DNA of 60,794 bases, filler included, from Platydemus manokwari (taxonomy: Eukaryota), in the NCBI GenBank assembly GCA_037951405.1. It is 5 parts of 5 records of this genome, joined end to end, with 100 filler letters (N's around TTAATTAATTAA, not from the genome) between each part and the next. Parts side by side here need not be neighbours in the genome. Positions count along the whole stretch, not along the records: positions 51,075 to 60,794 come from JBBMOY011213433.1; 4 more parts are not named here. One strand, written 5' to 3'. A model generated the notes under the pieces. The model was not told where the DNA came from. It ran no database searches and saw only the letters and a list, made by a program, of their open reading frames with translations. Positions 1 through 60,794 of this stretch are shown here, piece by piece (positions within the stretch are counted from its first letter, which is position 1; every line of letters begins with the position of its first letter). The position numbers and the translations under genes were made by a program.

Positions 1-596
1 GGATTAAAGGAATGAAGGGAGAATGCAGGTGATGAGGGATAACGACAATGACTATAAAATAGGATGACAAAAGAAAATATTATGTTATAAAATAACGACA
101 TTAAATATAAAATGAATAAACATTAAATATAAAATGAATAATAAAAAGAAAATAATAACTTATAATAAGATAAGAATAAGAACAATTATATAATAAGATA
201 AAGTACAAATTAATAATTAAGATGAGAAAAATACAATTAAGAAAATCTTAAAAATGTAGACAGTATGTAAATTACTGTCGGTAACAAAAATGTGGTACCA
301 AAAATAGTAAGTAGCGTCTGGCTCAGCAAACTATAAATACTGAGTCCAGTACAGGCAAAAACACAATTTCACAAACTCACAACTTCGCAATTTTGCGATT
401 GTCACAAGTTCATCAGTTCGTAATTTTACAAGCTCTCGACAAGACTGTTCGGACGAGGATTTTTGTGATTTGATCAAAAGAAAGGATTTACAAGAGACAC
501 AGGGATTTTCTGAGAATCGGGATTTACAGGATATATTTGCCAAACCAGATATTTTCATTCAGTTAAGAGTAAGAAGTTTTTTTATTTGTCGTTACA
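1..596 (+). mobile_element. Probable partial LTR at the window start
   Basis: TATAAATA at 332 followed by a GC-richer R/U5-like stretch ending ...GTCGTTACA; the 5' end is outside the window. Confidence 0.3.
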
Positions 597-3500
597 TTGT
601 TTCATGCATCATTTAAATTATTTAATTATTTGTGAGTAAATTTTATGATTAAACGACTTAACAATAGATATCATTGTCGAAGTTCTTTCCATCACCAGCT
701 TTCGGATTTATGCTGCCTACTTGCTGAGGCAACGTGCCGGCCATTTAGCTAAATTTTTGTTGTTTGCATTTTCAAACGTTACTGTTTCTTTTTGTTTCAA
801 TCAATAAATCTTATCAAAACCGTTATCACTTGTTATTCATTAATTACTTGTTAATCATTAATATCACACCGCAGCGTTTAACATAAAGATAATAAAAAAT
901 TTTTGATAATAATTTATTTATAACTACTCCACGTCGGGATGATAATCAATCAACTTTTACAGGAACGGTGTCATCGTCAAAGGATTCAGTTGGTGTCTGA
1001 CCTTTAGATAGCACTAACATTAACTCTGCCAATAGCGTGGTCATCACACCCGTTATTGAAGCCCCTTAGGACCAGAGATGAAATTCACGACTATAACCAA
1101 CCCACCTATTTAATATTATTTTAAAAATAAGAAACTTGATCATAACAACAGTTTTGATATTTATGAATTTGTCAATTATTCTCATAGTTATTTTACCTAA
1201 CAAATGGGTTGGTAAGGTCATGTGGGTTTTATAAAAGAATATTAAATAAACAATTTATACAGAATTTTATGTAGTAAGAAACTATCACTTTTGAGGTGGA
1301 TATGTTTTCTTTGTCATTGCTTATTGTGAGTCTCAATTATATTTGATTAAATACTCGAATTCTATCTCGAGTTATCAGTCTCAGGAGTGATGATTTAACA
1401 AAGTGATACCAATTACACCTGATATATGATCTTCTGTCGATCCGATCGCTGTACTCTTGTATGATGATAGTGTTATTAAAATTATAAAATTTAATATTAC
1501 ATATTTTTATCGCTCGTAAGTTAGTTGCTGATTCACCAAATACTTCAGTCAAATTCATTATTTCGCATGTACAATAGTAGTAGCAGTGAGTTTAATGATG
1601 AATTTGGTAAAAAATAATATTTCAATGATGATAGCTATATTCATCTTTGACAATACTTTATAACAAATACTGATTAAACAGCTATGAATAACTAAGACAG
1701 GTCATTTCTCAGATGAAAAATATATAAGATCAAATATATACTAAATGTTCAAATTAAGACTTTACAGGATTTTGAATCAATAATTCCATGAGGATCAAGT
1801 CGATTATAACCTTGCTTCTTCGTATTATTGAGGTGGTATCGTCTAAAAGAGATTTGATAGAAAAATATGGTAGAGTTTTATATGCTGTTTTAACAGAAAA
1901 ATATTTTATCTAGGTGTGATTTTTGATTCTTATCGACTGAGCTTCGCACCAAATATGTAAGATAATTCGAATGAATGGCGTCTTACGAAATGCTTACTTT
2001 CTGGTAAAACAATTTCTGATAGTTGATAATGAATTATTTTATTCGGCCTAAGTAGAATTTTCTCAATTTAGAAGCTAAAGGTTTCCAAAAATGTAATGGT
2101 CATTTTGACGGTTGAGCTTCTCTATCTATGCTGTTTAAGTGATGATCTATCTGTCAAAGTAAACTATATATATTGATGTAAGTATTTTGATTTCAGAGAC
2201 AGCAATTTCATATTTTTATTTCATAGAAGTGTTAGCGATATTGATATAATATATTTAAATGCAAATGAACCCTGGAACATTTCATTCAGATAAATCCTTT
2301 CAAAAAGTAAATTGAAATAAATAAGAAATTTAAATGAATAGAGATTCACCTTTAAGGAAATAATCATAACTAAATTCCTAATAAATTCCACAGTCCACTG
2401 CGAAAAGAAGAATAATAGCCTGTTATTTTCAAAAAATCCAACGAATAAATAATAACTTAGCAGAATATATTCCCTAACCAGCCAAAGAATATTATTTAAG
2501 TCTTTTCATATTTCTATGTATCTATCTTCTTGCAAACTGCTATTATTCCAACAAGACGAAGGAGTGCCATACCTCAAACTTCTACCGGAATTAGAAGAAA
2601 AAGTTATTTGCATGCCCAAACTTTATATTTTGATCTCATTTTATCATTGTATATTATTTCAATATATATTATAAATTTACCCCCGTTTCTCTATTCACAA
2701 TTTGGCTTAGTATTCAATGTAGTATCATTCAGTACTAGTTTATTTTTCATAATTGTGAGATATTTTAAATGAATTAAATTTTAAATGAATAAAATTTTAA
2801 TTCAAATTTAATTCATATTTTATATAAAGTCATATTTGTATAAAATTAAATTTATTTGTTCGTTTTTAATGTGTGGTTTTTTAAATAGTAGCGGCTAGCA
2901 ATAATCATTGTCTGTCATCCTTATCATAAATTTAAATTTGACAAAGTAAAAGTTTTGATATTTTGAGTTTTACTAGCATTTAAAGACAGCCACCTATTTA
3001 ATAAATTATAACAACCATTATAGTTTCGAGTCATATCAAGGTGTTATCCGATAAATAAAGAAGTGAATTAAGAGTAAGACGGTTACAATAGAGGCGAATA
3101 AATTTAATAATATTTTTAGATTATTATAATTACCTGTGGTTGAAGAGGATTCCATGAGATTGATTAGACATGTTGATAGTTCAAGAGACAATGATTTTAA
3201 CAACAGAAATAATAGTAAGAAAATATTTGCCAACCTTGAAAAGTGACATACCAATGGAAATAGCTGTGGGATCTAATGCAAAAAATTGCTAAAAATTGAT
3301 TCCGGAATTGTAAATATAAAAACTTATTTTGGGAAATACAACTTCAGTTATTCTCAATTTTAACAAATTTTCTTTGAGGATTAGGCAAAATAAATCTTTG
3401 AAAAATCCTTGTTTGATTAAAATAGTCGGATAAATGGATTGAAAATCTATGTAGAAGTTGTACGTGGATAATTTATTTGAATAAAGTGTAAATTTCGTAA

Positions 3501-6500
3501 ATTTAAGTGTGAGTTATGACTCCATATGATTATTTGAGTTTTTAAATTTTTTAATCATAAATTGAGTCAGTAAACTACAGACATGTTAAATAATATCATT
3601 GCTATTTTTTTATAAATAAAATTGTAAAAATTGAGATTATCTCTCGCTTCACAATTTGATAGGTTAGATTTAATTTAATGTTTTCCGTCATTAGCTTTTA
3701 TTATTTCAGGAAATCGGATTAAAAAGGATACGTTTGCTTAACACAATTTTGTGGGGTATCGGTATTAATCAAACAAGCCGTAAATAATATTTATAATAAC
3801 AATTTAGCCAATGCATGAACAATATCGACGAGAAGAATAGTTATCGATATTCTGTAATCATCAACATTTAATTCAATAATCACGAACATTTAAATTGATT
3901 TATTAGCAATTTTTTGATTTAATAGAAAATGTATTTTTATCATCAATAATATTTGAAGTAACGGTCATCTTTTTGAATGCATGATATTTCTATTATTTAT
4001 ACGGGATTTAAATTGTATAACAGGAAATGATTTTTTATAATTTTATTTATTTTTTCTAAAATACGATAGTAAAAGAAAAGGTAAAATCATAGTTGAAAAG
4101 ATATAATTAGCTTTCATTACATAAATAATAAAAAAATACCAGTGTGTGATAATCGCGTGCGATTTCGTTGAATAAAGCCTGTATAATAAAAGACAATCAC
4201 AAAAAATAAATATAAAAGTGGCGCCAATAGTCGCTGAAGAGCAAATAACCAGCATTAAAACACCACGTAAATTCGCATGTACAAGAAAAGCTAGTTCAAG
4301 GGACCTAGTCGAAAATTTTAGCAGTATTAGATGAGTCAGTAGTAATTGATGAATTGTAAATTGAAGTCTACATTTGTGCTTCCATCTTTGTTTCATTGAA
4401 TACTATCAGTATTGCGACAATTTTAAATTGAAGATTTTTAAAGATTTAATTTTAATAAAATAATATCAATATGTTTATGTAATTGTATATAATTACATCT
4501 CTAGGTGTCGTGATTTTTCAGTTCGTTTTGATGTGTGGTTATTAAAATAGAAGCTACTTCTAAGTAGCATACTACAGTAACCAACGGATTCAGTGATTTC
4601 GTAGTATTTTGGTTATAATTATTATCTAAATTCAATGAGCAAACATTCGAGAACTTTTATGATTTATTTTCTATTGGTTTAAATAAGTACAAAAATCAAT
4701 CGTATTACAGATTCAATTAACATTTTGAAAGGGTCAATTATATTATCTTTATCGATCATACTACAATAATACCCAATGAATAATATACCCCATTCAAATA
4801 AGTTTTCCAGGACCAACATGTTGAGTGAAGATGACTATCCCACAAAATTACGATTTTAGCACTTTCTAATCCCTTTTCTTATACTTTATACACATGTATG
4901 CCTACACAGGCACAGTAGTCAGCCAGGAATTATATAAATTCGGTAAAAGGCATGACTATATAACAGCACATGCAAGGAGATTGAATAATCACGAGACCCA
5001 AATGGAATTGGAAAAATAGAAAGTCAAATGAAAATATAACACATAAAAACTCACGCAAGCTCTAAGTATAAATAACGATGCAAAGATGACTTGTTGCAAA
5101 CCAATTAGTGTTGACTTTATAATTTGTTGAGTTTATTGTTGTATTTAGTACCTCGTTGAAATCAATAAAAAATCAATAAAAGCTACAACTGTCATTTCGT
5201 TTGAATAAATTCAATAAACGTGATGAACTTTAAATTCATATTTAGCTGAAAAATAATATTAACTACATGGACTCAACACAAGTCAAAAATACACAAAAAA
5301 GTCAGTGCAAAATATTACAATAATGTAAGCACAATTTAATCGGTTTCATTTGCTTCTAGAAATTATTCTTTCTCTAACCATGGTAAAGTTTTGATCAATT
5401 ATGTTCATTCATGACAATCTAACTCCAATAATTTTATTTAATTAAATGTCGTTTTACATTTTTCTAAAATTTTAAAAAGCATTTTCACTGTATTTTTAAA
5501 ACATCTAATTGATGAAAAATCTTAAATTGAATACTTACTTTTGTTATAAAAAATTTCCCAATTGTAGGTTATAAGCTTAAATTGGAAATTCACCACAATT
5601 TTTTAAACCCAAAGTTCATCATCCAAACTATCATTCTTACCCAACTTACCAAATCAGATCTTCCAATAAATTTCAATTCAAATAATCTATCATTTAATAA
5701 TCGGCAAATACTCGATCAGCATTTTTACAAATTAATAGGTCTCAATAAATCTTCTATCAACAACTTGACGCATCCAACCATAGTCCAAATTTACTGATTC
5801 TCCTAGCAAACTCGTTTGGAATATTCAAAAATAATTTAATCAATAATTTAATCAACATAATTAAATAAATTATATTCAATAAAATTATATTCAGACATGA
5901 CTTTTACCATCTTGGTATAGCTGATAAACACCAATTCAATACGAATAATAATTTAACGTTTTTTGATAAGACCAATTTTAAAACACGAAGGTAAGAGATT
6001 TTAAGATGAACGATAATCAAGAAAATTCGAATAAAATTCCATCAAACTCAATCGAGTACAACAGATCCAGATTCAACTTATTATACCGGTGCTGCAATGG
6101 ATTTCGTAAGCTGACAATAGTCTCTAGTAGAGCAATGCGGTGGTAATCCTGTCTAATTTGTCGATTTTAAGATTGATGGGTAGAACTGGAAATGATCAAA
6201 CGAGAGGCATATAACCACTATACTCAGAAATAGTGACAGAATTTTAAGATTCTCATAGAAGTCATTGATTTCTTACCAAATCAGAATAAATGTAAATTGT
6301 AAATAGATTGGATTAATTGAGAGTTATGTGTAGGTTATTATGAATGTATACTTCATTATTTTTTTGTGATTTTGATAATTTAAAAAGTAATTTTCATATT
6401 ATCAACCAATTTATTTATGAAATTTTAAAAAACGATTTATGAAAATTAGAAAATGTATTGTTATTCAGTTTATTTGAATAATCTTCAACATCATGTGATT

Positions 6501-8154
6501 ATTTAATAAAATATAAAATGCTTTGAAGATTAAAAATTTACTAAAAGTTAATAATGAAATGTTTCGATCGAGAATAGGATTGACACTGATAAACATAATT
6601 TACTAAAAGCGAAATTCGGAAATAATCTTGTGAAACGTACTGGATATCACAAAATAGAAGAATATTTCAAACATTTAAACTTAATCCTTAATTAATTGCT
6701 GTTTTCAATTTAAAGATATTCTAAAATCATTTCCGAATTAAAGCATCATTAATTTTCGAAGCATATAAGAAAGCTCAATCGACCTGTTTTAGTTGATGAT
6801 ATTTTTGATATAAATTCACGGACTTCTTCATGAATTATTTATCCCTTAAGTTCACAGATTTATCCGTTAAGATTTTTCAAATGAAATTTTGTAATATCTT
6901 TTTAATGATGAAGTAATATTCAAGATAATTATGCAACATTTTCTGCTTCCGTTTATTTAACAATATTGGAAAATTTAATCGAGCTATTTATTACAAAAGA
7001 AATAGAATTTAATTACACTTATCATTCAAGATTGATGGAGTTCTACAAAGGTTTGTTTTACGGAATATATCTATTTTCATTTGTTCATAAAGTACAGAAT
7101 TGGCAAGAGTAAATTCTCATATGACTTCTAAACAATAGAATTATTCCTCATGCCTATTATTGGACTGTTTTTGGACTTTAAAAGATTTTTTATGTATTTA
7201 AATTTCAGAAAGCAACAACTAATAATTTATTTTAAAAATTTAAGATGAAATTGATCGATATGAAAAATTGTTAACTTGTGGATTTTTACTTATCGTATCC
7301 ATTTCCAAAGAATTGATTATATTTATTATCGAGAGCACTTCTTTTAATTTCTAGAACTCCACCTTGAAATTCCCGTACTGGTGACCATTTTTTAAATTTT
7401 TCATGTCTATAAAATATAAATTATTATTATTATTATTATTAAATCCTCATACTTTAGTGATAAAAAAATACAATTATTTAATCAAAAACATATATCATCT
7501 TTCCAAAATACTGCAGGATTATTTTTCAAACGAAACTACTAAAACATTCAATTATCAATCAAATTTTCATTTGCAAGAAAAGTGATTCTTGTATTTCTTG
7601 CTTTTGATGAAAAAATAAAGCTGGTATCGAAAACCGAAAATTCAATTTATTATCGATTGATAGTTAAATAAATTCGAATGTGCTTTGTAAGATTTTGATC
7701 GAGAAATAAAGATTTTTTTCGTTGATCTTGCAAGAAAAAGTCCTCGTCTAACTATTCTCAGTTACTAAAGTATTTTTCATTTCTCATAGATTTTAACTCT
7801 TGCATTGAGTCGTAGAATTCTATTAATATCGGAAACTAGATTCGATTATTTCAAACGGTTTCAAAATTGGTAATTAATTTGTCCAATGATTGAATTGTGA
7901 ATATTTTCTTTCAATATACTTTATAATGAACAGTTAAATATTCTTAAGGACCCCCAATTGATGTTTTAATGGTTATTCTAACATTTAAAAGGCTCTTTCT
8001 AAGTCAAACCTAAATAGAAATAAGAATATCAAAATTATGGTTTCAAAAAACTTATTTTTGAAATATTTGTAAGAACCAATATTAAAAAATCAATTTTAAT
8101 AAACAAATGACTTAAAATGAACACGATATGTCATAAAAAATAAAATACAATGAC

Positions 8155-8595
8155 AAGATTTTAAAATTAAAAATTTAAAGATTTCATAAATTAAAGTCAA
8201 GCCATATTAATTTGTTTAAATAAGTGTAGATCATCGCGTGCTTTATAAATTCTACCGGTGTACATAGCAACCGCATATTCGGAATCGATTTTGATAAGAT
8301 TATGATATGAGAGTAAGGTATAGAAAATATGCAAAGAGAATATATAAAGAAAATGTAAAGAAAATGTGAAGAAAATTTCATGAGGATATAAAGAAAATAT
8401 AAAGTGGTGAGAAGGAATGGGCAAAAAAAAATTTTGAAAATTTGATAGAGATAATTATGAATGCATGGAAAATGAAAGATTTTAAAGAAAGAAGGAAATG
8501 AAGATTTTAAAATTTAAATTTAAAAGATTTTATAAATTATTATCAAAAAATATTAATTCATTTAAATCATTATGATATAAAATAGTAGTGGCCAC
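8155..8595 (+). repeat. Second partially tandem copy of the same dispersed repeat family
   Basis: AAGATTTTAAAATT.AAATTT.AAAGATTT.ATAAATTA occurs at about 8155 and 8500; the internal TCGATTTTGATAA.ATT...GTATAGAA...ATGTAAAG is shared with 10210-10290. Confidence 0.55.
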
Positions 8596-9269
8596 CATGT
8601 ATCATACAGGAAGTGTCGATAAAGAATCAATCACCACGACCCTATGTAAGCTAGATCTAAGTAAGAACAAGTTTAACTTAAGTCTCCGTGGATTCTAAAT
8701 TGTGAGAAGTTGAATTATAAAATAGCAGTTTATATTTGCCATTAGTTCCTATCAATTATGTAAAATTCGTTTGTTGTAATTATTAATGAAATTATTATTG
8801 TGTTCATTATTAATTCCAATGGTATTATTTTTATCAATATTTAATTTTAATATGGCCACTTTTAATTTTCAATTAAAAGCTTTAATATTATATTTATAAT
8901 AACTATTATCATTAATATAAATTATTATTATAAATTATAATATAGACTAAAATATTTTAAAAAATATTTCAAAATAACCTGTTTTCATCCCAAACATTAG
9001 CTTCGGAAATATCAATGACGACATATCCAATGGAGACTGAAAAAAAATGTTAATCATTTTCAGTTTATTATTTATGGTAAAGAAAACATCGTATACTGAA
9101 ATTTTAAATAACTAATTGACAGTTTAAACAAAAATTATCAATTTTCTACATTAGGTAAATTATTTAGGTAATTATTCGTCAACCATGTTTTCATTTTCAT
9201 AGATTGGGTTATTATAAAGTTTAAAATATTAGGTGCTACAAATAAGATCAAATTTGAGATGATCTAAAG

Positions 9270-9590
9270 CAGTGTTTTTCAAAAGAGAAGTCTCGAAAAA
9301 TTATTTGGGGATCGAGATAAATTTCATTTTCGACACTGACTTATATTAAGATAAAATATCGATCGAATTTTAAAAATCTGGAATTAGTACTGAGACCAGC
9401 CATCACCGAAATAGAGCCAAGATTTGATGTTTTATACCAGAATATGCAAAATCTTTGTTATTACTAAATATATTTTAATTTTTTGGTGCTTAAAATATTT
9501 TTTATTAAAATAATTTACTTTATTATTTTTATTTTAGTACCTAAGGGTCACGAAAAAATTTGGACTCATAAAGTGGGTCGCAACACAAAA
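9270..9590 (+). mobile_element. Degenerate hAT (Buster/Charlie-like) non-autonomous element
   Basis: ATCTAAAG then CAGTGTTTTTCAA left end; GGGTCACG and GTGGGTCGC subterminal motifs near 9545-9580; right TIR not found. Confidence 0.4.
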
Positions 9591-10037
9591 TGTGTAAAGT
9601 GTCGATTAATGTTATTACTTACAAAAATGATAATCAGAGATCATATATAATATATACATATACAACATTATTACATTTTCAGAATTAATTTTGCTTTCAC
9701 CAAAAGCATGTTCATCGCCGATTGTTTGAAGTTCAAAAATTAAGGAAAATGAATTAATTCATTCATTTACCGGATATCGTCGCAAACAATAGATTAACGC
9801 ATTAAGTATAAATCAAAATCATTTAAAACAAGAATACATTTTGTACTTCAACATTAGTTAATTCATTGAAATAACTATGAGAATGCAAAGATTACAACAA
9901 TAAATTGATTTGAAGGTAATTTGGCTTAAGATTTTTGTTTTTTAATAATGGCGAATATCAATTGATCATTACATAAACAAATCATGTTTCACCTGTTATT
10001 GGAAACTCATTCAACACGAATAGCAAAATGATTGTGT

Positions 10038-10705
10038 GAGAATTTTTAAATCAGTTAAATTTTTAAAGATATAATTCAGGTTTTATATAAAATTATATTA
10101 ATTTGTTTATATAATTGTATTTCAAAATATAATTTGACTTCGTGATTTTTTACTTCGTTTTCAATGCGTGTTTTGTAAAATAGTAGCGACTTACGGTGAT
10201 CATGTAATTGGGCTCGATTTTGATAATGATTGTGTCATGGAAGTATAGAAGAGAAAAAAGAAGATATAGAAAAGATGTAAAGAAGATGTAATGAAGTTAT
10301 AGGGAATATTTAAAGAAGTGCTGATATAAAGAAGTTATAGAAAATTTAGAGAGAAAATACTGAAATATTAAAAAGATTCAGAGATTATATAAAGTAGAAA
10401 AGAAATAGAAATTTTAACTTTAATATAGAAAATTTTAAATAGATATTATTCGAAATACAGAAAATCAAAGATTTTAAATAAAGGGAGAATTTTTAAATGA
10501 ATAAAATTTTCAAAGATTTAATTCAGATTTTATATAAAATTATATTATTTTGTTTATATAATTGCATTTCAAAATATAATTTGTTGTCGTGACTTTCACT
10601 TGGTTTTCAATGTGTGTTTTGTAAAATAGTAGTGGTAAATAGAATTCGATTCTGATAATGACTGTGGCATGAAAGTATAGAAGAGAAAGAAGAAGATATA
10701 GAAAG
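10038..10705 (+). repeat. Head-to-tail partial duplication (period about 447 nt) of a dispersed transposon-derived unit
   Basis: 10038-10275 aligns with 10485-10705 (TTTTATATAAAATTATATTA...TTCAAAATATAATTTG...GTGTTTTGTAAAATAGTAG...GATAATGA.TGTG.CATG.AAGTATAGAAGAGAAA). Related copies near 2770-2900, 4430-4560, 8155-8595 and 56400-56436. Confidence 0.75.
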
Positions 10706-13700
10706 GAGTTGCGGCTTCTAGATCGTATTATCAAAATTAATTAAAATGTTCTAGTCACCTTGAAGACTTATGAAAAAATATTATTATTATTATTATTACT
10801 GTTATTATCATATTAATATAAATTGATATTGAATTTATAATTTTAAATATACAATGTTACTAAAGGTTCGAAATGAATGATTAAGGGAAATTTTTTTGAA
10901 AATATTGTAATATTTTGTATCTTTGCAGATCTCTAAAATGTCATAAAAAACAATTATTATTTTTCAAAATTTTCCACGTTTTTAAATTTTCTGAAGTGAA
11001 TAATTTATTTAGGTACAATTTTATAACATTTAAAAGCATTTTGAATATTGATGATGAAAATTAGAATATATCAAATAAAAATAGAAGGTAAATTTCTGAT
11101 AAACATTGGCGTCAGTAAAAAAGTTTCCATGGAATAAAAATGAAAAATATATACAAACCATTGTTTTAATTAATATTACTCAATGCGTCGTATTATATTT
11201 TTAGGTTTTCTCTATCTTGGGTTGAATTCGTACTTATATTTTATCAAAAACTCTCATGCTTATGCAATGAACTAATAGACACAATTATTTGTAGCATTAT
11301 TTGTGGTGAAATATTAATGAACACCAAATACAATAAATATCTATCATTATGCACCGTTGTTCTAACTTGTATTTTTTCAATGTATATAACTTTTTAGTGA
11401 AAATGTTTCGCAGTCTGCTGAATTATCTTATTTTTTAATGACATTGGAGTCAATAATCATATCCTAAAACATGGTTTAACAATACTAACCGTGGGTTGGT
11501 TTTATGGTAATAATGTTTATGGTAATAATAAATTTGTGGTAGCAATTTAGAAAACAAGATTTGAAGAAGCTTGCATAGGCTATTAATAATATTTACTGTT
11601 ATTCATTATAATAAAAAGTATATACACATTAATAAATAATTTAAAATAATTAATGTGATTTTTATAATTAGACTTAAGGTTATCATAACCCTTTGATTGT
11701 AAATTTTAAGTTAAATTCGCTCATCAATATTTCATTCTAAAATTTGATTATAAATGACTTATAATGTCTTAAATTTGATATATTGATATCAAAACTGTGA
11801 AACAAAAAACCGGTAACAAATATTCTTAACCTTACCTATATCTAAAAATATTAAACAAAAATAATTCAAAATAATTTTCGATTAACCAAAACTTAATTAT
11901 CAATTTTATCTAAAAGTTTATAAAATTAATCTGGCTTTTATAAAAAACAAATTGAGAAAGTAAATAAAATATTGCTTAATCACTAAAAATAAAGATTGAC
12001 AATTAAATCTAGTTAATTAAAAGTGAATAAATAATTATTTAATTTTTTTCGAGTGACAGCTAATTTATTTATATATTATTTCAACTGAAACTGAATTGTA
12101 ACAATAATAATTATTAACAAAGATGGTTGTTTATTATCACTATAAAAGTAACAAATAATAGAGAAACTTTTAAAACGGAATTTCATGTAGAAATGAGTAA
12201 ATTATTCAACCTGAAAATTTAGTTAAAATATTTCCACATTTATAGAATGTCATTCAGTGGTCATGTCGATTGTTCAACGGTCCACTTGAATTATTACGGT
12301 CATAAAGAATTTTGTATCGACTTTGACTGTTCTGTTTTGCTAATTATTATGGTTACAGATAGAAATATGATTAAAATGTTTATTTCTTAAAATATCTTAG
12401 ATGATTCGTGATCAGATACTGCCCGAGATTAATGCCAATATTCTTTTATGCAAATATTCGTCATATGTCTTCTTGTATTTTCATTATCATAAACAGGAAC
12501 AATTTATTATTCGAAAAAAACATGTATTGAGAGATTATTTTCCACATTCATCCCTTTTTATTTGAAACTACTATTTATTCAACATCCCTGCTTAAATGAA
12601 TTGAAAATTAACTTTAAATTTTAAATTTTTGAAAAATCTCATTTGTAAATAATATTGATACAACATTTCAATTACAGAAAAGTTTGTAAATTTTCGAAAA
12701 ATGCACTTATTTTGTTAGTACCTAAATAAAAATTTAAAAATTATTAAACTTGTTAATCGTTCTTATTCAAGTACAATCTCTTCATCAAAACCAATAACAA
12801 ATTATAAAGCTTATAATAGCTAAATTTATAAATAAAATCAATTTCATCAAATTTGAAATCATCCCTACATTGCACCAAGTTATTAATCGGATAAATTAAA
12901 ACAATGTAAGTTTCTCTTATTCGATGTATACCAATATTTCAATTTATGCTTCTTTCAACAAGTTTACAGCGATAATTTTAAAGTCATTTGATTTAAAATA
13001 TTATTCATTTTTTCCCAAACTTCCAAACCCCATTCGTATGCGCCAACCACAGGTTAGAAATATCTGATTAACAAATTCAATTCTCAAATTTATAACGAAT
13101 TTTTAAATTAATCGATTTTGTATTTCATTTTTATGTCATTACGAATCGTATTCGGAATGTACATTTAAACTATTCCTAAATAATGAATTATAAAATATAA
13201 ATTACTTGCCTAGTTTCATGGCTAACGATGGCCCATAGAGAACAATTCCCATGTACGGAGCCTAAATTTATTTATAAAGTAACAAAGTTAAAAAATATTA
13301 AAAACGAGTTTTTGAGGGTTAATAAATACTTATTTTTCAATGTCTATTTATTATGAGATAAAATATTCTTTTCAATTTCACGAATAGATTTTACAATAGT
13401 TGATGGTGTATTTGTTTTTAGCAATCAAATTTTACGACACACTATTCTAATATAGACGTTCATGTGGTTTAAAATGTACGCAGTTCATTATATTCAAATT
13501 AATATACAAATATCACAGTTATTCATTTATTCTGCCATACAAATAGAAAGTTATGTATTTCGGTAATGATTAGTTTTTTTATTAATAATATAAGAATAAC
13601 AAATTATTATTATTAATAATTTTATTTTTAAATGTGATTTAATATATGAATGAAATTATTAATAAAATCATGAGCCTTACCATTTGAACAATAAAAGCTA

Positions 13701-13959
13701 AAGCTCCCATTATCTGATTTGCTTTTGAAAATCGCAATCCCAAATACTAGATAAAATAAACATAAAAATAGCAACAATTTTTTAAATTAAATTAATCGAT
13801 TTCTTTCTTTAATTTATTAATCTGGGTGTCTATTATATATAAACTGTTAACTATATTATTATCAATCGCTACGATACAACTTACTTACTTATATTTTTTT
13901 AACTTCAAATATTCATGCACATCACGATCATAGTTTTAAACTTTGTTTTAATTTTATCA

Positions 13960-14059
13960 NNNNNNNNNNNNNNNNNNNNNNNNNNNNNNNNNNNNNNNNN
14001 NNNTTAATTAATTAANNNNNNNNNNNNNNNNNNNNNNNNNNNNNNNNNNNNNNNNNNNN
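13960..14059. other. Artificial contig linker N44-TTAATTAATTAA-N44 (also 23977-24076, 34296-34395, 50975-51074)
   Basis: An identical 100-nt structure occurs four times; TTAATTAATTAA puts stops in all six frames. Plain N gaps at 16806-16815 and 26964-27092. Confidence 0.97.
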
Positions 14060-14060
14060 T

Positions 14061-14345
14061 TGTTATTATTGCCACCTTTTGACACTTTGCGTGACTTAAT
14101 CAATAGCCAGAGTAATGATGATCCACGGGAAGTAATAAATCTAATGTTTGTTGTTCGTTAGTCTCGAGCGCTTATAATACTCGCGTGAAGGCAGGATGTA
14201 CAGCACTTAGACAATGTGTTAGTTGATAATCGATAATGTGATTCTATAAACTGGTCTTCTAACTTATTCTTCACTTCTCTTACTGTAATTATACAGAATT
14301 TATATGTGAGATCAATGACTATTTTATTTTATCTTTTCCATAACA
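14061..14345 (+). mobile_element. Probable solo LTR (285 bp)
   Basis: TGTTA...TAACA inverted termini, raised GC, internal TATA-like motifs; the left flank is hidden by the linker so the TSD cannot be checked. Confidence 0.45.
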
Positions 14346-15779
14346 TGTTTGTATTCTGTTCTATTTTTATCAAACGTGCTAATTGATGAAGATTATTTCT
14401 TTATCAAAGTAAAATTATTCTTCTATTTATTAATCTCCAAATTTATTAACAATAAAACAACTTTAATAAAACATTTATTACTTGAACACAAATACACCGA
14501 ATTATTAAAATTACAAAGGTTAAATAAAATTCTATAGTATACAGTAAAACGCCGGTATACTTTGTTCAGCTATACACTTTATAAACCCCTGCCCTGAGTA
14601 AAATTAATTACCACCGCTTGGTTAGTCTGGAGAATATACGACTATTAAAACTATAATATTATATGATTTTATAAATACAATATCTTAATTTTAGACCTTT
14701 CTGTACAATACTGGGTATATATGGAATTCTATACTCTGACAGAAAATGATCTTCCTTAATAGCAAGTCGCGTACGGATTTTGTATGTAACAACTGTGCAT
14801 GCATCTACGGTGACTTCTCCCTAATATAGACATTGATGAGTTTAAACATCGAGATATTTTAAATATTCTCGGAAATTAAATTTATTATATCGGATAATAT
14901 TCTCTGTGATTAAGTTAATTCTGTGCGACTATTTTATCGGCAGTTAGAATTTATTAACATGATAATTAGTAATTAAACTGACAAATTATTAGAATATTGA
15001 TTTAATGGATATTTTATTATATGATAAACTTTACGGATTTTTTTAATATGATTATAAATACAGGATTTTATCAATAATGTGGGTTATTACATTTGATTTA
15101 ATTTTTGTAATATTTCATTTCTGCTAACTGCAAATCTTCAAATTATTTACATAAAATTATTCAATATTATTTTTCATGCAAAAGTATATAAATCTAATCG
15201 TGTACAAATTAGCACATAATTATTGTCAAATTATTGTATCTCAAGTTGCTAATAGCGACAAACCCCAATATAATTTTCTACAAATATTTTAAAAAGTTAT
15301 TATTTTAGAGAAAGGAAAACCATTGTGGAGCCGAGAATAACGATCTTGTTTAGAAATCGGCTCCCTGTCCCTAGGACTTTTGATTTCCTAAATATCCTCA
15401 CTTTTTAAGATCGTTTAAAGCAGAACCTCAAATATAAAATGGTATAAGAAGGATAATGATGCCAAAATATCAAATATTTTGAAATTTACAATACTCTCAA
15501 TAGAAATTCCATTTTAAAATCAAATAATTACTCATTGTATTGACTAAATTTTACTTGACAAGTTTCTCTTTCTATCGCTAATTTGATTTTCTATTGATTG
15601 TCCAAATTTCAAATGGTCCTTTTCTTCTATTTTCAAGAGACAAAAAACCATAAATTTGTCTGTTTGTTAATTTTGAAACGGGAATGGAAGGAAGGTCTAG
15701 CTATGAAGCCCAAATTTTAAATTTCAGATTGTTCTATAATCAATTATCGACTGGGAATTTTTTCGATAACTGTCACATC

Positions 15780-16330
15780 TGTAAGGGAGATTAGTAAATG
15801 AAAACGTGAATGTGATATGTATGATGTGTGTATGTTTGCTTGATTGCATGTTGATTACTGATTGCGTAATTGTCAGTTGCTAACATCCAATTAACCTATC
15901 AAGATGTTATTGAACCATTAGAAATGAGATTATGTATATAACATCGTAATTGTTTTAAATAAGTCATTCCGTATTAAAAGTCTCATTTCCAACATGCAAC
16001 GAACGTCCAGAGTCTTATCAAACCTTCAGAACAATTAAAGTTAAAAGATGAAACGAAGAGATTCGTTGAATTTACTGAACAACCAAGAGAATTTGGAAAA
16101 ACACCGTTAATGGCTTTTCAAGCGATAGAATTTCTTACAATATATGAGGCCACTGAAAAAATTGGTTTTGATGAGAGGCTTAAAAAATCGTTCGAACCTA
16201 AAATGAACCTTGCTGAGGATCTTGATGCAGCATTAAGTTATCGGAAAGGAAAGGAAGAAAACTGAGATCAATTCCTCGAAAGAATAGAGAAGTTAACAGG
16301 CAATATTTTACGGCATAAATTAACCAATAA
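15780..16330 (+). mobile_element. Degenerate Ty3/Gypsy LTR retrotransposon 5' end (LTR + gag fragment)
   Basis: TGTAAGGGAG...CCAACA (15780-15994) runs straight into a disabled frame TNVQSLIKPSEQLKLKDETKRFVEF...FDERLKKSFEPKMNLAEDLDAALSYRKGKEEN*DQFLERIEKLT, which resembles a retrotransposon gag (L...F...; E...F..R+..L). Confidence 0.55.
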
Positions 16331-17869
16331 CAACCTCAATTCTAATGTAATACAATAATTTTGCAATACCTTTATCAAATCTTTGACATTAATTCTTACT
16401 GAATAATTTGAAACAACCAATTTACTGATTCATCACATAAAATTTGATTTTTCAATGAATTTAGATTTCATTTTTGATTTTCCATTTTTTTAATTTAAAA
16501 TCGAGATTCATATCAAATTATATTTATTTTTATTCATTATCATTATTTGCTATATAATTTCTATAGTTATTTGCTCTAATATACTAGAATTGTATTATAT
16601 ATTATTCATATTATTAAACAACCTAATTTATTGAACACACCAATTTATTATCTTTATTTATCCTAATTCTCCCAGTTTTCATTAATTATAATAATTGTAA
16701 TACAAGTTATTGCTCTACTAAAATATTAATTATACCTCATCGTGCAATAATATACACCATTATATATTATCATATTTACGATTATCATTTAGCATTATCA
16801 GTCATNNNNNNNNNNATCTTAATTTCCTTGATCTGATACATCTTATTACAATTACTATAAAATACATGCACACATTGAAAGATGCAGAATACACAAAATA
16901 GCAAGTGTATTGAAAAAATCAAGGATATCAAAGAATCATTATAAAATTATGTTCATTATGGTCTCGTGGGCATTGCTTGATTCATTTATATTAATTGTTT
17001 ATCGTGGCGTGGTCATCATCGTGCGAATTCATGAGTTTGATATTTCATGAAATTCAAATTGAAAATATAAATGCAGATAAAATTACAAAAAAAGAACTTA
17101 ATTATTTTTAAAAATCAATGCTTCGACTAAAATTATTCAACATATCTCTTTTCCAAATTCTATCGAAGGAATTAAGACCCCTTTTTTCTAAAAAATAAGA
17201 CTGTACTTCGACTTCTTTGTCGAATTTAATAATTTTAAATATTTTCTTTCTTTAATTTTTATTATTATTTTTAGTTTTAATTTTATTCATAATTTATTCA
17301 TTTTATTATTTTAGTATGATCAATTATTTTTTATTTAATTTAATTTTATGTATTTATTGTGACAAATGTGCTTTTCTATTATTCATTTATTAAATTATTT
17401 TGTTATCATTTCTATTGACTTTTTCAAATTCCAAATAAAACAAATTTTCATTTTTTCAATGTAAAAAATTGCAGTGACTTTTAAAATGTTTTTCATCATT
17501 AGTTTACAGCTAGACATTATATTCCAAACATACATTAACTCATATTGAAGTTTTTATTTTTGGCTTACTGGTATAGATTCAATGAAAGAACTTAACCAAA
17601 AATGAAAATAATAAAACGATTTAATGGAAAATAAGAAAAATTATGATATTTTTAATTTCAGAATTACTTTAGTTTCTGCTTAAAATAATATAGAGTCAAT
17701 AGATGCTCAAATATTAAAACAATTAATGATATTTATCGCTTTCTAATGATGGTTATGTGAAAAACTGCAATAATTATGAGCTTTTTTATTTTTTATGATT
17801 CTTTATACCTTTTATTAAAATACTCAAATTATTATCAAATCGATTATTGTCACTGACTCTATTTAGTCT

Positions 17870-20130
17870 CCCATGGCTTCCTGCACTTGGAATATGTTGT
17901 GAGTTATATTTCAAAGTATTTACTTTTACCATTGTGTTTTAATGGTTCTGTCAAAACAATGCTATATATATATTCGTAAAATCAAAAACTACAATGACAA
18001 GATGACAAAGAAAACTCTAAATTAAACTTTTATTTAATTAAGAAAAATTGTAATTACCAGAAGTAGATTTCTTCACATAATTATGTGAGCATAAGCAAAT
18101 ATTTTTTGAGAAATTTAAGAAGTTTTATTGAACGAGTTTCGATAAGAATTAATTGAAATTAATATGTTATTTACACAGTGATTGATGATAATTGGCTGAC
18201 TTGTAAGGAATTTTATCATTTTCATGATTTCTAGTTTGACTTCATGTATACCTGGTCAGTATTGCATTATATTGGTCAGACTGCAAAGCAACGGAATTAA
18301 TATTTATTGAAAAATGCTAATGGAATTACACATAGAGAAAAATCCATCCATTGATTCCAGAGAACAATTAATATACATAACCATTACAACAGTGGATGGA
18401 GTCATGGTAACATTAAAAATCAATATTAATGGACATATAAGTTGCCATGATAATAAGTTGAAAATTTACGACAAATCAAAAATGACAAGCGTTGAAAAAC
18501 CTAACTATGAAAACAATGCATTTTTAGTAATGAATATCAAAAAAAATATGTAACAAACTTGTGCATCTGGAAATTATTAAGAAACTGGAAACAATTAAGC
18601 TTAATCCATAAAATTATCTAATATTTCATATTATAATCTAAATTTTCTATTTAAAGTAAATTTTATTATAATTTTTATATGGTTTTTGAAATTATCTCTA
18701 AAGGAACCATTAACTGAGCCTAAACTTTGGGGAAATTGGACGAAATCAGAATCTATTAACCAATCATTTTGAATAAAATAAGTTGGTAACTAGTTTTCGT
18801 TGTTGGCATTGTTTATAATTATTTCTTTATTGCATAGCATCTTATCCTTCATTAAAATCAACAATATACAATTACCAATAGATTTTTATTCCAGTGGAAT
18901 TTATATTTTTAAGCTTTCTTCTCTCAAAGAACTCAGATAATGGTGTTATCTCACTACTTATCTGCTAAGTAGGTCATAAAATCAGACAAAATGTCCACAG
19001 GAACCAGGGAAATAACTCTTGAAGGGTTGACATACAGAGATCCAACAGCCTATCAGATTCCTTTTAATATTGATCCATATATATATGGTAGTAATTTTCC
19101 TTACATCTCTTGTGCCATTGCAGATATATATATACGAACGAATTCAACAAATGAACAACGAGGTTCCTGGGTATCAAACGGACACACAAAATAGGCCTAT
19201 AAAAGAGGCTGGATTTCATAACTAAGTGCCAGTCTTGTTTGGTCGGTAATTTATATTCTTTTATATTCTTTTATATTTTTAAAGCTATTTTCAACAGCCA
19301 GTCTTTTTGTCTGATTTTTATTCGTTGTTTGACTCTCAGGTGCTGATTCCATCTTGTGTGATTATATGTTATTGAATTGTGACACTATTTTAACTATATC
19401 TGCTCATAAGTCGACATTGTGATATTGTGGTTTAAATTATAATTTTCAAGTCTCATTGTTAATTTTTACCCAACAAATCTTATTTCAGGTTAGACTCTGA
19501 AATATCTATCTTGTATTTAAGATTTATTTATTGACTAATAATATACAACAAATGGTTTGCAAATTAACATAAAGGGGCAATTCACAAATATGAATTAAGA
19601 TAGAAAATCACTTGATTATAAAACAAATTTGCAGCTATCTACTAGAATTTCCTCATAGTAGTACAGCTGCTATGGTGATAGAAACTAAATTGGGTGGTTT
19701 ACTCCTGCTCAAATCAAGGATTTATTACCGATTATTCAAGTGCTTTTCTATTGAAAATAGTTAGGAATAAACAATCGATGTTTCTACCAAAGATCTGACA
19801 ACTAATAGTTAATTTGGTCGATCGATAATGAACAACGCTAAACAATTCAATACAATTCACAAATGTTTAATGCTAATAATTTAAAAGCGAAAGATGATGT
19901 GCCTCGAAGATAATTGAAAAATCGATGGAACGAACTAGTAGGCACTCTATTTCGATATGAAAGCAATGGAAGTGTTGAGTTTAAGCTGCGACAAATTTTG
20001 CTAGACTTTGTAGAGCACAGTTTTAGTAAATAAAAAAAATATAATTGAAATGATGAAATGCATAAGAAAATTGACAAAGACTAAAATTTTGAATCCGAAT
20101 AAAAACAAAATTTTGTTGAATCAATGCGAT
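17870..20130 (+). pseudogene. Possible decayed TSP1/TM/death-domain (UNC-5-like) receptor gene interrupted by the solo LTR
   Basis: Broken, ordered fragments: TVDG/GWSH...QC...C (about 18390-18570), EPKLWGNWTKSES (about 18705-18760), hydrophobic IFIPVEFIFLSFLL (about 18880-18925), IETKLGGLLLLKS (about 19680), LKNRWNELVGTL...EFKLRQILLDF (about 19915-20010). Many stops and frameshifts. Confidence 0.2.
18944..19550 (+). mobile_element. Solo LTR (607 bp) with 5-bp target-site duplication
   Basis: Begins TGTT and ends AACA; flanked by AATGG on both sides (18939-18943, 19551-19555); internal TATAAAA at 19198-19204. Confidence 0.8.
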
Positions 20131-23100
20131 GATACATAGTTGTCAAATCATGTCAGAAATTATTGTGCTTCTTTTTTGTCCCATAAACTATTACATTTTG
20201 CGTCATCTGCTTACATAGCTGTTTGTCTCTTTATAAGCGTTGGCCTTCTATATTTGTTTTATGAGTTTCGTTTATTATTGCTGCGGGCTTTGAAGAGCAA
20301 GACCTTGTACCATGTTTTATTTGTGAATTTTGTCAGTAGAATCCTTAGACCTTCATTTAAGCAAAGCTCTTTGTTATCATTCCTTTAACTTGATCATTGA
20401 TATATATATGTGTGTGTGTGTGTATTTGTGTTTTATTTAAATTTTATGTTTATAATTTATATGTTTAAGCCCTTCTGGCTTGTATATCTAACAATGCTAT
20501 TAACATGCATTACATCCAGATACCTCTATAACTCTAACCTTTATGGTACTTTTGTGACTTTATCTGCAGTGATACTACGCACTGTTCATTTATTATATAA
20601 CCTTTCATTATACAGACTCGGTTACTTTATCTTGTTCAGTTTTGGAAAGGATAAAGACTACTACTTTGCTATAGAATATTTTATAGTAATTTTCGGTACT
20701 GTGTGTTTTGTACTCAAATAATAATAATAATAATAATTCATATATAAAAAACAACAGCAAAAATCACTTGGAACATTAATTTACCTAAAAGTAGAATCAT
20801 AATAAAACAGAAACTAAAAATAGAAAATAATAAATACATAAATAGAAAAAGTATGAATTATTATCTAATAATAGTAACAATAGGGATGACGAGGGAAAAA
20901 TAGTAGAAATAACATCTATAAAAATAATGAATAAATGTCAAAAAAATAACGAATATAGTAAGATAAAACAGTCATTTATGCCGCCAGAGAAAAATAATAT
21001 TCAAAAGTTGACTCTAAAGTGACACTAATAACATAAACATTAAATTTAATTACTCAACTTGGAATTAACTGAAAATAAATATTCAGCTCGGAGTTAAATT
21101 AATCTAATTACTCGAGGTGGAATTAATTATCTCAAAATTTGATAAACAAGTGAAATTCAAATCAGACTAAAACAACAACAAAACTAATATTCATACCGTA
21201 AATTGTAAAAGAAGAAAAGAAGCAAAATCTACGATCTGTTAAAGTATTTACCAAATTCGAATTTGTGCTTAGCTGCGGAACTTTAAAAATTGTACCACAT
21301 GTAATCTTTAATCATAGACCTGAAACTTTTCAATCAACCAGTAAGTTGTATTATATTCTTTCTAAGCAATTTTTAAAACGAATGTTATCATAATTGTATA
21401 CCTTTCAATTGACATAATCTAATATATTGAATTATTCTTTTCACTATTCAGTCTAGAATTTAAAATAAAAAATAAATATCTAAAATCCCAACAAATCTAT
21501 TACAGTATTTACGGTGTCAATAGACCTAACCATCGCTAAAAATCAATTGAGGGCTCAAACGGGCACTACTATAAGAGGTCAACAAGATTCATCAGTTCAA
21601 TCACAATAGAACCATTATATTAGCGAAATAATTGAAAATTTAAGAGTACTTCACACCCCGTTATTTGATCAAACTCTGGTCTATTTTATTGTAATAATAA
21701 TATTATTTTATGGTACGATTTTATTGTATTATATTTCAACAATATTAACCTGTATTTATCGTCATTTTAATTATAATCAATCTAGATCAAGTTATTTATT
21801 CTATTGTTATTTTATAATCTAATTATATATATTTCATAATTACATACACTTTTTGGAATCAGTTGTACAAACTAAATTCTTTTAATTCAAATAAATAGAT
21901 CTCAAATACTTCATACGGTTTTAATAATCAATAAATAATTCCTTTAATCTAAAGTTGCATCATAAACCTTACAAAACCCAACAGTACTTTCGATTTTGTG
22001 CCAAACATAAATCTTTCAGAGAGATCCTTTGAATTTAAACTTCCATTGTTAAGTTTTCTGCGAAAATTCCATTCATTCTCGCCCATATATATATATTTGC
22101 TGCTATACACTTTTCCAACGAAATATATTGTATTATGATATATAAAATTCACTTCATAACTAACTTTCGTTATAAGGGAAAACTTGTGATATCATAACTA
22201 ATTTTACAGAATTCTCAGACTAAAAGCAGATGCAGTTGAATCTCAAGAAATCTAAGTACAAATAATTCATTAAATAACGTTTGGTGTGAGTAAATGTACT
22301 ATACCGGGGCAGTCACATGAAAAACCTTGCAGCGTATTTTAGACTATTCCATGTTTTAATTTATTATTCCAGTGACTTCTTAAGATAATATAGTATAAAT
22401 TTTCTTTCGCTTCTGTTCCATGCACTTTATCTTTCGTTTTTTGTATTTGTTGGGGTTTGAGGACAATTTAATCTTAAAAAATTATAAAAGACAATAACCA
22501 GATAATGATCCAACAAATATTGTGTTTAAAAATACATAGTATAGTAAATTATCGAATATTTTGCTGCAACAATTTAGCCATAAATTCTTATTATCATTAT
22601 CATCATTATTATTATATTTGTGTTATTATTTTTTTATTTTAATGTTTACAAAATAGTTTTTCTTAATTCCAGAAAGAAAATTATACTCACTCATTAAAAC
22701 AGGTTCCAAGATTTAAATTTTCTACAATATACATTAAACAAAATACAAAAACAAACACTAATAAATCGCTAGTTACCTACTACTGCATTCAATAAATAAC
22801 ATTAGAATAAAATAATCTTGTGGAATAAATTTAATCGCAGAGAATGTTTCTCTACCTTCATAAATTCATGGAAAGAAAACATAAATGTTAAATAAGTATA
22901 TATATTAAATAAGTATTGGTTGAGAATATTTACGAGTTACTCACCGATACTTACATAAGGTGGTAGACAGGTTGCACATTACGTTTATTCGACTATTCTA
23001 AGCCAAGATAATTATTAATCAACGATTCCAGAAGATTTCGTGCCGGTAATCAAGAATCTGTTTATATCCAATTTTCATAAATGGATGACAGAGTCTCGTA

Positions 23101-25370
23101 AACGTTTATTGCTATTTAAAATCATATTCTAAAACCTATCAAATTCCTTTTTATCGAACAGTTTATCAATTTTGAAATGGCCTTGCTCCAAAATTACGAA
23201 GGTCTCATACAAATCATAATCTTCTCTAGAATTGATAAAGTTAAAGTCAATCGTACCCTAAATTGTAAATTTGTATAAAACGTTGGTTGGTATATCAATG
23301 TCTAATTTCATAATTTGCCGTTTAATAATATATTTTGATGTCCAAATTCTATTTATGATTTTATTTGATTCGCATAGTAGTTATTACAGTAAATAGCTGT
23401 ATTTTGTAAAAAATCAATTTAACTTTCAACAAAGTTTATAGTCAATAACTGTGGTGTCGAATATAAATAGTAAGGATGATATGGATACATGTGCATTAAT
23501 TAAGACTAATTTAAAATCAAATTATCACTGTTGCCACACCCATTGTCTCCACACAATAAGAATAAACATAAAAGAATAAACAAAATAAGGTAGATTACAC
23601 ATATGACTTTAATAAGAACTATGGTTTAGTCGGCAGTGATAATCAATATAAAAATCAGCATTGATAATAAAGCATTTAAGGCTTGAATGTAAAGTATTTA
23701 TTGTTTTAAGTAAATATTAAATTATCAATTGCATTTTCTAAATTTTAAGAAAATTAAATTCTTTAATTAAGTTTTAAATAAATAAAAACGGAATCAAAAG
23801 TTCACTAAGTTATAAGAAAACAGTTGAAGTTCAAGAAAAAATCTTGCTAGATTTCAGAACACACTATCAAGTTTGTAAAATAATGGTTATTCGTAATATT
23901 AATTTAATAGTATTTATAAGTACCGATATTTCAATTCAAAGAAAGATTTTAAAAAATTTTATTTTAAAAACGAAAANNNNNNNNNNNNNNNNNNNNNNNN
24001 NNNNNNNNNNNNNNNNNNNNTTAATTAATTAANNNNNNNNNNNNNNNNNNNNNNNNNNNNNNNNNNNNNNNNNNNNATAAGATTTATATTATTAACATAG
24101 GATTTTTAATTGCTATCCGATGATTTGACTAAGCTACATTTTTAACATTCCAATGAATTATAAGTGAATATTATTAATAAAATTAAAATTAAACATAACA
24201 TAGGCATCAAAATTAAAAACATAATAACTCTCAAATATATGGTTTTCTTTAAATAAATTTAAAATTAATAAATTAATAAATAAAAGATTTTAATCAAATT
24301 CATTTCCCGTTGTCGTTTAATTATTTGTATCGATTCTCTACAAAGTTATACAAAACGTTATATAACAACGTAAATTCAATTTTGTCAAAAGGGATTAAAT
24401 TAGGAAAGGGGTCCTATAATAAAATTTTAAATTTGTTCATTGTATTGGAAAAATCTATAAAGCTTATTTAATTATATTCTGAAAAACATTCTGAATTTTT
24501 TATTTAAGTACTTAGGAAGAATTTTAGTTGTTTAAAATAAAATATTAAATACACGGGAGCTTCAAAATATCCTCAAAATCTGATCAAAGTATATTGAATG
24601 GCAATTTATTGAAAATTAGCGAGGACCCCATTTTTTAAAATTAGTAGAAAATGTTTACAATAATTTTATAAAAATAAGCAATGATATTATTAAACATGTC
24701 TGTAGCTAACTCGATTTATAATTAAATATAATCGTATAGAATTGTTATGCTTAAAATAAGAACTAGATTATAAAACTATGTTTTGTCCTTGTAAGACATC
24801 TTACAATGTGAGATATTATCTGAATTATACGAATAAATCAAACATTACTATCATAAATAAAATTAAGTTATGAAATTGTCTCATACGCGAAAATTCATAA
24901 TTACGAAAGAAAATTTAAAACCACGCGATATAATATTTTCAATTTATACTTAAAATGAACAAAATTCGTAAGTGTAAAATCTTTATTGAAGACTAAAATA
25001 TCTAACTAGTTGTCAATAAATATCATTAACTATCTACAAATAAGAAAAGCATATATCAATCTTTTAAAAACCATAACACTCAATATAAACAGATAAAAAT
25101 TAATTTCTTTCCATTTTCGACGAAAACAACATTAATAGTAATTATAAATGCACCCGCCCATTGCAAGCACCGATAAATAATTTATTTACAATTAATTGAA
25201 AAAAGACACTCACACAAAACGTCCATATGTATGGAATATAACAATTCTATTTCAAATCTATCTATAAATATGTCTACTCATATATCAGTCTATTTCAAGC
25301 ATGTTGTCCAATAATTCATATTTTACATAAATCAGATGATAAATTTTAAATTTGAAAAAAAATAATTTCC

Positions 25371-26707
25371 TCATTTATTTTGTTCTTCTTGAAGTTTTTG
25401 ACGAGTCGATGCCTAAAATAAAAAAAATAATGATAGTATGCTATATGAGAAGTCAAAACTCTGAAAACTCACCAATTGCTTCAATTGAGACTGGAGTTGT
25501 GATTTTTCATTCATTAATTTTTGCATTGCTTGTTGTGCATGAGTGTTGTTGGCACCGGACATTTGCAACAATGCTATATTTGCATCCTTTTCGCAAATTG
25601 AGGCTGTGAGTGCTTCTTGTCTGAAGAGAAAATTTTAATTCAAATTGACCAATTATTTTTAATAGCAGGTTATGAATGAAAACATCATAAACGCAGAGAT
25701 AACGATTTGATTAAATATGGAATAACAAGTAGATTGAGTAAGAAATTTAATGTTATTAATAATTATATTAATTAATGATACTGATGTTTGGGACATGGTA
25801 ACCGCAAATAAAGTGAATAGATAAGTGCGTACGAATTTTATGGAGAACATTATATTTTTTAAATGTATTACGGCTTGAAGACCTTTGGTCAAGAAAATTC
25901 GTTTAGAATTAATCTTATTTAGGTTGATTGATTTCGAAAAATTGCATTTTTGAGATTTAATTTATTCTGTAATTAAATAACATTTAATGCTTATAAAAAT
26001 AAATGATTTGATCTTAAATATATCTGACTACTTTGAATTATTAAATTTAAGTTCGTTGAAGGTATTTTATCAATATAAAATAAATACCTTCAATATGACC
26101 AATCAAAATCAATTTAATTTAGCATTTAGAAACGCAAGGGGCTATCACATTTACCACTTCACACTGATCATTTCTCATTTTTACTTGGACTTTAATCGGT
26201 GAGCCTCGAACTCAGTGTTCTCCATTAAATTCTTCCTGCACTACTACTTAAAACATTTAATTCCATGACATTTCATATTTGTACTTGATTTATCTTGTAC
26301 CAGTTCGATTAAATAATAAAATCGAATTCTATTTATTATATCATTATTTACAACACTGGGTTTAATAAAATCAAATCTATAATTTGATCAAAATCAGTTT
26401 ATAGGTGGTAATATTCACATTTCGATTTATAGGCAACACATCAATCGCAAACTAAACCACATAATAAATACAATTTTTTTAATGGAATTACATATTATAT
26501 ATAAACCTTTTAAGTATAATTTTTAAATTGAAGAACAAAAATGGTTATAAATAAATATTAATAATACTTTATTTCTAATATTTCCTTTATCTGAGAATTT
26601 ATTTGCCTTTCGAGTGTTTTGATTTGTTGGTTTTTCATATTTACTTCGTCTTGAAATCGAGAGTACTCTTCTCTCAGTCTTTCCAATTCAACACTTGTTG
26701 CTTGATG
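25371..26707 (-). CDS. ERC: ELKS/CAST/ERC (Bruchpilot-related) presynaptic active-zone coiled-coil protein, 3' end only (last three coding exons, 109 aa)
   Basis: Exons 26707-26568, 25620-25473, 25412-25371 have GT-AG sites and matching phases. Translation: HQATSVELERLREEYSRFQDEVNMKNQQIKTLERQINSQIKEILEIK-QEALTASICEKDANIALLQMSGANNTHAQQAMQKLMNEKSQLQSQLKQL-ASTRQKLQEEQNK*. This matches the ERC1/2 C-terminal signature EEVLEMKQEALLAAISEKDANIALLELS...LKQQTQNRMKL. Not represented in the ORF track. Confidence 0.88.
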
Positions 26708-28583
26708 CTAGAATGGATTCAAAATAAGTACATTATAATGGCCATTATTATTGTTTAAATGATTATTAATCATTATAATTGATCAATATAATTTTATAAT
26801 CCTTGTCATTAATTATGTTAGCAAATATTTATTTGATACAATCTTTAAACTTTATATAGTTATTTATTTCAAATTATATTTTGTTAGAAAATTGTTATAT
26901 TTGGAAAATAAAAACTATAAATGATGTTTGCTTTACTAATAATTAATGATTATCATTATCATANNNNNNNNNNNNNNNNNNNNNNNNNNNNNNNNNNNNN
27001 NNNNNNNNNNNNNNNNNNNNNNNNNNNNNNNNNNNNNNNNNNNNNNNNNNNNNNNNNNNNNNNNNNNNNNNNNNNNNNNNNNNNNNNNNNNNATGTTATT
27101 ATGTATAATTAAATATTTATTTTTACACGTTCATTTTATTATAATAGAGTTTAGACTCAAATTCGGTATCTTAATTAAATTAAAAGTTCCTTTTCTCTAC
27201 TTGAACAATATCAGCCCAATTTATTCCAATTTCAAAAAAAATAGAATCTGTATTTTAATCCAACTTATATATTTACAATCGATTTATTTTTTCTGAACAT
27301 TGATTTTGAGATAATATGTGCATTGTGACTCGGAGCTTATAAAATAAAGCTTATTGGAAATTATTTGCCGGTACTATAAAGAACCTTGAATTTAATGATA
27401 ATAAGCAAGATTGTTTTATTTCGTATCAGATTAATTATGCTATATTTTAGATATTTTTCTATTTGAAACAATCACTAAGGAATATGACAATGTGCGGATC
27501 TTTAGTTTCATGACCTTATATTAAATTTGACAGAAATTTCTTAATATTTTTTATTGAGAACATTTCAATTTAGTTTTCACAAACATTAAGTTTTGATACA
27601 AAATACATTATTTATAAAAGCCAAATAATATTTTCCTTCTGTCGAATGCATCGTGTTATTGAAGTGAATGAAATTGTTTTCATTTCAGACAATTTCAATC
27701 CGTTTCGGTTCTTATGTTGTTTTAACAATTGCTTAACTTTATTATCATCAAATTCAAAGTCAACCATTATATACATGTTTGGTTGAAGATTTTCACTAAT
27801 TTAGTGGTCACGCATGGCTAGAATTGTCGTATGTTTATTTATGTTTAGGCATATAATATTCGAGAAAACAGATGAACACAAGAAGAATTGATTTGTTGAA
27901 AAATAACACAAAATACCAATTTTAATTGTGATTTTAATCGATGGATTATTAAAAATAATTTTAAATTCAAGATAATTTATTCTCTAAGATACATTGAAAA
28001 TTTTGAAGATACAAAACACAAAAACTAATATTTAGAAAATCAATGAAGTTGTAAACAGTGGGATATGTTCAATTCGATCATTTCAATTATAATAAAGAAA
28101 AAAATTATATTTGTAAATCTTAATAACATAAACAAGAAATATAACCAGTTCATCGTTCCTATTTTGTACCTATTTTCCACTGGGAATATATTTGGTATAG
28201 AACTAAAATAATTGGTTATAGGCGGGGCTACATTTCTTCCAATCTGTCATTTAAATTAATAAATTGTATTTCAAAATTAGTTTAACTATCTTCAAAAGAT
28301 GTAAGACTTGTAAACTTCAATTTTCGTTGATAATTTAAATCTTTATAATTTAAATTATATATATTAGTGTGAAACTAAAATAACCGAATATTTCACGTCT
28401 TAAAATTTACTGCAATTACAAACTCCATTCATATAAAAATTTAACCTGTAATTTTTAAATCTTACACACTAAAAATATTTTATTACATATTTGATATAAA
28501 AATTGCACTGATTTGAGATACAAATTCAAAGCCTAAATTTTATTGAATAAATAACAAAATTCGATAACCAATTGAAAAATCAT

Positions 28584-31500
28584 TTAAGAATTTTTCTGCG
28601 GAATCGAGATAGTAACAGATTTAACTTCAATGTAAGGTTCAATGCCAGCAAAACCACTGAATAAAAATAATGTTATAATGTAAAATAATTAAGGATTAAA
28701 TTGATAAATCAATCACAAAAAAATCTAAGATAATCATAATATATAACTGTGTGATGATAAAGTTTAAATCAATGCATTTATGAGGTAATTAAAGCTTTTC
28801 TATTTAAGAACCGAACTAATGTCAGGAATAGAGAACCAACATGTTCCCAATGGTTAAGTGATAAGTTTTAATGAAGTTAACTAAGCTGACCATGATTCTG
28901 AATCATCCAATGAGAGAAAGATAAAATGTTGAATTAATTTCCTGCTCGACAAATGATAACAATAACCGGTATACCGTTGGACAATTTGTTGGTATTGGGA
29001 AAAATTTCACTCACAAAGACTTTCATAATTTTTCAAATAATATTGTCAGAACGATGATATTTTTATTATAGTCTCCATAACCAAAATTTTTGGAATACTT
29101 TTTAAAGGATGCAAAACAAACAACAGTCTGCAATCCACATTTGATTGATTTCCAAATCCCATATTATAACACTTTACAAATAATAAATTAATCGATTAAA
29201 GTAATGAGAATGAGATAATAAATATTGGCTGTACAGCATATACTTTCAAAATTCTATCCTTATTTTTTAATATCAACATTTATTCTCATAATAATTTCAA
29301 GAACTGGCCAATTAATTTCAAGTAAATTTCAAATAATAGTATAAGCGTTTATTCAAATTAAAAGTAGAAAAAATTTCCTTTTTTAAAGAGAAAAACAAAA
29401 GATCCTTACAGTTCTCTGCCAAGTCCAGATTGCTTGAATCCACCAAATGGTGCAGTAACGAGGCCAACGTCATAACAATTAACCCTAAAATATTTATTCA
29501 TTTAAATATAATCGTGACCAATTAAATGGGTTTTACCAGACTGATCCCGCTTGTAAAGCTTGTGTCATCATCATAGCTTTATTAATATCAGAAGTGAACA
29601 CTCCTGCACCCAGTCCATATTTTGAATTATTTGCTCTTTCGATAACTTCTTCAATTGTATTAAATTTGAATACCGATTGAACAGGTCCAAAAATTTCTTC
29701 TTTAGCGATTCTCATATCATCTTTCACATCACCGAAAACAGTTGGTTGAATAAAATAGCCAACATCTCCAACTCGATGTCCTCCAGTTACCAATGTAGCA
29801 CCTTCTTCTTTACCACTTTCGATAAGATTCATAATCTTATTAAACTGTTCAATGTTAACCTATACAAATAATGATAATTTCGTCATAATTGATTGTTTGA
29901 ATGTTTCTGTCAAACCTGTGGACCTTGAACGGTTTTCGGATCAAAGGGATCTCCGACTATTCGATTTTCAGCAAGACGTTTCAATTTTTCAATGAATGTA
30001 TCATAGATACTCGCTTCGACAAACGTTCTTGTTCCAGCCACACAACACTGACCATGATTGGTCATACAAGCTTCATGAGCCATTTCGGCGGCTTTATCCA
30101 CTTGATATGTTATAATAAAAGTATGCACCAAAGAAAACCAAACAAACAATCATGGACATCAGCAAAAACGATCAATGGAGATTTTCCGCCTAATTCAAAA
30201 GTCACTCTTTTAATGGTACTTTCTCCGATATTCTTCATTATCAAATGACCAACTTCTGTACTGCCAGTAAATGTGACTTTATTCACATCTGGATGGCGAG
30301 TTAATGAGGCACCTGCTGTTGGACCATATCCAGGAACAATATTTATTACACCTTTCGGAAATCCTATTAAAATATTAAATAACAGTCAACAATTTACGGT
30401 AAGCAAATACAGCTAATGGGAAACTTCTCTGATTTATCGATCAAACAAATTCTTTAATATAAATCAGTAATTTCAATTTATCTATCTTCGTTATTTAATG
30501 AATTTCAATTCAAGATTTACGTCTTAGTATTTTATTCAACCGACAAAGTAGCTTTATAAAATGGCGCCAAACAAGTCAAAACCAGTGGTTAAAACGATGA
30601 TGTATTATTATTGTTTCATATAATCATATTACCAATAAATAAATATACCATATTAACTATTTGACATTATAATAAACAGACATAAATAGATTTCTATAAA
30701 ATCAAAAGAATATATTATTTAATTATCATAAATATTTGTTTGACTAATTTTCAATTAATGGTCCTCATGTGCTTCATTACATTAGAACTCTCAATGTGTT
30801 CATTACCAAATCTCCTCATATCAAATACGACGAAATCGTTTGTTTATCTGAGTTTATAACAACAGTACAATCAACTACCATAGTTGAGGGTAATTTATAA
30901 ACGGATGATATAAATAGATCATTCCAAGACTTTCTGAAATCGCCATCTAATGTTAATATACCAAGAATCTGATTTGTATAATCAAAATAACAATAACATT
31001 GATTCGACATGAAAATCAATTACGTTTTGTGTCATTACACTTGATTTTACATTGTCGAAGCTTCAATTGGTTAAATGCAATCACATTCTTGTTCAAACAA
31101 ACCAGTCAAACCATTAAATGAAAGTTAAACATTATAATTTGAAGTTTTAGATGCACTTCAAATATTCACTATTAGCATACTGTTTTCATGAATTGTAATA
31201 AGAAATAATTTGCATTTATTCATCTATAAAGAAAATGTTAACAATTGCTACCTGCTTTCAATACCAAATCTCCCAAGATCAGAGCAGTTAAAGGCGTTTG
31301 TTCAGCTGGTTTGATTACTATCGTACAACCGGCTGCAATAGCTGGAGCTAATTTAAAAATGGTTAACATAAATGGATAATTCCAAGGTACTATTGCTCCA
31401 ACTACTCCAACCGGTTCAATTCTAGTGTAGGAGATGTAATCACCATCCGGTGATGTTGTTACACCATGAATCTTGTCCGCATAACCCGCATAATAACGCA

Positions 31501-31912
31501 ATGTTTGCACAGCAGCTCCAATATCGCCTTGTGCAATTAAACTGGATTTCCCATTGTCCAAAGCTTCAACTCGTGAAATGTAATCAATTTCTTCTTCAAT
31601 CAAATCAGCTAATTTGTTCAATAATATGCCTCGTTGAGAAGCATCTGTTGTTCGCCATTCGGAGCCCAATTTAAAAGCTTCTTTAGCAGCTTTTACAGCT
31701 TTATCAATGTCTTTTTCTCTGCCTTCTTCCACTTGGGCTACTACTTTTTCATTTGTCGGATTAATAACTGGAAACGTTACTCCGTCCTCGCTTTTGCACC
31801 ATTCATTATTAATAAAGATCTGTGAAAAGAAATTATTAATAATAATATTCAATAATTGTCTGGAAAACTTTCAGTAATTTACCTTGGTAAATTTCACTTC
31901 AGGAGTTGTCAT
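28584..31912 (-). CDS. ALDH1A: Cytosolic ALDH1/ALDH2-family aldehyde dehydrogenase (ALDH1A/retinal dehydrogenase-like), 489 aa, 7 exons
   Basis: Exons 31912-31883, 31819-31252, 30363-30148, 30100-29916, 29859-29537, 29484-29410, 28656-28584 (1470 nt, all GT-AG, phases consistent). Motifs: [27 protein letters not shown], catalytic Glu in TFELGGKSP, catalytic Cys in [28 protein letters not shown]-terminal PQKNS*. Starts [10 protein letters not shown] with no mitochondrial presequence. Confidence 0.95.
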
Positions 31913-32005
31913 TCTGATACGATTAAACAAAACAAAAATTTAATATAATCTGTAACAAATTCTTATAATCAAGTTATACTAATAAAACATTTTTGAACTT
32001 TAATC

Positions 32006-32013
32006 TTTATATA
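32006..32013 (-). promoter_or_regulatory. Candidate TATA box of the ALDH gene
   Basis: TATATAAA on the minus strand about 95 nt upstream of the ATG; an AATAAA lies 40 nt past the stop (28539-28544). The AT-rich background weakens both signals. Confidence 0.35.
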
Positions 32014-33469
32014 CATATCAATGTAATGCAAGCATTTAATCATTTCATGCTTTAACGAAATGAGAACTGTAACTTGTTTGTAATGTTCGCGTGTAGCTTT
32101 AGTATCGGAATTGTCGAATGAAATTATGCTGAATTGATAGTTAGAAAAAAATTTTGTTCTGAAATCTTAATGTCAATTGAATTATGTCTAAAGTACATTA
32201 TTTTTTTTAATGTAATTCATTCTGTATTCCCTTAAACGTTTAGTTAATTGTTGATTTTGATAATTAATTAATATATTTTTTTAAAAAACTTAACCTTTTT
32301 AACTGATTAAAAATCTATCAGGTAGGTACCGAGAGTATTTGTTTATTAAGTTAAATAAGTTAAATGTGGAATTCAATGAACATTTTCATTTGTTTATATA
32401 AAATACTATATATTTTAAGCTTGACCGACTGTTTATGTAAAACATATTTTCGAGTTTATTGTCATTTTCTAAACTTCACAATGAAAGTGCACATTATTTG
32501 TAAGGTTAATAATTTTTTTAATTGTTCTAAGTCAATTGATATTTAACTACCTTATTACAATAATAAATTTGAATTTCTTTGCTACCTTTAAGTGTTATTA
32601 TTTGATATTATATGTATTTTTATACTTTACCACTTAGAAATTATATGAGCTATACATTATTTCTTCTTTTATGTTACTCTATATACTAGTAATATTTCAG
32701 ATAATCCGACAAGATGTTCATTGTGATAATTTCCGTATATTTTAGAACGCCTGAATAAATTTGTATTATCGTTGAGTATGATGTAACAATCTCACGAATC
32801 GCGATAAATGCATACCATGATTCTTATACCGTAGGTTTCTTCTGTGTTTCACAATGCACCGACAAAGACAAAAACATAAGCAAATTATAAACACTAGTAG
32901 TAGTATATTTATTACATCACTGAAAGATTTTTTCTAAATTTTAATTTAGGACAAACAAAGTTCCTATGAAAAAGAAATTAAAGATCTTATTAACCATTAC
33001 ATAACATAAGTATTATTGCTTGCTCCATTAAAAGTTTTCCAAAGTGAAATTCAATGCAAATAAATTATAAAATCATCAACAATAAAGCACTTGAAAAAAA
33101 ATTTATTGATTTTAAATATATCAAATATACCAAGAATTTTAAAAATGTTTCAATACCTATATGCTCAAAAAACATTACCACTGGTTTAGTTTAACAACCG
33201 AGCACTATTGATAATCTTAAATGGTTTTATGACAATCAATGCAGGTTTATCGGTGATAAAATTTGCTTGATTAAAATAGATTACTTGTGTAATGCATTAC
33301 GGAAATGGGAATTGTTACAGATAAATGCTGTAACAGTAGGGGTTCCCATTCTACCTGACAATACTGTCCATATCAATATAATTATTGTATTAGAATACTT
33401 GGAAATTTCAGTGAATAGAGATAGAATGTAGTACCGAATTGATCACTCAGTTTCCAATAATTCAGTGCT

Positions 33470-33880
33470 TTGAGTAAATTTCTATGAGGACATTGTGCGA
33501 TCAGTTTTTTGTGCCTTGATTACTGTGCATTCAAACTTGGACTTCTCAATTTTGTGTCTAAGTTAGTATTGTAATTCTGTCCGGAACATTTTAGATATAT
33601 TTATTTAGAGACAATCATCTTTTATAGCCACGCTGTCGTTGTTTCTACATTCTTGTGACCTATTACAAAGTCCAGGATATGCTTTTCTTGTTTGCATTTG
33701 GTGGTATGGTGAGACAAGAAATTTCGATTCCCAAAAAAAGACGTCTGTGGATTGACTAATATATATTTGGATCCCAGCTGGGGACTCCACAACAAAATTA
33801 TAAATTTTAAAACAGTAAAGATGGCTATCATATAGGACAAAAAAGTCTATGGAATAGAAAAAGAATAATTTCAAGTATAA
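33470..33880 (+). mobile_element. Possible decayed L1/Tx1-like ORF2 C-terminal (zf-RVT) fragment
   Basis: Broken frames KFYEDIVRS..., IFYSHAVVVSTFL...RICFSC..., IINFKTVKMAII and YHIGQKSLWNRK resemble the H-A...C-x-x-C...K-x-A-I/LW-x-R tail of non-LTR ORF2; many stops. Confidence 0.25.
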
Positions 33881-34199
33881 AGAATTAAAATTTTAAGATT
33901 AAATTTCAAATCCTCCGAAAATATTTTTAAGAGTTTTCTTTAAGTCATTTTATTCAAAGTTCATATAGCTTATTTAATCAATGGGTGATAAAAAGTATAA
34001 ATAATTAGAAATTTTTTATTATTTACCGTCTTATTCGGATTCTTAAATTTGATAATTAGAACACGTAACGGAGTTAGTGATGATATTGTTTAACAACATT
34101 ATTTTTATTTGATTTAATTGATCATTAGCATATCAACAAAATTAAAAATGAATTAACATGTAATAAAAATTTTTATAGTATTATTATTATGATAATAAT

Positions 34200-34295
34200 A
34201 ATGATTATGATTATTATGAATATTATGATTATGATTATGATTATGATTATGATTATGATTATGATTATGATTATGATTATGATTATGATTATGAT
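34200..34295. repeat. (ATGATT)n microsatellite abutting an assembly linker
   Basis: Direct hexamer tandem array running into the Ns. Confidence 0.95.
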
Positions 34296-35422
34296 NNNNN
34301 NNNNNNNNNNNNNNNNNNNNNNNNNNNNNNNNNNNNNNNTTAATTAATTAANNNNNNNNNNNNNNNNNNNNNNNNNNNNNNNNNNNNNNNNNNNNATGTT
34401 TAAATGATTTGGTAAAACAAAAACTTTAAACAACTAAAAAACATGAATAACTTTTGACTCAGCCTAATAATCTATGAGATCAACAAAGGAATGAAAATGG
34501 ATCAGAATAAATAAGCATGCAGAGGTTGAACAACACACCTTTTTTGAACATGGTTCGAAGACAATCACCATTTACAAATTTACTACTATTCGGAGTTATT
34601 ATCGCGCGCAAGTCATTGTTGTATTATTAATCGATTGGAATTTTAGCAATGATTACAAGGAAAGTATTCTGATTCTTTTTTGAAATCCAAAACAATTGAG
34701 CGGAGTAAGGTTCTTTTAATTTTATAACAATTTTTTAACAATTAATTATTAATTATTTTAAATTTTGCCGAAATTAACTTTCCTTTAAATTGACCGCCAC
34801 ACTATCCTCTTCGGACTCTCAGCCACTCGTTTTCGCGACGCGCTGAATATTGGAACAATTTTTTTGTTACATTTTCAACTCATGTTATTATTTTTTAATT
34901 CATAAATAAGTCTTAAGAGATATTGTCTTGCGAGTTTTATCATTATAGAACTGCATACGACTTCCAATAGTTGCGAGATTATAACTATTAATCAACATTA
35001 TGAATTTTAGATTTGTTTCAAAACAAAAATCAAATTTAAATAGTTAATATTAGATTAAAACTTAAATTTAGAAGCCTATAGATTATTTCAAATCATAAGA
35101 AGCACCTTAAGACCATCGTTAAGATTCAAACTAGCATTAATAAATATAATAATCAGACTTAATCTACTACACTAAATATAAATAATAATCAATGATCATA
35201 AATTTATTTTTTTTAAAATTAAAACACGAATAAATGAAGAAACAACTTCTAAAATTGTCAGATCCTTAAATTTGCACATTTTTACATCAAAACAGCGAAA
35301 TCTTTGCGAGGGGCGAAAGTTTTCGAGCAATAATTTATTTTCGAAAATGAAATTTAAACCAGCGAATATTAATTAGATTTTATCAGCATTTCATTATTCA
35401 GAAAAGAAAAAATCTAAACCAA

Positions 35423-38400
35423 CTAACATATTCGTGTATTAAGTTCATCATCTTCAGTACGGATCATTTTAGAATCCGAAGACCAATCGATTCTTAAAAC
35501 GTTCCAAGAATTCTGAAAACATAAAAATATCAACTAGTTAATAAAGTGTTTGTTAAAGTTGCTAAATTCTTCAAAAGGTATAAACTAGAAAAAAATATTT
35601 ACAATATCCAGATTAAGATTCATTTAAATGAAAGCAAAAATCCAAAATGAATAATTAAAAATAACATTTTACATTTATAAAATAATATTCTTTAAATAAA
35701 CTGTTATTGAGATTGTTATATGTTTTCGTGATAATCGAATAATTAACTAGTCATTTATATAATTATCACCGTTGATAAATTTTAAAAATAGGATTTATGG
35801 AGCTATTGTGAACGAATTAACAAGGTAACATTTTAATGTATGATGAATAATTGTAAGAACGTGTATCTTAATGCTCTTGATACTAATACATTTTGAATTT
35901 ATATACTGCAAATAAGAGTGTCACTTAAGAATGGATCCTTAAAAATATTTATATTAGAATCATTCGAATTATTGAAATTACGATATTCCAATATTACTAA
36001 TAATTTCAATGCTACCAACCAAAACCATTTAAATAATAATAATAATGATTATAAGTAAAAAAGCTGATACATGATTTCCTAAACATATTCCAGATTCAAA
36101 CAGTGTAACTTTGAATTTTGGAATTTTGAGCTATTTGGAGATTAAGCAAGATTAACATAAAATTAGTAGTTTACTGAATTACAATTAATGAATATATGCA
36201 CTATTATGAAAATTAATTCAAATTTTATTAGTCAAATAATTAGTATAGTTTTTTAAAAATAAAAATAAACCTTAAACTCCATATTTGTTGCAAGCCGACA
36301 AAAAGATCCCTGGTCAAGCACAGTTAACATTTTCAATCCAGATTTTGAACAACTGGCACACAAAAGACGTCCATCTGTTTCAAGAAATAAAAATGTTAAT
36401 AATTAATTCTACCATTTACAGAATGAAATTATATTTTATATTTTTAGCTATTTAGTTTCAATCCTGTTTATTGTTAGGTAATGACGAAACAGAAATTCTT
36501 TTAATGAATTAATTGCACTTAAGATATAATTTAATTACACACCATTATTAAAAAAAAACAAATTGTTTCCTTAAACTATATCCCATTATCATAATTGATC
36601 TTATTTGGTGGTCACATAGTACACGTAGTCAATAAATCGTATACCTTTGCTTTAGCCAGTATGAATTGGATTTTATTTAGTCTCACAGAATGCTGATTAT
36701 TATTAATAATAAATAACGACTACTTTACTAATATAAATAATATTAGCTTATGTTGATGTTTTACTTTTTATGAAAATCCTAATTAGTATTTGTAGTCGAT
36801 GTCATTTGATTGGTCTTTAATAATGTTCATAGACTATTCAATGATAATGATTGACGAAATATGTAACTCAATACCTGGTGAATATTGTAAACATGTCACT
36901 GGTTTCTGAGCTGGATCAATTTGCAAGGACATAACATGAATCCCAGTTTTATTTTGAACAATGATGAGCTTGCCTGTATTGGTCCCTATGGCTATGTATT
37001 GTCCATCGATATGATACGAAATCGCAGAGCATTCATTCTAATTTGTTTATGATTATCAACATTAAGTTATTTTACTTTTACTTTATAAATATTTTAAGTA
37101 ATGATAATGATTTTGAGCATTAGCGATTGTCATTTGCATAGAGTATTTAAAATACAAAAAAATTCGATATTTATTGGAACTGTAAGATGATATCTGTTGT
37201 CTAAAAATTATTATTAGAATATATATAATTGTGACTGTGTATATGCCAACTCCTTGACAGTTCATTAGGTAGTCATTTCTTAACAGAAGGGCTTATTTAT
37301 AAATTCCAGCTACACATTTTTTATTAATTTTACTGGCAAAACAAAAAGCGAAGAAAGAGAACTTAATAATTTTGTAACAGACAGCATATAAAGCACAAAA
37401 GGTTATTATTATTTTTATTTCATCTGGTTTAATATAATATTGGTAACTCAACGATTTGACAACAATTTCAAAAAAATTCATATAAAATGCTATTGTTCGT
37501 TATTGATGTTGACTTTTCTAAGACATTTCATTTACTGAGTAGAATAACGATAATTGAGAAAGAAAATAACAAATGTCTGGTCTTGTTTTGTTTCGTCTGT
37601 CATCGTCTGTATTTTGTCACCTGCTGCGGCATAAGAGGTAGTTAGTCAATACTTTCATTATTATATTGCGGGAGCTATACAATGTGTACAATAATTATAA
37701 AAATGATCACGAAAAAAACTGGAAAAACAAAATAAGTTTATTAAATACGTGGTAGGGTTATTTTTGTGTCTCTAATGAGATTTACAGATTAATGCTTCAT
37801 TTGCATTTAATATGCCTGATTGTAAAACAGGATTAAAATTTTATATAATGTTACCATTTGATTATTTTATCTTCACAACTACAATTGATTAAATAATTCA
37901 GTTATATTTATATTGTGATATCAATATCTTACATCTATAGGACTCGCCCACATCACTCGCCTCTGTAACATTGACCATTTAATTATTAATTTATCGCTTC
38001 CTCCCGAAACGAAGCAATGATAGTTAGGAGATGCAGCTAATTTTATCGGGCTACTACATTGACCATGGTTTTGAAACAGCAACTTAAATGAATCTTGAAG
38101 TGACCCTTCCAGAATAATCGAACGATCAGTAGCAATCCATAATTTTCCATCATTTCTTTCGGGATGGCAAGAAACAATAGAGATAATTTTTCCATAATAT
38201 TCTAAAATCTATAAAGACATTACTTTTTAATATGGTAATATGAAGAATTCAATACGGTAACGGTATCTAATGTGTTTCTATATCTATGTGACATTTGATG
38301 ACATCGAAATCAGTACAGAGTTATTTTAATAGATTCTTAGTTTACATCGAAAAATTTTAACTAACAAAATGGATATACTCAAGATGGGTTATACGTTATT

Positions 38401-41400
38401 TAGCCAAATCAAAAAAGCCGTTTAATCTATCCTATATTATTATATGGATCAGTATTTCAATATCAAAATATTCTTCATAAAAATTGCTGTTAAGAACATT
38501 CAAGGTGGTCTAATTATACTGGTCAGTCGTTGATATAATTTAATATTCAATACGTTGCGTTCTTTGACAAATTTGAAATCCTTGAATGAATCCCATGCTT
38601 TAATTGAGTTATTTGATGCTGTGATTATAGTTCCATCACCAACGAGTAGAATTGAAGACACCTTATCCTAATGATAAAAGACTTTGTTTTTAATATTTAA
38701 CAATGACATTGTATAGATGTACCCTATGGGCATGAAATAACTGTGGAACAGTACGATTGACAAATGCTTCTTCCTCATCTAGTGACCACAGATGAATTGA
38801 TCCGTTCGAATCTCCAGATAAGATATTACCAGTGAGATCAAATATCGCGCAGCTCACATAATCCGGAATGCAAAACTAAATTTAAAATTGTTAATTGAAT
38901 ACTGGATAGATTTGTCTATAAATCGACACTCTAGACAGGGGTCTCCAAACTTTTTCAGCAAAGGGCCACATTGCTGATTTTTTAAAATTTGTAGGGCCAA
39001 AGATAACGGAAAATGGAATAATCTATATAATTTTCGTAACTCTAGGCGCTCTGGAACATATCTAAAAACGCGATGAAACATCATTAAAATACTGCGATTA
39101 TCATAAATATGTGTATCACTTAATTTTGTCATAATGTTCGTGTGTTTCATAGTAAGCTTGGCGGGCCGTACTTTGGAGGCCCCTGCTCTAGAATTCTATA
39201 ATGAAATCAGACTTATAAAAACTTTAAATAATGTAATTATAACATTTCAAATGATATGAATTTTGACAAATGTTAATTTTTTGATAGTAAAATTGAAATG
39301 TTATGATAAAAAAATGAAATTAATTTTAATCCAAATCTATAATAAAATATTATTTTCAAATTGAAAGTTCATATTCTATTTATGAAGGTGAAATATAAAC
39401 GAAAGAAAAATACGTTATGAAATACTTCTGCATAATAGAAATTATTGAAATTGTCTTTAACGTTGCTTTAATTTAAAATTAAGGAAGTAACCATTGTAAT
39501 TTCCTTTGGTTTACATATTTTCATTTATAGTTACCAGTTTATAATTTGTCGAAATGTGTCAGCAAAAAATTATTATCCAGGTTGAAATCAATTCTGTATA
39601 CAAACATTATCGATAATTTTGTGTTATAAAAAATGTATTCATGGAATGTAAAGTATTGTTAAAGAGTTTCATTCTTAGAGAATTTTCACCATTAAGTTAG
39701 ACTTTTGATTAATATACCTTTCAATCAAATGATTGGTGAAAATTTCTCATCCTGATAACAGTTTTAGTACGAAACAGTTGAGGAAGAACTATGGACGAAT
39801 GCAAGGAAAGATCACAGTTCGTTATAAACCAGATTTGTAATAAAATTGATTTTTTCAACCAATTTTTCAAGACCTTTAAAATAAATCCATGTTTATGTTT
39901 CCAAAGACCGTCCTTATGGTCTTAATACGTGTCATCAACCCGATTAAATAACTTTTTTGAAAGATATACCAAATATTTTAAATCATTTTGTGAGCTATTT
40001 TAATAAATCATGTAAGCTTCCGATCTTTCCATAATTTAAGTGTTTTTATTTCAATGGATGATTTTATTGACTAAGTACAATTCAATTCCTTAAATTTTAA
40101 TAGATAACGTATAGACAATATTTTTATCAGATAACTGGCAAGTTATAGACGAAATAACATTATTATTTTGATATCTGATATTTAGAAATCCCAGTATCAC
40201 GTTATGTAGTTGATTATTCATATTTAAATTCAAAGCTGTGTCATATTTATGAGACCAGTAATTGGTATGCTAGAATGACTGCGCGTATTCAATGAAAATG
40301 GATTTTTATTGTAATACATAAGTAAGATATTTTTTTTCAATTTTGAAATTGACAATATAGAAGTTATAATAATATTTACAATAATAACATTAACAATATT
40401 GATAGTTAAATTACTTCAAAAATCCCGCTTTTCTTATCACGTAAAATTTTTGCATTTCCAGCATCTTGCCAAAAAACTCTCCAAACATTGATGTGTTGAT
40501 AACCATAAGTGACAATAGTTGAGCTATCATCTGGATGAAATCGACCAGCGATCACCTCTTCTCTATTACATTTTGTATAAGCAACCTTCGTGTTGGTATG
40601 CCAATTATAGATATTCAGGTTTTGATTCTGTCCTCGCTGAGGACTATCGAGAATCATGATAAATTCGCCTTCATCCTTTTCATTTGATTAAACATCCATC
40701 ACTAGAAAACAACAAAATTGTGTATACCTCATTTGAAAAGTCGATAGAACATAGATTTTCTGAAAGATTATTGGAAATTTTACTGACGATACTGCAGTCA
40801 TTGACATTCCACACGTACACAAGTGACTATTTGATTTGGGTAAAATAGTTAAGTGAGCTCAAAAAACCTTACAGAACCACTTAATGAATTCTGGCCAGAA
40901 CCAACATATTTTCTATTAGGATGTACTGCAAAACTAGGAAATAAATAAACAGTAACAATCATTAAATATTGGATTATTTTAGAGAACTCTGCACATATGA
41001 AGGTTGCTTAAATACTCCTTTATATATATTCATATCGAAAAATAGTTTGAAGTGATTACTAACAAATCATTCGAAGAATTCTCCCAGAAATAGTTTCTTA
41101 CCATCCACAAGTTTTTGGGAGAATTTTCCTTCCGATTAAAATTTTATTTTATTCTCATGCAATGATAAAATTATAAATCCAAGATAATTCATTACAAAGT
41201 AATTCCATATGGCTTCATTTTTCTTACGGATAATTTCGACCGAGTCCAGCAAATAGGTTTAAATGTATTTGATGATTTGTACGCTGCTTCTAATATCTAC
41301 TAATCTTCAAATAATTTAATAATGTTAATCAATTTTAAAACAGAGTTTCCCACATTTTCTTTTATAAAAAATTTTCAAAATTGTTTCACAGCAAATTAAA

Positions 41401-44400
41401 TAATATTACACTTTGTATATTAGCAACATTTTTGCCGGATTGGAATTCGATATTGCAGAATATAAATAAATCCAAAAGTAAAAAATGATATCATAATATT
41501 CCATATTTGTTATTTGGAAATAATAGAAATAAATCTCTTGTTTTACTTCTGCTTTAGTGAGTCATCAAAAATTAATACATAAAAACAACTTCGCCCAACA
41601 ATTTCTGTTCTGACATATTCTATTATTTCCTCGATAATCTTTTGTTTCAAATAGTTTATTATAATTGAGAACATAAAATCGTTACCCTGGTGATCTGCAA
41701 CATTTTTTTTAAATATGAAATTCAGTAATGTGTTCTATTAATTATGCATTTGACACAACAATATGTTGACAAAAAGAAGAGACCGACGCAAATATCAACT
41801 AATAAATTTTAATGGATAGGATTATTATTAATTATAATAACAAATTGGATTAATTGACTTGAAGTGGACAGAATTAATTTATCAATATTTACTCAGTTAC
41901 AGGCTGTCATCAAACAAATTTACTGAAATACTGATTAAAATGAATGGATAAGCAGTATTTTCGATCCGGAAATTACTGGTAATATGAATGTGAATATATA
42001 ATGAGAGATGATAGAATGTTAATATCTTTTACAATACTGTTTTGTGACACAGCACTGAATAAATCTTTGTTTTCCTATTATTTCTGCAAAGCCATAGCAA
42101 ATTTGTTATTCGTTAATGTTTCATTTCAATAAAAGAAATTTTTAACGGAAATTCAAATTTAATTACTGGCTCAATGTTACCATGGTAATGGCCTATTTGA
42201 ATCTTATAATTGATTTTCATTGACTACATAAAAAGTTTACACATATTTAATGTTCTCCATAATAATATATTTATTATCTTATTAATTCATTTCAAATATT
42301 TTTGACAGGAAAAGAAATAATAAGTGATAAAGACGAACCAACAAATAGTAGATGTATGTTCCATGAAATATCTTTGTTGGTTTTGGGTGACATTGTAAAT
42401 CACAACGATTTTCCCAACACAGTAAACCAATTCATCAGGATTGATGACAATTATACAATTATCAGAAAGATGAGAGTTGAATCCGAATCTAAAGGTGAAT
42501 CACAAAATGATAATTTTGACATTCAAATGAAAATAACAAACATCCAATTAAGCTTTAATGTTTGATTATTTGTCGAAGACTTTGCTACCGAATTGACAAG
42601 TTTCGACGAGTACACCACTGAAATAGATTTTGTTTCATAATTTAATCAAACTACAAGATAACCACTTTTTTCCATTCCGTCAATGATGATAGTTTGTGGC
42701 GAAGATTGTGGCTGTTGATAATTTGAGTGGGTTTGTGTTGGTTTACCGTGATCACTTTTTAGACTCATAGGGTGATCCTCAGGTCGAGTAAGATCTATAA
42801 AATAAATAATTTCAATTAATTGATTTGAACAATAAATAATGGATTATTATAAATGATTTTTTATCTAATTTTATTGAATTGATTATTAGATTTGATTACA
42901 ATTAATTTCACTTGATAAGCTTCTAATATTAATTAATTAAAAAAAACATTCATTATCAAGACAATGGTGTTGGTTTATTTATTGCGATTTTATATCGATG
43001 TTGTGAATTTAGGAAATTTTTGGAGTTGCAAAGATAAGAAGGAAATAAAAGCGGAAGAAATGAGGGAAGGATCAAGTGCATAATATCACTATAGCTTTTT
43101 ACAATCTACTGTTTAATCGAATTAAAGCAAAAATAATAAAGAAAATGTATTTATTAAGCTGCAATTATTACAATAGAGATTCGAAAACCAAAATTAATAA
43201 TAATCAATAAAGTAATTTAGAGCGTGCAAATGATAACACAATAAATGAATCATACACCCACTATTAAATAACGAAAATATAAAAGTTATTATATTTAAAT
43301 TATATTAATGTTAGATTATTATATTATAATATTATACTATATTAATATATTATATTATGATTAATATATTTATTACATTATTATTAGATTATATTATGAT
43401 TTATTTATTATCTCATTGAACCTAGATCATTAATAAAAATCAAAATTTATTATTCAATACACTTTGGATTGCTTTTGAAAAAGCTGGGTTATCGTGGATT
43501 TGCTCTGGCTAATGCCAGTGGTGGTTTATAATTCATTACCTGTCTGAAAGTTTATATTTTTTTGAGGAATTTTAGCAATTGACAATACAATTTAGTAGTC
43601 CTAATCCATAATTTAATAAGGCTAACTTGCTGTTAACAGCTATATAATCACGAATAGGTATTTTTAAAATTTTCCCTACTCCTATATGACTTTGTGTCGA
43701 GACATTGACGAGTAATATGGACAGCTGAAAGAAAAATATCATATACTGCTATTTTATTTTATTATCTTAGCAACTCTCCAATGGATATATTGGCAAATAA
43801 TTATTAATCTCTTAATTCAATTAAACATTATCGAAAACAATTGCCTAGATCCCGGTATTAATCGGAGGAAAAATATTTAAGAGGCATTTGATACCCATAG
43901 ATAGCATAAGCATAATTAATAGAATTGAGTTGGCTAAAGATTTATTCTGAAAAAATTGAGAAAATATAAAAAGATATGGAGCTCTATAAACATTAAATTT
44001 TAAAAGAATAAATTAGAATGAGGAATTTGTTGGTTTCATCTTTTTCTAGAACTGAGAAATGGTCCCAAGCAGATTCTTAGCTTTCAACCTATCTTCAGAT
44101 TTTGCTCATACATCAACCAATTCATGAACTTTACAAATTTGGATAATCGATAACCTTAATTTATTATCTGGACATAAAAGTTAGTAAAATCTGTCACGGA
44201 TAATGCACTGATTTTTTCATTACCATAAATGAAATTTTTTTTATTAAGATTTACCTTCACTGGTTTGCGTGAATTTGGATTGGCAAGAAACAGATGAACT
44301 GCGAACAACATATTCTTTGGGCTGTGAATTTAACCGAAAAGGTTTCTCCCCATTGAAGTGTTCCGATTTATATGGTTTTGGATTCTTATTCATTTCGAGA

Positions 44401-45326
44401 GGATAAAATTCAGATCCGCACGCAATGAACTGTTCTTCATAAAGAAATTCTTTAAAAAGCTGATTAAAACTACAAACCTAAATAAAGAAATAAGTTATTT
44501 ATTATAAGTTTAGTTATATACTCTTTTGAAAGGCTTTGAGACAGTGAAGAGTGTTTGGATTGGAGGATTAGATAGATTCAACATGTCAGAGATATCGTAG
44601 AGTAGATCCTGGAATTTCATTTTATTATCCTTTTTGATAACAACGACAAATAAAGATTTCCTATCAGTATTGCTAATGACCACAATTTCCCGACCAGGAG
44701 ATTTCTTGAAATTTCGATTCGATCTTACCGTCAATAACTTCTCAAGATTATCTTCTTTTTTATGATCTCTCACAGAAAGTTGAGATGATATCTTTGAACT
44801 TACTTCTTCATAATTTTTCATGAAAAGATAGTGATCGTTCTTCCTGATTTTACCTGCACTAGGAGGTTTATTGATCCAATGATTCTCGCTACTCTTTCCG
44901 TATTGAATACCATAAATCAAATTCTGCACACTTGATACAATATATGATTCTCCTGGCTGGAAACTATTTACATCTTTGATTTCGTTACCCGTGGGTAGAT
45001 GGAAAATATGTCTTATACCAGTAGGTGTTGAGATTTTTTCATTTAAAAAATTCGTCAAGGTTTCGAGAGTTAAGAACCATTTTTGACTGATGGGAATAGC
45101 AATTCCTTTAAAATGTGGATCACCGTTGCGAAAAAACGTGACGAGTTTTCCTCTCTTTTGAAGAATTCCGTGAGTATGGCTTGATATAGGTAATTGGTCT
45201 AAATATTCAAAGGAATGTTACTCTGATTTTTTTGTTTTTAAATACACAGAATATTTAGACGCCAAACATTATTTAGTCCTTTCATATACAGCTATATATT
45301 AGTGCCGGTTGATCATCATCAACAAC

Positions 45327-45364
<38 letters not shown>

Positions 45365-46801
45365 CATTATTATTATTATTATTATTATTATTTAATAACA
45401 TTATCCTTATCATTTATATAAAAATAAATTATTATTATGAATATTATAAAGGAGAAATTACAACTATCCATTTCGTATTGGAAAAAATTATTATTATTAA
45501 AGCCCATTATAAAGTCAATAGAAACAGTCAATCACAATTTCCTTCTGAGTTGTCAAAGCAAAAAAACATACATTGTAACAAACAAGTGCTTTAAAAATAG
45601 GAATACATTAACTAACAAATCACTAACGATAAAAATCGATAAACATCATCCAAATCAATGCCAATACCGCCCTACATTCATAATGGTAAATTAAGAGTCT
45701 AAAACTAACCCATATTATTGCAACTGTCCTCGAAAGATAAAGCATCAATAGTCGTTGAGGTATCTGATAATTGTTGATCATCGTTTCGATAGCGACTATC
45801 AACAACATTTGCTAAGCCTGTTGTTGATTCTGAAGATGACATTTATTGATGACCAAATCACAATGATTAATTAAATATTTATAAAAAATAATAAAACAAG
45901 AAACATTAAATCTGTATTTGATATTCAATTTTCATTGGCTCGATGCCGTTTAAGTATACTTCCATTATTATGTCTCACTCGCATCTATAAATGGGATTTA
46001 TAGAGTTTGTTTCTCTAGAAATAAGTTGCATCTCTCTGATGATGCCATGTTGTGACAATGACGTCTTTGTTGCCAATGGAGAATAATGCTTGTTTGTGAC
46101 AAAGAAAATGTAGGAAATGTTGTCCAATCATTCATCAACAATGGTCAAAGCTCAGGGAAATCAAATAATTTAATTGAGGTTTAAAATTTTATTAATTAGT
46201 TCGGATAAAATGAAATCTTTACCCTACCTGACATTTGTTCCGATAATGAATTATTGATGATCTCCTGTTAAAAATAACAGTTTATTAATAATTATTATAA
46301 TTAATAATATATTATAAAAATAATTATAATAATAAATATTAGTAATAACAATAACATTAATAATATCTAACTAATTTTTATCTAACTATTATTTATAATA
46401 ATAATTACAACTTATAATAATGATATTAATAATACTAATAATAGTAAATTTTAAAATCACATTTCTCGTTAAATATCAAACAACTTCGATAATTTTAAAA
46501 TATATCTGCATTATTTAATTGAAGAATATCTTTATAATAAAAGAATAATTTTATTTTGACATCATTAATAAATGGATAGCTAACATACACCATAAAACTA
46601 TTATTTATAAATATATACATATAATATTTACAATTATAAGTAGAAAGAAAATATTAAATTGGTCTTAATATATTTAAGTTAAACAAAAGTATTTTTAATA
46701 CAAAAGTATGACAAACAAAAATATGAGACAATTAAACTTACATGTTTGTTAACATAAGTCAAAGTGGGAGACAATTGGCTTCGTTTATACATGATGGTCA
46801 T
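35423..46801 (-). CDS. DCX-EMAP: DCX-EMAP / EML-family microtubule-associated protein: two doublecortin domains + HELP + WD40 (TAPE) repeats, about 890 aa visible, C-terminus probably incomplete
   Basis: Phase-consistent exons: 46801-46742 (tentative first), 46264-46228, 45198-44522, 44477-44255, 42794-42663, 42617-42542, 42488-42339, 40933-40873, 40826-40728, 40675-40415, 38875-38723, 38667-38554, 38208-37933, 37037-36875, 36374-36271, 35512-35428 (read-through gives TAG ending at 35423). DCX1: GKLVTFFRNGDPHFKG...GIRHIFHLPTG...YIVSS. DCX2: GREIVVISNTDRKS...EQFIACGSE. HELP: LKLNWIFGF...LVYCVGKIVVIYN...QRYFMEH...FAVHPN...GSGQ. WD repeats: FHPDDSSTIVTYG, ILSGDSNGSIHLWS, FVSGGSDKLIIKWS, LQYSPDG, LRIDWSSDS. 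Confidence 0.9.
38936..39185. mobile_element. hAT (Charlie/Buster-like) MITE, 250 bp, in a DCX-EMAP intron
   Basis: Terminal inverted repeats CAGGGGTCTCCAAA... and ...TTTGGAGGCCCCTG; CTCTAGA on both flanks, matching the NTCTAGAN-type target of Charlie/Buster hATs. Confidence 0.8.
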
Positions 46802-47938
46802 GACAAATGAATAAATCTTTCAAATTAAAGCTTCTTTAAAACAAAGTTGTTATCCAGTTATAATTTTGTATCCAAGCGATTTTTCTCTCGTTCACTACGA
46901 TGTGCTTGAAATGGAAAAATTTCTATTGTCATAGAAAACAATATTGAAGATGATTGGTAGACCACACAGTCACATTTTGTCAGCAAACAATTTTTGCCAT
47001 CTGCAGTCAATTTGGATGTTGTTCTCTATGTAATTTCTTTTGTCATTTTATGTAGGAAAAAATTTATTTTTAAAATACAATTTTGATAGAAAATTTGTCT
47101 TTTTTTAATTGCTTATCGATTTCCTTGGATATTTTATTTTCTGTTTTTCATAATTTTATAGTGATTTTTCACTGAAACATTGGCCAGAAATAGTTTTTAA
47201 TATTTACAATATTTTTGAAGATAAATAAAATCAATAAATGCTCATCTGTAAAAATAATATGGGATCAAATAGTGAAACTTTTAGTTGGATTATAAATACT
47301 GATTTTATAATTTTTATCTCATTCCATATTTTCATTCATCATGATTACCGTGCAGTTATCATTGTAATAAGATGTTGGTAAAATTTTTCCGACGATGTCA
47401 TTAAGTAAAGGTAAATAAATCTGCTAATCGAATATTTATAATTCAAGAAATATTGAGAATAAGTTAAGAGTTCATGTTCTAACTGTTATTTTATTTCGTG
47501 AGTTTCTAAACCTAGCGAATGAGAATATATATAGCAGATACTGATAATTAATCAAAGATGTTGCTCGTGTAAGTGTTGATAAATAATAGAATTATTGGCG
47601 CCAGTTGAATATTTAGAAAATGTTAAACACAACACCAAAATTTTCAATAAATTATTGGGGATTGGAGAAATTTCATGGACAATAAACATTGCATGACTTT
47701 GACCATTTATGTATATTTTTTATCATGATCACGTTTTCTGATTTTCTTGAAGAAAGTGTAAGGCTCATGATAGTATGGGTACACTTGTATTATTACTTTT
47801 ATCGTGATTCAATTTCCAATTCCTTAATTTTGTGTATGGAATTTTACTATGGGAAAATCGTAATATATTTTCTAACACACTTTAACAGAGTTTTCATTGA
47901 CCTTAAATAATAACAATGACATTAATAATAATAATAAC

Positions 47939-47980
<42 letters not shown>

Positions 47981-48519
47981 TGTTAGTGGCCGCTACTTCA
48001 CTTGTTACTGGTATTTCATCAAGAGAACTCATGATTAGGATTTTCTCAAATTTATTTTATAAACAAATAAAACATTTTTCAAACAAATTTTGGAGAGCTC
48101 TGTATTTTATTTTTAATCTCAATCAGGATCATATATATAAATATTTATTTTAAAAAATCAAGTTAGTTAAATTTTAATTATAAAATTTTAAAACATTTTA
48201 CATAAAGATATTAAATTTTATAATTTATTTAATTTTTTTAAATTGTAATTTAAAAGTTGTTATTTTTAATTATTTTAATTAAACCTCATAATTAATAATA
48301 ATAATAATAATAATGATTAATACTAACAATTCTCTACTCGAAATCTAATAATATACAAGGTGGTTCAGAGGATAGTTGGCAGTGACAAATAAATTTTTCA
48401 ATCACTCATCGAGCTTGTTTATATATGCTGCATTTATCAAATTTAGCTTTTTTATATCTATGTGCGCAATTTGGAATGATAATTAGAGTATTTTAATTGT
48501 AATGCAAGTGTTACTCTAA

Positions 48520-49230
48520 AAATGGTGATAAAAAACAGCGACTGAACAAAGATAAAAAATCTTGTAACCTGAACAAAAAGTTGTAGACTCCTCGGCATGA
48601 TGCATGTCTAAACAAATTTGTTGAGTGTCTCCTTTCAAAGGACATCATTGTAGTGGTCAACCAAACATGTTCCCTGTTACCAAATAGCAAAGAACATATC
48701 GATTTGATGATAATCAATGTCAAGAAGATAAAGATTTTTTCTTGTAGACATGAAATGCCTAATTGACACGATGAAAAACTTCCAGGAATTGGATAAAAAT
48801 ATAATAAATCACTAGACCGATTTTAGAAACGAGCTAGTCAAACCGAAACCAGACTTCAATATCGAGCTTTTAACCTGCATTATAGACTCTTTCGGTACCA
48901 TCCCGGTCGCAACTGAAGCAATTTTATAAAAAATTGGAGTGCCAAAGACAAAAATCTGAAACCTGGTCAAAGAATGCGCAATAGGTAACATTGAACACTC
49001 AGCAAAAATCTGGCAATTCCACTTTACTGGCGTTCTGATAGATTTCATCTAATCTACAAAACATTCAAACTGTTCCAATCCCAAGAGAGCAGAGATAAGT
49101 GAAATAAGAAAGCAACATTGTAATAGGCCTTGCCTTTACTGACCCGATGACGTCACGAAATCAAAAGCTTCTAGACCCAAGCAAGTCACAATTTATCCTA
49201 CAAAAATGTATCAAACTTATATTTTAATAA
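48520..49230 (+). mobile_element. 5'-truncated non-LTR retrotransposon relic with restriction-like endonuclease domain (R2/NeSL/Utopia group) and 3' UTR
   Basis: Disabled frame: C..NKKL*TPRHDACLNKFVECL...EHIDLMIIN...IF/LVDMKC...LLTCIIDSFGTIP...KIGVP...LVKECAIGNIEHSAKIWQFH...* (ends 49052). Contains RHD, PD-(x)-D-like and IIGSxG-like motifs, three stops after RHD and one frameshift. Confidence 0.7.
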
Positions 49231-50910
49231 ATCTTATGACATAACAATAATCGTCATTGTTATTATTTTACATTGGATATGAAACACTTAAATAAATAAT
49301 TATTTATAAAATTTTAATTTCCTTTAATTATAATTCCATATTTTAAAAAATTGGGAGAGCAAATCAATTGATAGGCGAACTATCAGTCATATAAATATTA
49401 AAAGTCGTGCTTTTTCCTAGAAAGATCTCGCAGCTATTTTAATAAAGAAAACCACTATTACATTATTGGTAACGAATAAATTACGGTATCTATTCTATAC
49501 TTATTATTTATTGACACACGCCCACATCTATCATCTATCAACATTCTCATTCATATTTTCCATTTCAGTGAGACAGTGGAAATAGATTTATTTAATTTGG
49601 GTTACTTCTTGATATTGAATAACCTGGTTTTTGTTTTTCGTTTATTAAAGCCAGTCTACATTGAGAAATCAGTATAAGATTCCATCGTTGCGATGAAAAT
49701 AACACGTATTTCGCGTTCCATGCGAACCGGTTATCTTCATTAGTTTTCCATTGCGATATGCACATCATCGTACGAAACAAGAACGTATGTCAATCCGTTT
49801 TACTGTGTTGATATTGGAGTATGTGATGAAAAAAAACCAGAATATTTTATCGACTGAAAACAACGGATAAAATTATTGTTTTTCTTTTTATCCATTGGTA
49901 GCAAATGAATTCATGTTTTACCAGTCGAGACTGTTAATGGTAGATAGTTAATGAGCGATATTTCTCGATATCAAACCTTATCATTCCTTCCATTATTCTC
50001 ATGGTGATTGTGATAAAAGATGATTGACTTCTGGAAAATAGATTTACACTGTTCACAGAACTCGCAAATGAATAATCTCGAATAAAATTATTATTTTTTG
50101 TATCTGCAGGATTTATTATTATTATTATTATTATTTATTAATAATTTCAATTATTCGATAATTATTATCATTGATAGATCATGAGTTGACAGAAATAGTA
50201 ACAGAATCAAATCTATCAATTCGATATAACGGTTAACAATTCCATTTTTAACATTTCAGCACCTCATTGCCAGTAGAATTGGATTTGCCTTCTATAACAG
50301 CATTTCAGAACTCACACTTTGTGTTACTTTTTCATCTCCTACATATTGTTGATTTTGGTTATGATCAATAAAATGTATATATTTGGGTTAATCTGAAATT
50401 GTTAGTGGCTAGCATTTACTTGATGGCATTGAAGACGATTTAATTATTTGAAAAACAAAAATGAATATTATGGAAAGCTTTTCTACAAATCTAATAACAT
50501 TATTAAGTTTTATCGTTTATTTCACATAATCATGAAATTATGATGATTTTTGTTTTATCAAATAGAAAACTCGCACACACGCACACTTATCAATTCATGT
50601 TAGGAACGCCATTCGTATTACTTAAGGAATATTCACGAAAAATTATAGTTCTCGTTGATTTTTAGTTGCTTACTCGAACATATTTGATCGCGACATGGTA
50701 ATGTAAATATTTTTTTCAAATTGGATAGAGAATTTTAGCACCTATTGTTTCTCCTCAATATGCAGTCACAGTTGGAAGTTTACAATGGCATATTTATCTC
50801 ATCTTAGTGCTTGAAATAATAAATAATTTGAAGAAACGAGATATGATTGTTTTAATTCAATGAAAATTATCTGATGTGCATTGTTTTCACTATGATCATA
50901 ATAATAATAA

Positions 50911-50913
<3 letters not shown>

Positions 50914-50974
<61 letters not shown>
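50914..50974. repeat. (TAT)n microsatellite abutting an assembly linker
   Basis: Direct trinucleotide array; similar arrays at about 45327-45392 and 47924-47980. Confidence 0.95.
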
Positions 50975-53805
50975 NNNNNNNNNNNNNNNNNNNNNNNNNN
51001 NNNNNNNNNNNNNNNNNNTTAATTAATTAANNNNNNNNNNNNNNNNNNNNNNNNNNNNNNNNNNNNNNNNNNNNTTAAATTTATTCATTGAAATACAAAT
51101 TTCAACTCATTTTTGTAAAAGCCGGAATCATACTAATACACCTAATATTTTTTTCGCACCTTTCGAGATCAAACATTAAAATATTGAATTATTTATATTC
51201 CATCGGTATAATATTAACGAGCAAATTTTATCTTGAATGAATTATAGGAGAAATCTTAAGGGAATTAATTTATTTGTATCGATTTTTACCAATAAACATA
51301 GACGATTAAATTCGTCTCCCGATTCATATAAATAGGGCGGGGAAACGTCATAATTTCCGAACATTACAAACTACCGTCTGTTACACAAAAACTCCTCGTT
51401 ACGTGAAGTCGTATTTTCATTCAAAGCCATTCTGCTCGTATTCGACCTGATTCATATTTGACCAAGAAGAATTTGCACAAGCCTTTGATCAAGTACATGC
51501 CCAAAAAGCCTTGAGTTAGATTAATTCTATAAAAAACTGATCAGTAGTGTAATAGCCGTGTATATTGTCTTATTATAGAGTTTTATCTCGAACGTCTTGA
51601 AAGGTGGTTTTCCTGCAAGAGTGTGTAGTTTATTAACCGTAAATCTTCCCTTTAGTCATTGTATATTTAAACATACTAGTTGTAGTAATTTATATAATTG
51701 TTACGTAATATTTGTGTCAATAAATTTTTATAAAACACGAGTTTGTTATTGATTTAGTAGGATTTTGATAATTGAGACTAATAGTTTGAACAAAGTACTG
51801 CATAATTATAAGGAGAAAGTTTTTTTTTACAATTGATCATTGTTGCCGTTTGATATTATCATCATATAATATTAAACGCGAGGCGAAGAAAAAATTAAAT
51901 AGGTTCTATAATTCGTACCTAGGGCTTGATCAGAACCAGGAGTGACTGATTAAGACAACAGTGATCATCAACAATAATTGAAATTAGGAGACTGATAAGA
52001 TTAAAACAATAATAGCATGCCCCAAACGCAATAGGTTTTACCTCTTTATTTTTCTGATTGTTATTTTTAGTAATCTATTTATTTAGGTTTCAAAACAAGG
52101 TATCTTTCAATTTATATTTTGATTTTCCTTATTATCATTTTATGTTTAGATCAATTAATGTTCGGTGTGATTCACAGTGTAGTTATTTTTCGAAAAAAAA
52201 TTATATGAATTATTATCATTGTTTATTAATTATTTTTTATTATTATTTATTGTACGCCACAATATTCACTCAAACCAATGATAAATGCAACCATTATTAA
52301 TTAAAAAAATTGCTAAACTAGTTTGATATACAGATGCGATTGTAACGAATATAATAAATAAAGATTATTAAATGTGTTTACCATGTATCAAGAAATAGAT
52401 TATTAAATAACTTTTATACGAAATTAATTATTAAAAAGTGCAAATCAATAATTAAAATATACTAATATTAAAAAAATAAGAATTAATTGATGATTTAAGA
52501 TCAACAGCTGTCTTAAATTAATCATTAATAACAGAATAAATTTCAAAATATGAAACATAATATTTAGCGTGTAAATAAATTATTTATGAAATTAATATTT
52601 TATTATTTGCACCTGTGCTTAAGAATCAGCCATGCTTGGAAATATAGGAAAATTCAAGTCAACAATTTTTATCAATCATTAAGCATATATACGAAGATTG
52701 CTCGCAGGAAAGTATATAACAAAAGAGGAAACATGGTAGAAGAAGAATAGTAAGAATTTTTTATTATGAATATGTTGAATAGAGACAAGATCTTGTAAAA
52801 GAAAGACGATTTTGCACCTTAGAACCCCTGCTCCAGCAGTATTTGAACGTCTACACAATTATGCAAACATATATACACAAATAATAACCTAATTTAATTT
52901 TGCAGTAACAGTCTTTATTTTTTTGAGTTAAAGATTCAAAAATCTGACACAAGTTTTAACGTCTTTAACAAAGTTTATTATGAACATTTACATTGTAAAT
53001 AATTAACTGTAATGTATATATCATTATTTATACTTGTGTTAAAGGTAAAAAAAAATATTGTATCAAAAATCAATTTAACTTCCCACTCATAATCAGAGCT
53101 AATAAAGATGTTATATGTTGATCGAGACAAATCAATATATTTAGGTAAACCGATTCAATGACTAAATGTAAAAAGAATTCAAGTTTCCTTGAATATACTT
53201 AGAGAGCATAGAAATTCAACAATAATATTAGGGGTAATACCGCAAACAATTTTGGAGTAAGATTATCATACCTATCGTTTCAATATTTGATTATTAAAAT
53301 TAATTTGTACTGTTATCTTCGATTAATATGAAGTTGGCTTAATGATATCTATACACTTTTACGAACGTCATCAATTATTTTTGAGAAGTATTGGAAATTG
53401 ACTTCATTTTATGTTATTTATATATAATAAAAGTCTGATTGCTGTAATAATATCATAACTATATTGTAAAAAGTATTGTACGTTAAGGGTCGCTCATGTA
53501 ATCTCGTTTTAATCTGATATTCTTGTATTAATGGTGGTGCCTTTAGTTTAAGCATCACATCTTGATTTGAACATTATTTTAATAAGCGTAAGTCACATAA
53601 TTTATTCTCTAAAACAATATTATCCAAAATTGATTTATTTTTTGAGCTTTATTAAGATTTTATTCATATTATTGTAATTTCTATCACTAATAACTAAGTT
53701 ATCTTGATAATAATAATTAATAAAAGATGACGATTTTGTTAAAAGGGCTAAAAAGATTAACGATTGAGTGAAATCAATTCAATCAGCACGTTAGAAATCA
53801 ATTTC

Positions 53806-54558
53806 ATGGTAAGTTTTTGAATAGTTACTTTTAAAGTATTACTATCATATTTTTCCTTATTAATAAGAAATTCTTTTAAAATACTATTTTGATCAATATA
53901 ATTTTTTGGATGATATATAATGAATATTAACTACTTGAAAATTATACATATATTTTATTTTTCGTTACATGCAATTAATAAATTATTGTTTAAATAATTA
54001 GGAAAATTATGATTTTCTTTTAATATTTCACATCTAAAGCCTTTTATATTGATTTAAATTAGATCTATTTATTTAAGTAATTTATTCAACTAATTTATTT
54101 ATTTTTTACTGGTCTAATAATGGTTTCACAGTATATTCTTTCATCGAAACTTGAATTTTCAAGTAATTTTCTTATAATTTATTAATAATAAGTTTACTAC
54201 TACAAAGGTCTTTTATGGAAAATATTTTTGTGGTCGTTAATTTCGAATATTTTTGTCCATATTATTGCAGCAGGGGTTGCAATTAAAAATTTATGGATCC
54301 ATAAACATGCGAGAATCTATGCGCCGCTTTTAATTATTTTCATGAGTGTTTTAAGTATCTTTACCGCCAACTTATTTACAAGTAATAATTAATGGACTTG
54401 TTAAATGTTTCTGATCCTTTAAAACAGGCTTAGCAATTTCTAGCATATATTATACAGCAGAATTCCCTTTCAATGATTGGCACGCTTTCATCATTGGTAC
54501 CTGTCAAACACTCGGCATGTTTGTTATATCAGTGACTCAAATTACCACCACACTGTGA
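53806..54558 (+). CDS. TMEM170: Transmembrane protein 170 (ER/nuclear-envelope three-TM protein), 112-115 aa
   Basis: Exons 53806-53808 (ATG only, followed by gtaagt), 54132-54162, 54208-54381, 54428-54558; an alternative in-frame ATG is at 54120. Translation ...LLWKIFLWSLISNIFVHIIAAGVAIKNLWIHKHARIY...FTSLAISSIYYTA...AFIIGTCQTLGMFVISVTQITTTL* aligns with TMEM170A (MWYGVFLWALVSSLFFH...LRHHKYGRF...TSAAIAGVY...GTGQT...LRILATL). Not in the ORF track. Confidence 0.88.
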
Positions 54559-55944
54559 TTTTTGCAATCGTTGAAGATTATTTTCAATTTGTAATTATAC
54601 CCATAATGACATTGATTTCTTTGTCTTAAAGAATGGAAAAAGTATTTTTATTGATTTGATCGGACAAAAAATGCAGGAATTAAATTTTGATTTTCTTTTG
54701 TTATTGGAAACATGACTGGTAAAGATGATTTTTAGAAATGTTGTTCACAAACTTATTTTTTTATTTATATGTGCAAAAATTGACAGGTTTTTTTGTAAAT
54801 GATTATTATTATTATTTTTGAAATAATATTATAATAAGTGTGACACATTTTTATAAAATCTGTTCCAATGTTACCTCGTGATTCATAATGATTTCATTAC
54901 CATTGTCTCTCTCGATCTGTTTCTCTGTCTATCTATAGATGATTATATCGCACTTTACCATTTGTTATGTCGAATTTACTCTGTATAAATTGTGGAACAA
55001 TTTGTTATAACAAGTTGAAATAAAAACTTTATAAATCTGTTTTGCGATTTGGTGTGTGTGTGTGGTTGCGGAAGTGTGAGTGATTTAATGGGTGTTTTAT
55101 TGTATTTGATTTGCAGATTTGATATTTAGAATTTATTTATTATTTGTCATTTTATTGATTTATTACACAATTATATTGGCACTGCAACTAAGTGTGATAT
55201 AAAAACTAATAATATCCATTTATGTATGGTTTTTGTAATTATTGATCATTTAAGATTGTTATGCAATTGTAAAGATTACATTTTCAACGTTTTGTAAATC
55301 ATGTTTCAGTTCAGGCCTCGTCATTGCGCCTCGGATCAAAGAAAAAGAGGGCAGAAGAAAATTTTCTGGACACCAATCAACTAGCGATAAATAAAAATAA
55401 TACAAAACCATGACATACATTAAATATTGAGGTATTATTGTTGCCATGGTAGAGCTCAGAATGTCCTCCAAACTTCTACAAGAGCAGTGACAGGTGGATT
55501 GGAATTTGAGCTGTCATTCTGATTGATGATTCCAACTCAGCGAAATTTAATATAAAATTTTTGATAACAATTATATATAATCAATAAATTAATTATACAT
55601 AAAGAACATAAAAAATTTGCACAACAAAATTTTAATTTTTTATATTTTTATTGGCACCAAATTAGTATTTACTAAACAACTATTTTATTTAATTATAATT
55701 ATTAATAATAATTTGTTTGGTAATAAATATAATTTTTTCAAAAAAACATTATTTTATTTATTTTTATTTGAACATTTATAAATATCAAATTGTTATTTTA
55801 ATTAATGATAATTATCACATATTGATAACATTCAGAATATTAATAAGTAAGAATAGTATTAAGTAAAGAATTCTAATCAGAATTTTACATAAGTAAAAAA
55901 TTATCGATAAAAATTAATATATAAACGTCATAGTTTTCTAATGA

Positions 55945-56770
55945 TGTGGACATATTCCACAGGAGACCATATAAAAACTTTCCCAACAATTATATTCTGA
56001 ATTTATTAAATACATTTTCTTCCAACAGACATATTTTAGACAATTGTTTTAACCGGACTTTTAATGAGAATTTTTCAATCAATCAATTCCTGGACGTAGC
56101 CAGGAGAAATGCGATAATAGTTTCAATCGCAAGAGAGAATCTATGTTATAAGTCGTGATTTATCACGGCTAAACAATTGACCATTGTCTTAAATAGATAT
56201 TTGTTTTTATGTCCACAAGAAATAGTCAAAAATATGTTTTTGGAAGAAAATGTAATCAGCCGGGCTTGTTAGTCGACGAATTGCTTCCCTGAATGGTTGT
56301 ACAGAATTCCACAGAATCAAAAATTTTTCGCTGTGTAAAAGTATTGAATTTATATTCTTTAATTGTAATAAATATTTGGTGTCTTGACGTCTCAGATAAC
56401 TTAAATGCGTGCTTTATAAAATACTAGGGGCTAACAATGTTAAAACGAGTTTTGTTGTTCATTTAGTAGTGATCCTATAAGGATCACAAATCCATTAATA
56501 AAATAATCATTGTTATTTGTCACTTTGTGGAAGTATTTTTGAATAAATTTGAATTAAAAAGATTGATAAAATCATTAAAGTCATAGTTGAAATAATAAGA
56601 AAGGCATTAATAGGATTTAAGATAATAAAACTGTTATCTCCATATAAGTCGTGAACATCGAGGCGAAGGAAAGAACAATTAATTGAGGTCTAATTATTAC
56701 CTGAGGATCAAACGGACTGGATATACTGATCCAGCCTTATATAGTGATTATCAAAATAATCAGTGATTAT
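55945..56770 (+). repeat. LTR-like dispersed repeat related to 51230-51990
   Basis: Shares AAAAC(AC)GAGTTT(T)GTT.TT.ATTTAGTAG and CGAGGCGAAG...TACCT.AGG...AGTGAT.ATCAA.AATAAT blocks with 51730-51990; a similar GAGGCGAA...TTACCTG block is near 3090. Confidence 0.45.
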
Positions 56771-57691
56771 AAAATCAATAAACCAAAGACCCCAAATAGT
56801 AACGTAACGTCGAAATTTAATAATAATGTGAAATTTTTGTAGTTTTTAACAGTAGCAATTAGAAATAGGCCTAAATACGTAATTTAAATTAAGAAAAAAA
56901 GGGATGAGAATTTAGTCATTTTAAAAAGACTAAGAAATAGTTACACTTTAATTAAGTAAAAACTCAAGGACGGTAACCAAAACACTAATTTTGAGACGAT
57001 TAAGAATAAGCAAGACAACTAATACGAAAACAAGATTTCTTGTTTCAAAGCGATTTTCCGTGGATTGTATTATTAAATGAGTTGAATAAATGATAGTGCA
57101 AATTCCAAACAATTTATCAGTTCATTAATATTGGAGATTATCGTTAAATATTTATTAAACAATCACCAAGATTGATTGCAATAAGCTGTTTGTCTGATTC
57201 AAGATTTTCACTTTCGACGAAGAGCTACGTTGTTTGGATTAACTGACATAGGCAATTGAGTGATGAAAATTGAACGTTGTTTATAATTATATAACTGCTA
57301 AACTTGTCTTTTGGTAACTTACAATTGATTCTGTGTTCTCTATTATTTGGCATAGGAACACTTACAGTAGTATCATGCTACATGGATAAATCAATCTTTT
57401 ATATAATCTTTTAGAATAATGATATAATAATAAATTAGTATAGATATCACAAAAATAAAAAATTAATTTATATTATGGCTTTTTTTGAAAAATAATTAAA
57501 CATATCAGAACTACATTTCATAGAAATTTTTAATATTAAAATTTGTGCACACCACTTTTAACAGCGAATTAGTATTTATTTTAAATTTCACTCATTATTC
57601 GTTATTTAGTTAAAAATGAAATAAATTACTGGTTAAACATACACAATAAACGTCAGTTTATCTTATGTTGACATTAGTAAAACCATCTATT

Positions 57692-57785
57692 GGGTCAAAG
57701 GTAAACCTCAATTTATACGTTAAACCAATCAATATCGTTCTTCACCAATCAATATTTTCGTACTACTGCTTACCGTTTATATAAA
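57692..57785 (+). promoter_or_regulatory. Compact Pol II promoter of microprotein paralog A (DR1-like site, two CCAAT boxes, TATA)
   Basis: GGGTCAAAGGTAA (57692-57704), ACCAATCAATAT twice (57724 and 57744, 20 nt apart), and TATATAAA (57778-57785) 48 nt before the ATG. Confidence 0.55.
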
Positions 57786-57825
57786 CCAACATTTAGCATG
57801 AAATTTATTAATGCAGCCAGTTTAA

Positions 57826-58077
57826 ATGTTAGATAAAATTATTTTGGTATTTTTTCTCCTTAAAGGAGTTTATTCATTTACCTATGAAGATGGCCTGATA
57901 TATCCAGAAATCGTTAAATTTGACACTACCGATTTCAATGTGTTTACTCATCTATTCTCTGCTTTAGGTGTTTGTTATTCAATTCTCATAGCAATATTGA
58001 TTGGTGTAAATTTAACTTTCAAGCTGGTTGGGAAAAAACGCAAGAAAAGATCGCGAAGCATTGCCTATTACACATAA
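57826..58077 (+). CDS. Small type I membrane microprotein, paralog A (83 aa; signal peptide, short ectodomain, one TM helix, basic tail); family not recognised
   Basis: Intronless ORF MLDKIILVFFLLKGVYS-FTYEDGLIYPEIVKFDTTDFNVFTHLFSALGVCYSILIAILIGVNLTFKLVGKKRKKRSRSIAYYT. Homologous to the two downstream ORFs; TATA and CCAAT motifs upstream. Confidence 0.8.
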   Translation: MLDKIILVFFLLKGVYSFTYEDGLIYPEIVKFDTTDFNVFTHLFSALGVCYSILIAILIGVNLTFKLVGKKRKKRSRSIAYYT

Positions 58078-58342
58078 ATTTAGTAATCTTAGTTTTGTAT
58101 AAATTAATTTGCAATTAGAAATTATATTGTTATTGTTTGTGTTGTTTAATTTTTTTTCGAAATGCAATGAATTAATCGCTTTGGAAAGTAAATATCAATT
58201 TTAATGTCAACATTGGTTAAGATTGTGTGCTTGGTAAATATGATTCCAATAAATATAATCAACTCATTGAAGAGACATAATTAAATAAAAGATACTACGG
58301 CTTAAAAAATATTTTGACAACTTCTGTTCTGTCTTAACATCA

Positions 58343-58585
58343 ATGAATGCCATAATAGTTCTATTGTTGATAAATAGTCTATGTCTATTGCCATGCTGTA
58401 ATGGGATTACTTTAGATGAAGGTCTAGAAAATCCAGAAACATATATACGATTTGATGTTTCGGAAAACGTTATGGGATTGCATATATTTTATTCTTTATT
58501 AGTCTGTTATTTGATATTGATAGCCATGTGGATTTCCATTAATATCGTTCACAAAATTCGGGGACCCAGAAAACGGAGACGGTAA
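58343..58585 (+). CDS. Small type I membrane microprotein, paralog B (80 aa)
   Basis: MNAIIVLLLINSLCLLPCCNG-ITLDEGLENPETYIRFDVSENVMGLHIFYSLLVCYLILIAMWISINIVHKIRGPRKRRR; same T..PE..[FY]D-x8-H-x4-L-x2-CYxIL-x7-N pattern. Confidence 0.8.
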   Translation: MNAIIVLLLINSLCLLPCCNGITLDEGLENPETYIRFDVSENVMGLHIFYSLLVCYLILIAMWISINIVHKIRGPRKRRR

Positions 58586-59634
58586 AATTATGCAATACAT
58601 TGATATAGTATTTGCTTTGCAATTTGAATTTGGTTTAGCTTAATATTTAGCTTAGTTCACTGTATTGTAGGGTATTTTAAATTTGTTTTTCGTCAATTCT
58701 GAGACGAATTTAGACGTTAATAATTATATATTTTGATAAAGTGCTTTTTAGTCTTTATTTCAAGTCATTTTCATTATAAAAGTTCAGTATATTATTCAAC
58801 TTTGATATCGTTTATAATTTGGTCATTAGATGTATGTTAAAATTAAATTAAAATGAAAACTGTATTGTTAAATTAATTCATTTTAAATTGAAGTTGTTTT
58901 CTTAAAAGCTGTTGATTTAAATGAACATCCTGACTAATTTTAAAATGTCAGCTAAGCACTGTTTTATAAATATTGAAGTTAATTGACGGATAAGTTAAGC
59001 ATTGTTTTCTAAATTATTTTAATATAATTTGCAGTTTAATTTGTATCGACAAACAACCATATATAAACGATACCATTTTTAAAAGTTCTAAATTAAAGTA
59101 CATGTATCCAGGTAAAATGAAATTAAGTTAGTTGTTGATTCGTTCAGGTCATAAATCTAGCAGTGATTATCACATTCAACAGTAATTTTCTCACAATATT
59201 TTAACTTTAAATATTTTTGTTTTATCGAGTCTCATTTGATCATGGTTTCATAAATATCGAATGTACTTTCCAAAATAATAGAACGCGGTGGCTTGTATAC
59301 ATGTAAATCTCTGATCATTTTTTTAACAATATAATTTTATTATTTGAAATTCTTAAAAGTTAAATATTGAAATAAAATAATGATGTTATAAAAACTCAAT
59401 ACTAAAAAAACATTTATAAAAATAAATATTGTGAATCTCAAACTGGCTTAATCAATCACATATTACAATATCATATTTTATTCAAATTAAATTATTCAGA
59501 ATAAATAAATTTACCTTCCATTGTCGATTGGCGAATTCTTGATGATAAAGATAATTGATCTTGCAAATTTATTCACGAATACAAGGTGTATATATACATT
59601 AAGATCATTTGAATTCCAAAACAATTTTTTACCA

Positions 59635-59871
59635 ATGACAAAGCTTACTTGGATTTGTTTAATTTTTTTTATTCCTTTAACGCTAAGTATTACACTTCAA
59701 CAAGCTGAACAAGATCCAGAACGGTATATAAAATATGATCGAAACGTTTTCAAGATATGGTTTCATATAATCATTTCATTGGTGATTTGCTATTCGATTT
59801 TAGGATTTCTTTGGGTTATCATCAATTCTGTCGTTCGAATTCGTGAATACAAGAAAGTAACACCAAATTAA
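59635..59871 (+). CDS. Small type I membrane microprotein, paralog C (78 aa)
   Basis: Likely start is ATG 59635 (the ORF track uses an upstream TTG at 59521): MTKLTWICLIFFIPLTLS-ITLQQAEQDPERYIKYDRNVFKIWFHIIISLVICYSILGFLWVIINSVVRIREYKKVTPN. TATATATA at 59589-59596. Confidence 0.8.
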   Translation: MTKLTWICLIFFIPLTLSITLQQAEQDPERYIKYDRNVFKIWFHIIISLVICYSILGFLWVIINSVVRIREYKKVTPN

Positions 59872-60794
59872 TTGTTAAAATGATATTTTCTGAATGTTAT
59901 TTATTTACATTTGATTTATTCTTTTGATTCACATGTAATTTTGATTAGAATCGTATAATTAATCATTCTTATTGATTTTTAAAAATGTTTTTTTAATTTA
60001 ATTCAAATTTATTTGGATAGTTTATAAAATGGGAATCATAATTAAAGATTTTTAAAATTAATTTGAATTGAGAAGATCCTAAAATTCTGCAAAAAATATA
60101 AATTTTAATAATAATATTCTCTGTAAATCGGTGATTATTTATGTACATTTTCTTTTGAATTATCTAAAATTTGTGTAATACATCAAAGCTAGCTTGAATT
60201 ATAGATGAAATTAAAAATGTTATTAAAAATAAATAAAAATAATAATTCCATGGGTATCAAGTGATACACAAATAAGTGAAAGAAAATCAAAAAAGAAGAA
60301 ATGAAATATATTTAGAAGATAATAACTATAATTATTATTAATTAAGTATTTGAAAATTGAAGTTATTTATTTTAAAATAAAAAATTATTTAAAAAGAAAA
60401 ATGAATTTTATTCATCAAATGGTCGATTTCTTTTTATAAAATTCGTAACATTTAGAATATTTCAAGTCTTTTTAGTCAACTATTTGTTATATTAGTTCAT
60501 TCTTACTGTCGATTTGGAATCAACTCAATATTTCACAATAGACTCTATGTATACCTTAATATAAATTTTATGTTCGTGTTTGGGGTTGCCTTTGTTTATT
60601 TGTATTATCAGTCTCTATATTGATTTTATTGTGAATCAATGCCGACTTGATCAGTCTCTGTAAGCTCTGACCAACCCCTTAAGGTACACAAATTAAACCT
60701 TAACTTATAGTTTTTATTCTTCACCTCGCTATCTATACTATATGGAGATAGTATGATAGGCAGCAATGATCCAGTTAATATATTTATCAGTCTC

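What the first reader, a model, noticed from the sequence alone, without database searches (positions are those of the whole stretch)
57826..59871. Tandem cluster of three unrecognised signal-peptide + single-TM microproteins with an invariant PE..D..H..CYxIL..N signature
Seen: three intronless same-strand ORFs of 83, 80 and 78 aa within 2 kb. Each has a hydrophobic N-terminal signal-like segment, a ~25-aa ectodomain starting [IF]T, one TM helix and a basic cytosolic tail. The mature parts align with only one 1-aa gap: FTYEDGLIYPE-IVKFDTTDFNVFTHLFSALGVCYSILIAILIGVN / ITLDEGLENPETYIRFDVSENVMGLHIFYSLLVCYLILIAMWISIN / ITLQQAEQDPERYIKYDRNVFKIWFHIIISLVICYSILGFLWVIIN. D-to-H (+9), H-to-C (+8) and C-to-N (+12) spacings are identical, while signal peptides and flanking DNA show no obvious similarity, implying old duplications under purifying selection. 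Known analogy (architecture only, no homology claimed): small single-pass auxiliary subunits of channels and pumps (KCNE/MPS, FXYD, C. elegans BKIP-1 and EAT-18). Inference: a diversified family of membrane micro-regulators or adaptor chains, easily missed by gene predictors using a 100-aa cutoff.
Basis: partly seen in the sequence, partly recalled or inferred. Interest (0 to 1): 0.88.

Follow-up and report, generated by a model that had tools for sequence, protein, structure and literature searches.

The report
Flatworm-wide family of single-pass membrane microproteins
The three small genes are real, anciently duplicated members of an uncharacterised family of about 80-residue single-pass membrane proteins found, among named sequences, only in flatworms; their function is unknown, and an accessory subunit of a larger membrane protein is the best guess.

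Summary
Three same-strand, intronless ATG ORFs (57826-58077, 58343-58585, 59635-59871) are homologous: pairwise BLASTP E = 6e-14, 3e-7 and 1e-14. Three ORFs of this length compare with 0.19 expected in shuffles. They share no flank similarity, synonymous sites are saturated, and dN/dS is about 0.4-0.6.

A profile of the three found 34 true relatives among 1.84 billion representative proteins. Every hit that carries a name is from Platyhelminthes (Macrostomum, Schistosoma, Fasciola, Clonorchis, Echinostoma, Paragonimus, Fasciolopsis, Mesocestoides, Spirometra, Protopolystoma, Cichlidogyrus). All are "hypothetical" or carry mutually inconsistent automatic names. There is no match in Pfam, PDB sequences or Foldseek.

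The family signature is a signal-peptidase site, then [VIL]-T-L-x-E-[AG], P..[YF]-I-x-Y-D, F-N...H, a TM helix with Y..L, and G plus a basic tail.

Same-strand paralogue pairs also occur in Clonorchis and Spirometra. FXYD membership was tested and not met.

So this is a real, phylum-wide orphan family that is partly annotated elsewhere. The role as an accessory subunit is inference from architecture only.

The parts
57826..58077 (+). Gene m1, 83 aa, intronless. Signal peptide aa 1-17 (57826-57876); ectodomain aa 18-41 (57877-57948); TM helix aa 42-65 (57949-58020); basic tail aa 66-83 (58021-58074); stop 58075-58077.
   Evidence: ORF. Family HMM score 122.7 bits. Hydropathy. Alignment to 36 relatives. 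This is the most divergent copy: it has F-T-Y instead of [VIL]-T-L and a one-residue deletion before the I/V-x-F-D motif. A TATA-like string lies 40-47 nt upstream of the ATG, which is weak evidence in 25% GC DNA.
58343..58585 (+). Gene m2, 80 aa, intronless. Signal peptide aa 1-21 (58343-58405); ectodomain aa 22-46 (58406-58480); TM helix aa 47-70 (58481-58552); basic tail aa 71-80 (58553-58582); stop 58583-58585.
   Evidence: ORF. HMM score 136 bits. AlphaFold2 model with pLDDT 82 and helices at 2-19, 24-29 and 41-73. Family alignment.
59635..59871 (+). Gene m3, 78 aa from the ATG at 59635, intronless. Signal peptide aa 1-18 (59635-59688); ectodomain aa 19-43 (59689-59763); TM helix aa 44-67 (59764-59835); tail aa 68-78 (59836-59868); stop 59869-59871.
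   Evidence: The ORF is listed from the TTG at 59521. The family alignment places the start at the Met 18 residues before I-T-L. HMM score 138 bits. A TATA-like string at about 59589-59597 lies downstream of the alternative in-frame ATG at 59542.

Best explanation
The three ORFs are separate, intronless protein-coding genes. They are old tandem paralogues of an uncharacterised family that, among named sequences, is found only in flatworms. This part is shown, and I put it at about 0.95. Each product has a cleavable signal peptide. Cleavage would leave a mature chain of about 60 residues, oriented N-out and C-in. That chain has a conserved free N-terminus ([VIL]-T-L-x-E-[AG]), an ectodomain of about 24 residues with no Cys in the three window copies, and the motifs P..[YF]-I-x-Y-D and F-N...H. 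One TM helix follows, with a conserved His at its outer end, a mid-helix Tyr and an invariant Leu, then a Gly and a polybasic cytosolic tail. The most likely mode of action is inferred, not shown. I think the chain is a non-catalytic accessory or assembly subunit. Its TM helix would pack against a multi-pass membrane protein such as a pump, channel, transporter or receptor. Its short ectodomain would contact that partner's outer loops, and the paralogues would serve different partners or tissues. The confidence given below is for this mechanistic part.
For: Coding and homology: pairwise E-values of 1e-14 to 3e-7; 3 long ORFs against 0.19 expected; dN/dS of 0.39-0.58 with dS saturated at 1.4-1.7. 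Family: 34 true hits of about 80 aa among 1.84e9 representatives, with E down to 4.5e-16. All named hits are Platyhelminthes, spanning Macrostomorpha, trematodes, cestodes and monogeneans. Conservation shares, in m1 numbering: T19 92%, L20 84%, E22 81%, D/N26 89%, P27 76%, I30 86%, Y32 86%, D33 81%, H42 86%, A/S46 95%, Y51 81%, L54 100%, G69 78%. The residue before the conserved [VIL]-T is G, S or A in 31 of 37 sequences, as expected for a signal-peptidase site. Topology: two hydrophobic segments and a basic tail and the AlphaFold2 helices. Independent genes: relatives are stand-alone gene models of about 80 aa, intronless in Macrostomum, Clonorchis and Spirometra and with one intron of about 40 nt in Schistosoma and Fasciola. 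Tandem same-strand paralogue pairs also occur in Clonorchis and Spirometra. The ectodomain and the outer half of the TM helix are the most conserved parts, as expected if both contact a partner.
Against: There is no evidence for any partner, for expression or for localisation. Conservation along the TM helix does not show a significant one-sided helical periodicity (permutation p = 0.16). No sequence or fold relative with known function was found in Pfam, PDB sequences or Foldseek. Gene neighbourhood is not conserved: TMEM170 lies beside the cluster only in this window. The architecture fits several other roles equally well.
Confidence: 0.4

Rival explanations
1. The proteins are very divergent FXYD-type regulators of the flatworm Na,K-ATPase, that is, true or convergent counterparts of the vertebrate gamma-subunit family.
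For: They share the overall build: a signal peptide, a short ectodomain, one TM helix and a basic tail of about 60 mature residues. The conserved I-x-Y-D resembles the Phe-X-Tyr-Asp motif that defines FXYD proteins. One relative, P0050 from Echinostoma, carries the UniRef name 'FXYD domain-containing ion transport regulator'.
Against: No family member matches Pfam PF02038, even at permissive thresholds. The Phe position is Ile or Val in the family and never the majority Phe. The two conserved TM glycines, the conserved Ser and the following Cys named are not conserved here; Gly reaches 54% and 35% at the nearest positions. Other members carry unrelated automatic names such as 'Epithelial membrane protein 1', 'Protein S-acyltransferase' and 'Inner membrane protein', so the FXYD name looks like an unreliable automatic guess. 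The reference list of PMC7953255 cites a study titled 'Early vertebrate origin ...' of these regulators.
Confidence: 0.08
2. The protein is a membrane-tethered signal. The conserved 24-residue ectodomain with its free N-terminus would be the active part, either displayed to a receptor on a neighbouring cell or shed as a peptide.
For: The first residues after the predicted cleavage site are among the most conserved in the protein (T 92%, L 84%, E 81%). The ectodomain is as conserved as the TM helix.
Against: The TM helix carries equally conserved polar and aromatic positions (H, Y and the invariant L), which a mere anchor would not need. No processing site is conserved between the ectodomain and the TM helix. 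The dibasic run lies on the cytosolic side.
Confidence: 0.12
3. The protein is a self-assembling homo-oligomer, either a small pore or a membrane-organising bundle comparable to other single-helix oligomers, and works without a multi-pass partner.
For: It is a single helix with a conserved His at the outer end and small residues (A/G/S) in the outer half. The window subgroup adds a TM Cys and an Asn.
Against: The conserved positions show no amphipathic or periodic pattern. No similarity to any known pore-forming microprotein was found. This rival was not tested with an oligomer prediction.
Confidence: 0.1
4. The ORFs are chance open frames, or are genes of a transposon or an endogenous virus.
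For: The DNA is 25% GC with many low-complexity repeats. A 26-nt inverted repeat, 92% complementary, flanks m3.
Against: Long ORFs are rare in such AT-rich DNA: 0.19 expected, 3 seen. The family is conserved across the phylum. No transposase, polymerase, capsid or other Pfam domain occurs in any neighbouring frame. No terminal repeats bracket the cluster and the flanks share no similarity. Relatives sit as one or two copies per locus examined in other genomes.
Confidence: 0.02

Closest known systems
Uncharacterised flatworm proteins, e.g. Macrostomum lignano PAA72310.1 (BOX15_Mlig019061g1), Schistosoma mansoni A0A5K4FAM4, Clonorchis sinensis GAA55276.1 (CLF_107517), Fasciola THD18646.1, Spirometra KAL7055088.1
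   Same: They are true homologues, with profile E-values from 4.5e-16 to about 1e-4. They have the same length, the same architecture and the same conserved motifs.
   Different: Identity to the window proteins is only 17-38%. The neodermatan copies lack the TM Cys and Asn of the window subgroup. The Schistosoma and Fasciola genes have one short intron. None has a known function.
FXYD proteins (Na,K-ATPase regulators; Pfam PF02038)
   Same: They have the same build and size, and an x-Y-D motif sits in the short ectodomain a few residues before the TM helix.
   Different: There is no Pfam match. Phe is replaced by Ile or Val. The two TM glycines, the Ser and the Cys are not conserved, and the spacing from the Asp to the TM helix is longer. 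The likeness is one of working principle at most, not membership.
   Same: They share the general idea of one TM helix with short flanks that modulates a larger membrane protein. This comparison rests on my own knowledge and concerns architecture only.
   Different: No sequence relationship was found: none of the 37 sequences hits any Pfam family above its cutoff. KCNE proteins have no cleaved signal peptide, again from my own knowledge.

Membership tests
Flatworm orphan microprotein family (defined here) | Length of about 80 aa with an N-terminal hydrophobic signal segment ending in a small residue (G/S/A) directly before [VIL]-T | tested here: met
   m1 has ...Y-S|F-T, m2 has ...N-G|I-T and m3 has ...L-S|I-T. 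The residue before the cut is G, S or A in 31 of 37 family members.
Flatworm orphan microprotein family (defined here) | Ectodomain motifs T-L-x-E-[AG], [DN]-P, [YF]-I-x-[YF]-D and F-N, followed by His at the start of the TM helix | tested here: met
   m2 and m3 have nearly all of these motifs. m1 deviates, with T-Y-E-D-G and a one-residue deletion before V-K-F-D. Profile scores are 123-139 bits (by construction). Reciprocal profile hits to relatives reach E = 4.5e-16.
Flatworm orphan microprotein family (defined here) | One TM helix with conserved A/S, Y and an invariant L, then [KR]-x-x-G and a polybasic tail | tested here: met
   Y51 and L54 are present in all three copies. G69 is present in m1 and m2 and is replaced by E in m3. 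All three have basic tails.
FXYD (PF02038) | Phe-X-Tyr-Asp motif in the ectodomain (PMC7953255) | tested here: not met
   The family has I/V-x-Y/F-D, with I at 86% and V at 8% at the Phe position. Only the Y-D part is shared.
FXYD (PF02038) | Two conserved glycines in the TM helix, one conserved serine and a Cys 3 or 5 residues after it | tested here: not met
   No TM glycine is conserved above 54%. There is no conserved Ser at the inner end of the TM helix and no conserved Cys in the tail.
FXYD (PF02038) | Match to the family's profile HMM | tested here: not met
   PF02038 does not appear for the three window proteins at E up to 10. It is absent from the 25 of 34 families shown for the 37 aligned sequences at E up to 1. 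It is also absent for P0050 and seven other relatives at E up to 10.
FXYD (PF02038) | Physical association with the Na,K-ATPase alpha-beta complex | not testable with these tools
   No tool for complex prediction or for experimental data was available.
KCNE / other curated single-pass auxiliary subunit families in Pfam | Match to any curated profile | tested here: not met
   There are no Pfam hits above cutoff. Only scattered chance hits with E of about 1e-3 or weaker, all below their families' cutoffs, fall on unrelated families.

The most novel reading that the evidence does not exclude
This family is the flatworms' own class of single-pass regulatory subunits, the functional counterpart of vertebrate FXYD/KCNE-type chains. 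It would be an obligatory and so far unseen component of a flatworm pump, channel or receptor complex, conserved from free-living Macrostomum to schistosomes and tapeworms, with paralogues tuning the complex in different tissues.
Probability: 0.3. Interest if true: 0.7.

Novelty: new variant of a known kind. Interest (0 to 1): 0.45.

Why it matters
Flatworms include major human and livestock parasites as well as the planarian regeneration models, and much of their membrane physiology rests on complexes whose subunit make-up is inferred from other phyla. A chain of 60 mature residues that has kept its ectodomain and TM motifs across the whole phylum is very likely doing something specific, yet it has no name, no Pfam family and no literature. 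Defining the family makes it possible to annotate it in genomes where it is missed. Examples are the three genes here and a second copy in Spirometra. It also makes it possible to look it up in existing expression atlases and proteomes. If it proves to be a subunit of a pump or channel, it would change how those flatworm complexes are modelled. If not, it is one more lineage-specific orphan family, which is ordinary.

Tried and rejected
- The word-indexed protein search with the three-sequence alignment found nothing. With a 28-sequence alignment it found only 7 hits, all flatworm or unnamed.
- The exact-sequence look-ups of the window proteins found nothing.
- The PDB profile search gave only chance hits with E of at least 0.096. 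Foldseek of the AlphaFold2 model against the PDB gave 0 hits.
- Three long proteins among the profile hits (P0028, P0031, P0034) are repeat proteins that match a short stretch many times. I rejected them as spurious.
With m2 alone it found no relative.
- Identification of the source organism failed. The TMEM170 exon search found nothing, and no paper mentions the sample or assembly accessions of the closest hits.
- No paper mentions the accessions of named family members. Keyword searches for FXYD or single-pass proteins in flatworms gave nothing relevant. PMC5509871 is not held.
- Rfam found nothing in the piece.
- The helical-periodicity test of TM conservation was not significant, with p = 0.16.
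- No synteny with TMEM170 was found in other flatworm loci.
- The NJ tree places the window copies with Macrostomum and unnamed environmental sequences. The alignment has only 61 columns and the bootstrap values did not print, so I draw no orthology conclusions from it.
- The exons were scanned separately by reference.
Full report
**Scope**

Only the piece 51075-60794 was used. It contains no N. GC is 17-31% in 500-nt windows, about 25% overall.

**1. The observation**

- m1 at 57826-58077, 83 aa.
- m2 at 58343-58585, 80 aa.

They align with 13 invariant columns, and there are no gaps from the conserved Asp to the Asn. The stated D/H/C/N spacings are therefore correct. Pairwise BLASTP gives 37%, 35% and 38% identity with E = 6e-14, 3e-7 and 1e-14.

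In DNA this AT-rich, stop codons are frequent. Two hundred shuffles of the piece give on average 0.19 ATG ORFs of at least 78 aa, against three observed. The three are among the five longest stop-free frames of the piece. An HMM of the three, run over every frame of the piece, finds no fourth copy or remnant.

Hydropathy shows an N-terminal hydrophobic stretch, a polar stretch of about 24 residues, a second hydrophobic stretch of about 23 residues and a basic tail. An AlphaFold2 model of m2, built on a 28-sequence alignment (mean pLDDT 82), has helices at 2-19, 24-29 and 41-73.

The 300-nt flanks share only 9-16-nt chance matches, and even the coding DNA is barely alignable. Nei-Gojobori estimates give dS of 1.4-1.7 (saturated), dN of 0.65-0.82 and dN/dS of 0.39-0.58. 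The duplications are therefore old, and the frames have been kept open and similar at the protein level.

**2. What it is**

None of the three exact proteins is in a collection of about 15 billion predicted proteins, nor in the gene-position index. They are therefore unannotated in their genome. They match no Pfam family.

An exhaustive HMMER search with the three-sequence profile against 1.84 billion cluster representatives returned 37 proteins at E of 0.001 or better, the best at 4.5e-16. Three of these are long repeat proteins that match a short stretch six or seven times, and I treat them as spurious.

The other 34 are mostly 67-114 aa, with a few longer models of up to 182 aa that carry N- or C-terminal extensions, and they have the same build. 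Every one that carries a name comes from Platyhelminthes:
- Macrostomum lignano, with at least four distinct clusters.
- Seven Schistosoma species.
- Trematodes: Fasciola hepatica and F. gigantica (two paralogues), Fasciolopsis, Paragonimus, Clonorchis, and Echinostoma (two).
- Cestodes: Mesocestoides (at least two) and Spirometra.
- Monogeneans: Protopolystoma and Cichlidogyrus.

The unnamed hits sit on short contigs from environmental or run-level assemblies.

All names are 'hypothetical', 'unnamed' or automatic labels that contradict one another. Examples are 'Epithelial membrane protein 1', 'Protein S-acyltransferase', 'Inner membrane protein', 'G_PROTEIN_RECEP_F1_2 domain-containing' and 'FXYD domain-containing ion transport regulator'. 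I take these to be machine guesses, which is my own judgement.

None of the 37 aligned sequences reaches any Pfam cutoff. A profile of 28 members finds nothing credible among PDB sequences. The model finds nothing by Foldseek in the PDB. No paper in the library mentions the accessions I tried.

By inference, the window comes from a flatworm. I could not name the species.

**3. Anatomy of the family**

Shares over the 37 aligned sequences, in m1 numbering:
- The residue before the conserved block is G, S or A in 31 of 37, which fits a signal-peptidase site.
- Then [VIL], T19 92%, L20 84%, E22 81% and A/G23 100%.
- D/N26 89%, P27 76%, Y/F29 89%, I30 86%, Y32 86% and D33 81%.
- F37 76%, N38 73% and H42 86%.
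- A/S46 95%, L47 73%, Y51 81% and L54 100%.
- K/R66 73%, G69 78%, then a run of basic residues.

The signal peptides are not conserved.

The ectodomain of the three window copies has no Cys and no N-glycosylation sequon, read directly. It is net acidic in m1 and m2, and the tail is strongly basic. This fits an N-out, C-in orientation by the positive-inside rule, which is established knowledge.

Per-column conservation is highest in the ectodomain and the outer half of the TM helix. A test for one-sided helical periodicity of conservation in the TM helix was not significant (p = 0.16).

**4. Gene structure and arrangement**

The window genes are intronless. So are the Macrostomum, Clonorchis and Spirometra genes and the environmental copies, whose gene spans translate directly to the product.

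The Schistosoma and Fasciola genes are 43 and 39 nt longer than their coding length. Their two halves meet at profile position 40, which indicates one short intron.

Tandem same-strand paralogues are not unique to this window:
- In Clonorchis, P0022 and P0030 lie about 8.7 kb apart.
- In Spirometra, P0007 has an uncalled paralogue about 8.6 kb upstream.
- Schistosoma and Macrostomum show one copy within 10 kb on each side, and Fasciola one copy within the shorter stretch that could be fetched, about 10 kb upstream and 1-4 kb downstream.

Nothing suggests a mobile element or a virus. No neighbouring frame has a Pfam domain of that kind. No terminal repeats bracket the cluster, and there are no Rfam matches.

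Each ATG is preceded at 38-60 nt by a TATA-like string. In 25% GC DNA this is weak evidence.

**5. How it most likely works**

Shown: these are coding genes under long-term constraint, with the features of cleaved type I single-pass proteins of about 60 mature residues.

Inferred: the conservation of a short, Cys-free ectodomain together with polar and aromatic positions in the TM helix (His, Tyr, small residues) is what one expects of a chain that binds another membrane protein along both its outer loops and its helices. This is the accessory-subunit model, to which I give about 0.4.

The rivals are as follows:
- A tethered or shed ectodomain signal (0.12). The very conserved mature N-terminus favours it, and the conserved TM helix argues against a mere anchor.
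- A homo-oligomeric bundle or pore (0.10), which was not tested.
- True FXYD kinship (0.08).
- A chance ORF or mobile-element origin (0.02).

The remainder is left for functions not thought of.

**6. Comparison with known families**

FXYD proteins are defined by a Phe-X-Tyr-Asp motif, two conserved TM glycines, a serine and a nearby cysteine (PMC7953255). The flatworm family has I/V-x-Y-D instead. It lacks the conserved glycines, serine and cysteine and does not match PF02038. Membership is therefore not met, and only the working analogy stands.

**7. Novelty and verdict**

The family is real and phylum-wide. It has no Pfam family, and I found no paper that mentions it. It is already deposited piecemeal as hypothetical proteins, so the 'unrecognised' claim is only half right.

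It is a new variant of a known kind, the single-pass microprotein and probable accessory chain. Lineage-specific orphan families are common in flatworms, so a specialist would be interested rather than astonished. I score interest at 0.45.

Later I wrote short motif descriptions recalled for FXYD proteins and for a small viral channel protein. The TMEM170 assignment rests on the Pfam hits, and the FXYD features rest on the paper read.

Noticed in passing
window 54120-54558 (+): This is a TMEM170-family gene 3.3 kb upstream of the cluster on the same strand. Two frames match Pfam PF10190 back to back: profile 5-64 at 54192-54389 (E = 1e-8) and profile 63-106 at 54415-54555 (E = 2e-7). Reading the sequence suggests three exons, 54120-54162, 54193-54381 and 54428-54558, with GT-AG introns of only 30 and 46 nt, giving about 120 aa. 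The first intron is my reading only. The joined model was not searched.
   Followed up: partly
L010:1355-1687 (+) (Spirometra sp., CM118284.1): This is a second family member, 8.6 kb upstream of the annotated KAL7055088.1 gene and on the same strand. It has no gene call in the locus table, and its closest relatives are the Mesocestoides group. It is an example of the family being missed by annotation.
   Followed up: partly
L007:18695-19099 (+) (Clonorchis sinensis DF143989.1): This is a second same-strand paralogue, identical to P0030 over 99 residues, about 8.7 kb downstream of CLF_107517. It is not called in this assembly's locus table.
   Followed up: partly
window 59403-59428 and 59970-59995: A 26-nt inverted repeat, 92% complementary, brackets gene m3 with 541 nt between the arms. 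It is AT-rich and may be chance. No other sign of a mobile element was found.
   Followed up: no
window 55262-55513 (-) and 52058-52297 (+): Two further stop-free frames of 84 and 80 codons are as long as the microprotein ORFs, but they have no Pfam match and no similarity to the family. Whether they are exons or chance was not resolved.
   Followed up: partly
P0001 / L001:312-773; P0030; P0011; window 59521-59634: Several database models of the family carry long N-terminal extensions that precede the real signal peptide. These are upstream in-frame read-through, like the TTG/ATG extension of m3. The true start is probably the Met about 18-22 residues before [VIL]-T.
   Followed up: partly
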